A model generated the notes under the pieces. The model saw nothing but the letters and a program-made list of their open reading frames with translations, ran no database searches and had not been told where the DNA came from. A stretch of 64,000 nt of DNA. Source: Clostridia bacterium (GTDB lineage: Bacteria > Bacillota > Clostridia > Christensenellales > UBA1242). Position 1 is the first letter of the stretch, and each line of letters opens with the position of its first letter. Below, piece by piece: positions 1 through 64,000 of the stretch. Made by a program: the position numbers and the translations under genes. The stretch is from NCBI GenBank assembly GCA_017501645.1, contig JAFVWN010000037.1, positions 2,400 to 66,399 of the forward strand, read 5' to 3'.

Positions 1-185
1 ACAACTTTTGTAAACTTCAAGCCAAACTCTTTGTGCTTTTTAAAAATAAACCAGCAAGCCACAAGCCAACCCGCCAAGCACACCATTAAAATAATATGGA
101 GAGGACACCAAAGTCCGGGTCCAACCCCTAAATCTCCAGTTTCAATCAACCAATCATAAAAACTAAACGCCATTAAATTTTGCAT
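1..185 (-). CDS. integral membrane protein, N-terminal part (gene runs off the window start)
   Basis: Reverse-strand ATG at 185-183 opens a frame reading MQNLMAFSFYDWLIETGDLGVGPGLWCPLHIILMVCLAGWLVACWFIFKKHKEF... to the window edge. It has a hydrophobic span. It is absent from the ORF track because it is truncated. Confidence 0.35.
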   Translation of the reverse strand, partial: MQNLMAFSFYDWLIETGDLGVGPGLWCPLHIILMVCLAGWLVACWFIFKKHKEFGLKFTKV

Positions 186-745
186 CATTCGTGCCCTGCC
201 CTTATCTTTTTTCCTTTCAAGTACGGCTTCAATTTTTTCAAACTTTCAACAAGCAAATCTTGATGTCCGTCAAGAAGGTCTGTTCTGCCGTATATACCCT
301 CTTCAAAATAAGTATCGCCAGTAAAAATCTGGTCACCTTTAATAATTACAACACTTCCAGAAGTGTGCCCGGGAGTAAACAAGATTTCAAACTTTTCACC
401 CTCGATTTCGTTTTCGCCTTCCACCAAGAAGCCGTCTGGAACAACTTTTTCAGTGTCAATATTATGAATAAACCCCATATTAAGTTCATTGTCAAAAAGT
501 TTTGGAGCGTCAACCTCACTTATATAAATCTTTGCCCCTAGACTTTTAAGTTTTGCAGATGAAAAAATATGGTCAAAATGCCCGTGAGTCAATAAAACCG
601 CAACAGGCTCAAGTTTTTTTTGATTTAATACCCCAAGAATTTTCTCTGTATCAAGCCCGGGGTCTATGATAAAAGCTTTATTTTCATTTGCCAAAATATA
701 GCAGTTTTGCGAAAGCCTACCATTTGTTATTTTAATAAGATTCAT
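185..745 (-). CDS. MBL-fold metallo-hydrolase (glyoxalase II-like)
   Basis: 186 aa ORF with the metallo-beta-lactamase motif LLTHGHFDH and a downstream TPGHTSGS. Confidence 0.85.
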   Translation of the reverse strand: MNLIKITNGRLSQNCYILANENKAFIIDPGLDTEKILGVLNQKKLEPVAVLLTHGHFDHIFSSAKLKSLGAKIYISEVDAPKLFDNELNMGFIHNIDTEKVVPDGFLVEGENEIEGEKFEILFTPGHTSGSVVIIKGDQIFTGDTYFEEGIYGRTDLLDGHQDLLVESLKKLKPYLKGKKIRAGHE

Positions 746-747
746 TT

Positions 748-2334
748 TTATTCCTCTAGGTATTTATCAATAATTTTAAGTGCAATTTTCATTCCGTCAA
801 CAGCCGAAGAAACAATACCTCCAGCCATTCCAGCCCCCTCACCTACAGCATAGGTGTTCTTTATGCTAGTTTCAAGATTTTCATTCCTTGAAATCATAAA
901 CGGAGCACTTGAACGAGTTTCAATACCAGTAAGCACCGCATCACTTTTGTCAAACCCTTTAAGTTTTCTGCCAAGAAGCACAATCCCTTGTTTTATGCTG
1001 TCACTTAACTCTTTTGGAAGCAGTTCGCTTACATTACCTAAAGTATAACACGGTTTTATCGTTGGGACAACTGTTTCAAGCTTAGTTGTTGCTTTTCCTT
1101 TCAAAAAATCCCCAACTTTACTACAAACAAAAACGCCATTACCCTTTTCAAAGGCTTGTCTTTCTAAATTTTCTTGAAAATCCATACCTGCAAGCGGATG
1201 ATTTGAGCCATAATCAGCCTCACTAACACTCACTAAAACAGCACTGTTTGCATTCTTTCCGTTTCTTGAGTGGTAACTCATACCATTTGTAACAATCTGT
1301 CCGTTATCACTTATTGCGGGAACTACAACTCCCCCCGGACACATACAGAATGTATAAACCGTTCTTCCGTTTTCAAGATGTGCAAAAAGTTTGTAGTCTG
1401 CAGGTGGCAAAAACTTGTTATCCCACATTTTACCATATTGAGCCTTGTTAATATCTTCCTGCAAATGTTCAATTCTATAGCCCACAGAAAAAGCCTTTTG
1501 CTTAAACTCTACACCCTGTTCAAACAGATTTCTTAGAGTGTCCCTTGCTGAATAACCAACCGCAAAAACAATATCGTCTGCAAACATTCTTACTTCTTTG
1601 CCTTGATAATCATAAATGGCAATAAAGTTTTTAGCAGTTTGTTCAAACCTCAAAAATGTCGCATTAAAAAGCACTTTTCCACCAAGACTTTTAATGCTTT
1701 CACGCATAGAAACAACGACATCTCTTAACTTATCTGTCCCAATATGTGGTTTAGCATCATACAAGATTTCTTCAGGTGCACCGTTTTGATAAAAAGTTTC
1801 AAGTACCTCACTTATAAGCGGACTTTTTATTCCTGTATTAAGTTTGCCATCACTGAAAGTGCCAGCTCCGCCCTCACCAAATTGTATGTTGCTTTTATTA
1901 TTAAATTCACCATTTGTTAAAAGCTTATCAACAGTTTTTACACGCTTTTCAACACATTCACCCCTTTCAAGCAAAACAACTTTCACATTTGCTTTTGCTA
2001 AAGTCAACGCACAGAAAAGACCAGCAGGCCCACTACCCACCACCAAAACAACTTTTTGTTTGTTTACCTTTTTAATAGGCATCTTTTCTTCGCTGTGAGG
2101 CAAGACTTTTTTGCCGTTTTGAACATATACTAAAGCCTCTTTTTTTACATCAAACGCAAAGTTGAATTTATAATGAATATTATCTTTTTTCCTCGCATCT
2201 ATAGAGCGTTTTAAAATCTTGAAAAATGTCAAAAAATCCTTGCGTATATTAAGTTCTTCGCAAAGAATTTCTTTCAGTTTTTCCAAGTTATTATAATGCT
2301 CTAAAGCAACTGCAACTTCACAAATTTTAAACAT
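748..2334 (-). CDS. FAD-dependent oxidoreductase (COG2509-like NAD(FAD)-utilizing dehydrogenase)
   Basis: 528 aa ORF with the dinucleotide-binding motif VVGSGPAGLFCAL followed by LLERG. Length and layout fit the uncharacterised FAD-dependent dehydrogenase family. Confidence 0.75.
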   Translation of the reverse strand: MFKICEVAVALEHYNNLEKLKEILCEELNIRKDFLTFFKILKRSIDARKKDNIHYKFNFAFDVKKEALVYVQNGKKVLPHSEEKMPIKKVNKQKVVLVVGSGPAGLFCALTLAKANVKVVLLERGECVEKRVKTVDKLLTNGEFNNKSNIQFGEGGAGTFSDGKLNTGIKSPLISEVLETFYQNGAPEEILYDAKPHIGTDKLRDVVVSMRESIKSLGGKVLFNATFLRFEQTAKNFIAIYDYQGKEVRMFADDIVFAVGYSARDTLRNLFEQGVEFKQKAFSVGYRIEHLQEDINKAQYGKMWDNKFLPPADYKLFAHLENGRTVYTFCMCPGGVVVPAISDNGQIVTNGMSYHSRNGKNANSAVLVSVSEADYGSNHPLAGMDFQENLERQAFEKGNGVFVCSKVGDFLKGKATTKLETVVPTIKPCYTLGNVSELLPKELSDSIKQGIVLLGRKLKGFDKSDAVLTGIETRSSAPFMISRNENLETSIKNTYAVGEGAGMAGGIVSSAVDGMKIALKIIDKYLEE

Positions 2335-2896
2335 TATTTATAGTCCTAATCTTATTTCTTTTTCTTGCATCAATCTTTTTAAGAATGAGTTTATACACAG
2401 TAAATGACATAACCGCCGTCAAAATCCCAAGAATCATTCCCGCCAAAATATCTGTTGGATAATGCACACACAAAAACACTCTTGAAATTGCTATCATAAA
2501 GGCTGTTGGAATAAGTACATACCCTGCCTTTTTATGAAAAATTGTCAATACAACCGCACAGTTAAACGCAGAATATGAATGCCCTGACGGAAATGAATTT
2601 CCAGACGGCAAATCCATTCCTATACTTTTAATAAACTCAGCAAATGCAGAGTATTCTTCAAAAGGTCTTGGTCTTCCAAAAATATTTTTTAAAACAAAAT
2701 CATTAAAAACAAAACCAACGGCAAGTGAAACAAACATCACAATTGCACTTGTTCTTGTCTTTTTGAAAAACAAAAGGCAAATGCCAATAAAAATCCATAA
2801 AACACCCCATTCTCCAAGAAAAGTGATGAACTTCATTAGACTATTTACAAAACCGCTTGAATGCAGGTTATTATGAACCCAAACAAGACCTTCCAT
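2327..2896 (-). CDS. PAP2-family phosphatase (membrane)
   Basis: 189 aa, multi-TM. PAP2 motifs KNIFGRPRP, PSGHS and SRVFLCVHYPTD are present. Confidence 0.8.
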   Translation of the reverse strand: MEGLVWVHNNLHSSGFVNSLMKFITFLGEWGVLWIFIGICLLFFKKTRTSAIVMFVSLAVGFVFNDFVLKNIFGRPRPFEEYSAFAEFIKSIGMDLPSGNSFPSGHSYSAFNCAVVLTIFHKKAGYVLIPTAFMIAISRVFLCVHYPTDILAGMILGILTAVMSFTVYKLILKKIDARKRNKIRTINNV

Positions 2897-2939
2897 TTGC
2901 CCTCCTTATAACAAAAGCAGACATATAGTCTGCTTTTTT

Positions 2940-3983
2940 CTACCATCTATTTACAACTCTTTCTGCAAATCCTGGTATATTATCAATTTCTAAAGAACTT
3001 CCGTCATCAAGAATAAGTTTTCCGCTGTACTTACCAAACACTTGATGTGGCAAGAATGCTAGCACAAGTGCATTAAACGGAGCATATCTATCAAGTATTG
3101 GTTCAAACATAAGCTCCACTTTTCCGTCATCACTATAGAAAGTCCAAGTACCCATATAATCACGCTTACGCTTTTCTCTGCGGATATTGATTTTTACTTC
3201 CCCTACTTTATGAGCTTTGCCGTTAACAAAAATCATATTCTCTGTTGCGTCAGTATTGTCCCCAAAGGCTTTACCTAAGTTAAAGCCAATATAGTTTCCT
3301 TCGTGAGTTTTAGCCTGCATACTTGCCCAGTACCAAAGTGAAGAGTATGGAAGAACTCCTCTTCCCCAGTCGAGAGTTGCAAGAGAATACCTTTCATCAA
3401 ACACATAAGTTTTACCTTTATAAGTAAACTTACCTGAAGCAGTCATACAATTGATTTTTTGGTTATAGTAAAATTGATGCTTTTTAGCAAACGGAGTAAC
3501 CTTAACCATACTTTCTTCAGGCTCGTTTGAAAGTTCAATTTCAAACTCTAAATCCCTATTAAGACCGTTTTCTGGATAATAGTTTTTATAAATACCAGTT
3601 AAATATCTTTTGCCGTCTTTTGTTTCAAACCTAAAATCAGCATCTTTTGTTTTCGCCATAGAAACACCGGCTGTTGAAGTCTCTGCAAGAATTGGCTTAT
3701 TCTTAGGAAAAAGAGCAACCGAAGTTTTGTTGAATTGACCTCTTGTATAAAACTCAATAACGCTTACTGAAATAGCAGTTGCGTAACTTAAGTTAGAAAT
3801 AGTCAAGCACAAACCAAATCTATCATCTGCGATATAATAATAATCCCACTCTTTAATGCGATTTCTTTTTTTGATAACTTCTTTGTTGTACTCAACAAGA
3901 GGAGTTGTTGCATAGCCAACAACATTTAAAGTTCCGTCATCTTTCAAAAGTTTAGTTTTTTCAACAATGATTTTTTCTTCCAT
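2940..3983 (-). CDS. DUF2804-family protein
   Basis: N-terminal pattern IKEWDYYYI...FGLCLTISNLSY resembles DUF2804 proteins as I remember them. Start moved to MEEKIIV (3983), which follows a GGAGG RBS. Confidence 0.55.
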   Translation of the reverse strand: MEEKIIVEKTKLLKDDGTLNVVGYATTPLVEYNKEVIKKRNRIKEWDYYYIADDRFGLCLTISNLSYATAISVSVIEFYTRGQFNKTSVALFPKNKPILAETSTAGVSMAKTKDADFRFETKDGKRYLTGIYKNYYPENGLNRDLEFEIELSNEPEESMVKVTPFAKKHQFYYNQKINCMTASGKFTYKGKTYVFDERYSLATLDWGRGVLPYSSLWYWASMQAKTHEGNYIGFNLGKAFGDNTDATENMIFVNGKAHKVGEVKINIRREKRKRDYMGTWTFYSDDGKVELMFEPILDRYAPFNALVLAFLPHQVFGKYSGKLILDDGSSLEIDNIPGFAERVVNRW

Positions 3984-4115
3984 AGATAAGCCTCCAAGCC
4001 AAATGGCACACACTTATATAACTATAATAACATAAAAAAACAAAGTATGTAAAACAAAATAAGCCCATTTTTTAAAATAACCAACAAAAAACCACTCGTA
4101 ATGAGTGGCTTTTTG

Positions 4116-5030
4116 TTATGAACGAACTTTTTTAACTCTTGTTCCGTCTGGGAATATGTATGTGTTGGTTACAACTCCTTCCTCTTGCTCTACTAAAACA
4201 ATAATGTCATAGAATGTACCATCACCAACAGTTCCACTGATTTCAAGAACATCTTTACCAAAACGCTTAACTTGTTCTACTTCAAAAGCATAGATATTAT
4301 CGCCATACTCTAAAAAGTATTCAACTTCTATTTCGTTTCTTTCAACTTCCATTCCAAATGAGAAATTTTTGATTAGTGTTGAACCTTGGTAAATAACATA
4401 GCTGAACTCTTGCTCATCATCTTCACTTTCCTGAGCGTACTCAACTTTATAATCCCCCACCATAAAGCTTAAAAGAATTTCCATCTCATCTTCTTCAACG
4501 ATTTTTTCTCCATTTACAGTGATTTCTTCAAAGTTGCTATCGCCTTGCTTTTTGATAACTCCAGTAATAGTTGTTGAATACTCATAGTCATCTGGGTCAA
4601 AAATATGGTCTGGTTCAGCACCTAATGAGTTCTCCTCAAAATAGAATAAGAAAGTTGATTCTTCACCAGTGATATCACTATATTCTATCACCATCTTAGA
4701 AGCATAATTTCCGTTATCACTTTCTACCATTTTTGAAGAAACAGGTTTCTTTCCTCCAATAATTCCCTCAAAAACTTTAATGTGACCATCAACTGCGTCA
4801 ACTATCTTTTCGTAAGTTAAATCAGTATTCACATTAAATGAGCTTACTGGTTCATTTTGATATTCACTAAGAAGCACTGCTGAAGTCATTGAGGCAAAGC
4901 CATACATATCTTTAACCCTTTTCAACATTGCATCTGCATTATCTTTTTTACAACCAGCAAGCAAGCCACCTGTTACCATTAAGCACAAAGCAACAAAACA
5001 AGTAGCAAAAAGTTTAAATAGTTTTTTCAT
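4116..5030 (-). CDS. lipoprotein, acidic, unknown function
   Basis: Signal peptide with lipobox LLAGC. A hairpin + T-run terminator at about 4091-4113 lies just downstream on the minus strand. Confidence 0.6.
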   Translation of the reverse strand: MKKLFKLFATCFVALCLMVTGGLLAGCKKDNADAMLKRVKDMYGFASMTSAVLLSEYQNEPVSSFNVNTDLTYEKIVDAVDGHIKVFEGIIGGKKPVSSKMVESDNGNYASKMVIEYSDITGEESTFLFYFEENSLGAEPDHIFDPDDYEYSTTITGVIKKQGDSNFEEITVNGEKIVEEDEMEILLSFMVGDYKVEYAQESEDDEQEFSYVIYQGSTLIKNFSFGMEVERNEIEVEYFLEYGDNIYAFEVEQVKRFGKDVLEISGTVGDGTFYDIIVLVEQEEGVVTNTYIFPDGTRVKKVRS

Positions 5031-5177
5031 AAAAACACCCTCCTTTTGTTTGTTGGTAGTACTATTTTATCAATTTTTTTATCAAACTCAAAATATTTTT
5101 AAGCACTTTTTTTATTTTTTTTCGTATAAATAGCACAAAATACAGCCCAAAACATACTATAAAAAGAGGTGAAATTT

Positions 5178-6122
5178 ATGAAAATAGCAATAGTTGGAGC
5201 AAGTGGTCTTGTTGGCAGAAAAATGGTTGAAACACTTAATAAGAGTAGTCACGAACTGGTTTTATACTGCTCAAACAAGTCTGCAGGGCAAACACTTAAC
5301 GGATTAAAACTTATTGAACTTAATGACAAAACACTGCAAAAAGTAGACATTGCTCTTTTTTCTGCGGGAAGCACAGTAAGTAAACTTTGGGCTAAAAAGT
5401 TCTCAAAACTTGGAGCTTTTGTTATTGACAATTCCAACGCCTTTAGAAGAGAAACTTCTGTCCCTCTTGTTGTCCCCGAAATCAACCCACACACAATTAA
5501 CAATAACACTAAAATAATAGCAAACCCAAACTGTTCAACAATTCAAATCGCTCTGCCGTTATTTTACCTAAACAAGCAGGCAAAAATCAAAAAAGTAATA
5601 ATAAGCACCTACCAAGCGTCAAGCGGTGCGGGCAAAAAGGGGTTACTTGACTTAGAAAACGGAACGGCCGTAAAATTTCCTCACCCTCTCACAGACAATC
5701 TTATACCACAAATAGACATTGCTCTTGAAAATGGTTACACTCTCGAAGAAGACAAAATGCGTTTTGAACTTAAAAAAATATTAGAATGTAATATTTCAGT
5801 TGTTGCAACAGCTATTAGAGTCCCTGTCAAAAACTGCCACGGAGCAAGTGTTTATGTCGAGTTTGAAAAACCTCTTTCTAAAGAGAAAGCAAAAGCTATA
5901 CTTCTAAAAGCAAACGGGATAACCCTTCAAGACAATCTTGAAAAAGCCATATATCCTATGCCAATTTCAGCAAATAACACAGACCAAGTATATATTGGAA
6001 GACTACGACAAGATTTAGACAACGAAAAAGCTCTTTCATTTTGGGTGGTGGCGGACAACTTACGCAAAGGAGCATCAACAAACGCCATTCAAATTATGGA
6101 AATTGTCAAAAACTTTATTTAG
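5178..6122 (+). CDS. asd: aspartate-semialdehyde dehydrogenase
   Basis: N-terminal Rossmann motif IAIVGASGLVG and active-site motif IANPNCSTIQ. Start chosen at ATG 5178 after the AGAGGTG RBS. Confidence 0.85.
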   Translation: MKIAIVGASGLVGRKMVETLNKSSHELVLYCSNKSAGQTLNGLKLIELNDKTLQKVDIALFSAGSTVSKLWAKKFSKLGAFVIDNSNAFRRETSVPLVVPEINPHTINNNTKIIANPNCSTIQIALPLFYLNKQAKIKKVIISTYQASSGAGKKGLLDLENGTAVKFPHPLTDNLIPQIDIALENGYTLEEDKMRFELKKILECNISVVATAIRVPVKNCHGASVYVEFEKPLSKEKAKAILLKANGITLQDNLEKAIYPMPISANNTDQVYIGRLRQDLDNEKALSFWVVADNLRKGASTNAIQIMEIVKNFI

Positions 6123-6155
6123 TAAAAAAAGCCCTACATAGTGTAGGACTTATTT

Positions 6156-8783
6156 TTATTTATCTTTAAAAATTTTAGCCATTAGTGGCTTTAGAAGTTC
6201 AATAATAATGAAAGCCAAAATATTCACTGCAAAAATCACCGCAAATTGAACAGCTGTTATAGGAACAAGCCCAAACACTGAGCCAATTGGCGTAAAGAAC
6301 ACAACCGCTTGAACAATTATCAATGCAATAGTGATAATATTCATTGTCATATTTGAGAACAAGCCTTTCTTGAAGCTAAAGCCTTTAAGTTCTTTACAGT
6401 TATATGCAAACACAAACTCATTGAACACACAACAAAGAAGTGTAAGGGTTTGAGCAACCTCGTAACCAAACATATCTTTTGAAATAAAGAACACTGCAAG
6501 CGACATAGCAACTTCTACAACCGCAGACATAATAATTGAGCTTATCATAAACGGAGTGAATATCTTTTTATCAAGACCGTTTGGCTGTCTTCTCATACTG
6601 TCTTTGCTATCTTTTTCAAACGCAAGAGCAATTGACGGAAGCGTATCCGCAACAATATCAATATAAAGAATATGAAGCGGAGAAATAATATTAAACCCAA
6701 CAATCATACCAAACAAAATCAAAAAGATTTCCGCAAAGTTACTTGAAAGATTATAAAGTATAGTTCTAAGCACATTATTATAAATTCTTCTGCCTTCCTC
6801 AACCGCTGTTACAATAGTTGCAAAACTGTCATCCATTAAAATAATGTCAGCAACATTTTTTGTAACATCACTTCCTGCCTTACCCATACCAATACCAACA
6901 TGAGCAAGCTTAAGAGCAGGAGCATCATTAACACCATCACCAGTCATTGCTACAACTTTTCCTAAAGCTTGGAACGCTCTTACAATTCTAACTTTATGGT
7001 CTGGGGTAACCCTTGCAAAGACCGTATAATTTTTAACAAAACTCCTAAGTTCATCATCAGTAAGTCCATCAATAGCTTTACCCTCAACACCTTGAGCTTG
7101 AGTTTTAGCAATTCCAACCTCAACCGCCACCGCCATTGCAGTAGTGAGGCTATCACCAGTAATCATAATTGGCAACATATGTGCCTCTTTACATTTTTTA
7201 ACAGCTTCTTTAACACCATCTTTTGGTGGGTCAACAAGCCCTGTAATTCCAACTAGAATAAGGTCTTTCTCTTCTTGCAAAGTAACTTCTTTAAGGGCTG
7301 TCACATCCCTGTATGCAAAGGCTAAAACCTTATATGCTTTTTTACTCATAGCCTTTTCTTTTGCTAAAAACTTAGAAGCTATGTGTTTTGTAATTTTTAC
7401 AACCTTTCCGTTTTTGTAGTATCCCACGCATCTAGCAAGAATATCACCCAAACTTCCTTTAGTGAGCATTAATTTTTTGTCGCCAAATTCGTTGACTGTA
7501 CTCATCATTTTCCTTGTAGAGTCAAAAGGAAGCTCGCCCACTCTCTTATGCTCATTTCTATAGCCTTCAAGAGTTTTGCCAAGATTCACTAGATATTTAC
7601 TAAGCGCAATCTCAACAGGATCTCCTAAAAATTCGCCGTTGTTGTTCTTGTCTGGCTGAGTATCATTACAAAGAGCAAGTATATTATCTAACATTTGCAA
7701 CTCTTGATTATCTTGCTTTACATTAAGATAAGTCTTATCGTTCGCAAACACTTCAATCAATGTCATTTGGTTTGTCGTAATAGTACCTGTTTTATCACTG
7801 CAAATCACTTGAGTTGCACCAAGTGTTTCAATCGCTGCCATTTGCTTAACAACAGTTTTCTTTTTTGCCATTTGGCTAACACCAATAGTTAAGGTGGCGG
7901 TTATTGACACTGGCAACACTTCAGGCACTGCCGCAAGCACCATAGAAATACAAAGCATTATCACCGCAATCACACTTTGCTTAGTGATTAATCCATAGCA
8001 AAGAGTCAACGCAATTAATATGCAGGCAATAACAGTAATAAACCCACTGACTTTTTTAACTTTAACTTGAAGCGGTGTAAGTTCTTCTTTTGCAGAGTCT
8101 AAGTTTCCTGCGATTCTTCCAAGCTCAGTATCCATACCCGTCTTGATTACAACAGCCTCAATTCTTCCATTAACAAGACTTGTCCCAGAAAACACAATAT
8201 TTGTCTGTTCTTGAATAAGCTTATCACCTTTAATAACGCATTCTTGCTTATCAACAGAGATGCTTTCACCTGTCAAGATAGATTCATCTACTTTTGCATT
8301 GACGGCAACTAAAATTCTTGCATCTGCAGGGATTTTGTCACCAGATTCAAGAGCAATAATATCCCCCACCACAAGCTCTGCTGTGTCTATTTCAATCCAA
8401 GCACCGTCTCTTTTAACTTGAGCTTTAGACTGAGTAAAAGTCTTAAGTGCTTCAATGGCGTTTTCCGCTTTCATTTCTTGGAAGAAGCCCATAAGAGTAT
8501 TTACAAGCACACACGCAAACACCACTATTGACTCAACCAAACTTTCTTTTGTTATAATTGAGTAAACAAGAGAAACAATGCCTACTAAAATAAGAAGCAA
8601 TGTCATCATATTATTAAACTGACTTAAAAAGATTTTGAAGGCACTTTTTTTGTTTTTCTCTTTCAAAACATTTTTGCCACTTCTTTCAAGCCTTTCCTTT
8701 GCCTCAGTAGAAGATAACCCCTCACTTGAAGAAGCAACACTTTCAAAAACTTCATCTATAGATTCTTGATAAAACTTTTTCAT
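6156..8783 (-). CDS. cation-transporting P-type ATPase (Ca2+/P2-type-like)
   Basis: 875 aa with the phosphorylation motif CSDKTGTITTN, the TGES motif, the hinge MTGDGVNDAPAL and about 10 TM segments. Confidence 0.9.
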   Translation of the reverse strand: MKKFYQESIDEVFESVASSSEGLSSTEAKERLERSGKNVLKEKNKKSAFKIFLSQFNNMMTLLLILVGIVSLVYSIITKESLVESIVVFACVLVNTLMGFFQEMKAENAIEALKTFTQSKAQVKRDGAWIEIDTAELVVGDIIALESGDKIPADARILVAVNAKVDESILTGESISVDKQECVIKGDKLIQEQTNIVFSGTSLVNGRIEAVVIKTGMDTELGRIAGNLDSAKEELTPLQVKVKKVSGFITVIACILIALTLCYGLITKQSVIAVIMLCISMVLAAVPEVLPVSITATLTIGVSQMAKKKTVVKQMAAIETLGATQVICSDKTGTITTNQMTLIEVFANDKTYLNVKQDNQELQMLDNILALCNDTQPDKNNNGEFLGDPVEIALSKYLVNLGKTLEGYRNEHKRVGELPFDSTRKMMSTVNEFGDKKLMLTKGSLGDILARCVGYYKNGKVVKITKHIASKFLAKEKAMSKKAYKVLAFAYRDVTALKEVTLQEEKDLILVGITGLVDPPKDGVKEAVKKCKEAHMLPIMITGDSLTTAMAVAVEVGIAKTQAQGVEGKAIDGLTDDELRSFVKNYTVFARVTPDHKVRIVRAFQALGKVVAMTGDGVNDAPALKLAHVGIGMGKAGSDVTKNVADIILMDDSFATIVTAVEEGRRIYNNVLRTILYNLSSNFAEIFLILFGMIVGFNIISPLHILYIDIVADTLPSIALAFEKDSKDSMRRQPNGLDKKIFTPFMISSIIMSAVVEVAMSLAVFFISKDMFGYEVAQTLTLLCCVFNEFVFAYNCKELKGFSFKKGLFSNMTMNIITIALIIVQAVVFFTPIGSVFGLVPITAVQFAVIFAVNILAFIIIELLKPLMAKIFKDK

Positions 8784-8913
8784 AGCACCACCTCTTTGAA
8801 TATGGTAACATTTTTACATAAATTTTGTCAAAAGATTAGAAATAGTTTACATATTTTTATTTATTGTTTGTAATAATTATTGTTATAATACTATAATAAA
8901 TTAGAGGTGCATT

Positions 8914-9579
8914 ATGAAAAAAGAATTTTCTTCCCTCTCAAAAGGGAAAATGATAAACATTATTATTAATAACATAATTATTGCTGTTTTTTCTCTTACA
9001 TTAATAGGGTTTATAATTGCCATATTAACCTTGGGCGACCCAACAAACAGGCTTGTTGCGTGCATTGCCACCTTGTGTTGTTATGTATTGCCAATCTTAA
9101 TTGAGCTGATATTTAAAATAAGATTTTGCCCAACACTTGTATCAATATACTTAGCCTTTATAACACTTTCGGCTTTTTGCGGAAGCTGTTTATATCTTAA
9201 CTATATAGTAACATTTATGGATAAAATTCAACATTTTTCTTGGGGCTACATTTCTTGCTTTATAGGAATATATTATCTTTGTAAAACAAAAGAAATTGAC
9301 AATATAAAAACCTCAACAATTGTGCTTTTATTTTTAGGTGTCTCTCTTGCAACGGCTGGTATTTGGGAAGTAATAGAGTTTGCAAGCGACAACCTTTTAA
9401 ACCAAACAATGCAAGGCATTCCAACAAATGGAGTAACCCCTGTTAATGATGCAATGTTTGACATTATTTTTCATAGCTTAGGGACTTTAATTTTCACTCT
9501 TCACTTTTTACTTGACCGCCTCACCCATAAAAACCTTGGCATAACCTCAATAATCACTGACTTTAAAACAGATTATTAA
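8914..9579 (+). CDS. integral membrane protein, unknown function
   Basis: 221 aa ORF with about 6 hydrophobic spans. An RBS AGAGGTG lies upstream. Confidence 0.5.
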   Translation: MKKEFSSLSKGKMINIIINNIIIAVFSLTLIGFIIAILTLGDPTNRLVACIATLCCYVLPILIELIFKIRFCPTLVSIYLAFITLSAFCGSCLYLNYIVTFMDKIQHFSWGYISCFIGIYYLCKTKEIDNIKTSTIVLLFLGVSLATAGIWEVIEFASDNLLNQTMQGIPTNGVTPVNDAMFDIIFHSLGTLIFTLHFLLDRLTHKNLGITSIITDFKTDY

Positions 9580-9639
9580 CAAATAAAACAAAAATTGTCA
9601 ACATAAAAAATTTTGCAAACAAAAAAAGTAGACCGGCGT

Positions 9640-9981
9640 CTACTTTTTATTTTCGTGATTTAAATTTGCCCCACACCCTGAGCAAGTTTTAGAACTTTTA
9701 TCATTATTTAGTCCGCAGTACTCACACTTAGTAAACTGTGAATCTTCCCCATCAATCACTTCTTGAATAGAATCAAAAACCGACTGCTGAGCTTTGCCAA
9801 TCTGCTTAGAACTTTTAACCGCTCTCACAATTACCGTTACAACCACAGCAAAAATCACAATTCCCACAATTGCAGAAATTATTGTTATTATAATTGACAT
9901 AGAACTAAACATATCAAAAGTTCTATCAAAACTGTCAAAATTACCAAGCAGGTTAACTAAGTTATTCATAACAGACCTCAT
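9640..9981 (-). CDS. small membrane-anchored zinc-ribbon protein
   Basis: One TM segment (IIITIISAIVGIVIFAVVVTVIV) plus a C-terminal CxxC...CxxC (CEYCG...CSGCG). A hairpin terminator lies downstream. Confidence 0.5.
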   Translation of the reverse strand: MRSVMNNLVNLLGNFDSFDRTFDMFSSMSIIITIISAIVGIVIFAVVVTVIVRAVKSSKQIGKAQQSVFDSIQEVIDGEDSQFTKCEYCGLNNDKSSKTCSGCGANLNHENKK

Positions 9982-10084
9982 TTATTAGTTTTCTTTTGTG
10001 TAAAAATTTTTTTTTGAACTATTTATATTAAAATGATTAATTTTTTATTTTTTTTGCGTATTTTTTTGCTTAATTTTGCGGTTT

Positions 10085-11467
10085 TTATTTCAAAAAGAAG
10101 CGAACAAGCTTTTGATTTCTTTTGCTTGTGTATGGTTGATACCTCATTGGCAAATCAATCCAAGTCTTTTTATCTACAATACTTTTATAGTGAGAGAATG
10201 CATCAAAACCAACTTTACCGTGGTATGCACCCATTCCACTTTCTCCAACACCACCAAAACCCATTTCACTAGTAGCAAGGTGAATAATTGTATCATTAAT
10301 ACACCCACCACCATATCTACATCTTTCAGTGATAAAGTCAACAACTTTCTTATCTTGTGCAAAAACATAAAGGGCAAGAGGCTTAGGTTTTCTTGATAAA
10401 TTGTCAATAACATCTTCAATTTTTTCAAACTCAAGAATTGGAAGTATTGGTCCAAATATCTCCTCTCCCATTACAGCATCTTCTTCTGTAACATTGTTCA
10501 TAACTGTTGGTGCAATTTGAAGAGTTTCAGGGTTAGAATTTCCACCATAAACAACTTTATCTTTGTTGATAAGACCATTGATTCTGTCAAAATGTTTTTG
10601 ATTGATAATTTTTCCATAGTTTTCATTACTTAAAACATCTTCGCCATATTGAAGCTTAATTTGAGCAATAATTTCTTTAACAAGCTCATCTTTCACTGAT
10701 TTATGGCACAAAATATAGTCAGGAGCAACACAAGTTTGCCCGCAGTTTAAGAATTTACCAAACACAATTCTTTTTGCCGTAAGCTTAATTTTTGCGGAAG
10801 AGTCAACAATACAAGGACTCTTTCCCCCAAGCTCCAAAATTACAGGAGTAAGGTGAGCAGATGCTTTCACAAGCACCTCTTTTCCTACATTTTGACTTCC
10901 CGTAAAGAAAATAAAATCAAATTTATTCTCTAAAAGGCTTGCATTTTCTTTTCTTCCGCCTGTCACAACTGCAACATACTCTTCACTAAAACATTCTTTG
11001 ATTATCTTTTCAACAATAAAACTTGTCTCTGGAGAATATGCACTTGGTTTTAAAACGATTGTGTTTCCCGCAGAAATGGCGTTTGCAAGTGGGTCAATTG
11101 ACAACAAAAATGGATAGTTCCAAGGACTCATAATAAGCACATTTCCATAAGGAGTTGGCTTTTGATAACTTTTTGACGCAAACTGAGCAAGCGGTGTGTG
11201 AACCCTCTTTTCTTTAGCAAACTTTTTTGTGTGCTTAATCATATATCTAATCTCTGCAAGAGCTAGACCTATTTCACACATATATGACTCATAATGACTC
11301 TTGCCAAGGTCTTTTTTAAGAGCTTCAGCAATTTCGTCTTCATACTTTTTGATGATATTTTGTAATTTTTTCAACATTTCAAGGCGAAATTTTACAGATA
11401 AAGTTTCCCCTGTTAAAAAGTAATCGTGTTGTTTGTCTACTATTCTTTTAATTTCTTCAGCTTCCAT
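10085..11467 (-). CDS. aldehyde dehydrogenase (class 3-like NAD(P)+ ALDH)
   Basis: 460 aa with the catalytic-region motifs ELGGKSP and GQTCVAPDY, and the EEIFGP motif. Confidence 0.9.
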   Translation of the reverse strand: MEAEEIKRIVDKQHDYFLTGETLSVKFRLEMLKKLQNIIKKYEDEIAEALKKDLGKSHYESYMCEIGLALAEIRYMIKHTKKFAKEKRVHTPLAQFASKSYQKPTPYGNVLIMSPWNYPFLLSIDPLANAISAGNTIVLKPSAYSPETSFIVEKIIKECFSEEYVAVVTGGRKENASLLENKFDFIFFTGSQNVGKEVLVKASAHLTPVILELGGKSPCIVDSSAKIKLTAKRIVFGKFLNCGQTCVAPDYILCHKSVKDELVKEIIAQIKLQYGEDVLSNENYGKIINQKHFDRINGLINKDKVVYGGNSNPETLQIAPTVMNNVTEEDAVMGEEIFGPILPILEFEKIEDVIDNLSRKPKPLALYVFAQDKKVVDFITERCRYGGGCINDTIIHLATSEMGFGGVGESGMGAYHGKVGFDAFSHYKSIVDKKTWIDLPMRYQPYTSKRNQKLVRFFLK

Positions 11468-11474
11468 AACCTAC

Positions 11475-12668
11475 CTACTTTGCAATATTATGATAAATTT
11501 CTTCAAGTTCTTTACTTGTGAGTAACACTGGCACTGGATAGAGAGGATTTGCCTCTTTTTCTGCTGTTTTTGCAAGTTCAGGAATGTCACTCTCTACAAT
11601 TTCAGGAATTTTAGTTCCAATATTCATTGTTTTGTTCATTTCTTCAATTTTAGTAATAAATAGTTTTGCTCCCTCTTCATAAGAAACAGTTTTATCAAAG
11701 AGTCCAGCATAAACACCCATCTTCCATAACTTTTTGTAAATCTTTTTGCCATAAACTTTTAGTACATATGGTAAAATTATAGCATTTGCAAGTCCGTGAG
11801 GAAAATTATATTTTCCACCAAGTGAGTGCGCAATAGCGTGAACATATCCAACATATGACTTTGTAAACGCAACACCAGCTTCATAAGCGGCTTTCAAAAG
11901 TTTTTCTCTTGCATCCATATTTGTAGGATTGTTATATGCTTCAACAAGGTTTTCAAAAATGGCTTTGGTTGCTGAAAGTGCACAAGCTCTTGTCTTTTTT
12001 GTTGTACTTCTTCCAATATATGCTTCCACTGCGTGAGTAAGTGCATCCATACCTGTTGTTGAAGTAATGTGTTTTGGAAGCCCAACTGTTAGTTCTGGTT
12101 TTAATAACGCATACTTAGGAATTAATGGGAAATCGTTAATTGCATATTTGTGTCTTGTTTCACTATCAGTAATAACTGCAGCAAGAGTTGTTTCACTTCC
12201 TGTTCCTGCAGTTGTTGGCACAGCAATTAAAAGCGGAAGTTTTCTTCCAACTTTAAGAACGCCCTTCATTTGTTTTAGTGTCTTTTTAGGTCTTGCAACC
12301 CTTGCCCCTACTGCTTTTGCACAGTCCATTACAGAACCACCACCAAATGCGATAAGAGCATTACAATTATTGTCCTTATACATTTTAAGGGCTTCAGCAA
12401 CATTTTCTGTTGTTGGGTTTGGAACAGTCCCATCATAAACAAAAAGATTAAAACCGCCATTTACTAAAGTTTCTTCAAGGCTTTTTGTAAGACCAAGCCC
12501 ACGAATCCCCTTATCTGTTACCAAAAGAACATTCTTTATGTTTTCTAACACTTCAACAACTTCGCCATCTGTTTTTAAAATCTCAGGCTCTCTGTAAGGA
12601 AGAACTGGGAGCATCATTTTAAAAACGCCTTGATATGTTCTGCAGTACATTTTCTTAAAAATATTCAT
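11475..12668 (-). CDS. iron-containing alcohol dehydrogenase
   Basis: 397 aa with GGGSVMDCAKA, the metal-binding histidines HAIAHSLGG and the typical Fe-ADH layout. The 7-bp gap to the ALDH gene suggests an operon. Confidence 0.9.
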   Translation of the reverse strand: MNIFKKMYCRTYQGVFKMMLPVLPYREPEILKTDGEVVEVLENIKNVLLVTDKGIRGLGLTKSLEETLVNGGFNLFVYDGTVPNPTTENVAEALKMYKDNNCNALIAFGGGSVMDCAKAVGARVARPKKTLKQMKGVLKVGRKLPLLIAVPTTAGTGSETTLAAVITDSETRHKYAINDFPLIPKYALLKPELTVGLPKHITSTTGMDALTHAVEAYIGRSTTKKTRACALSATKAIFENLVEAYNNPTNMDAREKLLKAAYEAGVAFTKSYVGYVHAIAHSLGGKYNFPHGLANAIILPYVLKVYGKKIYKKLWKMGVYAGLFDKTVSYEEGAKLFITKIEEMNKTMNIGTKIPEIVESDIPELAKTAEKEANPLYPVPVLLTSKELEEIYHNIAK

Positions 12669-12948
12669 AATTAAACCCCTTTATCAATTATATATTATGC
12701 TTATATTTTTTTCAAATTGATTACAATCCGTATTTATATTTCCATAAAAACAGGATAACATAAAAACAATTTTATAATCAAATAATTTTATATAATTTAT
12801 AAATTTTATACTGCATAAACAAAACATCATTATCTTTCCGGCATTATAAAAACATTCTTTTTAACAAATTAAAACAAATATTACAAATAAAATCTACGAA
12901 TAAAAAGCAAAAACCAAAAAATAATTATAATTTTTTTTACAAAAACAC

Positions 12949-12977
12949 TTGCAAAATCGATTTTTATATACTATAAT
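12949..12977 (+). promoter_or_regulatory. sigma-70-type promoter for tRNA-Asn
   Basis: TTGCAA (12949-12954), a 17-nt spacer, then TATAAT (12972-12977), about 32 nt upstream of the tRNA 5' end. Confidence 0.55.
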
Positions 12978-13009
12978 ACATTTACTTGTGTTCACAAGGA
13001 ACTTAATAT

Positions 13010-13084
13010 TCCCCGATAGCTCAGCGGTGGAGCACTCGACTGTTAATCGATAGGCCGTAGGTTCGAATCCCACTCGGGGAGCCA
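13010..13084 (+). tRNA. tRNA-Asn (GTT)
   Basis: Hand-folded cloverleaf. The acceptor TCCCCGA/TCGGGGA is followed by G and an encoded CCA. D-arm is GCTC..GAGC and anticodon loop CTGTTAA. The T-arm GTAGG-TTCGAAT-CCCAC has one A.C mismatch, and pair 27-43 is also mismatched. Confidence 0.85.
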
Positions 13085-13334
13085 TAGAAAGAAAGCGTTT
13101 TGGCTTTCTTTTTTTTCTTCACGAGGGGATAGGCTCGACTTTGAGTAATCACCCACTCGGGGAGCCATAGAAAGAAAGCGTTTTGGCTTTCTTTTTTTTC
13201 TTCACGAGGGGGATAGGCTCGACCTTGAGTAATCACCCACTCGGGGAGCCATAGAAAGAAAGCATTTTTGCTTTCTTTTTTTTCTTCACGAGGGGGATAG
13301 GCTCGACCTTGAGTAATTCCCACTCGGGGAGCCA
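13069..13334 (+). repeat. tandem array of three 83-84-bp units, each made of an intrinsic terminator plus a degenerate tRNA-Asn 3' half
   Basis: The 16-mer CCCACTCGGGGAGCCA occurs at 13069, 13152, 13236 and 13319. Each of the first three is followed by the hairpin AAGAAAGC-loop-GCTTTCTT plus a T-run. That is followed by GATAGGCTCGACCTTGAGTAATCA, which aligns with the tRNA segment GATAGGCCGTAGGTTCGAATC. Confidence 0.9.
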
Positions 13335-13340
13335 AAAAAA

Positions 13341-13369
13341 TCCTGAATTTTGTTTCAGGACTTTTTTTT
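13341..13369 (+). terminator. rho-independent terminator closing the tRNA-Asn repeat array
   Basis: TCCTGAA-loop-TTCAGGA hairpin followed by C and T8. Confidence 0.7.
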
Positions 13370-13466
13370 GTCAAATTTGCCAAAAATTATTTTACATTGC
13401 TGTAAATTTTGTTTTATAATGAAAAAGTGATATGATTAATTTATAATACATACAAAAGAGGTCATT

Positions 13467-14954
13467 ATGAAAAAGGGTTTTGATAATAAAAAGTATTTGA
13501 AGCTTCAAACTGAGAATATTCTTAAACGCATTGAACAGTTTGACAATAAGCTCTACATTGAATTTGGAGGAAAACTTTTTGATGACTTGCACGCATCTAG
13601 AGTTCTCCCGGGTTTTGAGCCTGATGCAAAGGTTCAAATCCTCAAAAAACTTAAAAATAAGAGCGAAATTATCTTTGTCATAAGCGCCGCAGATATTGAA
13701 AGAAATAAAATTCGTGCGGATTTTTCAATATCTTATGATATGGATGTGCTTCGCCAGATTGACTGCTTAAGGGAAGAAGGTCTTACCGTAAGCGGTGTTG
13801 TTATCACCCTTTTTAATGAACAGCCATCAGCTAAAACTTTTGCCAACCGCTTAATCAACAGAAACGAAAAAGTATATTTCCACAGATTCACAAAAGGTTA
13901 CCCTACAGACATTGAAACAATTGTTAGTGACGAGGGTTATGGTGCAAACCCATACATTGAAACAACTAAGCCATTAGTTATTGTTACAGCACCCGGCCCT
14001 GGAAGCGGAAAAATGGCAACTTGCCTATCTCAGCTTTACCACGAATATAAACGAGGCGTAAAGGCTGGGTATGCAAAATTTGAGACTTTCCCTGTTTGGA
14101 ACTTGCCTCTCAACCACCCTGTAAATATTGCTTATGAAGCGGCAACCGCAGACCTTAATGATATGAATATGATTGACAGCTTCCACTTGTCAGCATACAA
14201 AGAAACAGCTGTTAACTATAACCGAGATTTGCAGGTTTTTCCAGTGGTTAGAAATATCTTGCATAAAATCACAGGCAACGACAAAATTTACCAATCCCCT
14301 ACTGATATGGGCGTAAATATGGTAGGATTTGCAATTTCTAATGATGAGATTGTAAGAAAAGCCAGCATTGACGAGATTGTAAGACGCTACTATAAAGCAA
14401 AATGCGAGTTCAAAAAAGGCACAACTTCAATCAACACTGTTAATAGAATTAAAATCCTTATGGGCGAATGGAAAATCGACCCAAATTCTAGAAAAGTTGT
14501 AAGTGTTGCAAAACAAAAACAAGAAGAAACTCAAACCCAAGTTATGGCTCTAGAGCTAGCTTCTGGAAAAATTATAACAGGCAGAAGCAAAGAACTTATG
14601 ACAAGTGCTTGCGCTTGCGTGCTAAATGCTCTTAAACATTTTGCACATATTGACGATTCTATCAACCTTATTCCTAAGAACCTACTTGAGCCGGTGCTAG
14701 ACTTGAAAAGAGATAAACTTGGAAATAAAAAAGGCAAGTTGTCCCTTAAAGATGTTTTGATGCTTCTTTCAATCAACTCTGTAACCAACCCAACAGCAGA
14801 GCATATTCTTAAGCAACTAGATAAACTTAAAGGTTTAGAAGCGCACTCATCTTCTATGCTAAATTCGTCAGACCAAAGCACTCTTTTGTCTCTTGGCATA
14901 AACATTACAAGCGAGCCTATTTACTCAAGCAAATCGCTTTATAATCAATACTAA
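13467..14954 (+). CDS. DUF1846 / UPF0371-family protein
   Basis: 495 aa. The N-terminus FDNKKYLKLQTENILKRIEQFDNKLYIEFGGKLFDDLHASRVLPGFEPD matches my memory of the conserved UPF0371 family of Firmicutes. Confidence 0.8.
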   Translation: MKKGFDNKKYLKLQTENILKRIEQFDNKLYIEFGGKLFDDLHASRVLPGFEPDAKVQILKKLKNKSEIIFVISAADIERNKIRADFSISYDMDVLRQIDCLREEGLTVSGVVITLFNEQPSAKTFANRLINRNEKVYFHRFTKGYPTDIETIVSDEGYGANPYIETTKPLVIVTAPGPGSGKMATCLSQLYHEYKRGVKAGYAKFETFPVWNLPLNHPVNIAYEAATADLNDMNMIDSFHLSAYKETAVNYNRDLQVFPVVRNILHKITGNDKIYQSPTDMGVNMVGFAISNDEIVRKASIDEIVRRYYKAKCEFKKGTTSINTVNRIKILMGEWKIDPNSRKVVSVAKQKQEETQTQVMALELASGKIITGRSKELMTSACACVLNALKHFAHIDDSINLIPKNLLEPVLDLKRDKLGNKKGKLSLKDVLMLLSINSVTNPTAEHILKQLDKLKGLEAHSSSMLNSSDQSTLLSLGINITSEPIYSSKSLYNQY

Positions 14955-15032
14955 TTGATTTTGTTTTAGGTTATAAAAAAACAAGCAATAAAAAAAGAAA
15001 GCAAAACCGCTTTCTTTTTTTACTTTAATTTA

Positions 15033-15914
15033 TTATAACCCAAGGTCTTTACCAATGGTTTTTTGGTTATATTCCCAAAGTCTTTCAATTGGCGAAACTA
15101 AACATCTTTTTTCTATGCCGTGAAGACCTCTTTCGCTTGCAACTTTTTTTATTTCCTTTGGCAAATCATAAGATAGTTCCTTTTTTAGAGCGTTTATATT
15201 CTGCCCAGAAAGAACCCCCTCTTCTATTAATTCACGAATGTTCCTTACCCTTTGCAAGTAGCAAAGCTCATCAGATACTTGTTGTGGTGTTGCACTTTGG
15301 TATGGATAGTATATAAAGCTTTCAAAATCTTTTTTAGAAGCTCCACAATATTTGAAAACAACCATTTGTTCAAGGTCAATTGCAACAACTCCCCTGTACT
15401 TTTTATCCCCCTCGAATTTATACATAAAATAGTTTTTTGAATGTCTGTCCACATCTGTTCTTAGCTCATCACACAAAAACAAGTCTTTAAGCCCCTCTAT
15501 GCACTCTGGATACATATACTTACATAAAGTGTAGACCAAATCTTCATCATAGAATAAAGCCCATTTGTCTTTACCAAAAGCACGAGTTTCTATTTTTGTA
15601 AATTCAACATTTGAGTTTGCAAGCTCACAAAGTAAACCGTCAATACTTTTAACCTCTTGCTCAATTGTTTTTGTGTAGCCCTTTTCTTTGCTTTTAAGCA
15701 TATACATAGGTGGAGTAAGAATGCCAATTTCTTGATACATCCTGCTTGATGCAATAGCTGGAATCATTTGCTTATTTGCAACTCTTTTAACATAATAAGA
15801 AGCCCCATCAATATGAACTCTTTGAACTTTTTGCCCACAAGAAAGTTTGCTGGCGAGTTTATCCACGCCAACAGCCTTCAAATCCTTAAAATAATGTTCA
15901 AATCTATTATTCAT
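15033..15914 (-). CDS. hypothetical protein with a protein-kinase-like/HipA-like motif arrangement
   Basis: 293 aa with YYVKR (candidate ATP lysine), DVDRHSKNYF (D-x-x-H-x-K-N catalytic-loop-like) and AIDLEQ (metal-binding-like). Confidence 0.4.
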   Translation of the reverse strand: MNNRFEHYFKDLKAVGVDKLASKLSCGQKVQRVHIDGASYYVKRVANKQMIPAIASSRMYQEIGILTPPMYMLKSKEKGYTKTIEQEVKSIDGLLCELANSNVEFTKIETRAFGKDKWALFYDEDLVYTLCKYMYPECIEGLKDLFLCDELRTDVDRHSKNYFMYKFEGDKKYRGVVAIDLEQMVVFKYCGASKKDFESFIYYPYQSATPQQVSDELCYLQRVRNIRELIEEGVLSGQNINALKKELSYDLPKEIKKVASERGLHGIEKRCLVSPIERLWEYNQKTIGKDLGL

Positions 15915-16142
15915 ACATCCCTCTTACCAACATTGTACTACAAACCACCCCTCCTGTCAATTTCAATCTTCTTGATTATTTATTTCAACTTCGTCAAAAT
16001 TTGCATAAAAAAGACCGCTATTTCTAGCGATCTCTTACTGGACAGGGATAAACCCTACCATTATTTTAGTAACCTAAAGTGTTTTGGTATGGTATAAGTT
16101 ACTATAGTCAGTTTGTATTAGCATTTGCTTTTTGTTAAGCAT

Positions 16143-17138
16143 TTACTTACCAATATTTTTGTCTTTATTCTTTTTTTCTTTTGCCTTTTTTTCGCCTGAT
16201 TTTTTCTTGCTTTTTTTATGAAAAATATCAGCCAAATTTGCGGTTTCTAAATCGAATGCCTTTTTCTCATTTCTTTCTTTTTCAACTCTTTCTGGCAATT
16301 TCTCAGGATTGTATGGCATCTCGACATCATCCACTCTATTTCTTATCTCAAGTTGATTGTATGGAATTGATATTTTATTCTTTTTAAACTCATTATATAC
16401 ATTTTCAATTACATAGTAATATACATCCCAATAATCCTCAGAATCGCACCAACAATTAGCAAAGAAATCTATACTGCTAGAATTTAAAACTTTTAACCTA
16501 CAAAATGGTTTTGGGTCTAAATCTATTTTACCATTACTGGTCATAACTTCTGTCACAATTCTTTTAACTGTTTCAACATCTGTTTCATAAGCAACAGAGA
16601 ATGTAAAATCAACTCTTCTTTTTGGATTTGCACCAGCATTTATAACATTACTATTAACAATTGCGCTATTAGGTATAGTAATTTTCTTATTATCTGTAGT
16701 TATAATTGTTGTAAACAAGAAATTAATATCTACAATTGAACCACTATCTGATCCAACAGTAATAAAATCGCCTTTTTTAAACATATGAGTCGCAACAATA
16801 ACAATACCATTAGCAACATTTGATATAATTGTTTGAAGTGCCATACCAATGGCAAGAACCGCAGCACTAAGAGCTGTAATAATGCCCGATATTTCAATTC
16901 CAATTGTGCTTAGAAGAATAAGTACGAATACTAAATATAAAATCAATTTAAAAGTTGTAATCAAAAATTGTTGGGTGATTTTTTCCATTTTTGTTTTGCC
17001 GAGGATTTTTCTGGTCACATTTATTAAAATTTTCACCACAACGAAACCAATAACCAAAACAGCAAAAAATGTTACAATCCCCCAAATATTATTAGTAAAA
17101 AAGTTTTTTATACTTTGCCAAATTTCTTTAAAATCCAT
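16143..17138 (-). CDS. mechanosensitive ion channel (MscS family)
   Basis: 331 aa with 3 N-terminal TM segments and an MscS beta-domain pattern (GDFITVGSDSGSIVDINFLFTTIITTDNKKITIPNS). The tail is lysine-rich. Confidence 0.85.
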   Translation of the reverse strand: MDFKEIWQSIKNFFTNNIWGIVTFFAVLVIGFVVVKILINVTRKILGKTKMEKITQQFLITTFKLILYLVFVLILLSTIGIEISGIITALSAAVLAIGMALQTIISNVANGIVIVATHMFKKGDFITVGSDSGSIVDINFLFTTIITTDNKKITIPNSAIVNSNVINAGANPKRRVDFTFSVAYETDVETVKRIVTEVMTSNGKIDLDPKPFCRLKVLNSSSIDFFANCWCDSEDYWDVYYYVIENVYNEFKKNKISIPYNQLEIRNRVDDVEMPYNPEKLPERVEKERNEKKAFDLETANLADIFHKKSKKKSGEKKAKEKKNKDKNIGK

Positions 17139-17262
17139 AAGTCCTCCTTTGTGTTATTTTAATTATAGTACCAAATTGATAATATTAAAAGTTTTTTCAA
17201 ATATATTGTAGCAAATTGTCGAATATGTACATTAAGTAAATAACATTATAATCATCCGCCAA

Positions 17263-18177
17263 TTAACTCTTCTTTTTTTCTTTTCGGCGTTTGTCGTTGA
17301 TGATTTCAAGGGCAGCTTCATCTATTACTGTAATGTTTTCCTCTTTTGCTATGTTTACCATTTGTGTAAGTGCCATTTTTAAGAATACTCTTGGTATCTT
17401 TACAAGCTTTGCACAAGCCTCTTCTGTAAATTTTACATCAGGGTCAATTCTCTCAGCCGCATAGATTACTGACTTGACATCTCCGTCTTTTGCAGGAATT
17501 TTTTCACTGATTGGTTTACTAAATTTTGTGTACCAAAAATTTGTGCTATCCCTATAACCATAATCTACAGGGACTCTTGGAAAGTTGTTAGACTTCACAC
17601 CATTTACTATTGAGTTATGATACTTTTCTTTCATTAAAATCTTATCAATCTTCAAAATAAAGTGTGCCCCAAACTTACTTGTTATTCCGTTAAAGTTTCT
17701 ATATGGAGGCTCATAGCCCTCTAGATTTCCTGCCTTGTCTTCAAATGCATTTTCTAAAGAATCATCCCAAGTACATTCAAACACTTGAAAACTCTCCGCC
17801 ACCATTTGGGGTCTATCCTCACCAAGTTCACTATCAATAAGAGTAAATAAACAGTCCTTCATTTTTTCTTCAGTAGTTTCACCTGGAAATCCCAAACGAA
17901 CAGCCTCTTTAAAATACTTTCTGTCATCAGGAATAAAGTTAAGCGTACACTTCTTTGTTCTCAAAATATTTTGAGCTGTATTAGAGCTGTTTCTGCACTC
18001 AAGAATCATAGCGTAATAATCTTTACCTGCGATATAATAAGGAAAGCATAGAGAGTATGCTCCAAGATTTGTTTTTCCTGACTCACTGACAGTCCCAATC
18101 AAAATAGTTGGCATTGGATAGAATGCCGAAGTTTGATAGAAGTTATCCACAATTCTAAGTTCTTTAAGTTTATCCAT
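17263..18177 (-). CDS. flavin reductase-like domain protein
   Basis: The N-terminal half fits the split-barrel flavin reductase pattern (PMPTILIGTVSESGKTNLGAYS...TAQNILRTKKCTLNFIP). Start moved to MDKLKEL after the AAGGAGAGG RBS. Confidence 0.5.
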   Translation of the reverse strand: MDKLKELRIVDNFYQTSAFYPMPTILIGTVSESGKTNLGAYSLCFPYYIAGKDYYAMILECRNSSNTAQNILRTKKCTLNFIPDDRKYFKEAVRLGFPGETTEEKMKDCLFTLIDSELGEDRPQMVAESFQVFECTWDDSLENAFEDKAGNLEGYEPPYRNFNGITSKFGAHFILKIDKILMKEKYHNSIVNGVKSNNFPRVPVDYGYRDSTNFWYTKFSKPISEKIPAKDGDVKSVIYAAERIDPDVKFTEEACAKLVKIPRVFLKMALTQMVNIAKEENITVIDEAALEIINDKRRKEKKKS

Positions 18178-18312
18178 AATCCTCTCCTTTTTCAAATTAT
18201 ACCACACTTCCGCCTCTAAAGTCTAAGGATTTATTAAGGTTTACAAATCATTCTAAAGCAAAAAAGCCTAAATCTTTTGATTTAGACTTTTTATATAAAA
18301 TATGTTTGAGCC

Positions 18313-18939
18313 TTAATATAATAATTGATAGGTCTCGTTAATCGCTTCAGCTCTAAGACTTCGAGATTTTTTGTTTTCAACATTATTGTTTTTCTTGTCT
18401 AAATATTTATCTAAAACAACTTCCCACAAATGATTTTTCTTAATTTCTTCAATTTTTTTCTTTTGATTATAGTATCCTTTAGGTTGCCACTCCCATACAT
18501 ATTGATTTGTTTTCTTATTTAGTCTAATGTATCGCTGTCTTCCATCATCTAAGTTATATACAATTGCAAAATCACAACTATGAATAATTCTTGAATTTTC
18601 TCTGTCTTTAACTTTTATTGTTAACACTCGTGAACTGTCTTCACAATAGTCATAATCAAAATAATGATTATATTTATCAAATGCATTTTTTAAAATTTTT
18701 CTTATTTCTTCTGCAGAATAATCTTGATCTTTGTCATTAACTTCAATATTAACATCAAAATCATAACCCACATTAGATTTTAAATCTCTTGTTACCATAT
18801 TCAACGGATCACTACCAACAAAATCAAACCTAAAAGTAAAATACTCCCTTACTTCATCTTGGACTGCGTTTATAAGAGCTATCAGTTCTAATTTTGCTTG
18901 TTTTCTCTCCTTTCTGGTCACATATATAAATTCTCTCAT
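18313..18939 (-). CDS. putative Pol-beta-fold nucleotidyltransferase, stand-alone
   Basis: 208 aa with G-S...D-x-D (FVGSDPLNMVTRDLKSNVGYDFDVNIEV) and a later acidic strand HSCDFAIVY. This spacing is typical of minimal NTases. Confidence 0.4.
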   Translation of the reverse strand: MREFIYVTRKERKQAKLELIALINAVQDEVREYFTFRFDFVGSDPLNMVTRDLKSNVGYDFDVNIEVNDKDQDYSAEEIRKILKNAFDKYNHYFDYDYCEDSSRVLTIKVKDRENSRIIHSCDFAIVYNLDDGRQRYIRLNKKTNQYVWEWQPKGYYNQKKKIEEIKKNHLWEVVLDKYLDKKNNNVENKKSRSLRAEAINETYQLLY

Positions 18940-19137
18940 AAAAAACCTCTAGTTCCCCAAGCCACCCTTTGGTTCATACCAAATCGTAATATAATACAAA
19001 CAAAAGCATATTTTGTCAACTGTAATTTTTATTTTTCCAAAAAAATTTCACATTTAGCATAAATTTTAATACATAATTCAAAATAATATGCTATACTAAA
19101 AATATCAATAAAATATTTGTGAAAATTAGGAGGTTTT

Positions 19138-19890
19138 ATGAAAAAGAAAATTTTAAGTTTTATTTTAGCAATATTTTTAATTTTGCCTTGTACATTTGCA
19201 TTATCTGCTTGCAATAATGGAGATGACGAGCCTAAAACCCTAGCTGGAAAAACTGTTAGTTGTTCAGGTTTTTATGATGATTTTAACTTTAATAATGGTT
19301 TGTATTTAAGCTATGATGAAGGCCCTGAAGGGAAATACTATAACAAATATGTTACTTATAGCGAACTATTAGAAATGACACTAGGAACAGATGCTTTTAG
19401 CTATCAAAACAATGAAGCACCAACCACACTTGTTGAAGCAAAAGAGTTATTTGAACAAAAATTAAAAGATATGTTTTGCACTGCATCTGTAAATCCTTAT
19501 ATTCAATTTTCAAATGATTTAACTTATGCTAATATATTTTATTCTGCTGAAGATTTAGCAAATGGAAACAGTTCCGGACTTTATGATGTTGAATGCGTTG
19601 ATACACATAGTGGACAATATATACTAAAAGCAAATGGCGAGGAAATTGTTAGACTTTGTGCATTAAATAGCGACCACAAAGAGTTTACAATTTCTTATCA
19701 AGGTAATCCAAATTTGAGCACTCGCTTTATAACGGAATGGCTTGATTTTAATTTAGATGGCGATTGTGAAACTCAAGTAACCTTAACTGCTACTGACGGC
19801 TCTGGTGATACAATACAAAAAAGACTTGATGAAGTTTTTGGTGCTGAACAAACCATCAGTGTCGTCTTGCTTTATTCAGTTATGAAATAA
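19138..19890 (+). CDS. lipoprotein, unknown function
   Basis: Signal peptide with lipobox ALSAC and an RBS GGAGG. A hairpin terminator CTACTAG...CTAGTAGG lies downstream. Confidence 0.65.
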   Translation: MKKKILSFILAIFLILPCTFALSACNNGDDEPKTLAGKTVSCSGFYDDFNFNNGLYLSYDEGPEGKYYNKYVTYSELLEMTLGTDAFSYQNNEAPTTLVEAKELFEQKLKDMFCTASVNPYIQFSNDLTYANIFYSAEDLANGNSSGLYDVECVDTHSGQYILKANGEEIVRLCALNSDHKEFTISYQGNPNLSTRFITEWLDFNLDGDCETQVTLTATDGSGDTIQKRLDEVFGAEQTISVVLLYSVMK

Positions 19891-20042
19891 ATAAATTATA
19901 AACCTACTAGAAAAATCTAGTAGGTTTTTTCATCTCTAAAAATATATCATAAAGAAAAACTTAAAAACCAGTGTCTAAAAAATAACACACACCGACACCA
20001 CCTTCCCTTATGCCGAAACAAGTTCGGCAACCTTCGGTGCAT

Positions 20043-20301
20043 GGGTAAATTTGCTCTAGCAAATTATACCCCTTGCACACTCGAGGGGCGGAGGTTTGCA
20101 TACTCTTAGTTTTACCAATAAAAAAACCACGGATAAAATCCGTGGCGTTTTTATTGGTAGGACTGAGTGGACTTACTATCATTTATCATTATTTTAATCA
20201 TCTATATATTTACGCTTTACTATTCCCCACCTTATTTGCAAACCAAGAGGTTCGCAATGTTGCAGGGGTAAATTTGCTCTAGCAAATTATACCCCTTGCA
20301 C
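20043..20301 (-). repeat. two copies, 223 bp apart, of an identical 36-nt imperfect-palindrome element downstream of tRNA-Ile
   Basis: GGGTAAATTTGCTCTAGCAAATTATACCCCTTGCAC occurs at 20043-20078 and again at 20266-20301. Flanking sequence has diverged but keeps the hairpins. Confidence 0.85.
20155..20173 (-). repeat. orphan copy of the 3' terminal 19 nt of tRNA-Ile, followed by its own terminator
   Basis: TGGTAGGACTGAGTGGACT at 20155-20173 is identical to 20387-20405 (the tRNA-Ile 3' end). The adjacent hairpin CCACGGA-TAAAA-TCCGTGG (20127-20145) has T/A runs on both sides. Confidence 0.85.
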
Positions 20302-20386
20302 GGTTGGGGGTTGGCGGTTTAAGACCAGGGCCTATCTAGAACAAAAACAAAAATCGAACCCTTTTAGGTTCGATTTTGTTTTGTTA

Positions 20387-20463
20387 TGGTAGGACTGAGT
20401 GGACTCGAACCACCGACCCCCACCTTATCAGGGTGGTGCTCTAACCAGCTGAGCTACAGTCCT
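20387..20463 (-). tRNA. tRNA-Ile (GAT)
   Basis: The reverse complement folds as a cloverleaf. Acceptor is AGGACTG/CAGTCCT, anticodon stem-loop CCACC-CTGATAA-GGTGG, T-loop GGTTCGAGTCC, and CCA is encoded. Confidence 0.9.
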
Positions 20464-20589
20464 ATATTCAAAATGAATTAAATAAAAAATGCTTTCTTTC
20501 AACAAATTTGGGATTTACCCAAATTGTTGATGAAGCTTGCGATTGCACTTTACGGTGCGGACAACAAATAATTTCTTACTTGTTTTGAG

Positions 20590-20666
20590 TGGTGGAGGTA
20601 AGCGGATTTGAACCGCTGACCCCCTGCTTGCAAGGCAGGTGCTCTAGCCAACTGAGCTATACCCCC
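20590..20666 (-). tRNA. tRNA-Ala (TGC)
   Basis: Reverse complement has acceptor GGGGGTA/TACCTCC with the G3:U70 alanine identity pair. Anticodon loop is CTTGCAA, T-loop GGTTCAAATCC, and CCA is encoded. Confidence 0.9.
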
Positions 20667-20843
20667 ATAGACTTTCCTCGTAAAACGCTTTTATATAATA
20701 CCAAAACACTTGCTTTTTGTCAATAATTTTTTTGAATATTTTTTATAAATTTTATTTTCTTTATATTTTTTGATAATATTCTTTCTATTTGTCCGCTTTT
20801 TTGTGCATTTAATCTTGTACTATGTCATTAGAGGTACACAACT

Positions 20844-21692
20844 ATGGAAAATTTAGAAAAAGTAGAAAAATTAATAAATCTAGCACTTAACAAAAATATT
20901 TTTGACTTTGACAACCCTGAAAGCGAAGAAAACCAAAACTTTGGAAGCTTAAACAAACCAATTCAAATAAGCATCACAGGTTTTCAACGGGTTCTTGGAA
21001 TTGGGTTCCCTACTGCTAAAGAACTTATGGATTATCTAATAGAAAATGATGCAGTTACTGAAAGCAACGGCAGATATTTTGTTATTGCTTTTGATAAATA
21101 TATTACCGCCCTTGCAACCCACTTCAACACTCTTGCACCAGAAGATATTTATATCAACAGCAGACCTAATGAAATTGAAGAATCTATGAAAGCAAGTGAT
21201 TTTTATATTCAAAGACTTAATAACCGTAATAAATATTTCAAGAAAAAGGGCAATTATTCATTAACATTAGTGCCAGACCTTAGAACTCTTCTTGAAAAAC
21301 ACACTGTTTTTAATATAGAAAAAGATAAAATTCTCGCCTTCTATGACGCAAATAAAAAACAGATTTTCAATCTTTTTAATCTTAACTCAAAAATGCTTGA
21401 AGATGACTCAAAATTTATGCACGGACTAGACTATGACGAACGAATTTGCGTAAATAAAAACGGGCAGGTGTCTTCATATATTAAAATTTATCCAACATAC
21501 AAAAAAGACCAAGAAGCAGAATGTTTGTGCCTACTTTGTATAATCATAAAACTTCTTTGGAACAAACAAAATAAAGAAAAAATCTATATGTACAAAATGT
21601 ACAAATACTCAGGCTTTAGCGGTGAAGAAATAAACGATTATTACATAAGTGACATTTGTATAAATGATGGCGAAAACTCTCTCCCTTTCTAG
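20844..21692 (+). CDS. hypothetical protein with an N-terminal FtsK-gamma-like winged-helix domain
   Basis: 282 aa. Residues about 38-80 (ISITGFQRVLGIGFPTAKELMDYLIENDAVTESNGRY) follow the FtsK gamma pattern S-I-S-x-L-Q-R-x-h-x-I-G-[FY]-x-x-A-x-x-h-h-D-x-L-E-x-x-G-h-V. I recognise nothing in the rest of the protein. Confidence 0.5.
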   Translation: MENLEKVEKLINLALNKNIFDFDNPESEENQNFGSLNKPIQISITGFQRVLGIGFPTAKELMDYLIENDAVTESNGRYFVIAFDKYITALATHFNTLAPEDIYINSRPNEIEESMKASDFYIQRLNNRNKYFKKKGNYSLTLVPDLRTLLEKHTVFNIEKDKILAFYDANKKQIFNLFNLNSKMLEDDSKFMHGLDYDERICVNKNGQVSSYIKIYPTYKKDQEAECLCLLCIIIKLLWNKQNKEKIYMYKMYKYSGFSGEEINDYYISDICINDGENSLPF

Positions 21693-21703
21693 AGGTAATA
21701 ATA

Positions 21704-22542
21704 TGAAAATATTAAGCGTATATATCAAAAATTTTCAAGGAATAAGCGAACTTGAAGTAGACACTGACGCAAAGATTATAGTTGTAAAAGGTTCAAATGG
21801 TGCAGGAAAAACAAGCTTTATTTCTGCAATAGAGTGGTGTTTATGTTCTGTTCCAAGAATAAGAACAACATTAAATGCAAAAGAAACAACCGTCCGCTTA
21901 AAAATAGAAAAAGACAATCAAATTTATGAACTTGAAACAACTAAATTTTGTGAAAACGACAAAACTTTTATGCATTTTTTTATCACAAAAAACAACACAA
22001 AAACAGAAGTTAAATTCAACGATTACTCAAATTTTATTGAAGAAACCTTTATCAAAAACCCATATTTTTATATGAATTTTATTGACTCGCTTTACTATGG
22101 AACTAAAAAAGGAATAGGCCTAACACTTTCTCACGAAAATATAAAACAAATCAACAATTTTGCTCAAAGACTTGGCTTCCCTATCCCCGGAAGACGCCTT
22201 GTGTTTTCTGGAAATTTGGATTGCGATATTTATATTAACTCACACAAACTTTCAGGAGGCTATTACTCTTCAGGAGACAATGTTTTGCGAATGACAACAG
22301 CAAAAATTATAGCTGTAAAGTTTATTGAAGAGCTTTTACAAAACTCAACCGCACAAAAAAATGTCTTACCTTTGTTTATTGATGATGTTTTTTTAATGGT
22401 AAGCAATGAATATGTATTTTATGTGTGCGAATATCTTCAAAAACTAGGCAATCAAATATTTGTAACAAATAACAATAGTCAGTTGTCTTTCACAAACAAG
22501 AGTGTAAAATATTTAGACTTAGATAATCTTAATAAATCTTAG
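21704..22542 (+). CDS. minimal ABC/SMC-RecF-type ATPase (no coiled coil, no transporter domain)
   Basis: N-terminus MKILSVYIKNFQGISELEV...VVKGSNGAGKTSFISAIEW (Walker A), signature HKLSGG, and Walker B LPLFIDDVF. Start set at ATG 21704 after the GAGG RBS, 11 bp after the upstream stop. Confidence 0.7.
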
Positions 22543-22586
22543 ACATTGTAATTTTTCTATGATATAATTAACAAAAGAGGTAAAAA

Positions 22587-23576
22587 ATGGCAAGTAGTAG
22601 TAACAAAAAATTATCAATATTATATGTTCTAAGAATATTAGAAAAATATAGTGACGAAAATCACCTTTTAACACAAGAAGACATTGTTCAAAAAATCTAT
22701 TCAACATACGGAATGGAATGCGAAAGAAAGTCTATTGGTGCAAGCTTAGACAGCCTTGAAGAGCTTGGTTATGACATTGTAAGAGTCCCAAGAAAAGGCT
22801 GTTTTTTAGGTGAGCGAGCTTTTGAAAACAGTGAAGTTTCATACTTAATTGATGCCATCTTTTCAAGCAAAGTAATACCTAGTTCACAAGCAAGAAAACT
22901 AGCCGAAAAAGTATCTTCAAAACTTAGTATTTATGATGCAAAAAAATTTAAGTACATATACAAAGCTGATGAGATTTCTAGAAGCGACAACAAACAAGTT
23001 TTCTATACAATAGACATAATCAATCAAGCTATTGAAAAAGGTAAAAAAATCAAGTTTAAGTACAACAAATACATACAAAACAATCAAATTCAAGAGCGAG
23101 CAAACGGTAAGTTCTACACCGTAAACCCATATTTTATGGTAAACAGCCAAGGCAAATACTACCTTGTTTGCAACTATGACCATTTTGACGATTTGGCAAA
23201 CTATCGCATTGAACTTATTACAGAAATTGAAATTATAGACAGTGATATCAAACCAATTACAGAAATAAAAGGCTATGATAAAGGTATTGACATTGCCAAA
23301 TATGTAAACGAAAACATCTATATGTTTGGAGGAGAACACATAGAGGCATTGCTAAAAATCGAAAATGAAAAAGCTGTTTCTTATGTTTATGAATGGTTTG
23401 GTAAAAATGCAAGAGTGTACGAAAAGAACTCTACTATATTTGCAGATGTAAAAACTAACGAAATGGCTCTTGTTTACTGGACTTTACAATATGGGGAGTC
23501 CGTTGAAGTCATCTCTCCTGATAGCACTCGTCAAAAAATTAAGGACATTATCACAAAAATGTATAAAAAATATTAA
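22587..23576 (+). CDS. WYL-domain transcriptional regulator (BrxR/CapW/PafBC-like: wHTH + WYL + WCX)
   Basis: 329 aa. N-terminal wHTH (LSILYVLRILEKYSDENHLLTQEDIV...). WYL core KFYTVNPYFMVNSQGKYYLVCNYDHFDDLANYRIELI. C-terminal WCX-like LVYWTLQYGESVEVISPDSTRQKI. Confidence 0.8.
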   Translation: MASSSNKKLSILYVLRILEKYSDENHLLTQEDIVQKIYSTYGMECERKSIGASLDSLEELGYDIVRVPRKGCFLGERAFENSEVSYLIDAIFSSKVIPSSQARKLAEKVSSKLSIYDAKKFKYIYKADEISRSDNKQVFYTIDIINQAIEKGKKIKFKYNKYIQNNQIQERANGKFYTVNPYFMVNSQGKYYLVCNYDHFDDLANYRIELITEIEIIDSDIKPITEIKGYDKGIDIAKYVNENIYMFGGEHIEALLKIENEKAVSYVYEWFGKNARVYEKNSTIFADVKTNEMALVYWTLQYGESVEVISPDSTRQKIKDIITKMYKKY

Positions 23577-23577
23577 A

Positions 23578-23603
23578 AGACTGTTAACAACAGTCTTTTT
23601 TTT
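23578..23603. terminator. bidirectional intrinsic terminator between convergent genes
   Basis: AGACTGTT-AAC-AACAGTCT hairpin, flanked by an A-run upstream and a T8 run downstream. Confidence 0.7.
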
Positions 23604-24012
23604 ATCTTTCAAATTCTTCAATATCTTGAAGTTTTTTGATGTCTACCAAATATTTAGTTTCAAACTTGTTGACAGGCAACGCATATTCTTTTTCAACTTC
23701 ATAATCAACATCATAGCCAGACGGCATATATCTTCCATATGAACAATGCGTAAAAAGTTTTCTAAACGGAATATTGAATGTTCCAACAAAGTACTGCCCC
23801 TCTTCCGTGAAAGATATTGAGCGAAGATACCTATTTATTGCCGTTTGATTTTTAAAAAAATGAAGATATTTTACACCCTTTTTATATCTATGATTGTTTG
23901 GAAGAGTCAAGCCATAAAAACAACCCCCAAGACACTCCTTTTTCCCTGCGGTTAACAATTCAAACTCTTTTTCATTCATAATTCTATATACTAACATATT
24001 TTTATTATACAC
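23602..24012 (-). CDS. hypothetical protein (136 aa), convergent with the WYL operon
   Basis: Uninterrupted ORF with no family recognised. See findings for a weak R / S-x-S / E-x-E spacing. Confidence 0.45.
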   Translation of the reverse strand: MYNKNMLVYRIMNEKEFELLTAGKKECLGGCFYGLTLPNNHRYKKGVKYLHFFKNQTAINRYLRSISFTEEGQYFVGTFNIPFRKLFTHCSYGRYMPSGYDVDYEVEKEYALPVNKFETKYLVDIKKLQDIEEFER

Positions 24013-24091
24013 TCTGCCCTACTTGTTTTCAAGCCCCAAATTTTAACAGGCACAAAAAAAAGACTAAACCACTAGTTTAGCCTTTTATTTT

Positions 24092-26341
24092 TTACTCTTC
24101 GTCAGTCGCCTTTTTAATTGATAAACCAATTCTCTTTTTAGCAATATCAAGAGAAATAACTTTAACCTTAACGATTTGACCAACAGTCAATTCTTCGCTT
24201 GGGTGTTTGAGGTATTTATCACTAATTTCACTAATATGTACAAGCCCATCTTGGTGAACACCAATATCTACAAAAGCACCAAAGTCAATAACATTTCTTA
24301 CAGTGCCCTTAAGAGTCATTCCCTCTTTCAAATCCTCAATTCCAAGAACATCTGCACGAAGCTCAAGGTGTTCGGCTTCTTCACGAATATCTCTACCCGG
24401 TTTAATAAGTTCATTTACAATATCAAGCATTGTAGGAACACCAATTCCAACCTCTTTTGCAAGTTTTTCTTCACCATAATCAGCAACAAGTTCAGGAAGT
24501 CTTGAAACATTGCCATTTTTCACATCTTCTTCAGTCATACCAAAAGTTTTAAGCATCTTTCTTGCACTATCATAACTTTCAGGGTGAACAGAAGTGTTGT
24601 CTAAAATCTCTTTACCGTCTAAAATTCTTAAGAAACCAGCACATTGTTCAAATGCTTTTTCTCCAAGTTTTGGAACTTTAGTAAACTCTTTTCTAGACTT
24701 AAAAGCACCATTCTTTTCTCTGTATGCAACAATATTTTTTGCAATGCCGTCATTAAGACCAGCAACTCTTTTAAGAAGGCTAGGACTTGCAGTATTAATA
24801 TCTGCACCAACAGCGTTTACGCAGTCTTCAACAACACCATCAAGCACTTCTGTAAGTCTTTTTTGTGGCATATCGTGTTGATATTGACCAACACCAATAG
24901 ACTTAACATCTATTTTAATAAGTTCTGCAAGAGGGTCTTGAAGTCTTCTTGCGATAGAGATTGCACTTCTTAAGTTAACATTATAGTCTGGAAATTCTTC
25001 GGCACCAATCTTAGAAGCTGAATAAACAGAAGCTCCAGCCTCTGATACTACTGCATAGTTAACTTTTCTGTCTAAAATCTTGATTAAATCAGCAACAAAA
25101 ATTTCACTTTCCTTGCTTGCTGTACCATTACCAATAGAAACAACATCAACTTTATGTTTTGAAATAAGCATTGACATTATTCTCTTAGATTCTTCTATCT
25201 TTTTAAATGGCTCTGTTGGATAAATAACACTAGTGTCAAGAACTTTACCATTTTCGTCAATAACTGCAAGCTTACAACCCATTCTGTAACCAGGGTCAAA
25301 ACCGAGAATGGTTTTACCTTTAAGTGGAGCTTCCATAAGAAGAGGTTTTAAGTTAAGTTCAAAGTTATGAATAGCTTGTTCATTAGCTTTGTCAGTAAGT
25401 TCTGCCCTTACTTCTCTTTCAATACTTGGAGAGATAAGTCGGTCAAGAGAATCTTCTTGAGTTGCAAATAGTGCATCAGTAAATACAGTATCTGCCTTAA
25501 TTTTGAAGTGTCTTTCAATAATCTCAAGACATTTTTCTTTGTTATATTCTAACGCAACCTTCAAGAAGCCCTCATTCTCGCCTCTGTTAATGGCAAGAAC
25601 TCTGTGTGATGGAATCTTGACAACTTCTTGTTTGAAACCGTCATACATTTGATAAGTGTCTGCAGAAGACGCCTTATCATTTCCTTCTTTGTCAGCATAC
25701 TTGTCAGCATTGTTAACAACTTTAACTTCGTCTTTTTTAGTTTTCTTTTCTTTTTCTTTCTTCATCACAGAAGTAATGAATGCAGATTTTTGCAAGAACT
25801 CACGAAGGTCTTTTCTTGTTTCACTATCATCACTAATTCTTTCAGCAATAATATCTTTAGCACCTTGGATAGCCTCTTCAACAGTCTTAACACCCTTTTC
25901 TTCATCAATAAAAGGAGTTGCAACTTCCTCAAGAGATTTCACATCTTTATCTTGCTTCATTATGATGTCGGCAAGAGGTTCTAATCCCTTAGCAATAGCC
26001 TCAGTAGCCCTTGTCTTTCTCTTTGGTTTGTAAGGTCTATAGATGTCTTCAAGCTCTGTAAGAGTTTTTGCCCCATCTAACTTTTTTATAATTTCATCAG
26101 TAAGCTTGCCTTGTTCATCAATAGATTTGATGATGGTTTGCTTTCTGTCTTCAAAATTTCTTAAATAAGTAAGTCTGTCCGCAAAAGAACGAATAACTTG
26201 GTCATCTAAGCTTCCGTGCATTTCCTTTCTATATCGAGCAATAAAAGGAATTGTTGCATCTTCATCAAGAAGATTAACAAGGTTCTTAGAATATTCTTCC
26301 CTAATATTGAACTCTTTTGCTAAAACATTAATAATATCCAT
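24092..26341 (-). CDS. tex: Tex-like transcription accessory protein (YqgF/HhH/S1 domains)
   Basis: 749 aa. N-terminal IPFIARYRKE motif, central YqgF-like region, HhH region, and a C-terminal S1 domain (GTVRNVIDFGAFVDIGVHQDGLVHISE). Confidence 0.9.
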   Translation of the reverse strand: MDIINVLAKEFNIREEYSKNLVNLLDEDATIPFIARYRKEMHGSLDDQVIRSFADRLTYLRNFEDRKQTIIKSIDEQGKLTDEIIKKLDGAKTLTELEDIYRPYKPKRKTRATEAIAKGLEPLADIIMKQDKDVKSLEEVATPFIDEEKGVKTVEEAIQGAKDIIAERISDDSETRKDLREFLQKSAFITSVMKKEKEKKTKKDEVKVVNNADKYADKEGNDKASSADTYQMYDGFKQEVVKIPSHRVLAINRGENEGFLKVALEYNKEKCLEIIERHFKIKADTVFTDALFATQEDSLDRLISPSIEREVRAELTDKANEQAIHNFELNLKPLLMEAPLKGKTILGFDPGYRMGCKLAVIDENGKVLDTSVIYPTEPFKKIEESKRIMSMLISKHKVDVVSIGNGTASKESEIFVADLIKILDRKVNYAVVSEAGASVYSASKIGAEEFPDYNVNLRSAISIARRLQDPLAELIKIDVKSIGVGQYQHDMPQKRLTEVLDGVVEDCVNAVGADINTASPSLLKRVAGLNDGIAKNIVAYREKNGAFKSRKEFTKVPKLGEKAFEQCAGFLRILDGKEILDNTSVHPESYDSARKMLKTFGMTEEDVKNGNVSRLPELVADYGEEKLAKEVGIGVPTMLDIVNELIKPGRDIREEAEHLELRADVLGIEDLKEGMTLKGTVRNVIDFGAFVDIGVHQDGLVHISEISDKYLKHPSEELTVGQIVKVKVISLDIAKKRIGLSIKKATDEE

Positions 26342-26474
26342 AATTCACTTCCTATAATTTTTCTAGTTGTTCAACTTCTTCATTATACCAAACATTTCTC
26401 AAGATTTCAAACATATACAAAACAAAACTGACAAATTTGAAATTTTACAAAAAAAGAAAGGCAAAAAACCTTTC

Positions 26475-26729
26475 TTAATTTTGATTAGATAAAGCCTTTT
26501 CAATTGCTATTGCTAACTGGTCGGCACAAGAGGTTTGCTTCATTCCGCAAGTATTCCCCTTTAAAATACCAGCAATTTCTTTTGCATCTTTCCCCTCAAC
26601 AAGTTTTGAGATAGCTTTCAAATTTCCATTACAACCACCCATAAACCTAACAGAAGAAATTACACCATTATCTATATTAAAAGAAATTTCTCTGGCACAA
26701 ACACCTGTTGTTCTATAAGTATATTCCAT
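26475..26729 (-). CDS. TSCPD-domain protein (TIGR03905-like)
   Basis: The pattern YRTTGVCAREISFNIDNGVISSVRFMGGCNGNLKAISKLVEG...TSCADQLA matches my recollection of the family. Start set at MEYTY after the GCGGAGG RBS. Confidence 0.7.
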   Translation of the reverse strand: MEYTYRTTGVCAREISFNIDNGVISSVRFMGGCNGNLKAISKLVEGKDAKEIAGILKGNTCGMKQTSCADQLAIAIEKALSNQN

Positions 26730-26758
26730 AAAATTCCTCCGCAATTATTTTATAATTT

Positions 26759-28123
26759 TTAAATCAAAAAAGCAAGTGCTAGACCACAATACACCAAAAG
26801 AGATAGAGTGTCTAAAATTGTTGTTATAAATGGACTTGCCATAACCGCAGGGTCAAGCTTACATTTTTTTGCTAAAATAGGAAGTGCACAACCCACAAGT
26901 TTTGCCATAACAATAGTTATAAACATTGCAAGTGAAATAATAAGAGCAGACATTGCATCTACGCCTTGAGTTTTAAAAGGGAGTCCGTCAATAAGCATTA
27001 TTTTCCCAAAACAAGCCACTGAAACGGTCAACCCAAGCAAAACACCAACAAAAAACTCTTTAAGCATAACCTTAAAAAGGTCTTTAAATTCTATTTCATT
27101 AAGTGCAATTCCTCTTATGATTGTTGCAGAAGATTGACCGCCCGCATTACCCCCTGTTCCCATAATCATAGGAATACACGCAGTAAGCAAAATACCATAA
27201 ATTCCACTGCTTAATAGTGCCTCGTTTTTACTAATTACAAGCCCTGTAAAAGTTGCAGAAATCATAAGAAGCAATAGCCAAGGAGCTCTATTCCACCAGA
27301 GTTTAAATGGGCTAGTTTTAAGATACGGCTTCTCACTTGGAGTTGTCGCAGCCATTTTTGAAATATCTTCAGTAGACTCCTCTTCAATAACCTCTATAAC
27401 ATCATCAAATGTAACAATACCAACAAGTCTTTTTTCCTTGTCAACAATTGGAAGTGCGGGGAAATTATACTGTTTGAAAAGTCTTGCAACTTCTTCTTGG
27501 TCTGTTGTTGTTTCGGCGTAGATAATGTTTTCATTCATTATCTCGCCCACCTTAGTGTCTTCATCACACAAAAGCAAATCTCTAATAGACAAAACACCCT
27601 TTAAAACTCTTGCTTCATTGGTAACATACAAAACATTGATTGTTTCAACATCTTTGCCAAGTCTTTTAATTCTTTTTAAACAACTTTTTACAGCTTTACC
27701 CTCCTGCAAGTCAATAAACTCGGGAGTCATAATAGAGCCAGCGGTGTGGTCTTCATAACCAAGGAACTGATTAATTTGTTGTCTAGTTTCTTTTGTTGCG
27801 GTTTTCAAGGCCCTTTCAACAATGTTTGCCGGCATTTCTTCAATAAAGTCAACCGCATCATCAATATACATTTCTTCAAGAATATATTTCAATTCTTTAT
27901 CAGTCAAAAAAACAACAAGTTTTTCTTGAACATCACTATCAACATAGCTGAAAACTTCTGCACCAATATCCTTTGGTAAAACTTTAAAAACCTTTAATAA
28001 CTCTCTCGGGGATTCTGTTTGTTCAAGCAAATCCGCTATGTCTTGCACATGCATTTCAAGTAGTTTTGCTTTTAATTCTTTGAATTTATTTTCTTTGATT
28101 AGTTCTAAAATCTCTTTGTACAT
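26759..28123 (-). CDS. mgtE: magnesium transporter MgtE
   Basis: 454 aa with an N-terminal MgtE_N domain, tandem CBS domains and a C-terminal 5-TM domain containing GTGGNAGGQS. Confidence 0.9.
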   Translation of the reverse strand: MYKEILELIKENKFKELKAKLLEMHVQDIADLLEQTESPRELLKVFKVLPKDIGAEVFSYVDSDVQEKLVVFLTDKELKYILEEMYIDDAVDFIEEMPANIVERALKTATKETRQQINQFLGYEDHTAGSIMTPEFIDLQEGKAVKSCLKRIKRLGKDVETINVLYVTNEARVLKGVLSIRDLLLCDEDTKVGEIMNENIIYAETTTDQEEVARLFKQYNFPALPIVDKEKRLVGIVTFDDVIEVIEEESTEDISKMAATTPSEKPYLKTSPFKLWWNRAPWLLLLMISATFTGLVISKNEALLSSGIYGILLTACIPMIMGTGGNAGGQSSATIIRGIALNEIEFKDLFKVMLKEFFVGVLLGLTVSVACFGKIMLIDGLPFKTQGVDAMSALIISLAMFITIVMAKLVGCALPILAKKCKLDPAVMASPFITTILDTLSLLVYCGLALAFLI

Positions 28124-28182
28124 AACAAATCCCCCTTTTCTATTATTTTTGAAGCAAAAAACTTTGTTTTTGCTTAATTTTC

Positions 28183-28211
28183 ATAATAACAATAATCACC
28201 TATTTCGTCAA
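28183..28211 (-). promoter_or_regulatory. candidate sigma-70 promoter for mgtE
   Basis: On the minus strand: TTGACG, a 17-nt spacer, then TATTAT, about 55 nt upstream of the start codon. Confidence 0.4.
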
Positions 28212-28313
28212 CCCCTAATTTATGTTTTTTTTGGCAAAAAAAGACAGATATTTTTAATACCTGCCTTATCAACAATATATTTTATGAAAAAATTTGTTAT
28301 TTTGTACTTTTTT

Positions 28314-29891
28314 CTACATAAATGGAGAAATAATGTTAAATAACCCAGCTAATGACCTATAGGCAACCTTGTTCCTTTTTTTGTCTTTTTCTTCAATTTT
28401 TTTACTGTATTTGAAAGCAAAATCAAAGTCTTTTTGAACAGCTGAAACTGTTGATTTTTCATTTGTCAAAACTGCACTTTCAAATTGTTGATTAAAACTT
28501 CTTAAATCCATATTAATTGAACCAACAATCGCCATACTTTCAGTCACTACAACTTTGCTATGAACAAAACTATTATCCATTGTGTAAACCTTTACACCAG
28601 AATCCATAATTTTCTCTGCGTTGTTTCTAGTCACAATGTACACAAACTTCTTATCAGCAATTGACGGAAGCACTAGTCTTACATCAACACCCGCTTTTGC
28701 CTTATTGACAATAGCGTTAAGAATTGTTTCGTCTGGAATAAAATATGGGGTCATTATATACAACTTTTCTTTTGCACTGCTTATCAATTCAAGGTATGAA
28801 TTTTGAGCTATTGAATAAGCGTAGTTTGGACCACTTACAAAAGGAACAACTATCCCTTGAGACTTATTTTCTTGTGCTTTATTAATATATTTTGAACAAT
28901 CCACCTGATTTCCTGTCAAAAACTCCCATTGTGATAAAAATGCTATCGTTAAATTATCTGTTGCCTTCCCTTCAATTTTTATCCCCTCGTCTTTCCAGTA
29001 TCCGTGCATACGCTTCTCATTAATATATTCATCTGCCAAATTCGCACCACCAGTGTAAGAAACTTTGCCGTCTATTACAACAATTTTTCTGTGGTCTCTT
29101 AAATTAAGTGCTATGTTAAAAATTGGGACTAACCTGTTGAACGATTGAAGTTTTATGCCATTTTTTAAAATAAAATTTTTTGTTTTTCTTTTAAGTGTTC
29201 TATGACTTCCCATATCATCATAGATTATCCTAACATCAACCCCTTCATTTGCTTTTTGAGTTAAAACATCTAGTATTCTGGTCAACAAAACACCATTTGA
29301 AATAATAAAAAATTCTAAAAATATAAACTCTTTCGCCTTTTTCATCTCTTCAATAATGTCATCAAAAAAACTTGCACCGCTTGAAAAATAAGTTGTTTTA
29401 GAGTTGTTGTATGTTACAAATTTTCCGGCATTATATAAATAATTTGAAAGGTTTTTTATATCGCCTGCAATTTTTATCTCTTGAACTTTCAAAGTATCAT
29501 TTTTATTTATATATTTATTGATTTTTTTCTTAGATTTGGCAAACATTATTTTTTTACCAGACAGAAAATACATTATGTATCCAAAACCAAAGCTAATAAG
29601 CAAAAAGAACACCCAAGTTGCTTTTGCTTGCCCGTGATAGTCTGTGGACAAAACATGAATACAAGCTATCAAACTCAAAAAAACAGAAATCAATAAATAA
29701 GTTTGAAAGGCAAGAGCCAAATATAAATATGAGACCACCAAAAATGCAAGTTGAAGAGCAATAAGCAACATTACTATTATTGTTTTAAGAACCCCAAGAC
29801 CATTGGACTCCGTCTTGATTTTTAAAGCATATATGTGGTCACTCTGCTTTATTCTCCCCCTTAAATTAATGCTATTTTTCATTTCTTTCAC
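28314..29891 (-). CDS. cls: cardiolipin synthase (PLD family)
   Basis: 525 aa with N-terminal TM segments and two HKD motifs (HRKIVVIDG... and VHSKVVVTE...). Confidence 0.9.
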   Translation of the reverse strand: MKEMKNSINLRGRIKQSDHIYALKIKTESNGLGVLKTIIVMLLIALQLAFLVVSYLYLALAFQTYLLISVFLSLIACIHVLSTDYHGQAKATWVFFLLISFGFGYIMYFLSGKKIMFAKSKKKINKYINKNDTLKVQEIKIAGDIKNLSNYLYNAGKFVTYNNSKTTYFSSGASFFDDIIEEMKKAKEFIFLEFFIISNGVLLTRILDVLTQKANEGVDVRIIYDDMGSHRTLKRKTKNFILKNGIKLQSFNRLVPIFNIALNLRDHRKIVVIDGKVSYTGGANLADEYINEKRMHGYWKDEGIKIEGKATDNLTIAFLSQWEFLTGNQVDCSKYINKAQENKSQGIVVPFVSGPNYAYSIAQNSYLELISSAKEKLYIMTPYFIPDETILNAIVNKAKAGVDVRLVLPSIADKKFVYIVTRNNAEKIMDSGVKVYTMDNSFVHSKVVVTESMAIVGSINMDLRSFNQQFESAVLTNEKSTVSAVQKDFDFAFKYSKKIEEKDKKRNKVAYRSLAGLFNIISPFM

Positions 29892-30411
29892 CTGTTATCT
29901 TTTCGACTTTTTCTAAGATATTTGTAATTTCGTCATTCAGTCTTTTTATTTCTGTTTTACTCTTTTTTAATTCATAATTGTAAATTTTTGGCAAAAATAC
30001 AACTTCTATTACAATTAAAGAAACAAAAATGATAGCCAGCACAATTTGTACCCACAAAGGAACAGCCAAGTCTTTTGTTATATTTAGAACCGTAAACAAT
30101 AAGCACAAAACAATTGCAAACCCCAAACTTAGACCTAAAACTGTTGACTTTCGGGTTTTGTGTTTTTCGTATTTTGCAACCTCATTAACCCTCTCTTCCA
30201 TATGCACTTGAAGAAGTTGCAACTCGTCTTTACTTTTTATCTTATGAGGCCTAAAAAATGTTATGTCAACAATATCTTCATATCTTGTATTGTCTTCAAC
30301 TTTTTCTACTTTCCAACCAAAAGAACTATAGTGCCCCTTTATTTCTTCAACCTTGTCTTTTTTTGCAAATATTATTTGTTTGTCATACTCAAAGTAATCT
30401 TTTTCTTCCAT
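29872..30411 (-). CDS. membrane protein, unknown function
   Basis: 179 aa with two central TM segments. It overlaps the cls start by 20 nt, which suggests co-transcription. Confidence 0.5.
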   Translation of the reverse strand: MEEKDYFEYDKQIIFAKKDKVEEIKGHYSSFGWKVEKVEDNTRYEDIVDITFFRPHKIKSKDELQLLQVHMEERVNEVAKYEKHKTRKSTVLGLSLGFAIVLCLLFTVLNITKDLAVPLWVQIVLAIIFVSLIVIEVVFLPKIYNYELKKSKTEIKRLNDEITNILEKVEKITGERNEK

Positions 30412-30568
30412 AATAGTTCCGCCATTATTTTAATTATTAATAAGATAATAATTATAAATATAAATGTCAATAATTAAAGGCTTGTTTTTTGTAAAAATTT
30501 TGTAAGTTTTTAAAAGTCTTGAATTATTTGACAAGTTGTGTTATCCTTTTTTTATAAGGAATTAAACT

Positions 30569-31270
30569 ATGACAGATTTATATAGCAAAGTTCAAGAATA
30601 CTTTACAAAAAATTTAGGTTATGACATCAAAAGTTGTTCACTTGAACCATCAAGAGGTGTCTATCCTCTTTATAGAGTTGTTGTTGATGATGACGATTAT
30701 GCAATGGTTAAAGTCGTTGACTTTACTGAAACCACTTGCACTTTTACACAGCACTCAAAAGCTTCAATTCACAACACTGCAGACCTTACTTTTGACTGGC
30801 AATTGTTCAATATTGAAAAAGCCGCAGATACACAAGAAAGAATCCTCATCACAACTGAATTTTTGAAATATTGCGATACTCTTTTAAGTGAAAGGGCTAG
30901 CGATTTCATAGAATATCTTCCATCTCTTTATGAATTTGAAACTTCTTTAAATGAAATGCAAGAAATTTGTGACCATATTTTAAGACTTCAAAACATTTTG
31001 TTGGAAGACAGAGTGTCTCTTATCAAAAACCATAAAGACGAAGTTGACCTCGAAACAGACATAAGGTCAATGACCATTGGTTTCACTAAAACACTAAAAA
31101 ATGCTATTGAGAATGTGGAAAATGCATCATCTGTTTTAATAACCCCAGAAGAACAAGAAGAGGTTGCCGAAGAACTAAAGGAACTTCACGGAAAACTAGA
31201 GTTTTCGGGAAACTATCAAATATATAAAATGGATTTAGCTCTTGGATATATTGGAGGAAAAGAGCAATAA
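30569..31270 (+). CDS. hypothetical acidic cytoplasmic protein
   Basis: 233 aa ORF with a hairpin terminator downstream (about 31268-31295). No motif recognised. Confidence 0.5.
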   Translation: MTDLYSKVQEYFTKNLGYDIKSCSLEPSRGVYPLYRVVVDDDDYAMVKVVDFTETTCTFTQHSKASIHNTADLTFDWQLFNIEKAADTQERILITTEFLKYCDTLLSERASDFIEYLPSLYEFETSLNEMQEICDHILRLQNILLEDRVSLIKNHKDEVDLETDIRSMTIGFTKTLKNAIENVENASSVLITPEEQEEVAEELKELHGKLEFSGNYQIYKMDLALGYIGGKEQ

Positions 31271-31365
31271 GACTTACTTTTGTAGGTCTTTTTTTAACAC
31301 TAAAAATCTCCTTTGCATAATATGTAATAGGTGGCAACAGCCATCAATAAATCAAAGGAGGAAAT

Positions 31366-32193
31366 ATGGCAACAACTATAACAAATCAGTCTCAAACAAC
31401 CTATCAATTTTCAGGTTCTGGAGACATTTTAACTACTGATTCAAATGTCAATGAAATTACGCTTGAAGACACTCAAAACTTAGTTATAACAAAAACTGCA
31501 AACCCAACAACTTTTGTTGCTGGAAGCATTATTACCTACTCCGTAACTATCACAAACTCAAGTTCTAGTTTCTTAACAGGTGTGAGAATTATTGACGATT
31601 TAGCAAATGGCAACTTAGCATATGTTGTTGGTAGTGCAAATCTAACCGCAAGCGGAACATCTTATCCTGTAACACCTGTAGCGACTTCGCCTTTAACTTT
31701 TGCTCTTCAAGAGTTAAATGTTAACCAAACTATGACTCTAACTTACAGGGCTCAAGTAATTTTCAACTTACCACCTAGTGTAAATGAAATCACAAACTCT
31801 GTTCGAGGCATAGGGTTCACAAGTACTGGAACAATCAACGGTTTTGACCTTGAAACCATTTCAAGAACCGGCACTCCCGGAAACTTCACTGCGACAAAAA
31901 CAGCAAGTGACTCAACAGTTTACCCAAATCAAATAATGAGCTATACTATAAGTCTTGCAAATAACAGCTCTACTTCTGCAACGGCTATTGAAACTGTAGA
32001 CCAATTGCCCAGTAACTTCGAGGTAACATCTGTAAGTTTAAAAATAGGAAACGGACCAACAATTCCACTTTCTTCAACAGACTACATACTTGACGCTTCA
32101 AACACTCTAAGAATACCATCTGCGAGCGGTCCAGTAGTTTCTGTCCCAAGCGGAGAGACTTCACTAATTACCATAACTGGTTATTTTAATTAA
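31366..32193 (+). CDS. DUF11-type conserved-repeat protein (two repeats)
   Basis: Two copies of the pattern TKTA(N/S)...V.PG/N..I.Y(S/T)(V/I)(T/S)(I/L).N.S. RBS is AAGGAGG. Confidence 0.55.
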   Translation: MATTITNQSQTTYQFSGSGDILTTDSNVNEITLEDTQNLVITKTANPTTFVAGSIITYSVTITNSSSSFLTGVRIIDDLANGNLAYVVGSANLTASGTSYPVTPVATSPLTFALQELNVNQTMTLTYRAQVIFNLPPSVNEITNSVRGIGFTSTGTINGFDLETISRTGTPGNFTATKTASDSTVYPNQIMSYTISLANNSSTSATAIETVDQLPSNFEVTSVSLKIGNGPTIPLSSTDYILDASNTLRIPSASGPVVSVPSGETSLITITGYFN

Positions 32194-32199
32194 AAATAT

Positions 32200-32225
32200 C
32201 GCCTAGGATTATCCTAGGCGTTTTT
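32200..32225 (+). terminator. rho-independent terminator
   Basis: CGCCTAGGA-TTA-TCCTAGGCG perfect 9-bp stem followed by T5. Confidence 0.75.
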
Positions 32226-32334
32226 CTTTTATCTATAGCCCTTTTTCTCGTTTTGCACATTTTTACACAAACATAAAGCAAAAAAACCTCAAAAAGTGCA
32301 ATTTGAGGCTTTTTATGTGTAATTTTTATTGTTT

Positions 32335-33648
32335 TTATTCAAAATCTTCAGCTTTTTTCATCTTTCCGCAAGTAAGTCTACCTTCAGGACATCTTCCGTC
32401 AACAACACAGCTTGGACCAAAGAACTCAAAAATATCTTTGTGTTTTTTCTTTAATAGTTTAAGCATCGCAATTGCAATTTCTCTAATCTCCCATTGAGCC
32501 CTATCACAAGTTCTAAGTTTAAAGAACCACATAAGTTCTCTTGCATTCATTGTTGTCATAACATCTATTGTTCTTCCACTTGCATAGAGATATGAAAGTG
32601 TAGGTGCTCCAAGATGCTGTAATTTTTCAATAACTTTTGAAGTGTTATTAACAGCATTCTTATAAAGTGTTTCACACTCTGCATTTGCCTTTATTGTAGG
32701 CGCAATTTTAAATTTATTTTGATTAATAATAGTATCAAGATTAGGGATGATGTGTGAATGCATTCTGTGTCTTGTAAAGTGTGTTAAACTTGCAAGTGTT
32801 ATATTTTTAATTTTAAAGGTAAAATTGATTTGCTCTAAAACCCTCGAATATTTTCCATCAGTTATAAGTGTTTTTAAGTCAAATTTATCAAGCCCCTCAA
32901 ATTCTAACGCCTCTCTAATTACTCTTTCAATATCGTTAGTTTCTGTTATAAGCTCTACTTCACTTTCCACAAAAGACACAGGTTTCAAATCAATAGATGT
33001 GTCCTTTTCTTCATATTTTTCATACTTAAACCTTTCTTTTTCTACAATATTTGGATAAATCTCTTCGAACTGATTTTTCAACTCTGTACCAAGGTCCACA
33101 AGCTCTTTGTATCTTCTTCCCCTACCGTAAATCATTGTGCAAATAATATGCAAAAGTTCTCTTGCATTGCACGAACAAATGATATTACTCTTAAAATTAT
33201 AAGGCAACAAGAAACGGGCATCTTCTTTAATAATCCCTTTTGCAATAAGTTCTCTATATGCATCAAACAAATCAGTGGTTGCTTTTTCAAATTCTTTTTT
33301 GTCATCTGGATTTTCAATTTCTGGCATATAGTAACCTGCATCACTAAAATCAACATATCTTCTTGACTTAATTGTAAAAGAAGTGAGCCTAAACTCAATT
33401 AAAAATTGTTCAACAATGACCGAAACATCATTGAACGCAATATTGAAATTGTGATGTTCAATTATTGTTTTATGCCCAGAATTAAGCACCTTTGAAATAA
33501 GATTAACATTTGCCTCATCACTTTCTTGAGACTTGTTAAAAACACTAAAAGCAGTCCCCTCTGTTGTTGAAATTCTAGCAGCTGCCGAGCAAACTCTAAC
33601 TCCATTTTCTGTTTGCCCAATAATTTTTGCACAAGACTTGTTATCCAT
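32335..33648 (-). CDS. thyX: FAD-dependent thymidylate synthase, fused two-domain (pseudo-dimeric) ThyX
   Basis: 437 aa. The N-half has ...SGHKTIIEHHNFNIAF...TIKSRRYV. The C-half has THFTRHRMHS and ...RTCDRAQWEIREIA. A C-terminal Cys cluster CVVDGRCPEGRLTCG is present. Confidence 0.75.
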   Translation of the reverse strand: MDNKSCAKIIGQTENGVRVCSAAARISTTEGTAFSVFNKSQESDEANVNLISKVLNSGHKTIIEHHNFNIAFNDVSVIVEQFLIEFRLTSFTIKSRRYVDFSDAGYYMPEIENPDDKKEFEKATTDLFDAYRELIAKGIIKEDARFLLPYNFKSNIICSCNARELLHIICTMIYGRGRRYKELVDLGTELKNQFEEIYPNIVEKERFKYEKYEEKDTSIDLKPVSFVESEVELITETNDIERVIREALEFEGLDKFDLKTLITDGKYSRVLEQINFTFKIKNITLASLTHFTRHRMHSHIIPNLDTIINQNKFKIAPTIKANAECETLYKNAVNNTSKVIEKLQHLGAPTLSYLYASGRTIDVMTTMNARELMWFFKLRTCDRAQWEIREIAIAMLKLLKKKHKDIFEFFGPSCVVDGRCPEGRLTCGKMKKAEDFE

Positions 33649-34004
33649 CTTTTGTAATCCCCCTTAAAGACAAACATACCACACCCACAAAAATTTGTAA
33701 AACAAAAACCGCCCAAATAAAAATCTTGTCAATCTTCGTGCAACCCAACCAAATTTCAACTTTTTTTAATCTACTAAAATATTTTAACTTTCCCTCTTTT
33801 TGTTTAGTCAATCTCCATCCTTTTGACAATTCATACGCCTGTCTCCTTTTTGATACAACTTGCGTGTTATAATGTAAATGAAAATAAATAATGTTTTTAT
33901 TTTAAAAATTAATAAATCTTAATACACTTTTTAACAATTAAAAAAACACCAGTCAATGAAGAATCCATATTTTAGGAAACCTCATAAACTGGTGGTTATT
34001 TTTT

Positions 34005-34051
34005 ATTGGTGTAACCGAGATGATTCGAACATCCGACCTGCCGCTTAGGAG
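34005..34051 (-). repeat. att-type direct repeat (orphan copy of the tRNA-Arg 3' 45 nt)
   Basis: ATTGGTGTAACCGAGATGATTCGAACATCCGACCTGCCGCTTAGGAG is identical to 45092-45138. Confidence 0.9.
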
Positions 34052-34325
34052 CAATAGAAAATCATTAAGTTAACTTTTCTATCACTCATTTTATCAATTA
34101 TCATTAAAATTATAGTCAATTTAGTCCAAAATCTCAACCAAATTGACTATCTTTTCTAACTTTTAATAAAACCCACCCCCAAATCGCGGTGACGATTTGG
34201 TGAACTTTTGACCAATTTCACCATTTGGGTGCAGTTTGATAAAATTAACTAATTTTAACAATCTTTGCTACTACTATTCAATTTTACAATTTTTATGTTA
34301 TAATGTAAACAACAAAGGAGAAATT

Positions 34326-35060
34326 ATGTTTACACTATACCACTCACTTATTTCTAACATTAAAACTTGGGTTTTCAAAAAAAGAATTAAAAATTTCAGA
34401 AAGACTAAAAATGATAAACTTATAATAGAGAAAAATTTTGATACACTGGGTATTACAACTTTGGCCTCTTTGGCATGGTTGGGAATAATACTGGGATGTT
34501 TACTATTAATTAGTATTGCTTTGTTTTTTGTTGCATTGTTGATTTCTTGGTTTATTGAATCTCCAAGCAATACAGGAGGAATAATTACGTTAATTGTTGG
34601 GGCTCTTAGTATGATTGGTGTGATTTACAATACCAATAAAAAACGTCGAGATGAAGAAAAAGATCGTTATGATAATTCCCTTTATATAATAATGCAATAC
34701 CTTATTGAATTAAAAAGAGGAAATTATGCGTATAAGATTTTCAAAGATGATCTCAGTTATATTTTTATGAATGTACCTAATAATGTTTTATTTATTTTGC
34801 GTGATATTCAAGATAATATAAAAAGCATGAAACAAAAAGAAAGTAACGACAATGTCAGATATAATGAAGTAATCAACAAAGAAATTTTATTTTTGATTAT
34901 TTACATAAGAGAGTTTTATCACATCGCTAATGCTGAATTAAAAAATGATTTAGAGCACGAAACAATCATTGAAGATATTATACACAATAGTAGTTCTACA
35001 AAACCAACAAAGAGGAAGAAAGAAGAAGTATTAAATAACAAAAACTCATCTACCAAATAA
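34326..35060 (+). CDS. membrane protein, unknown function (island cargo)
   Basis: Start set at MFTLYH after the AAGGAG RBS and an extended -10 TGTTATAAT. It has two or three TM segments, then a charged helical C-terminal region. Confidence 0.5.
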   Translation: MFTLYHSLISNIKTWVFKKRIKNFRKTKNDKLIIEKNFDTLGITTLASLAWLGIILGCLLLISIALFFVALLISWFIESPSNTGGIITLIVGALSMIGVIYNTNKKRRDEEKDRYDNSLYIIMQYLIELKRGNYAYKIFKDDLSYIFMNVPNNVLFILRDIQDNIKSMKQKESNDNVRYNEVINKEILFLIIYIREFYHIANAELKNDLEHETIIEDIIHNSSSTKPTKRKKEEVLNNKNSSTK

Positions 35061-35285
35061 TTCTTTACAAACTTTGTAGGTAATCTCAATAACATGGTCA
35101 ATTTCAAGGTTATGAAGTTGACCTTTTTCTATGTCTAAATTAAAATATTCTTTCCATTTTTCTTTTGAAAATCCTTTAACAAAAGCATCTTCAAGTTCAC
35201 AAATTTTATTTAATTGCAATTGCATTTCTGCTGACATTTTTTCACTTTCGAGAATATCTCTGACTAGTTGTAAAACGTGGTTCAA
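35046..35285 (-). CDS. hypothetical small protein
   Basis: 79 aa ORF. It overlaps the upstream ORF by 44 nt and the convergent gene by 15 nt. Confidence 0.35.
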   Translation of the reverse strand: MNHVLQLVRDILESEKMSAEMQLQLNKICELEDAFVKGFSKEKWKEYFNLDIEKGQLHNLEIDHVIEITYKVCKELFGR

Positions 35286-35607
35286 CTTTCACACCTCCAT
35301 TAGATTTTATTGAACAATACTTAGGATAATTTTCACCATCACTATAAACGAGTATCATTACATCACATTGAATACAGCAATACATAAGCACATGAAAAAC
35401 ACCATTTTCATCAATAAACATGTCTTCTTGATACTTGGCAATATTTGGCTCATCTTCTAACAACCTTTCACGAAAAGGTATAAACTCTCGCTTTGAAAGA
35501 TAAACAACTCGCTCAACCACATACTCAGCCTCAAAACCCTCGCCTGTATCAATCCTATTTCTGAGCAATCTCGCATTAGAAATATTACATATAAACCTAG
35601 TTTTCAT
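35242..35607 (-). CDS. hypothetical protein (mobile-element-type cargo)
   Basis: 121 aa ORF. The C-terminal tail may be out of frame relative to 35046..35285. Confidence 0.4.
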   Translation of the reverse strand: MKTRFICNISNARLLRNRIDTGEGFEAEYVVERVVYLSKREFIPFRERLLEDEPNIAKYQEDMFIDENGVFHVLMYCCIQCDVMILVYSDGENYPKYCSIKSNGGVKVEPRFTTSQRYSRK

Positions 35608-35988
35608 ATCTACCTCAACTTAAATACATCTTTGCATATCTTGTGAGTATGATTGATATATTCTTCTGTTTGCTTTTTAATCATATCTTCGACTTCTACC
35701 CAAAACTCTAAAAACTTAACACATTACCCATCAGTTAAATCAAAAAACAAATTTTATCTTCTTAACAATAACTTTTTCTCTTTGAGTTTTAAGTTTTTCA
35801 GAACACACAAAAGACTTATTTACTAAATTAATTAGTTGTCTCATAAACACCTCCTTATAGGTGTTTGTCTTTTACCGTACTTTCAATTCTTTTGCAAGTC
35901 ATTTCTAGAAAATTTGTTAAATAAGTTGCTTTTTTATTATTAATTAGGTAAACTAGTTAAGTAACTAATTTACTAAGGAGGCACCTAA

Positions 35989-36324
35989 ATGGCTAAAACG
36001 TTTGGCGATAAATTACGAACCTTGCGAATTAATAACAATTTTGGTTTCAACGAATTTTGGAAAACCGCCAAAATTTCAAAAGTATATTTAAGCGCAATTG
36101 AAAATGGATCTCAAATACCTCCACCTCCAGAACGACAATCAAAGTTTTTGGAAATAATTGAAACAAAAGGAAAAATATCTGAAAAAGATAGAAATGAATA
36201 TTATGATTTAGCAGCTCGAGAAAGAAAAGAATTTCCAGCAGATGTTTTAACTTACTATTCTAAAAATGAAAAAATAATTATTGAAATTAGAAAATTGATA
36301 AGGGAGAAAAAAAATGAAAAATAA
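35989..36324 (+). CDS. XRE-family HTH protein (controller/C-protein-like)
   Basis: 111 aa with the HTH segment FGFNEFWKTAKISKVYLSAIENG and RBS AAGGAGG. It overlaps the dcm start by 11 nt. Confidence 0.7.
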   Translation: MAKTFGDKLRTLRINNNFGFNEFWKTAKISKVYLSAIENGSQIPPPPERQSKFLEIIETKGKISEKDRNEYYDLAARERKEFPADVLTYYSKNEKIIIEIRKLIREKKNEK

Positions 36325-37600
36325 TAAAAGTTTTACATTCGTCGATTTGTTTGCTGGGATTGGCGGTTTTCATCAGGCTTTAGAATCATTAGGTGGCACA
36401 TGTGTAATGGCGTCAGAGATAGATTTGGATTGCAAAGAAGTCTACAAAAACAATTTTTCTAAAACTCCACAAATTGGTGATATTAATAAGTATTGGAAAG
36501 AATTGCCTAAATTTGATATGCTTTGCGGAGGATTCCCTTGCCAACCTTTTAGTAAGGCTGGAAAACAAAAGGGATTTGATGATGAGGATCGAGGGAACCT
36601 GTTCTATAAAATAATTGAAATTTTGCAAAATCATCCAGAATGTAAATTCCTTTTATTAGAAAATGTTAGTAATCTTACAACAGGAAAAACAAAAGAATGG
36701 TGGAATAAAATTCAAGAAGAATTACAAAAACTTAATTTTTATGTAACAGATGAGCCAATAGTTTTATCTCCATGTCAATTTGGAATTCCCCAAATTAGAG
36801 AAAGAGTTTATATAATGGGCATTAGAACAGATATAAAAGATGACACAAAATTAAAAAATCATTATATTCATAAGGAAGACTTAGGTGTTGATAAGTTAAA
36901 AAGGCCAATAGATTGCTTAAAAATAGGCGATGCTTGGAAAGTATTAGAGTCCAACCAAGAAATAGATGAAAAATACTATTTAAGTGAGGAACAAACTAAA
37001 ATTCTTGATATTTGGGATGAATTTAGAGCTGGGACAAACTATAAAACCATAGGTGTTCCAATTTGGCTAGAATATTTCGGTTTTAATAAAGATGAGGACA
37101 CTTTTAGAAATACTCCAGATTATCAAAAAGTTCTTTATCGAGATTTACCAGATTGGAAAAAACGATTTGTGGATAAAAATAGACAATTCTATTTAGATAA
37201 TAAAAAATTTATTGATTATTGGATCAATAAATATGATATGTTGTCAAAAAATTCGATATATAAAAAATTTGAATGGAATTGTGGAACTGATTGCAAATAT
37301 TTAAAAGAGACAATAATACAGTTTAGGCATTCAGGAATAAGAGCCAAAAGACCGACATACTTCCCTACATTAGTAGCAATAAACAATACTCCTATAATTT
37401 GGGATGAAAATAAAAAAAGATACAGAAAGATAACTCCACGAGAAGCTGCAAATCTTCAAAGTTTTAGAAAATCGTTTATATTTGGGCAATCAGACGAAAA
37501 AACATACAAACAATTAGGAAATGCTGTAAATGTAAAAATTATCAAAAAATTAGCACAAAAACTAATTTGGTTTGCAAAAGACAATTGGGAGGATATGTAA
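36314..37600 (+). CDS. dcm: DNA (cytosine-5)-methyltransferase
   Basis: Motif I FVDLFAGIGGF, motif IV GGFPCQPFS, motif VI LLENV, motif IX RKITPREAANLQSF and motif X QLGNAVNV. Confidence 0.92.
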   Translation: MKNNKSFTFVDLFAGIGGFHQALESLGGTCVMASEIDLDCKEVYKNNFSKTPQIGDINKYWKELPKFDMLCGGFPCQPFSKAGKQKGFDDEDRGNLFYKIIEILQNHPECKFLLLENVSNLTTGKTKEWWNKIQEELQKLNFYVTDEPIVLSPCQFGIPQIRERVYIMGIRTDIKDDTKLKNHYIHKEDLGVDKLKRPIDCLKIGDAWKVLESNQEIDEKYYLSEEQTKILDIWDEFRAGTNYKTIGVPIWLEYFGFNKDEDTFRNTPDYQKVLYRDLPDWKKRFVDKNRQFYLDNKKFIDYWINKYDMLSKNSIYKKFEWNCGTDCKYLKETIIQFRHSGIRAKRPTYFPTLVAINNTPIIWDENKKRYRKITPREAANLQSFRKSFIFGQSDEKTYKQLGNAVNVKIIKKLAQKLIWFAKDNWEDM

Positions 37601-37602
37601 TA

Positions 37603-39153
37603 ATGAGACAGGAAAGAATTAACATTAGACCAACAACTGGTGTTTATGCAACTTATAAGAATCTTAGATATGAACCATGGACAGCTCTGGCCGAATTTAT
37701 TGATAACTCAACACAAAGTTACTTCGATCACAAACAAGAATTAAACAATTTAGATGATTTTAATAAATTGATTGTAGAAATTAATTATTCTGTAGACGAT
37801 AATGGACAGGATATATTAACAATAAAGGATAACGCTTATGGTATGGAATCAGAAGATTTCTATCGCGCAATTGTTTTAGATAAACCACCAGTTAATACAA
37901 CTGGACGAAATGAATTTGGTATGGGTTTGAAAACCGCTGCTTGTTGGTTCGGCTCTTATTGGACAGTAATTTCATCACGTTATGGTTCAGAATATGAATA
38001 TCGAGCAAGTGTTGACGTTGACGAATTAAGTAAGACTAAAGAAGATTCTATAGAACAAGATATAAACGAAGTACCTAAAGACCTACATTATACTATTATT
38101 GAAATACGCGATTTAAATAAGAAGATTATTGGATCAAGAACAATAGGTAAAGTGAAAACCTTTTTAAGTAGTATATATAGACAAGATATAAGAAATAAAG
38201 AAGTTGATATCTACTATAACGGTGAGTTACTTACTTTTCAAGATCCTGAAATTTATATTGATGAAGATCAACATCAATGGAAGCGTGAAATAGAATTTAA
38301 TATTAATCATAAGGGAAAAGAATTAAAAACAAAAGGCTTTATTGCCATAAGAAAAAAAGCCAGCGTGTCTGGTGCTGGTTTAACTTTATTGCGTAGAGGT
38401 AGAGTTATTATAGGCGGTGCTGAAGAAAATTACAGGCCGAAAGATTTATTTGGTGATTCAAACTCTTTTGCATATCAAAGAGTCTTTGGTGAACTGCATA
38501 TGGATAATTGGCCGGTAACACAAGCTAAAGATAACTTTGATTGGAATGATGAAGCGTTAGAAGAAAAGTTTATTGAGGCCTTAAAGCCGTTGATTAAACC
38601 TGTTAAAGATAAAGCTGATGACATTAGGGTTCGAAAAAGTGCAAGCCAAAAACAAGTCGTTGTTGATGCTGTAGAAAATTTAAAATCCTTTGGTATTATA
38701 GATGATTCATCAATAGAATTTACTGATATTACCACTAATACAAATAATTCAACCGAAAATAATAACACAGAAGATGAAAATTTAGTTTCTATAAAAAAGG
38801 GTAACACATCTATTATATTAAATGAAAAAGCGATTTCACACATTTCTATTACTAGAGGAAATAATAAATATAATTTGGATTTAGAGTATAACGATAATCT
38901 TTCTCAATGGCTAAGCATTTCAAGAAGCAATGATGACAATTCTAATATTTTCTATGTCAAACTAAATATGACACATCCATTCTTTAGCAATCTTACTGCC
39001 AGTAAAGACTTTATTGATGTAATGACACGTTTTGTATTATGTATGGTTATTGCCGAAGTCGAAGCTAGTATAACTTCTACTCAAGATGGAAAAGTTGAAG
39101 TTGACACTATTAGATTGAAGATGAATAAATTGCTTGAAGAATACTGTAAATAA
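37603..39153 (+). CDS. GHKL-superfamily ATPase (HATPase_c_3 / MORC-like)
   Basis: Bergerat-fold motifs: N box LAEFIDNSTQS, G1 IKDNAYGM and G2 GRNEFGMGLKTA. Start at ATG 37603, 3 nt after the dcm stop, with RBS GGGAGGA. Confidence 0.75.
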   Translation: MRQERINIRPTTGVYATYKNLRYEPWTALAEFIDNSTQSYFDHKQELNNLDDFNKLIVEINYSVDDNGQDILTIKDNAYGMESEDFYRAIVLDKPPVNTTGRNEFGMGLKTAACWFGSYWTVISSRYGSEYEYRASVDVDELSKTKEDSIEQDINEVPKDLHYTIIEIRDLNKKIIGSRTIGKVKTFLSSIYRQDIRNKEVDIYYNGELLTFQDPEIYIDEDQHQWKREIEFNINHKGKELKTKGFIAIRKKASVSGAGLTLLRRGRVIIGGAEENYRPKDLFGDSNSFAYQRVFGELHMDNWPVTQAKDNFDWNDEALEEKFIEALKPLIKPVKDKADDIRVRKSASQKQVVVDAVENLKSFGIIDDSSIEFTDITTNTNNSTENNNTEDENLVSIKKGNTSIILNEKAISHISITRGNNKYNLDLEYNDNLSQWLSISRSNDDNSNIFYVKLNMTHPFFSNLTASKDFIDVMTRFVLCMVIAEVEASITSTQDGKVEVDTIRLKMNKLLEEYCK

Positions 39154-39168
39154 AGTAAGGAGATAAGC

Positions 39169-41313
39169 ATGTTAGAGACAATTCAAATAACACCAATAAA
39201 ACAAGCAACACCTATAATTTCAGATGGTGTATTTATTCAAACAGTATCTGATTATATGGAAAAAAATGATTTTCCTTTAACTTCTATTAATAATATAGTA
39301 CAAAACAGTGTAGAAATTTTCTCTCATTGTGTTAAAGTTGCAAAAAATCAAACTACTAACACTGGTATAATTATTGGTAAAGTTCAAAGTGGTAAAACGT
39401 CAAATTTTATAGCTTTAACCGCTATGGCTTTTGACAATGGATATAATATAGCCATCGTTTTGGGTGGAAATAAAAATATTCTTCTTGATCAAAACAAACA
39501 AAGAATAAAAGAATCTTTTAATGTAGATTCTGATAAGTTAGTTGTGCTAGATACTAATTCTAATTCTGATATTATTGCTGAAAGAGAAATTGAAAGATTT
39601 GTAAAAAGAGGTGTAAAAGTAATTGTTGTAGGGTTAAAGCATCATAAGCATATCGACAAGATTTCTGATGTTTTTACTTCCTCTTTTCTTCAAAACCAAA
39701 CAACATTAATTATTGATGACGAAGGAGATCAGGCAACACTAAATACTAAAAAATATTCCAAGACATCAGCATTTCCAAGTGCAATTTATAACTCGGTAAA
39801 TAATTTAAGAAAGAAACTCAATAATCACACTTTCGTGTCAGTTACAGCTACCCCACAGGCAAATATGCTTATAGATAGTTTTGACGTGTTATCACCCGAT
39901 TTTGGCTGCCTTGTTGAACCGAGTCCAGATTATTGTGGATTATCAGACTTTCATAGTGCAACTAATGAAGACAAATATGTTAAAGTTATACCTGATCAAG
40001 AACCAAGTATATTTGAGATCTCTGGGTTGCCAGAAAGTTATATTACGGCAATGGCTATGTTCTTTGTATCAAATGGTATAAGAAAATATAGAGGAGATTA
40101 TGGAAATCATGCTATGCTTTTTCATCCAAGCGTTCAAATGACTGGGCATGAATTAGTTAGGTCCAGAGTTCAATCGTTACTTGATTCTTGGCAACAAAGA
40201 GCAGAAATTCCTAATGATATGGCATTTGAAAGATTGCGAGCAGTTCTTATTTCTGCATACAATATATATAAATGTGATGGTATAACCATTCCAGATTATA
40301 ATGAACTTGAACCCTTTATTATAGATTCAATTAAAGCATGCTCTAGCATAATGGTGTGCAATAGTAATACGGACGCTAGTGAAAATTCAAAACACTATAA
40401 GACAAATATTTTCGTTGGTGGAAATATGGTAGAAAGAGGATTGACAATAAAAGGATTGGCAATAACTTATCTTATAAGACGAGCCAAAGGAAAAAGTAAT
40501 ATTGACAACACCGAACAAAGAGCTAGATGGTTTGGATATAAGCGTAAATATTTAGATGTTTGTAGAGTATTCACTACAATACAAATAAAAAAAGATTTTC
40601 ACAATATTTATGAACATGATGAGGCGCTTTGGGATACTATCCAAAAAAATCTTAACGCTGGCAAAGAGTTTAAAGATATCCCTAGAATTTTTATGAATAA
40701 TAGTAATTTATTAAGGTTAACAAGGCCTAATGTCGCAAAAGAAGAAAGATTAGAGTATGGACAAATCAGACAGCAAAATTCATTCATCCTAAACGAAAGT
40801 GTAGAATTAGACAATTTAAAACTTTTAGAAAAGTTAAGGGATGAAAATAGCAATTCTTGTGTATTAAAACATTTTGGTTCATATAATCACTTATATGTTG
40901 AGAATGTTTTTTATAGAGATTTAGTTAAGGCTGTTTTATCTAAATTTAAATTTCCAAGCACGTGTAATTTTAGTAATAAATTCTTTGAAGGGATACTTCA
41001 GGCCTTTGAAATGAGCAAGATCAATCCGTTAATAGATATTGTTTTTATGAGACATAATGATTTCAGTGTTGGTAATCGTGCTGTTGACGCTAACGGAAAT
41101 ATTGAAACTGGATTAATGATTGGTTATAGCACAAACTACATTGGTGATCGAAAAATTCCAGATCAAAAGCCTAATGTTATGCAATTACAAGTACACATGA
41201 TAAAACCAAATAATTTAGACATTAATTATTTTTCACCTTGTTTTGCTTTCTATTTACCACCTGAACTATCTGAAGAAGTTTCAAAATATGTAAAACGTAT
41301 GGAGGAAAAGTAA
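39169..41313 (+). CDS. Z1-domain-like P-loop NTPase
   Basis: 714 aa with Walker A GKVQSGKTSNF and Walker B TLIIDDEGDQAT, then VSVTATPQAN (helicase motif III-like). This matches my memory of the Z1 family linked to C5 methylases. Confidence 0.65.
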   Translation: MLETIQITPIKQATPIISDGVFIQTVSDYMEKNDFPLTSINNIVQNSVEIFSHCVKVAKNQTTNTGIIIGKVQSGKTSNFIALTAMAFDNGYNIAIVLGGNKNILLDQNKQRIKESFNVDSDKLVVLDTNSNSDIIAEREIERFVKRGVKVIVVGLKHHKHIDKISDVFTSSFLQNQTTLIIDDEGDQATLNTKKYSKTSAFPSAIYNSVNNLRKKLNNHTFVSVTATPQANMLIDSFDVLSPDFGCLVEPSPDYCGLSDFHSATNEDKYVKVIPDQEPSIFEISGLPESYITAMAMFFVSNGIRKYRGDYGNHAMLFHPSVQMTGHELVRSRVQSLLDSWQQRAEIPNDMAFERLRAVLISAYNIYKCDGITIPDYNELEPFIIDSIKACSSIMVCNSNTDASENSKHYKTNIFVGGNMVERGLTIKGLAITYLIRRAKGKSNIDNTEQRARWFGYKRKYLDVCRVFTTIQIKKDFHNIYEHDEALWDTIQKNLNAGKEFKDIPRIFMNNSNLLRLTRPNVAKEERLEYGQIRQQNSFILNESVELDNLKLLEKLRDENSNSCVLKHFGSYNHLYVENVFYRDLVKAVLSKFKFPSTCNFSNKFFEGILQAFEMSKINPLIDIVFMRHNDFSVGNRAVDANGNIETGLMIGYSTNYIGDRKIPDQKPNVMQLQVHMIKPNNLDINYFSPCFAFYLPPELSEEVSKYVKRMEEK

Positions 41314-42245
41314 TGATTCAAGAAATATTAAATAATTTACAATTATTACAAATAAACAATGATAGCGGTTATCAGTGTTTTAAAACTGGCTGTCATTTTT
41401 ATGGATTGGATTCTGAAAAAAATGTGGTTTTTATTACTTCCTCACAAAATAAACAATCCACATCAATACAACAAACAAAACAATTAGTTTTAACAAAAAA
41501 TATTGACTGTAAATTAAAAGTTGGAGATCGTTTAGAAACAGGCCGATTTGATGTTCTTACATGCTTATCTCAAAACCAAGAACATATAAAAGCATTTATA
41601 GAGTTGACTAATTTATTTGTAAAAAATGAGACAAGTCTTACAATTACAGACTACTTTATATGTTTAAAAGACTTATTTACAAACAAACATAAAATTTCTA
41701 GTAAAGAATTACAAGGAATATATGCAGAACTTTATATTATGCACTATATGTATCAACATGGTGTCGATCTTTTTAGTTTATGGCAATCCATTGATAAAAT
41801 GAAGTTTGATTTTTCTGTTAGCGAAATCAAAAAAATAGAAGTTAAATCTACAAAAGGAGAAAACAGAATTCATAAATTTAGACACGAACAATTAGTGACA
41901 GATATCTTTGATGTTTATATTATTTCAGTATTGCTCAGAAAAGATGATCAGGGTTTATCTTTGTTCGATTTGGCTAATTTAATAAAGAATGAATGTTCAC
42001 ACAATTTAAAAGTGTTTGCTCATGTAGAAAATTTATTATTAAATTATTCTATTGAAGATTTAAAAACTATTAAATTCAACAAGTTGTATACTGATAAAAA
42101 CATTGCAATTTATAAAGCTGGAGATGTTCCAAGATTTAAAACAAGACAACCCGATGGCGTGAGCAACACGGAATATGATTCTGATTTGAATAATATAAAA
42201 AGTAGAAATATTCAAGAATTTATAAATTGGATAAACAATAAATAG
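41313..42245 (+). CDS. putative PD-(D/E)XK-fold nuclease
   Basis: 310 aa. The start shares one nucleotide with the upstream stop (TAATG). Candidate motif is ...MKFDFSVSEIKKIEVKSTKG (D...E-x-K). Confidence 0.45.
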   Translation: MIQEILNNLQLLQINNDSGYQCFKTGCHFYGLDSEKNVVFITSSQNKQSTSIQQTKQLVLTKNIDCKLKVGDRLETGRFDVLTCLSQNQEHIKAFIELTNLFVKNETSLTITDYFICLKDLFTNKHKISSKELQGIYAELYIMHYMYQHGVDLFSLWQSIDKMKFDFSVSEIKKIEVKSTKGENRIHKFRHEQLVTDIFDVYIISVLLRKDDQGLSLFDLANLIKNECSHNLKVFAHVENLLLNYSIEDLKTIKFNKLYTDKNIAIYKAGDVPRFKTRQPDGVSNTEYDSDLNNIKSRNIQEFINWINNK

Positions 42246-42270
42246 AACGGAAAGGCTTCCGTTCTTTTTT
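42245..42270 (+). terminator. rho-independent terminator of the R-M-like operon
   Basis: GAACGGA-AAGGCT-TCCGTTC hairpin followed by T6. Confidence 0.7.
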
Positions 42271-42289
42271 ATTGCAAATATAACATCAA

Positions 42290-42488
42290 GGTATCACACG
42301 TATCACTGGTATCACTAAAAACTGAAAAAGTGCCTAAAAATAAGGGTTTCAACCAGTGATACCTTGTGTTACCAGGGTGTCACTAAGGTATCACTCCTAA
42401 AAATGCAAAAAAATGAAAAAGGTAAAAAGGATTTTGGTGTTGTTTATCACTAGTATCACAAAATGATACCTGTGATACGTGTGACACC
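42290..42488. repeat. cluster of about 12 copies of the 8-mer GGTATCAC / GTGATACC in both orientations
   Basis: Copies or one-mismatch variants start at about 42290, 42300, 42308, 42354(rc), 42366(rc-like), 42376, 42387, 42443, 42452, 42463(rc), 42472(rc) and 42481(rc). Confidence 0.85.
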
Positions 42489-42736
42489 TTATGATCAAAA
42501 ACAGCTTTTTATAGTAGTTATACCTCGAAAAAACAACCTTCATTTTATTGTTTCCCAGCCTTTTTGTATTAAAATATTAGCAAATTTTATAAAGTGGGCA
42601 CAAAATGAAACAAAAGGAAATGAAATGAATACAAAAAGCGTGACCAACCTCGTATAATAGAAGTATAGAGAAATAAAACGCCGAAAAGATATGTAATGCA
42701 CTAGGATTAAAGTATGATGATTACTTCACTACAGAG

Positions 42737-43381
42737 GTGCAAGGCTATAAAAAAGCAGTTAAGATACTTAACGATAAAGAGGATAAGATACTAGCAAATT
42801 ACTTACACACAGAACCAAACCCTAGATGGAAGATTGCTTTACTTACAGTATTATTTATGGGGTTAAGGCGTGGCGAACTTGCAGGTCTAGAATGGAAAGA
42901 TATTGACTACGAAAACAAGACAATGACAATAGCAAGATCTGTTCAAGATATTATAGGTTTTGGACTAATAACCAAAGAACCTAAAACTGAAAACTCAAAA
43001 AGAACAATAACCATGCCAGATAAACTAATTGATTACTTAAAAGAATATGAAGAATGGTGGCTAAATCAAAAGAAATATCTTGGAAATAGACTCGGAGATA
43101 CTGATAGATTATTCTGTACAGAAAATGGCACTGACATATGCCCTGAACTATTCAGAGTATGGTTGCAAAAAATATTGGCAAGGGCAAACTTGCAAAAAGT
43201 AACACTTCATTCGGTAAGACATACAAATATAACTTTACAACTAATAGCAGGAGTTGATATGAAAACAGTATCTGCCCGTGCAGGACACTCAAAAGCATCA
43301 ACCACAAGTGACTTCTACAGTCACTTTATAAAGAACTCTGATATACACGCGAGTGAAATATTAAATAAAATTTTTGAATAA
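42737..43381 (+). CDS. tyrosine recombinase/integrase, catalytic domain only (N-terminally truncated)
   Basis: 214 aa with GLRRGELAGLEWKDID (catalytic Arg), HSVRHTNITL (H-x-x-R), GHSKASTT and a terminal Y in DFYSHF. The ORF begins at GTG. The frame stays open upstream only to a TAA at 42674, so the roughly 100-150 aa N-terminal DNA-binding domains are missing. Confidence 0.75.
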   Translation: MQGYKKAVKILNDKEDKILANYLHTEPNPRWKIALLTVLFMGLRRGELAGLEWKDIDYENKTMTIARSVQDIIGFGLITKEPKTENSKRTITMPDKLIDYLKEYEEWWLNQKKYLGNRLGDTDRLFCTENGTDICPELFRVWLQKILARANLQKVTLHSVRHTNITLQLIAGVDMKTVSARAGHSKASTTSDFYSHFIKNSDIHASEILNKIFE

Positions 43382-43407
43382 AATTAAAAAGCTGTGTCAT
43401 ACAAGTA

Positions 43408-43435
43408 TTGACTTTGGAAAAAGCTGTGATACAAT
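43408..43435 (+). promoter_or_regulatory. candidate extended -10 promoter overlapping a GTGATAC motif
   Basis: TTGACT (43408-43413), a 16-nt spacer, then TGATACAAT (-10 at 43430-43435). A direct repeat AAAAGCTGTG flanks it. A hairpin GGTTGAAGAAAT...ATTTCTCCAACC plus a T-run follows at about 43446-43485. Confidence 0.4.
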
Positions 43436-43546
43436 TCAAGAAAAGGTTGAAGAAATGTAATTATTTCTCCAACCTTTTGCATTTTTAGGAGGATAAAATG
43501 AAAAATTTAAATAAAAACAAAACAAAATTTATATGGAGGTGCTATA

Positions 43547-43840
43547 ATGGGAGCAGGTGGAGTGCCTAATAGAACTATAGAAGTAGTTGATGGAAAACGT
43601 GGAGATTTGCCTACAAGCGGAGCTAAACCTAACTCTCGTTATGATTTATATGTGAATGGTCAAAAAGTTCAAAGTAGATGGTTTGACTCAAAAGGTAATG
43701 TTGTAAGAAATAGAGATTTTAATCATCAAGATGCACACAATAACCATGAGTTTCCGCACGATCACAATTGGAGTTGGGACAAAGGATTTCCTGAGAGAAA
43801 TCCAGAGAATCTAGTTCCTAACTACGAAATGTTCTATTAA
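43547..43840 (+). CDS. small His-rich hypothetical protein (orphan toxin-cassette-like)
   Basis: 97 aa with RBS GGAGGTG. The motif RNRDFNHQDAHNNHEFPHDHNW resembles C-terminal cassettes I recall on polymorphic-toxin and phage head-associated proteins. This is recollection only. Confidence 0.35.
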   Translation: MGAGGVPNRTIEVVDGKRGDLPTSGAKPNSRYDLYVNGQKVQSRWFDSKGNVVRNRDFNHQDAHNNHEFPHDHNWSWDKGFPERNPENLVPNYEMFY

Positions 43841-43852
43841 AAGGAGATAAAA

Positions 43853-45049
43853 ATGACAAAAAAATTAAGTGAATATGAAATAGATAAACAAAATAAGAAA
43901 CAACAACTAGTTAGAAACGAGTTTTTATATAATGGCAATTCTGTGGGTCAGTACAACATGCCTTTAATTCGAAAACAAAACATAGACATTAGTAAAATTG
44001 AATTTTTGAGTTATGTTAATACAAAAAAAGAAGATAATGAAAATAAAAATAAAACGATACATTTCTTTACTTATGATTGGAAATTTGAAAAAGTATATGA
44101 TAATGCGGACGATGAAATCAAGAAACTAAGTCAGTATTATTGTTTACTAAGCCCAGATTTTAGTATTTTTACAAATATGCCTTTAGCATTGCAAATTGAA
44201 AGTGTTTTTAAAAACCGCTGGTGTGGAGCATATTGGCAAAGCAAGGGATTAAAAGTTATTCCTACAGTAAGTTGGGGAGATGAGCGTTCTTTTGATTTTT
44301 GTTTTGATGGGATTGAAGAAGGCTCAATAGTAGCTGTTTGTACATATTATAGGGAAAACTGCGAAGAAGAATTTATGCTTGGATATAATGAAATGTTAAA
44401 GAGAATCAAACCAAGCGTAATCATATGTTACGACGAACCATTTAAATCAATGATAGGTAATATAAAAGAATTCTTGCCTACCACCTATGAATGGACAAAA
44501 GATTTAAACTGGAAAGATTTGATTCAATTTAAGTGGGAAAAACAAAATAAAAATGTCTCAGGATTAAAAACTAAGGACTTTAAATTTTTTGATTATGAGG
44601 ATCCCTATGTAAAAGACCAAATGACAAAATGTTCAATTTGTGGATCAGTAGCACTACAAGACCAGTATGGAAATGGAGAATGCAAAAATTGTGGCTGGAA
44701 ATTTTCTAAGGACGAAGAAATTTTTGAACAAAAAATGGGTATAAGTTATCCTATGTTAGTTACGCCGAAGACTGCTCGAGAACAATATAAAAAAGGATTG
44801 CCATTCAAAGCAACTTTTACAGAATTTATAAATGGTCTATTCTTCTATAGTGAAATGCTTTTTACATATAACAATATAATGTATGAGGTGTTTTTAAAAC
44901 AAGACTATACCATAATGTTTTGCTCCAAAGATATGCAACAAGAATATAAAACAAGACAAGAATTCGAAAATAATGCGAATATAAATGGCAAATTATTAAA
45001 AGATATTTGGAAAGATGTTTCTTTTGCTGGATTTATGTATTGTGAATAA
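43853..45049 (+). CDS. DUF4417-domain protein with a C-terminal zinc ribbon
   Basis: 398 aa. The pattern IHFFTYDWKFEKVY...LLSPDFSIF...RWCGAYWQSKGLKVIPTVSW fits DUF4417 as I remember it. CSICGS...CKNCGW forms the zinc ribbon. RBS is AAGGAG. Confidence 0.65.
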   Translation: MTKKLSEYEIDKQNKKQQLVRNEFLYNGNSVGQYNMPLIRKQNIDISKIEFLSYVNTKKEDNENKNKTIHFFTYDWKFEKVYDNADDEIKKLSQYYCLLSPDFSIFTNMPLALQIESVFKNRWCGAYWQSKGLKVIPTVSWGDERSFDFCFDGIEEGSIVAVCTYYRENCEEEFMLGYNEMLKRIKPSVIICYDEPFKSMIGNIKEFLPTTYEWTKDLNWKDLIQFKWEKQNKNVSGLKTKDFKFFDYEDPYVKDQMTKCSICGSVALQDQYGNGECKNCGWKFSKDEEIFEQKMGISYPMLVTPKTAREQYKKGLPFKATFTEFINGLFFYSEMLFTYNNIMYEVFLKQDYTIMFCSKDMQQEYKTRQEFENNANINGKLLKDIWKDVSFAGFMYCE

Positions 45050-45093
45050 AACGAAAAAGACGACTAAAAAAGCCGTCTTTTTTCATTAAAAAT

Positions 45094-45170
45094 TGGTGTA
45101 ACCGAGATGATTCGAACATCCGACCTGCCGCTTAGGAGGCGGCCGCTCTATCCAGCTGAGCTACGGCTAC
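45094..45170 (-). tRNA. tRNA-Arg (CCT)
   Basis: Reverse complement: GTAGCCG-TA-GCTC-AGCTGGATA-GAGC-G-GCCGC-CTCCTAA-GCGGC-AGGTC-GGATG-TTCGAAT-CATCT-CGGTTAC-A-CCA. Confidence 0.9.
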
Positions 45171-45233
45171 AAGTTCAATAGGCGTGATTATAATATCACA
45201 CCTATTACCTTTTTTCAATTGTTTTTAAATTTT

Positions 45234-46685
45234 TTATTTCTTATTCATCATTAATTTTAAGTTTTGATTCACTCTTTCTTGATAATCTTTAGGAAGCCTA
45301 TAATCCCAACAACCCTCTGCTCTCCCCGGAACATTCATTCTTGCGGAAGCATCTTGCATTAATAGGTCTTGAATTTGCAAAACAACAGTGTCGCTTCTGC
45401 TTTCGATCATCTTTTGAACACAACTTACTAAAACCTCTTGATTAGAAGCGTCTTCTATCTCCATAAGTTTCAAAAACTCTGCTCTTTTTTCTTTTGATAA
45501 AGACTCTAAAAAGCCAATAAATGTATTATTATCGTGCGTTCCTAAATAAAAAATGCAGTTTTTATCAATATTTTTAGGCAAATGTTCACTTTCATTATGC
45601 CAAGCAAACTGAAGGACCCTCATCCCTTTAAGATTGAATAATTTTTTCACCCTTTCAGGCTCGCTTCTACAGATTCCTAAGTCTTCAATTACAACTTTTT
45701 TAAGTGAAATATTTTTCTTTAATGTGCTAAAAAAGTCTTCTCCTCCCTCTTGAACCCAAGTTCCTACTTTTGGATTTTTAGCGTCAATCTCATAATGTTC
45801 AACATAGCCTAAATAATGGTCTAAACGCAAAATATCATAGTTTTTTAACAATTTTTTTACTTTTTGAACAATAAAATTGTAATTATTCTTCTTTAGATAA
45901 TCCCAATCATAAATACAAGAGCCCCAGTTTTGCCCATTATCACAAAAATCGTCTGCAGGGACTCCTCCATATACTAAAGGATTTCCCTTTTTGTCAAGCT
46001 TAAAACAAATTGCATTGTTAAAAACATCAAAAGATTTTGGACTTGGATAAATTGGCATATCACCCAATATCTTAACACCTTTCTTTTTTGCATAAGCCTT
46101 AACTTTTGCCCACTGTTCGCTTAGTAAATATTGAAAAAACACCGTTTTGGTAATAATATCTGGGTTTTCAATAACATAATCAAAATTTATTATCGCATTG
46201 CCTAAAGTCAAGTTATTAACATCAATGTCAGTTCTTTGTTGATTAAATTCCATTACTCCTTTATAAAGAGCATAATCAAGAATTTCTATATTCTTTCTTT
46301 GAAAAGAAGCCAATTTCTTTTTGTAATCTTTTGTTATGTTCTTATAGGCAATATCTAATAGTTCCAGTTTTATCTTCTTTACCTTTGCATAGTCAACTTT
46401 TGGCGAAAGTTCACATCTTGCACGAACCTCATCTAATCTTGAAATAAGACCTCTTTCAACTAAGTCTTCAGGGTCAATAAACATTGTATCAAAAGCAAAA
46501 TAACACATAGAACCATAAGGACAATTATATTCATTTGTTTCAGTAAGTGGAAGCACTTGCCAAATGTCAATTTTTTGCTTTGCTAAAAAATCAATAAACT
46601 CAAAACTAGACCTTCCAAAATCCCCCACTCCGTAATTACTAACTAATGAAGATATATGACACAAAACACCAAACTCTTTTTTCAT
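45234..46685 (-). CDS. malQ: 4-alpha-glucanotransferase (amylomaltase)
   Basis: GH77-like pattern: GVLCHISSL...GDFG N-terminus, RLDHYLGY, GDMPIY and EDLG. Start set at MKKEFGV after the AAAGGAG RBS. Confidence 0.85.
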   Translation of the reverse strand: MKKEFGVLCHISSLVSNYGVGDFGRSSFEFIDFLAKQKIDIWQVLPLTETNEYNCPYGSMCYFAFDTMFIDPEDLVERGLISRLDEVRARCELSPKVDYAKVKKIKLELLDIAYKNITKDYKKKLASFQRKNIEILDYALYKGVMEFNQQRTDIDVNNLTLGNAIINFDYVIENPDIITKTVFFQYLLSEQWAKVKAYAKKKGVKILGDMPIYPSPKSFDVFNNAICFKLDKKGNPLVYGGVPADDFCDNGQNWGSCIYDWDYLKKNNYNFIVQKVKKLLKNYDILRLDHYLGYVEHYEIDAKNPKVGTWVQEGGEDFFSTLKKNISLKKVVIEDLGICRSEPERVKKLFNLKGMRVLQFAWHNESEHLPKNIDKNCIFYLGTHDNNTFIGFLESLSKEKRAEFLKLMEIEDASNQEVLVSCVQKMIESRSDTVVLQIQDLLMQDASARMNVPGRAEGCWDYRLPKDYQERVNQNLKLMMNKK

Positions 46686-46823
46686 ACTTACTCCTTTTTT
46701 ATATTGTACAACATTTTCAGCATTGTTTGCAATTAAATTATAAAACAATAAAAAACCGCTTGGTTATAAAAACCAAACGGTTATTTGTATAAAATTAAAT
46801 ATTTTGCGTTATTTTTTACATTT

Positions 46824-48494
46824 CTATTTTAGATTTTGTAAAACATAATCAATTCTTGACATTACTTCATCTTTTCCTAATGTTTGCATAATGCTGTAAA
46901 GGTCAGGAGTTTGAGTTCTTCCAGTAATTGCAACTCTAAGGATTGTACAAGCGTCTGCAACATTTCCCGCATAAGCAGTTGGATTTGCTTTATAAGCTTT
47001 GTTGTCTGTCGCAAAACCACAACTTCCCGCAACTTCTTTAACACCAGCAAACCACTCATCTTTTTGAACAGTTACATCAACAACATTTTTGTATGCAGTC
47101 AAGAAACGAACAATGTTTTCTTTTGCATATTTTTCATCAAAATTAAGAAGTTCTGCCCTGTCAAAAATCTCATTGAAGAAATATGAATATAAAGCTTTAA
47201 CATCTTTAAACTTAGCAATATCTTTTCTTGGTCTTTCAATTTCTCTATCAATATTAAGCATATTAATTGCCATATTTTTATGCTCTTTTAGAAGCTTAGC
47301 AAACTCTGTATCATACTTTTCTGCCCAAACTAAAGCACCATTATATACATCAACTTTGTTCATTCTTGAAATTAAGTTTTTGCTAATATCGTTAAGTTTA
47401 ACAAGGTCAAAAATTGGAGCAACTGCAGTAATATCGTTAACACCAAACTTAAACTCTTTCCAATCCAAGGTTGGATTTTCTCTTCTCCAGCTTTCAAAAC
47501 CAGAATTAATTAAGTTAAGCAAATACTCTAATACGCTTTCAATTGGATACCCCTCTTCAAAATAGTAACGCATATCAGCTTCTGGGTCATATCTCTTAGA
47601 AATTTTTCTTCTGTTACCCTCATCACCAATTTTACAAATTAATGGATTGTGACAATATGTAACATAATCAAAGCCTAAAGCATCAAAAATTTCCATATGT
47701 GCAGGAGTTGAGCTAATGTATTCCTCACCACGAACAACAATTGTTGTACCCATTAAAGTGTCATCAATTGCGTGTGCAAATGCATATGGAGGCACTCCAT
47801 CACTCTTAACAAGGATTATATCTTTTGCGTTTGCTTTTGTGTCTATTTCGCCTTTAATTAAGTCGTAGAACTTAACTCTTTCTGTTCCTGTATTTTTGGT
47901 TTTTAGTCTTATAGCAAAAGGCTTGCCTTCTTTGATATTGGCTTCAACCTCTTCATAAGACAAATCTCTACAAGGGTCGTATTCTTTAGCATCATCATTT
48001 TCAAACTTGTGTTCACGAAGTTTCAAAACATCTTCTTTGCCCTCAGTTTTTTTACAAAAACAAGGGAATGCTTTTCCTTCTGCAACTAGTTTTTTTGCAA
48101 AAGCTTTATATATTTCAACTCTTTGGCTTTGAACATATGGCCCATAAGCTCCAATATCTTCACCATCTAAAGTTTGATATTCATTTGCTTTAATTCCAAA
48201 ATTGTCTAAAATCTCATAAATAACTTGAGTAGCATCTTTCTTTTCTCTTTTAGAGTCTGTGTCTTCTATTCTCAAGAAAAACACACCATCTGTTACTCTT
48301 GTTAAGTTGTAAGAAATGAACATTTGAAAGAAATTTCCAAGATGCATATACCCTGTTGGGCTTGGTGCATAACGAGAAACCACTTGATTTTTGTCTAGAT
48401 TTCTTTTTGGATACTTGCTTAAAATTTCTTCAACTGTAAACTTGTTATTTGGATATAAAAGTTCAGCTATTTTTTGATAATTAGTCATCATTTT
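46824..48494 (-). CDS. gltX: glutamate--tRNA ligase
   Basis: Class I signature RYAPSPTGYMHLGN (HIGH-like) and KISKR (KMSKS-like). Start set at ATGATG after the GAGGAG RBS. Confidence 0.9.
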   Translation of the reverse strand, partial: KMMTNYQKIAELLYPNNKFTVEEILSKYPKRNLDKNQVVSRYAPSPTGYMHLGNFFQMFISYNLTRVTDGVFFLRIEDTDSKREKKDATQVIYEILDNFGIKANEYQTLDGEDIGAYGPYVQSQRVEIYKAFAKKLVAEGKAFPCFCKKTEGKEDVLKLREHKFENDDAKEYDPCRDLSYEEVEANIKEGKPFAIRLKTKNTGTERVKFYDLIKGEIDTKANAKDIILVKSDGVPPYAFAHAIDDTLMGTTIVVRGEEYISSTPAHMEIFDALGFDYVTYCHNPLICKIGDEGNRRKISKRYDPEADMRYYFEEGYPIESVLEYLLNLINSGFESWRRENPTLDWKEFKFGVNDITAVAPIFDLVKLNDISKNLISRMNKVDVYNGALVWAEKYDTEFAKLLKEHKNMAINMLNIDREIERPRKDIAKFKDVKALYSYFFNEIFDRAELLNFDEKYAKENIVRFLTAYKNVVDVTVQKDEWFAGVKEVAGSCGFATDNKAYKANPTAYAGNVADACTILRVAITGRTQTPDLYSIMQTLGKDEVMSRIDYVLQNLK

Positions 48495-49077
48495 CTCCTC
48501 TTTGTTCATCAATATAAGTCGCCATAACATCTGCCATATGCATAAACACAGCTAGCGGATATTTGCTATATGCATCACTATAAGTACTGCTAGAACCTTG
48601 CGCACGAGCGTCAAAACCACCCATATGCCAGTTAATAGCAATGGCTTCTTCTCTTGTTAGCCTCATATAGCCATTGATTATATACACACTTTTTTCGCCG
48701 TGTCCATATGGAAGAGCATCTTCAACAGTATAATATGGCTTTTCAACCCAAACACCATTCTCTTTTACATTTCTTGTGCTTTCTTTATAATAACAACACT
48801 TACACACATCGTGAAATAATGCACAAATAGTTATTGTTTCAAGATTAAGATTGTCCTCGCCATACTCGTCTACCGCAAGCCTTAAAAGTCTGTCATAAAC
48901 ATTTAGTGAATGTTGACAAAGCCCGCCTTTTTCTGCCAAATGAAACCTAGTTGAGCAGGGTGCGGTAAAAAAGTCTGTGCTTTCCAAGAAGCCAAGCAAA
49001 CCTTCTAATCCTTCTCTTTTAATATTTTCTCTTGCGATACGCAAAAATTCCTCTTTATTTGTTTCAATATCTAACAT
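48481..49077 (-). CDS. HD-domain phosphohydrolase
   Basis: 198 aa with H...HD (LFHDVCK) and the downstream histidine/aspartate pattern. It overlaps the gltX start, which suggests an operon. Confidence 0.75.
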   Translation of the reverse strand: MLDIETNKEEFLRIARENIKREGLEGLLGFLESTDFFTAPCSTRFHLAEKGGLCQHSLNVYDRLLRLAVDEYGEDNLNLETITICALFHDVCKCCYYKESTRNVKENGVWVEKPYYTVEDALPYGHGEKSVYIINGYMRLTREEAIAINWHMGGFDARAQGSSSTYSDAYSKYPLAVFMHMADVMATYIDEQRGENDD

Positions 49078-49183
49078 AATTTTATCCTTTTTTCCCTTAT
49101 GCCTTAATTATACCCCACAAGCCCCCAAACTGCAAGCCTTTTCCAAAAGTCTAGTCAAAATGAAAGATAAAAAGACAGCAGAT

Positions 49184-51406
49184 TTATTCCACTGTCTTTT
49201 TTGGTAAAATAATGTATTCTTGTTTTTCTTTAAGTATAATATCTTGTAAACAAGTATTGTCTATTTGATAAGAATTAACCACTTTCCCAACTTCTATACC
49301 ACTTGCTTTTACTACACCTGGAGCAAAAGTCAGCCCAACCGCAGATTTATACTGTTCGAGAGTATAACTATAATTGACTGTTAGTGTTCCGCTACTTGAA
49401 TAATAATTCCAATATGTTCCCCAACCGCTTGGTTTGCTAGAAGCATTTGAGGCATCAGTATAAATTACTAAACTACTTGAACATCGATAAAATGGTGCAT
49501 TGTAATAATATGGAGCAGATATCGTTGTTACACTGCTTGGAATATATACACTTGTTAATCCACTGCAAGAATAGAATGCTTGTTGTCCTATACTTGTTAC
49601 ACTATCTGGGATTATTACACTTGTTAATCCACTGCAACTATAGAATGCATAATTACCTATACTTGTCACTTCTTCTAGCACGCTTAAATCTGTACAATTA
49701 AATCCTTGTATTATTGTATTTGTACTTTTCTCTATTATTGCATTCTTTCCTCTGTCTTCATATGTTGTATTACCACTAGTCACTTTTACTTCTGTTAATC
49801 CACTGCAATCAGTGAATGCACGCACTCCAATACTTGTTACACTATCTGGTATTGTTACACTTGTTAATCCACTGCAACTATAGAATGCAGAATCTCCTAT
49901 ACTTGTTACACTATCTGGAATTGTCAAACTTCCGGTTAATCCACTGCATCTATAGAATGCAGAATTTCCTATATTAGAAATTCCGTTTTCTATTGTTAAA
50001 GTTCCATTAAGCCCTGAACATTCATCAAAAACATGATCCGCCATATTTACTAAAGTACTAGGGATTGTTAAATCTCCAGTCAAACCTGGACAACCAGCAA
50101 ATGCACAATACCCTAAGCTAGTTAACCCTTCTGTAAAGTTCAAATTACCTGTAATATAGTAATTGTCTTGAAAAGCACTTTCTCCAATGTTTTTTATATT
50201 GTTTCCAAGAATTAATTCTAGTTCGTAAGAATTATCATAAAACGCAAAATCACCTATTGATTCAACCCCATCACCTATGATTAAATAGCCTGAAAAGTAT
50301 TTACTGTCGGCAAACGCAGAATCACCTATACTTACTACACTATCCGGAATTATCAAACTTCCCGTGAAACCACAACCTGAAAAACACGCCTCTCCTATAC
50401 TTATAACACTGTCAGGAATTATTAATTCACCTTTTAGTTCTGTAAGATTAGCAAATGTATAATCGGCAACCTCTGTTAATCCGTCTTGAAATGTAATACC
50501 AGTCATAGATGTACAATTATAAAATGCACCAGTGCCATAAGTTGTTCCTATCGCTATACTGGTTTGTACATTATTATATTCTTTTGGAAGTACTATATTT
50601 CCACTTATTGATGTATTTTTTGCCTTTATGTCATATGTTCCTTTTGTCATATTTTCAATAAATGTAAAGTTGTTTGGATTTGCTGTTCTTGTATAAATAT
50701 TAATAACAGGAATTTCTGCATTTGCAGTTCTTTTATTAAATGTAGAGGCACTTTCTACTCTTGTCAAATCAATAACACCATTTGTACATTGACTTAATTT
50801 TGCATCATAGAAATACCCACAACAATTTTCATAATCAAGTGGCATATCACTTTCTTGAAGAGGATATGTTGTTGCTCCCGCAGGAGCTGTTATTGTTTTA
50901 GATAATCCACCATCAACATATATATTAATTGGTGTTCCCGGAGCTATTACTGTGGCCCCCTCTTCTGCGTAAATATGTAAGTCTTGGTCTTCACCACAAC
51001 CACTAAAACCATCTGCGTTGTTTTCGTAATTGAAAGTTCCACCACTTGCAACATAAACAGCACCACCCAAATCTGCAAAGCAGTTTTCTATTGTTCCACC
51101 GTCAAAATTGAATGTTCCTCCATTTGCAACATAAACAGCACCGCCATTTGTTGCACTGCAGTTTTTAATCTTTCCGCCAGTCATTGTAAAAGTTGCACCA
51201 TCTCCAACATAAACAGCTCCGCCATTATCTCCAATTGCATTAGAGATTGTTCCGCCTGCCATATCAAATGTTGAGTTTTCAAGCACTATTTGGCTTGAAT
51301 ACGCAAACGCATTAACTTTTCCATAATTATTTGAAGCAAAAGAAAAGCCTAGGCACATTATACCCAGTGCAAATACAAAACTTAAAATTGCTTTTAGTTT
51401 TTTCAC
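49184..51406 (-). CDS. secreted surface protein with N-terminal GGAVYV beta-helix repeats and C-terminal BspA-type leucine-rich repeats
   Basis: Signal peptide MKKLKAILSFVFALGIMCLGFSFA. There are 3 copies of GGAVYV(x)GGTF and at least 10 copies of IPDSVTSIG(D/N)SAFYSCSGLTS-type 22-24-aa LRR units. Confidence 0.75.
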   Translation of the reverse strand: MKKLKAILSFVFALGIMCLGFSFASNNYGKVNAFAYSSQIVLENSTFDMAGGTISNAIGDNGGAVYVGDGATFTMTGGKIKNCSATNGGAVYVANGGTFNFDGGTIENCFADLGGAVYVASGGTFNYENNADGFSGCGEDQDLHIYAEEGATVIAPGTPINIYVDGGLSKTITAPAGATTYPLQESDMPLDYENCCGYFYDAKLSQCTNGVIDLTRVESASTFNKRTANAEIPVINIYTRTANPNNFTFIENMTKGTYDIKAKNTSISGNIVLPKEYNNVQTSIAIGTTYGTGAFYNCTSMTGITFQDGLTEVADYTFANLTELKGELIIPDSVISIGEACFSGCGFTGSLIIPDSVVSIGDSAFADSKYFSGYLIIGDGVESIGDFAFYDNSYELELILGNNIKNIGESAFQDNYYITGNLNFTEGLTSLGYCAFAGCPGLTGDLTIPSTLVNMADHVFDECSGLNGTLTIENGISNIGNSAFYRCSGLTGSLTIPDSVTSIGDSAFYSCSGLTSVTIPDSVTSIGVRAFTDCSGLTEVKVTSGNTTYEDRGKNAIIEKSTNTIIQGFNCTDLSVLEEVTSIGNYAFYSCSGLTSVIIPDSVTSIGQQAFYSCSGLTSVYIPSSVTTISAPYYYNAPFYRCSSSLVIYTDASNASSKPSGWGTYWNYYSSSGTLTVNYSYTLEQYKSAVGLTFAPGVVKASGIEVGKVVNSYQIDNTCLQDIILKEKQEYIILPKKTVE

Positions 51407-51508
51407 TTTTCCTCCACCCTTTTCTTTAGTTTATAATTTTACACATATTATTATATATAATATTTTCAAAAACTCCAAACGATTTTGAGGTCAATTAAAA
51501 TTTTTTAA

Positions 51509-51543
51509 ACAAAAAAAACAAGTCGGCATCACGCCAACTTGTT
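51509..51543 (-). terminator. rho-independent terminator (distal of three downstream of rpoC)
   Basis: Minus strand: AACAAGTTGGC-GTGAT-GCCGACTTGTT followed by T8. Confidence 0.7.
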
Positions 51544-51629
51544 ATAGTAATAAAGGTAAGATTTAACGGTTCCGCAAGGCTCGTCAGGTTCTGGCTCGCT
51601 TGACTTTATTAGTCATAAACGAATGTGAG

Positions 51630-51661
51630 CAAAAAAACAAGCCAACTAATGTCAGCTTGTT
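51630..51661 (-). terminator. rho-independent terminator (middle, paralogous to 51509-51543)
   Basis: Minus strand: AACAAGC-loop-GCTTGTT followed by T7. It shares the flanking motif CTTGTTATARGTAATAARGGT with the distal copy. Confidence 0.65.
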
Positions 51662-51788
51662 ATAAGTAATAAGGTCGAAGTTTGCGTATATAACAAGGCA
51701 AAAGAAAAACTCCAAGCCGGAGTTTATATGAAATAAATGACTGTTTGGAGTTTTTCTTTTAACGCAGTTAGATGCGTGAAATTCGACC

Positions 51789-54700
51789 TTATTTATTTAC
51801 TGGAGTCATTTCACGATATTTCTTAAGTCCAGTACCTGCAGGAATTAACTTACCAATGATAACATTGCCCTTTAATCCTACAAGTGGGTCAACTTTACCA
51901 CGAATAGCAGCATCAGTAAGAACTCTTACTGTCTCTTGGAATGACGCAGCTGATAAGAAGCTGTCGGTTTCAAGAGATGCTTTTGTGATTGAAAGAAGAA
52001 CACGCTTAGCATAAGCAGGTTCTCCGCCATTTGCAAGAACTCTTTCGTTTTCTTCTTCATACTTAAAGATATCAACAATTTCGCCAGGTAGAATGTCTGT
52101 ATCTCCAGACTCTTCAACCTTAACTTTTCTAAGCATTTGACGAATAATAATTTCCATATGCTTATCGTTAACATCAACGGAGTTATTCTTATACACTTTA
52201 AGAACTTCTCTCATCATATAGTCTTGAACACCCTTAACACCCTTAGTCTTTAAGATGTCGTGAGGGTTAAGTGGACCTTCAGTGAGTTGGCTACCAGGCT
52301 CAACCTTGTCACCAACAATAACTTTGAATTTTGCACCATATGGTGTTGGGTATTGGATTTCGCCACCGTCAGCAGTTGCAATAGTAACAACTTGCTTAGC
52401 TTCATCAATGTTAGAAATAGTACCATTAACTTCACTAATGACAGCAACACCCTTTGGCTTCTTTGCTTCGAAGATTTCTTCAACTCTAGGAAGCCCTCTT
52501 GTAATATCGTCCGCAGACGCAGTACCACCGGCTTGGAAGACCTTCATTGACAACTGTGTACCAGGTTCACCAATAGATTGAGCTGCAATAATACCAACAG
52601 CTTCACCAACTTCAACCATATCACGAGAAGCCATATTTCTTCCGTAACACTTAGCACAAGTACCATACTTACATTTACAAGTAAATACAGTTCTAATTTC
52701 GACTTCTTCAATACCAGCGTTTTCAATAGCTGTAGCTTGTTCGCTAGTAATCATTTCATTAGCTTTAGTGATAATCTCACCAGTTTCTGGATGAACAATA
52801 TCATTAACAGCAACACGACCATAAATTCTTTCTTTAAGTGATTCAACCTTAGAAGTTCCGTCATAAATAGCAGAAACTTTCATTCCCTTAGGTTTCTCAC
52901 CAAGATTAGCATAACAGTCATCTTCTTCAACAACAACTTCTTGCGCTACATCAACAAGTCTTCTTGTTAAGTAACCAGCATCCGCAGTTTTAAGACCCTT
53001 ATCGACCATTCCCTTACGGCCACCACGAGTTTGAATGAAGTACTCGATAACTGAAAGACCATCTTTATAAGAAGAACGAATAGGAACTTCTATGACTTTA
53101 CCAGAAGTAGACACCATTAGTCCAATTGTACCAGCAAGCTGACACATATTACCTGCGTTACCACGGGCAGCAGAGTCAACCATCATCTTAAGAGGGTTCT
53201 TGCTTTCATAAACACCCATAGTTGCACCTTCAATTTTCTTAACAGCGTTATTCCAAATTTCAGTAATCTTAACACTCTTTTCTTCAGCAGTGATAAGACC
53301 TCTTCTGTATTGGTTCTTAGCTACAGTTGCAAGTTTGTTAGCCTCTTCAATAACTTCAGCTCTGTTGTCAGAAACTCGTACATCAAACAAGTTTGCAGTA
53401 ATACAAGCAACAGTTGAGTATTTGAAGCCTGTGTCCTTAAGTCTATCAAGAAGCTTAGCACACTCAGTTGAACCAAGGTTGTCATAACAAGCCTTGATAA
53501 TAGCCTTGATTTGTTTTTTACCTACAGGGTAATCAACTTCAAGTTTAAGCATATCTTCAGGAGTTTCTCTCTTGATTAAGCCAATGCCTTCAGGTAAAAT
53601 CTTGTTGAAGATAAGTTTACCAACAGTTGTTGGGATTCTTCCTTTATGAACAACGCCGTCAATTTCCTTTTCAACTCTAACAATAATCTTAGAGTGAAGA
53701 GTAATAAGACCGTTTTCATAAGCCATAATAGCTTCATCAGGACAAGTGAATACCATTCCCTCACCCTTTTCTCCGTCATAAGAAGAAGTTAAGTAGAAGT
53801 TACCGATAATCATATCTTGAGATGGAACTGTGATAGGCTCACCATCAGATAGTTTTAAAATGTTGTTAGATGCAAGCATTAAGAATCTTGCTTCTGCTTG
53901 AGCATCAATAGAAAGAGGAACATGGACAGCCATTTGGTCACCGTCAAAGTCCGCAGCAAACGCAGGACAAGCAAGTGGGTGAAGTTTCATAGCTCTTCCG
54001 TCTACTAAGATAGGCTCAAACGCTTGAATAGAAAGTCTGTGAAGAGATGGAGCACGGTTAAGAAGAACTGGATGGTCCTTAATAACATCTTCAAGAACAT
54101 CCCAAACTACAGGTCTTGCTCTTTCTACAACACGCTTAGCACTTTTAATGTTATGAGATTGGTTCAAGTCAACAAGTCTCTTCATTACAAATGGCTTGAA
54201 TAGTTCAAGAGCCATTTCTTTTGGAAGACCACATTGATAAATTTTAAGATTTGGACCAACGACAATAACTGAACGACCAGAGTAGTCAACACGCTTACCA
54301 AGAAGGTTTTGACGGAAACGGCCTTGCTTACCACGAAGAAGACCAGAAAGAGACTTAAGCTCTCTGTTTCCAGCACCAGAAATAGCCTTACCTCTTCTAC
54401 CATTATCAATCAAAGCATCAACAGCTTCTTGAAGCATTCTTTTTTCGTTTCTAATGATAATGTCAGGAGCACCAAGCTCAATTAGTTTTTTAAGACGGTT
54501 ATTTCTGTTGATAACTCTTCTATAAAGGTCATTAAGGTCACTTGTAGCAAATCTTCCGCCATCAAGTGGAACCATAGGTCTAAGCTCTGGTGGAATAACT
54601 GGAATAACATCCAAAATCATCCACTCAGGCTTAAAGTCACTCTTTCTAAATGCTTCAAGAAGTCTAAGTTTCTTAGAAGCATTTAGTTTCTTTTGACCTT

Positions 54701-55298
54701 TAGAATTGTTAACAATTTCTCTTACAGCTTTAGCTTCAGCTTCAATATCAATTTTTGAAAGAAGTTCTTTAACAACTTCAGCACCCATACCAGCTCTAAA
54801 AGCCTTAGGGCCGTATTTATCAACAGCCTCTCTGTACTCTCTATCGTTTAAGATTTGTTTGTATTCAAGGTCAGTTGTACCAGGGTCAACAACGACAAAA
54901 GATGTGAAGTAAAGAACTTGCTCTAAGCTCTTTAAAGGCATATCAAGAATAGTACCAATTCTTGAAGGAACACCCTTGAAGTACCAAATGTGAGAAACAG
55001 GAGAAACGAGTTCAATATGACCCATTCTCTCTCTTCTAACTTTGGCTCTTGTGACTTCTACACCACACTTATCACAGATGACACCTTTATATCTAATTCT
55101 CTTATACTTTCCGCAATGACATTCCCAGTCCTTAGTAGGTCCAAAAATTCTTTCACAGAACAAACCATCTCTTTCAGGTTTTTGAGTTCTATAGTTAATA
55201 GTTTCTGGCTTTGTTACTTCACCATAAGACCATTCACGAATTTTTTCTGGACTAGCAAGGCCAATTTGCATAGAATCAAAATTGTTTAATTCAAACAT
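51789..55298 (-). CDS. rpoC: DNA-directed RNA polymerase subunit beta'
   Basis: 1169 aa with the zinc motif [20 protein letters not shown], the catalytic [12 protein letters not shown] (here [12 protein letters not shown]), and trigger-loop and bridge-helix regions. Confidence 0.97.
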
Positions 55299-55361
55299 AT
55301 TATTTCCCTCTACATTTGTGCTTTACTGCACTTAATTTATTTTTTTGTTAAAAGCCATCTA

Positions 55362-58300
55362 TTATAAGTCATCATCAAAGTCGAAGATGCTTCCAGAATC
55401 GCTGACAAAGTCATTTTCTGGGTCATAAACTGTTTCGCCAAGGTCTTCAGCAGTGATTTCATCAAGGTCAACATCAATTTCTTCTTGCTCTTTCTTCTTC
55501 GCTGTCTTGAAGTCTAGAACATCTCTGTCATCTTCAACAATGTCTTTCAAGCCGATTTCTTGCTTGTCTTCAGTGAGAACCTTGATATCAAGAGCCAAGC
55601 CTTGAAGTTCTTTAATAAGAACCTTGAATGATTCAGGAATACCTGGTTCTGCAACATTCTCATTTTTAACAATAGATTCATAAGTTTTAAGTCTACCAAC
55701 GATATCGTCTGACTTAACAGTAAGCATTTCTTGAAGTGTAGATGCAGCACCATAAGCTTCAAGTGCCCACACTTCCATTTCACCAAATCTTTGACCACCA
55801 AATTGAGCTTTACCACCAAGAGGTTGTTGAGTAACTAATGAGTATGGTCCTGTTGAACGAGCGTGCATCTTATCGTCAACAAGATGGTGAAGTTTAAGCA
55901 TATACATATAACCAACAGTAGCTCTGTTTTCAAATGGCATACCTGTTCTTCCATCATAAAGTTGCATCTTACCATCAGTAGGTAAACCATTTTCTTCAAA
56001 TAATTGTTGGATTTCCTCTTCCTTAGCACCGTCAAATACAGGAGTTGCAACCTTCCAATCAAGAAGTTTAGCAACCATACCAAGGTGAGTTTCAAATAAC
56101 TGACCAATGTTCATACGAGATGGAACGCCTAGTGGGTTAAGAATGATTTGAACAGGAGTACCGTCTGGAAGGAATGGCATATCTTCTACTGGGAGAATTC
56201 TTGATACAACACCCTTGTTTCCGTGACGACCTGACATCTTGTCACCGACACTCATCTTTCTCTTTTGAGCTATATAAACACGAACAACTTTGTTAACACC
56301 AGTGCCAAGCTCGTCTTTGTTTTCACGAGAGAACACTTTAACATCAACAACGACACCACCCTCACCGTGTTGAACACGAAGAGATGTGTCTCTTACTTCT
56401 CTAGCTTTTTCACCAAAGATAGCACGAAGAAGTCTTTCTTCAGGAGTAAGCTCTGTTTCACCCTTAGGTGTAACTTTACCTACAAGGATATCGCCAGGAA
56501 CAACCTCTGCACCAATACGGATAATACCGTTTTCGTCAAGGTCGTGAAGAGCCTCGTCTCCAAGGTTTGGAATATCTCTTGTAATATCTTCTGGCCCGAG
56601 TTTTGTATCACGAGCATCAATTTCATATTCTTCAATGTGAACAGATGTAAGAACATCATCTCTTACAAGCTCTTCACTGATAAGGATAGCGTCTTCAAAA
56701 TTGTAACCTTCCCAAGGCATAAACGCAACAAGAATGTTCTTACCGATAGAAAGCTCACCATTCTTAGTTGCAGGGCCGTCAGCAAGGACATCACCCTTCT
56801 TAATCTTTTCACCGTGAGATACGATAGGTCTTTGTCTCATACAAGTACCGTTGTTTGAACGAACAAACTTTGTAAGTTTGTATTCTTCATCACCATTTTC
56901 GGTTTCAAGAACAACCTTGTCACCACTCACATACTTAACAACACCATCACTCTTAGCAACTTGCATAACACCACTATCAACAGCAATCTTATGCTCAACA
57001 CCAGTAGCAACGATAGGACTTTCAGTCTTAAGAAGTGGAACAGCCTGTCTCTGCATGTTTGACGCAAGCATCGCACGAGTTGCATTATCGTTTTCAATAA
57101 ATGGAATAAGAGTTGTCGCAATAGATACAAGTTCCTTTGGAGATACATCCATATAGTCAACTTGCTCTCTTGGAAGCTCTTCGATTTCGCCGACTTTTCT
57201 ACAAGTAACTTTTTCGTTAACGAATGTTCCTTCTGGAGTTAATGGTTCGTTAGCTTGAGCTACTACATAATTTTCTTCAGTGTTAGCTGTCATATATTCA
57301 ATCTTATCAGTAACCTTTCCTGTTGCCTTGTCAACCTTTCTGTAAGGAGCTTCAAGGAAACCATATTTGTTAACTTTTGCATAAGTTGCAAGAGAGTTGA
57401 TAAGACCAATGTTTTGTCCTTCAGGAGTTTCGTTAGGACAGAGACGGCCATAGTGAGTGTTGTGTACATCACGCACTTCAAATCCGGCTCTTTCACGAGT
57501 AAGAGCACCAGGTCCAATAGATGAAACTTTTCTCTTGTGAGTAAGAGAAGCGATAGGGTTTGTTTGTTCCATAAATTGAGACATTTGTGAAGAACCAAAG
57601 AATTCACGAATTGCTGCAGATACAGGTCTTACATTAATAAGTGAACTTGGGCTAACTTCACTAACATTTTGAACTTGCATTCTTTCACTAATAACTCTTT
57701 CAAGTCTTGCCATACCAATAAAGAATTGAGCAGTTAGAAGTTCACCAACTGTCTTAATTCTACGGTTGCCAAGGTGGTCAACATCATCAAGTCCACCAAG
57801 ACCCTCAGCAATAGATAAGTGATAGTTAACTGAAGAAATGATGTCATCAAACACCATATTTCTTCCGCAAAGGATATCACGGTTAGCAATAATGGCTTGA
57901 GCTTTAGCATCTTTAGTTTTGCAATCTTTGATAATTTCAAGAAGTGTTGGAAGGTGAACTAAGTCATCAATTTCAGCTTCTGGTGGATTAATTCCAAGAT
58001 AAGCTTTAAGGTCAACTCTGTTGTTACCAAGAAGAGCAAATGGACCTTTGCTTCCTTCAACAACAACTCTGTTGATACCAGCATTTTGAATCTTCCAAGC
58101 AAGCTCTTCACTTACAACTTCACCAGCAACAGCAAGTACATTGCCATCTAAAACAACATCTTCAGCAAGAGTTCTGTTTTTGATTCTGTTTGCAATTGAA
58201 AGTTTTTGGTTATATTTATATCTACCTACGATAGAAACATCATATCTTCTTGTAGAGTAGAACATTTTTTCCAAGTTCTTCTTAATAGCTTTGAGGTTAA

Positions 58301-59093
58301 GAACTTCACCTGGACGAAGTCTTTTAGACATTTCAACTAAAGCTTCATCTTCACTCTTAGTGTAGTCTTTCTCAATAGTCTTTTGAATAGTTGGGTTATT
58401 TTCAAATGCTTCAAGAAGGGCCTCGTCTGTTCCAAGACCAAGAGCTCTAAGGAAAATAGTACCAATCATCTTACGGTTACGGTCAACATGCACCCATAAA
58501 ATACCATTTGTATCTTCTTCAAAATCAATCCAAGCACCACGGTGTGGCATAATTGAAGTTGTTGTTACAAATGCTCCCGCTTTGTTAAGACCTTGTTTGC
58601 AGTAAACACCAGGACTTCTTACAAGCTGACTTACGACAGCTCTTTCAGCACCATTGATAATGAAAGAACCATTATCAGTCATCATAGGAATATCACCCAT
58701 AAATACTTCTTGGTCTACTACTTCACCTGTTTCTTTATAAACAAGTCTTACTTTTACTTTTAATGGAAGCGCATAAGTTGCGTCTCTACTCTTACACTCT
58801 TCTTGGCTATACTTAGCTTCACCAGAAACTGAGTGATCGAGGAAATGAAGTTCAACTCTTGAATCCTTATTCTCTTCTCTTCCATCACCACGGTTTAAGT
58901 TATCAGTATCAGAAATTGGAGAAAAGTCTCTCAAAACATCTCTAATACCTTTAGTTAAGAAGTTGTTGAAAGAGTCTTTTTGAACCTCAACAAGATAAGG
59001 AATGTCTAAAACTTCCTCAATCTTACCGAACTTATATCTTTCTTGCTTACCATATTTTACTTTTTTTATGTTAATCTTTTTAGAGTTTCCCAT
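55362..59093 (-). CDS. rpoB: DNA-directed RNA polymerase subunit beta
   Basis: Conserved blocks include [25 protein letters not shown] (Rif cluster I), [10 protein letters not shown] and [13 protein letters not shown]. Start set at ATG 59093 after the GGGAGGGG RBS. Confidence 0.97.
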
Positions 59094-59358
59094 AACCCCT
59101 CCCAAAGGCAATAATTATGATTAATATGTATGATGATTATTGTAATTATCAAATATTTAAAAGACATTTGGCTTTGTATGGCGAAATATTAAAGTATAGT
59201 TTCTTTTAAAGACACAAAAAGAACCAGAGTTAAAATTTTTAACCCAAGTTCCTCTATAAAAAAATCTTTAAAAAATCTTAACCAACCTTATCTCTACCTC
59301 AAACCCTTACCAAAAAAATAGTGATAATTTGCGATAATACTTCATAGTAAACTACAAT

Positions 59359-59387
59359 ATAATACCACTACCCCTTGTCAATGTCAA
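59359..59387 (-). promoter_or_regulatory. candidate sigma-70 promoter for rpoBC
   Basis: Minus strand: TTGACA (first of a TTGACATTGACA tandem), a 17-nt spacer, then TATTAT. This implies a leader of about 250 nt. Confidence 0.35.
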
Positions 59388-59647
59388 TAATTTCAAAAAA
59401 ACTTTTTAAAAATATTTGACAAATGACTATGAAATAGTATACATTGACATATATTTTGCCTTTTTTAATAAAAATTTTGAGACAGCATCCTTTCGTGCTG
59501 TCATTTTTTGTCTTTTTTCTATATTTTTCGACCCTTTTCCCCTGAGCACCCCACTTGTTTTTCCTTCGTTATAAAAAAGTGGGTATTGACTTTAAACAAT
59601 ATTTGTAATAAAATGTAAAAACAACTTATAAAAGGAAGTAAAAACAA

Positions 59648-60229
59648 ATGAGTTTTAGATTAACTTTAATTTCTCACAAAGAAAAATTATCTCCAAAAGA
59701 TGAACAGTACATAATTAATGGTCTAAGAAGCGGAAAACTTCACAGTAACGAAGTTATGTCTTATGTTGATTATCCAACAACTGCAATTCTTGAAACTCTT
59801 TATGAATTATGTAATAATCAAAATGACATCAATAGAGTTGTAGCATTTACACCATACAGAGCAATAAAACAAATCAATAATGTTTCTTATGTCCAAGATT
59901 TAATTAGAAGCAATTATGATAACTTTGACAGAATCAATTTCGATAAATTTAGAACAAACGAAAGAATTCTTGATTATGCAAAAATCTTACAAACATACGA
60001 AGCTGCTCTTTCGTACACTGTGTCTTGTTTAACAAAAGAAGAGTATTCTCCTCTTACTAAAGATGAAAAAGAGGAACTTGATACCTGCAGATACATTTTA
60101 CACGATATGCAAGACAGTTTTGACACTGCAAATTTACTTCTTAGCGGAAGGCTTGACCCAAAAACTATTAACCTTGGCAAAGACAAGAAAACTGAATCTA
60201 CTGAAGATAGCGAACCAGAGAGTTTATAG
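59648..60229 (+). CDS. hypothetical protein
   Basis: 193 aa ORF with RBS AAGGAAG. No motif recognised. Confidence 0.5.
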   Translation: MSFRLTLISHKEKLSPKDEQYIINGLRSGKLHSNEVMSYVDYPTTAILETLYELCNNQNDINRVVAFTPYRAIKQINNVSYVQDLIRSNYDNFDRINFDKFRTNERILDYAKILQTYEAALSYTVSCLTKEEYSPLTKDEKEELDTCRYILHDMQDSFDTANLLLSGRLDPKTINLGKDKKTESTEDSEPESL

Positions 60230-60464
60230 AAAATAAAGCAGGTTTATAAAAATGTAAACTTGCTTTTTTGTTGCATAATATTATTTTTTTACAATAAAAA
60301 TTTCTTTTTTCTTTCTTCCCTCCTCCCCTAAAAAAGCCCATAGTTACTAACAAAATCATTGTTGTTTTGTCAAAATTTGTAAATTTGAAAAAATTCAATA
60401 TTGACGAACACAAAAAACCGTGATAGAATATAAAAACCGAGTGATTTTTTAGGGAGGTGAGTCT

Positions 60465-60914
60465 ATGAAGAAATTTGCTTGTATCATAGCTTTAATCCTA
60501 GTAGCAATACCAATGCTCTGCTTTGCTGGTTGTAAAAATAAAGATACAGCAGAAGCTATTGTTAACAGAACTTATTATGTAACTAAAGTTGTAAAAGACG
60601 GGCAAAACATTTCTTCCACCGCAACTAAGAAACATATGAGAATTGTTTTTATGGAAGACAATTTTAAGATTGAACTTGGAGACGCTGTTGACACATCATC
60701 TTATGGTTACTACTATGGAACATATAAAATTAAAGAAAATAATATCACTTTAAAAACAACAAAATACGGCGGTATTCTTTATAACGCAACTACAGATAAG
60801 TCAAAAGGCGACTTTGTATTAAAAGAACTCCGTTTTAAAAACGGTAAACTTTTCACAGAGTTTATCAACAACCACTGTATTTTACAATACACTCTTGAAT
60901 TAAAAAACAAGTAA
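60465..60914 (+). CDS. lipoprotein, unknown function
   Basis: Signal peptide with lipobox CFAGC and RBS GGGAGGTG. A hairpin ATCATAGCA...TGCTATGAT terminator follows. Confidence 0.6.
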   Translation: MKKFACIIALILVAIPMLCFAGCKNKDTAEAIVNRTYYVTKVVKDGQNISSTATKKHMRIVFMEDNFKIELGDAVDTSSYGYYYGTYKIKENNITLKTTKYGGILYNATTDKSKGDFVLKELRFKNGKLFTEFINNHCILQYTLELKNK

Positions 60915-60952
60915 AATAAAAATCATAGCAGAAATTTGCTATGATTTTTTTG

Positions 60953-61642
60953 TTATTTCACTTCGTAAAAATTACTTTGTATTTTTCCATATTTTAAAAT
61001 TTGCTTAACTGCTGTTTCTGTGTTTTCTCTAATAAAGCTCAAAACATCAGGGTTAACTATTTTTAAGCCATATTTTTCCATTATTGTCATAAGGTTAAGG
61101 TCAAGCGGAAGAGAAAACTCAACAACACCTTTATTTTCTCCATCTTCTTGATTGCCAATATCTGTTCTTTTAAAAACAACAATTAGACTTACTGAATACA
61201 TATAATTGCTTGTGTAAAGTGCACACTCAAAAGCATCATAAGAATACTCAAGTTTATCAATAACAAAACCCTTTTCAGTAAATGTCATATCCACAACGCC
61301 CAATTCATCTCCACGAGGAAGAACATACTCAAGCTCTGGATTTTTCAAAAGATCAGTTTCAAAGAATTTTTTCATTTTTGCAAGGTTGTGTTCCACATCT
61401 TTTTTTGCAACATATGGAAGCAAACACACAACAGTTATTGCACCCGCCACCAACAAACCAATCAAAATCATTCCTGCAATAAAGAATCCCAGTCCTTTTA
61501 ATCCTAAGAATAACACCGCAAGCAAGAAGCCTAGCACTGCAAAAGCCCCCATACTTGGCAAAACTATATAGTTATAAACAAACCTAGCTTTTGAAACATT
61601 TGCTTTCGCAAATCTAAGGTTTTCTTTGTAATTTTCAAACAT
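60953..61642 (-). CDS. membrane protein, unknown function
   Basis: 229 aa with two N-terminal TM segments. The 8-bp gap to relA suggests co-transcription. Confidence 0.5.
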   Translation of the reverse strand: MFENYKENLRFAKANVSKARFVYNYIVLPSMGAFAVLGFLLAVLFLGLKGLGFFIAGMILIGLLVAGAITVVCLLPYVAKKDVEHNLAKMKKFFETDLLKNPELEYVLPRGDELGVVDMTFTEKGFVIDKLEYSYDAFECALYTSNYMYSVSLIVVFKRTDIGNQEDGENKGVVEFSLPLDLNLMTIMEKYGLKIVNPDVLSFIRENTETAVKQILKYGKIQSNFYEVK

Positions 61643-61650
61643 ATAAACTC

Positions 61651-63807
61651 CTACCTATAAACATCATAAACTTCGTTCATAGACCTAATTTTATTAAGAA
61701 TTTCATTAAGTTCCTTTCTTGACTTAATACGAACACCAATGTCAATAAATGCATCTTCTCCCTTGTGATTTTTATCAAGAGATAAGAATGTTATGTCAAT
61801 TTTGTTTTCTGCAATTTTATTAGAAATAGTGTTAAGCACCCCGAGCGTGTTTTTTGCAACAACTTTAAATGTTGCATTATAAAACTCGTTAGAGCTTTCT
61901 TCATTCCATTCAGTTTTTATTATTCTGTCAGCTTCTAAGAAATCAAGATATGAGCAATCTTTTCTGTGTACTGTTACACCTTTTCCTCTTGAAACATAAC
62001 CAACAATCTCATCACCAGGAATTGGGTTACAGCACTTTGCAAACTTTTTAAGCAAATCACTATGTCCGCCAATTATTACACCTTCGTGAGGCTTGTTAAC
62101 TTTATCCGCATAAGTTTTTCTTTCTTTTTGAGCTTTTGATTTTATTTTTGCAATAAATTTACTTAAGGCTTGCGCAGAAGTTAACCCACCGTAACCAACC
62201 ATTGCATAAATTTCTTCAACGCTGTTAAGATGATACTTTTCTTGCATTTCAACAATGCTTTCTTTGTCTTCAAAAAGTTTGGCAAGAGTGAATCCATTTC
62301 TTTTTGCATAATCTTCAAGCATATCTTTACCAATCTTGATGTTTTCTTCTTTTCTTTCCTTTTTGAAGAACGCCCTTATTTTGTTTGTTGCCTCTTTACT
62401 TTTTACAATCTTTAGCCAGTCTCTTGATGGGCATCTTGAAGAAGATGTCATAATCTCAACAACATCACCAGTTTGAAGTTCTGTTGTGATTGGAACCATC
62501 TTGTCGTTTACTTTTGCTCCAACACACTTATTACCAAGATTTGTGTGAATGTTATAAGCAAAATCCAATGGAATAGAACCAACCGGAAGTTCTACTACAT
62601 TTAGAGTTGGAGTAAACACAAAGATTTTACCAGCATAAAATCCAGTTTTTACAATTTGTAAAAATTCATCAACCTCTGTTTCTTGAGCAACACTATTTGA
62701 TGAAGCAGACTCTTGACTTTTCATATTGAAAAGAGCGCTGTTTCCAACTTGCTTTGTTGCTTTTGAGCCACTTTCTTTATACATCCAGTGAGCCGCCATA
62801 CCATACTCACAAAAAATATGCATTTCTTCTGTTCTAATTTGAATTTCAAAAGGAATTGCCCCTTCTGGAGTTGGGTATAAAACAGTTGTGTGCAAAGACC
62901 TATATAAATTCTTCTTTGGCTGAGCAATATAGTCCTTTATTCTTCCGTCAACAGGCTTCCAAATATTATGGACAGCCCCAAGCATTGTGTAACAGTCTTT
63001 AATTTCTTTAACAATGATACGATTTGCAATAATATCAAAGATGTTTTCCCTACCCTTAGTGTTTGTCTTTTTGTAAACACCAAAAGTACTTTTTACTCTG
63101 CTTTGCAATCTTGCATCAATGCCGTGTTCTTTTGCAATTTCTTTAATTTTTGCCTTTATTTGTTCAACAATGCTTACACTTTCCCTGTATCTTTCTTCAA
63201 GGTACTTAGAAGTCTCCTCAAAATCCTCAGGGAAAATGTATTTAAAACTCAAATCTTCAAGAGTATGTTTAAGTTGGTTCATTCCAAGTCTTTCAGCAAG
63301 AGGAACATAAATATCCATTGTTTCTTTTGCTATTTTTAATTGATTTTCACGAGACTTAATATCAAGCGTTCTCATATTATGAAGTCTGTCTGCAAGCTTA
63401 ACGAAAGCAACTCTTGCATCTTTGCTCATAGTAAGGAACATCTTACGAAGATTTTCATTTTCTTCTAAGTGTTGTCTTCTTGAATGCTTGATAGGCTCTA
63501 TCTTAGACGCCCCAAGACAAATGTTGAAAATAACAGAGCCAAAGTTGTCTTTAATTTCTTTTTCAGTACAGTCAGTATCTTCCAAGCAATCGTGCAAAAG
63601 TCCACTTACAACAGATGGCAAATCTGCCCTAAACCCCACCAAAATTTTTGCAACATTATATGGGTGAATTATATAATCTTCACCAGTGTCTCTTTTTTGC
63701 CCTGCGTGTTTAGTTTTAGCAAACTCAAAGGCCTTTTCTATGAGCAAAGCCCCTTCTTTTCCATAGAGGCTTGCTATTTCTTCTCTAAATTCTTGTTCCA
63801 TTACCAT
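61651..63807 (-). CDS. relA: bifunctional (p)ppGpp synthetase/hydrolase (long RSH)
   Basis: HD hydrolase domain (HDCLEDT, KLADRLHNMRTL), synthetase domain (RIKDYIAQPKKNLYRSLHTTV, EIQIRT), then TGS and ACT regions. Start set at MVMEQE (63807). Confidence 0.9.
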   Translation of the reverse strand: MVMEQEFREEIASLYGKEGALLIEKAFEFAKTKHAGQKRDTGEDYIIHPYNVAKILVGFRADLPSVVSGLLHDCLEDTDCTEKEIKDNFGSVIFNICLGASKIEPIKHSRRQHLEENENLRKMFLTMSKDARVAFVKLADRLHNMRTLDIKSRENQLKIAKETMDIYVPLAERLGMNQLKHTLEDLSFKYIFPEDFEETSKYLEERYRESVSIVEQIKAKIKEIAKEHGIDARLQSRVKSTFGVYKKTNTKGRENIFDIIANRIIVKEIKDCYTMLGAVHNIWKPVDGRIKDYIAQPKKNLYRSLHTTVLYPTPEGAIPFEIQIRTEEMHIFCEYGMAAHWMYKESGSKATKQVGNSALFNMKSQESASSNSVAQETEVDEFLQIVKTGFYAGKIFVFTPTLNVVELPVGSIPLDFAYNIHTNLGNKCVGAKVNDKMVPITTELQTGDVVEIMTSSSRCPSRDWLKIVKSKEATNKIRAFFKKERKEENIKIGKDMLEDYAKRNGFTLAKLFEDKESIVEMQEKYHLNSVEEIYAMVGYGGLTSAQALSKFIAKIKSKAQKERKTYADKVNKPHEGVIIGGHSDLLKKFAKCCNPIPGDEIVGYVSRGKGVTVHRKDCSYLDFLEADRIIKTEWNEESSNEFYNATFKVVAKNTLGVLNTISNKIAENKIDITFLSLDKNHKGEDAFIDIGVRIKSRKELNEILNKIRSMNEVYDVYR

Positions 63808-63811
63808 AGCA

Positions 63812-64000
63812 TTAACCCTCAATTTTATATTCTTTCAGTTTCCTTTCAATTTCATCAACAACTCTCTGTTGCGAAGCAGTAAATCCCCTAACTTTCTTTA
63901 AGTGGTCAAGGATAATATAAGTATCATCAATTGTCTTTTTAATCTTCTTTTCTGTACAACCGTGAAGAGTACTAACATTGTCTAGCCTATCGCAAAGTTT
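63812..64000 (-). CDS. C-terminal part of a stand-alone HD-domain protein resembling the RSH hydrolase domain (gene runs off the window end)
   Basis: My translation of the reverse strand gives ...KLCDRLDNVSTLHGCTEKKIKKTIDDTYIILDHLKKVRGFTASQQRVVDEIERKLKEYKIEG*. Compare relA KLADRLHNMRTLDIKSRENQLKIAKETMDIYVPLAERLG. The stop is at 63814-63812. Confidence 0.4.
   Translation of the reverse strand, partial: KLCDRLDNVSTLHGCTEKKIKKTIDDTYIILDHLKKVRGFTASQQRVVDEIERKLKEYKIEG

Follow-up and report, generated by a model that had tools for sequence, protein, structure and literature searches.

The locus studied here raises a simple question: what do three co-directional genes, g1, g2 and g3, lying beside a pair of tRNA genes in an uncultured Clostridia lineage, do, and do they act together? 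The first-pass annotation had described them as one operon of three genes, serving either as an undescribed defense system or as a mobile-element maintenance module. We analyzed the whole 64-kb stretch of DNA around them, referred to below as the window. Our preferred reading, to which we assign a probability of roughly 0.45, is that g1 and g2 are a two-gene cargo occupying a variable slot under the WYL regulator g3, and that this cargo is most likely a rare system directed against phages or other foreign DNA. The genes and their signals are as follows.

20844–21692, + strand: g1, an ORF of 282 aa
21703–22542, + strand: g2, an ORF of 279 aa, with an alternative ATG at 21664
22540–22568, + strand: a promoter of g3's own, TAGACA-17-TGaTATAAT, with an extended −10
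22587–23576, + strand: g3, an ORF of 329 aa
23575–23599, both strands: a bidirectional intrinsic terminator with an 11-bp stem, common to g3 and the convergent gene g4

The three ORFs are present as had been described, all on the + strand; the 44-nt gap given between g2 and g3 is correct, whereas that between g1 and g2 is 10 nt rather than 11. A GAGGT ribosome-binding site overlaps the g1 stop codon, and in one related locus (L003) the g2 start codon and the g1 stop codon overlap. In this sequence layout, g1 and g2 look translationally coupled. No terminator was predicted between g1, g2 and g3, and the terminator downstream of g3 is followed by a T run. The triad is not one simple operon, because g3 carries a separate strong promoter that is conserved in all four lineages in which the triad was found.

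The tRNA genes upstream of the triad are read in the opposite direction.

20387–20463, − strand: tRNA-Ile
20590–20666, − strand: tRNA-Ala

The integration scars reported at these genes are real, consisting of a partial repeat of the 3' end of tRNA-Ile (26 nt, 20148–20173) and a 60-nt repeat pair at 20038–20097 and 20261–20320. However, the scars and the triad are on opposite sides of the tRNAs, the scars on the far, 3' side and the triad on that of the tRNA promoters, and the triad lies beside tRNA-Ala/tRNA-Ile in all three of the four lineages for which upstream DNA is available. The adjacency therefore does not indicate a recent insertion, and on position and synteny we rejected the triad as the cargo of a tRNA-integrated island. 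Its flanks in the window are housekeeping genes (tex, mgtE and a gene for an MscS-type channel) and not a defense island, and no integrase, replication or conjugation gene was found near any of the four triads. The convergent gene g4 (136 aa) was considered as a missing effector and rejected, as it is absent from L001 and has distant relatives in ribosomal-protein operons that lack the triad.

When 1.84 billion representative proteins were searched exhaustively with a profile, g1 was found in only four lineages, all of them uncultured Clostridia, and no relatives were detected in GTDB representative genomes, IMG/VR, JGI metagenomes, phages or plasmids. Separate occurrence of g1 and g2 would have spoken against a common system; instead, g1 is accompanied by both g2 and g3 in all four lineages, and the order g1-g2-g3 is kept while the downstream neighbors change. 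Both g1 and g2 are intact ORFs with conserved catalytic and other motifs, sharing 39–66% identity among the lineages; g3 shares 70–85% among the same four lineages and 45–62% with orthologues in 49 other loci. Between L003 and L004, identity is 77% for g3, 73% for cas9, 62% for g1 and 40% for g2, and by these values the divergence of g1 and g2 is much faster than that of g3. In two of the four lineages, cas9 is found immediately downstream of the cassette, with cas1 and cas2 following in L003. The window and L001 have the triad with no cas gene nearby, and a tblastn search of the window for Cas9 was negative.

We further analyzed the structural features of the three proteins. g2 is a minimal ABC/SMC-head ATPase of the RecF/Rad50 type. 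Its Walker A (GxxGxGKT; G30, K36 and T37), signature (L183-S-G-G186) and Walker B (FIDDVF; F225-I-D227-D228) motifs are invariant in five homologues, and the protein matches Pfam AAA_23 at 41.6 bits (threshold 27) and AAA_15 at 32.9 bits (threshold 32.1), with SMC_N matching over residues 5–256 at 35.9 bits, just under its threshold of 40. By these motifs and above-threshold profiles, g2 can be classed as an ABC/SMC-type (RecF/RecN/SMC N-terminal) ATPase. It is not catalytically canonical: an Asp (D228) stands for the catalytic Glu and Asn250 for the H-loop His, while the stretch from Walker A to the signature motif lacks an invariant Q-loop Gln. The coiled-coil insertion is absent, with about 145 residues from Walker A to the signature and profile matches from PADLOC, NCBIfam and the PDB ending at residues 116–135. 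Neither a transmembrane segment (maximum Kyte-Doolittle score 1.33) nor a nuclease domain (Pfam, PADLOC, NCBIfam and PHROGs profiles) was detected, so that the first-pass description of g2, namely the three ATPase motifs without coiled coil, transmembrane or nuclease domain, was borne out. Its best NCBIfam match is RecF (TIGR00611), at 41.5 bits in two matched stretches where the cut-off is 172; among solved structures, Rad50 heads are the closest to it, its best PADLOC match is LmuB (47 bits), and JetC is among the weak PDB matches. The AlphaFold2 model of g2, built on a three-sequence alignment, is poor (mean pLDDT 46).

g1 divides into two parts.

About residues 37–96, nt 20952–21131, + strand: an FtsK-gamma-like winged helix, preceded by an N-terminal helix
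About residues 100–282, nt 21141–21689, + strand: a C-terminal domain with no detectable relative

This agrees with the earlier view of a gamma-like N-terminal segment followed by a stretch that could not be placed. The FtsK gamma domain reads the KOPS motif and activates XerD. Against the Pfam model FtsK_gamma (PF09397), g1 scores 22.1 bits, under the gathering threshold of 30.6, but all four g1 family members match the model (best E 5e-5), and in a reciprocal check the exhaustive search with g1 recovered genuine gamma-domain proteins that pass the Pfam threshold. Profile matches in the PDB are likewise FtsK gamma domains (E 0.1–0.2). g1 shares with FtsK gamma the winged-helix fold and a core sequence (ISITGFQRxLxIGFxxA compared with SISxVQRxxxIGYNRA); unlike in FtsK, the gamma-type domain, with its sub-threshold Pfam score, is N-terminal in a small protein without a translocase motor. 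In an AlphaFold2 model built on a four-sequence alignment (mean pLDDT 56), the winged helix alone is confident (residues 40–100, pLDDT 74–89), the C-terminal half falling below 50, and Foldseek searches of the PDB and BFVD with this model returned generic winged-helix proteins, none at E ≤ 0.001. The C-terminal domain contains the invariant motifs RNKYFxKKG, LDYDE, SxxKIYPT, CLCL and WNxQN and terminates in PF. Family profile searches of Pfam, PADLOC, PHROGs, NCBIfam and PDB sequences gave no match for this half, and hhalign comparison of it and of g2 with 22 cargo families from sister loci revealed no relation beyond the P-loop. A match of g1 to DruC (E 0.012, in one of four members) was rejected as chance.

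g3 is a winged-helix WYL-WCX regulator, as had been proposed: Pfam calls WYL at 38.2 bits (threshold 21.8) and WCX at 30.7 bits (threshold 23.9), and a PADLOC WYL profile covers residues 24–313, the N-terminal winged helix not being called separately by Pfam. The strongest PADLOC match is a CRISPR-associated WYL profile (96 bits). Where CapW/BrxR repressors have RWHVR on the WYL strand, g3 reads KYYLVC (G-K-Y-Y-L-V-C), and no PDB chain was matched in a profile search (E up to 0.01) although BrxR/CapW structures exist (PMC11662680). As judged from its sequence, g3 would not belong to the CapW/BrxR repressor subgroup. Because RWHVR is absent and no solved WYL regulator is matched, g3 may be either a repressor or an activator.

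The 49 g3-orthologue loci that lack g1-g2 are also from gut Clostridia, and their cargo varies, including GmrSD-type restriction genes, Uzume, IetA-like AAA+ proteases, McrB-like (AAA_5) ATPases, a macro-domain protein, integrases and gamma-type winged-helix proteins. Among 136 proteins neighboring the WYL orthologues, 18 gave matches to IetA-like AAA+, six to HEC-05 and five to HEC-06 (both GmrSD-type), five to UzuA, four to mad3 and three to mad8. Gamma-type winged-helix proteins occurred in 14 of 30 WYL loci, as against none besides g1 in 132 kb of control sequence, and some sister loci encode FtsK/SpoIIIE-type ATPases with a gamma domain. WYL regulators are known to control defense islands and to sense single-stranded DNA (PMC9122601, PMC11662680).

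The link between g1 and this gene set is a conserved box upstream of g1.

20790–20807, + strand: candidate WYL operator, TGTCC-GCTTTTTT-GTGCA, an imperfect inverted repeat of the TGTCC-N8-GGACA type
20818–20823, + strand: −10-like TACTAT, 10 nt after the box (whole element 20790–20823)

No −35 hexamer was found at 16–18 nt spacing from this −10. The box is invariant across the four triad lineages, and its 17-nt pattern occurs once in the window against 0.11 expected; as a bare inverted repeat, the box is indistinguishable from chance within the window, and its right half is degenerate in the triad lineages (GTGCA or GGGCT). The identical 17-mer precedes unrelated cargo in two WYL-orthologue loci (L024 and L032). 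A position-weight-matrix scan identified 13 more boxes, spread over 11 of 30 WYL-orthologue loci and each lying on the strand of the adjacent called cargo ORF and just upstream of it or at its 5' end, and no further box in the control (nine non-WYL loci, L013–L021, and the window; about 0.15 Mb). Across 326 kb of WYL loci there are 13 perfect copies of TGTCC-N8-GGACA, compared with none in 99 kb of control, and an independent set of metagenome loci (131 kb) replicated this with seven perfect copies. In five species, the promoter of the WYL gene itself has its −35 overlapped by the palindrome, as expected if it is the regulator's own operator; in the triad lineages, the g3 promoter bears only a half-site. 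Co-occurrence is the basis on which we assign the box to g3 as a candidate operator.

These observations support the defense reading, because the WYL orthologues sit among recognized defense genes and the box links g1 to the same regulated set. Given a conserved candidate operator and a WYL regulator whose relatives appear to control swappable anti-phage genes, the pair is probably a very rare, undescribed defense module. The first-pass proposal of a defense candidate thus gains from the regulator and the shared box, but no effector domain is recognizable in the triad. WYL regulators also control DNA-damage responses, and the cargo may be something other than defense.

If the pair is a defense system, a g3 dimer would bind the imperfect palindrome, at about −40 to −23 of an extended −10-type promoter, a step proposed by analogy with CapW and BrxR. 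Binding would keep g1-g2 low, the sign of the effect, repression or activation, being set here by analogy with the same two regulators. A ligand bound by the WYL domain, whether single-stranded DNA or something else that infection or DNA damage produces, would then alter DNA binding and induce g1-g2, a step modeled on CapW, DriD and PafBC. g1 and g2 would form a complex in which the gamma-type winged helix of g1 makes the contact with double-stranded DNA and g2 serves as an ATP-dependent dimerizing clamp or switch, with the slow hydrolysis that its degenerate catalytic motifs suggest. More speculatively, ATP-gated engagement on target DNA might activate the C-terminal domain of g1 as an effector, perhaps a divergent nuclease that employs E186, D196/D198 and K214, carried on a predicted helix-hairpin-helix core.

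Four other explanations were weighed against this one. The least improbable, though still unlikely, is that g1-g2 is a DNA-damage or recombination-repair module, with g2 acting like RecF, g1 as a DNA-binding partner like RecR or RecO, and g3 as an inducer like DriD or PafBC. RecF has a Walker B "DD" and no H-loop His, and g2 recalls it in both respects as well as in its top NCBIfam match and its Rad50-head relatives, but its score is far under the RecF cut-off. At PafBC-activated promoters the regulator site takes the place of the −35, an arrangement that the g1 promoter recalls. WYL activators sense single-stranded DNA (PMC11662680, PMC12041258). Against a repair role, the exhaustive search found the pair in only four lineages, and sister species fill the slot with restriction enzymes and other conflict genes. 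A pace of evolution far above that of g3 or cas9 in the same genomes, as seen for g1 and g2, is also unusual for repair genes. A poorer candidate is that the adjacency is incidental, g3 regulating other genes and g1-g2 being an independent, possibly decaying pair. The separate promoter and far stronger conservation of g3, its 49 orthologue loci without g1-g2 and the degenerate right half-site before g1 fit this idea; the order retained across four lineages despite changing downstream neighbors, the invariant 17-mer shared with other WYL-locus cargo and the intact ORFs do not.

We see slightly less in favor of an accessory or regulatory unit of type II CRISPR-Cas, with g3 as a CRISPR-associated WYL regulator and g1-g2 aiding Cas9 or spacer acquisition. 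The proximity to cas9 in two lineages and the top PADLOC match of g3 point in that direction, as does the report that about 10% of BrxR-adjacent defense systems are CRISPR-Cas (PMC9122601). Two of the triads nevertheless stand apart from any cas gene, of the WYL-orthologue loci (31 from GTDB and 19 from metagenomes) none in the GTDB set encodes a Cas9 relative, and the operator box precedes g1 rather than cas9. The least likely explanation, and a very unlikely one, is a role in keeping or segregating a mobile element or in organizing chromosomal DNA, with g1 reading a motif as FtsK reads KOPS and g2 handling DNA in an SMC-like manner. Such a role would suit the combination of an FtsK-gamma-like with an SMC-head-like protein, the attachment-site-like scars at the tRNA genes, and the integrases or FtsK/SpoIIIE-type ATPases of some WYL-orthologue loci. 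The mobile-element proposal of the first-pass annotation nonetheless fares badly, since g1 is without relatives in the phage, plasmid and viral collections, mobile-element genes do not flank the triad, its promoter-side position is conserved between lineages, and g2 lacks the coiled coil that would be needed to entrap DNA.

Returning to the defense reading, a wider and more tentative version, on balance doubtful, would join these elements into one picture. In it, g1-g2 would be a new immune system of two components working together, an ATP-gated RecF/Rad50-like clamp that lacks a coiled coil and a gamma-type protein bearing a new effector fold. The pair would belong to a larger and as yet undescribed group of cassettes in Christensenellales-like Clostridia, where one WYL regulator and TGTCC-N8-GGACA control interchangeable cargo, and gamma-type proteins would be recurrent DNA-recognition subunits paired with ABC, AAA+-M41 protease, CbxX-type AAA+ and FtsK-like NTPases.

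If g1-g2 is a defense system, it would add to ATPase-based immunity a minimal, head-only ABC-ATPase architecture with degenerate catalytic residues, together with a new domain for effector or sensor function. The 49 sister loci, with the operator box, make up a small, tractable set of WYL-regulated genes from uncultured gut Clostridia, which could be mined for further unannotated cargo through guilt by association. The recurrence of the FtsK-gamma-type winged helix with unrelated NTPases hints at a common mode of DNA recognition. The practical reach is limited, as the four lineages are all metagenome-assembled and have no cultured host.

Finally, we compared the triad with known systems. As had been suspected, no named system fits: none in PADLOC-DB v2 was matched full-length, and PADLOC, NCBIfam, PHROGs and Pfam gave only generic P-loop matches for g2, those in PADLOC being N-terminal. 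PARIS (AriA/AriB), Septu (PtuA/PtuB) and AbiL (AbiLi/AbiLii) resemble g1-g2 in placing a non-transporter ABC/SMC-type ATPase beside a second protein, and g2 is probably in complex with its partner, which would supply the output activity. The AriA, PtuA and AbiLi models match g2 at E 1e-9 to 5e-12, but within its first 100–135 residues, the P-loop lobe (AriA over residues 1–134 at 36.8 bits, PtuA over residues 1–102). At 279 aa, compared with about 340–550 aa for the ATPases of these systems, g2 is without their insertions, and the order of partner followed by ATPase also differs from theirs. Instead of the TOPRIM/DUF4435 or HNH domain of the PARIS and Septu partners, g1 has a gamma-type winged helix and a domain without relatives; no AriB, TOPRIM or DUF4435 match was found for g1 in PADLOC or Pfam, and no HNH domain in g1, g3 or g4.

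Lamassu (LmuB) and Wadjet (JetC) have an SMC/Rad50-type ATPase head in common with g2, whereas g2 has neither coiled coil nor hinge, making loop extrusion or entrapment impossible, and the triad has no counterparts of LmuA, LmuC, JetA, JetB or JetD. RecF (with RecO and RecR) and the Rad50 head are, like g2, compact or head-only SMC-like ATPases acting on DNA with a DNA-binding partner. In contrast to RecF, g2 is shorter and scores far below the family cut-offs, g1 is unrelated to RecR, RecO or Mre11, and g1-g2 is patchily distributed and fast-evolving. With BrxR, CapW, PafBC and DriD, g3 shares the WYL and WCX domains, and the g3 set resembles the targets of such regulators of defense islands and DNA-damage responses in having a promoter-overlapping palindromic operator and diverse flanking defense cargo, including type IV restriction and CRISPR-Cas (PMC9122601, PMC11662680); unlike known regulators of this architecture, g3 lies downstream of its g1-g2 cargo and has its own promoter. 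Although the NTPase here is ABC-type and the triad has no ORC/Cdc6 ATPase or recognizable nuclease, the locus shares with the HerA/FtsK-anchored "capture" systems a fast-evolving winged helix combined with a P-loop NTPase in a conflict-gene context (PMC12839542, PMC10853773).

The three co-directional genes of the triad lie between tRNA-Ala and tex, a layout read from the sequence in the first-pass annotation and borne out by ORF, tRNA and promoter/terminator scans:

20590-20666, minus strand: tRNA-Ala (tRNA search), bordering the triad on one side
20844-21692, plus strand: g1, 282 aa, gamma-like winged-helix protein (ORF listing)
21703-22542, plus strand: g2, 279 aa, ABC/SMC-head ATPase (ORF listing)
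22587-23576, plus strand: g3, 329 aa, WYL-WCX regulator (ORF listing)
23575-23599, both strands: bidirectional terminator (promoter/terminator scan)
23602-24012, minus strand: g4, 136 aa, convergent, bordering the triad on the other side and followed by tex

The 44-nt gap between g2 and g3 was confirmed, while that between g1 and g2, previously given as 11 bp, measured 10 nt; here a ribosome-binding site, GAGGT, shares bases with the stop codon of g1. Because g3 is preceded by a conserved promoter of its own (TTAGACA-17-TGnTATAAT), the triad comprises at least two transcription units and not the single operon originally proposed.

Contig look-ups placed the triad in four lineages, all uncultured Clostridia: the window species (L007-L012), GCA_017397365.1 and relatives (L004-L006), L003, and L001 with L002. 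The three genes are adjacent and identically ordered in all four, and the pairing of g1 with g2, on which the first-pass annotation had staked its proposal, holds in each. The same tRNA-Ile/tRNA-Ala pair stands beside the triad in every lineage with upstream DNA on the contig, which argues that the position was inherited; a fresh insertion at the tRNAs was rejected on this shared position. Downstream, g4 is followed by tex in the window species and by cas9 in L004/L005 and L003, and a lipoprotein gene and then bipA follow the triad in L001. The type II CRISPR-Cas locus starts about 300 bp past g4 in two of the four lineages, making the WYL cassette and cas9 neighbours; cas1 and cas2 lie beyond cas9 in L003, and in L004 and L005 the contig runs out at cas9 or shortly past it:

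L003, 3681-8258: type II CRISPR-Cas locus
L004, 4016-7683: type II CRISPR-Cas locus
L005, 4037-6795: type II CRISPR-Cas locus

Identity between lineages is 70-85% for g3, 50-62% for g1 and 39-66% for g2. Between L003 and L004 it is 77% for g3, 73% for Cas9, 62% for g1 and 40% for g2. The g1 outlier is L001 (50-53%), the g2 outlier is L003 (39-40%), and the closest g2 pair is the window and L001 (66%). Such discordance suggests that g1 and g2 have evolved at unequal rates or have recombined with respect to each other.

The attachment-site-like scars described earlier at the tRNA locus are present, but on the side of the tRNAs away from the triad. Downstream of tRNA-Ile there is a duplicated unit, about 225-232 bp long, whose two elements resemble attachment-site scars. 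Two genes separate this scarred end of tRNA-Ile from the core genes:

18313-18939, minus strand: gene for a 208-aa protein
19138-19890, plus strand: gene for a 250-aa predicted lipoprotein
20038-20097 and 20261-20320: 60-nt hairpin-containing element, two copies, 87% identical
20148-20173, matching 20380-20405: 26-nt partial copy of the 3' end of tRNA-Ile

An Rfam match to HPnc0260 overlapping one repeat copy is sub-threshold (44 bits vs 59). The sole match of the 208-aa protein is a very weak one to PADLOC 'Cyclase' (E 0.24), and its GS...DxD pattern recalls small nucleotidyltransferases. Both genes may be remnant island cargo.

The g4 family is small (15 proteins, all from Clostridia), shares the invariant motifs YR, KYLHFFK, GYDxD and ExEYAxP, and matches no model in Pfam, PADLOC or NCBIfam. 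Close copies lie downstream of the WYL gene in three lineages, and distant copies between rplA and rplJ or just upstream of rpmG-secE-nusG:

Window, 23602-24012, minus strand: g4
L003, 2969-3388: family copy
L004, 3342-3755: family copy
L013, 6001-6579: family copy
L019, 6001-6459: family copy
L016, 6001-6402: family copy

The g1 family is tiny, with four proteins recovered by a word-indexed search of 5.8 billion proteins; searching 1.84 billion representatives exhaustively with a profile added just two fragments to the family itself. All remaining significant matches align to residues 17-106 alone, and most of them pass the Pfam FtsK_gamma threshold. Although g1 itself matches FtsK_gamma only below threshold (residues 41-76), and PADLOC, NCBIfam and PHROGs add nothing, the proposed gamma-like N-terminus is a reasonable call, because all four members match the model and these searches agree with the top PDB sequence matches, which are FtsK gamma domains, and with a confident AlphaFold winged helix at residues 40-100. 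The remainder, which the first-pass annotation could not place, likewise matched nothing by sequence here (residues 100-282), and its predicted structure is poor. It carries many invariant polar residues, and a modelled helix-hairpin-helix around E186, D196/D198 and K214 might, speculatively, be a divergent nuclease core.

In Pfam, g2 scores above threshold for AAA_23 and AAA_15 and just short of it for SMC_N (residues 5-256), and only its P-loop lobe is matched in PADLOC, NCBIfam and PHROGs (LmuB, PtuA, AriA, RecF, Rad50, SbcC). Of the motifs originally read, Walker A, LSGG and the Asp of Walker B do not vary among the homologues. Neither g2 nor g1 has a transmembrane segment. Asp replaces the catalytic Glu, Asn replaces the H-loop His, and the Q-loop Gln is not conserved. 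Taken with general knowledge of ABC ATPases, these changes suggest an ATP-binding, dimerising switch with slow turnover.

g3 passes the Pfam thresholds for both WYL and WCX, in keeping with its earlier assignment. Orthologues at 45-62% identity were found in 31 species-representative genomes and 19 metagenome contigs, some from organisms named as Christensenella or Candidatus Onthoplasma. Both g1 and g2 are absent from all these sister loci, where the neighbours vary and are largely conflict-type genes:

About 12 loci: AAA+ ATPase fused to M41 peptidase (IetA-like)
9 loci: GmrSD-type enzymes (HEC-05, HEC-06)
5 loci: UzuA (Uzume)
Other neighbours: CbxX-type AAA+ ATPases, metallophosphatases, macro-domain proteins, DUF2779 proteins, FtsK/SpoIIIE ATPases with a gamma domain, one McrB-like AAA_5 protein and tyrosine integrases

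An iterated gamma-domain profile detected 15 gamma-type winged-helix proteins, spread over 14 of 30 WYL loci, and, besides g1, none in 132 kb of control sequence. An unannotated cassette recurs upstream of g3 orthologues behind the same candidate operator as g1 (L022-L071). Its ATPase is an AAA+ protein fused to M41 peptidase or a CbxX-type AAA+ protein of 660-695 aa, and its partners are a metallophosphatase, a macro-domain protein and/or a small FtsK-gamma-type winged-helix protein. Such cassettes, exemplified below, may represent one or more undescribed systems:

L024, 3862-5909: recurrent cassette
L023, 2275-5923: recurrent cassette
L041, 1649-3285: recurrent cassette
L051, 3466-5927: recurrent cassette

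A conserved 34-nt element upstream of g1 consists of TGTCCGnTTTTTTG(T/G)GC, a fixed spacer and a -10 element. Within the window its 17-nt core is present a single time (0.11 expected), and it recurs upstream of unrelated genes in two loci retrieved solely for encoding a g3 orthologue (L024, L032):

Window, 20790-20823: asymmetric candidate operator
L024, 8635-8668: asymmetric candidate operator
L032, 227-260: asymmetric candidate operator

A matrix derived from this box found 13 further boxes in 11 WYL loci, each sharing the strand of the neighbouring called cargo ORF and placed just upstream of that ORF or at its 5' end. Their consensus is the palindrome TGTCC-N8-GGACA, with an extended -10 element 10 nt downstream. 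Perfect palindromes, of which TGTCCGTTTTTTTGGACA is an example, occur 13 times in 326 kb of WYL loci vs 0 in 99 kb of control sequence, and 7 times in 131 kb of an independent metagenome set; in five species a palindrome lies across the -35 of the promoter that serves the WYL gene itself. Judged by sequence, this pattern is as expected for the operator of a dimeric winged-helix regulator, and from the co-occurrence we infer that g3 binds the box. The sites bound by BrxR and CapW are promoter-overlapping palindromes some 20 bp long (PMC9122601, PMC11662680). The right half-site is degenerate in the triad lineages, and an identical variant stands at two cargo promoters elsewhere. Both conserved forms, the perfect palindrome and the asymmetric TGTCCGnTTTTTTG[GT]GC, occur within single loci (L024, L032), so decay alone does not explain the asymmetric one.

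The reading with most support places g1-g2, as one rare cargo, in a slot under WYL control that is occupied in sister species by recognised defence genes; the pair is therefore likely to be a module for defence or conflict. CapW is let go of its operator by single-stranded DNA (PMC9122601, PMC11662680), and by analogy single-stranded DNA would release or activate g3. A g1-g2 complex would form on DNA, with ATP gating activation of the g1 C-terminal domain.

That g1-g2 is instead a damage-induced, RecF-like repair module seems unlikely, and a merely incidental adjacency of g1-g2 to g3 more so. The presence of cas9 next door in two lineages is the reason for considering a CRISPR accessory unit, which we regard as less probable still. 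Weakest is a DNA-segregation or mobile-element maintenance module, the latter having been the alternative offered by the first-pass annotation: no relative of g1 turned up in phage, plasmid or viral collections, and g2 shares only 28% identity with phage SbcC-like proteins, in its N-terminal half.

Returning to g1-g2 as cargo of a WYL-controlled slot, we found no named system matching the triad, as had been claimed; ABC/SMC-type ATPase and WYL-WCX regulator were the sole memberships established, and every other one tested failed, except that the FtsK gamma domain was matched below threshold. g3 differs from the CapW/BrxR subgroup, of which it is not a demonstrable member, in lacking the RWHVR motif, and it has no sequence match to a solved WYL regulator. 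The module exists, its genes are linked and it carries no annotation, but it is very rare and comes from uncultured organisms. The ATPase-partner logic of PARIS, Septu and Lamassu serves, by analogy, as the model for the g1-g2 proposal, and the module would be a WYL-regulated ATPase-plus-partner conflict cassette.
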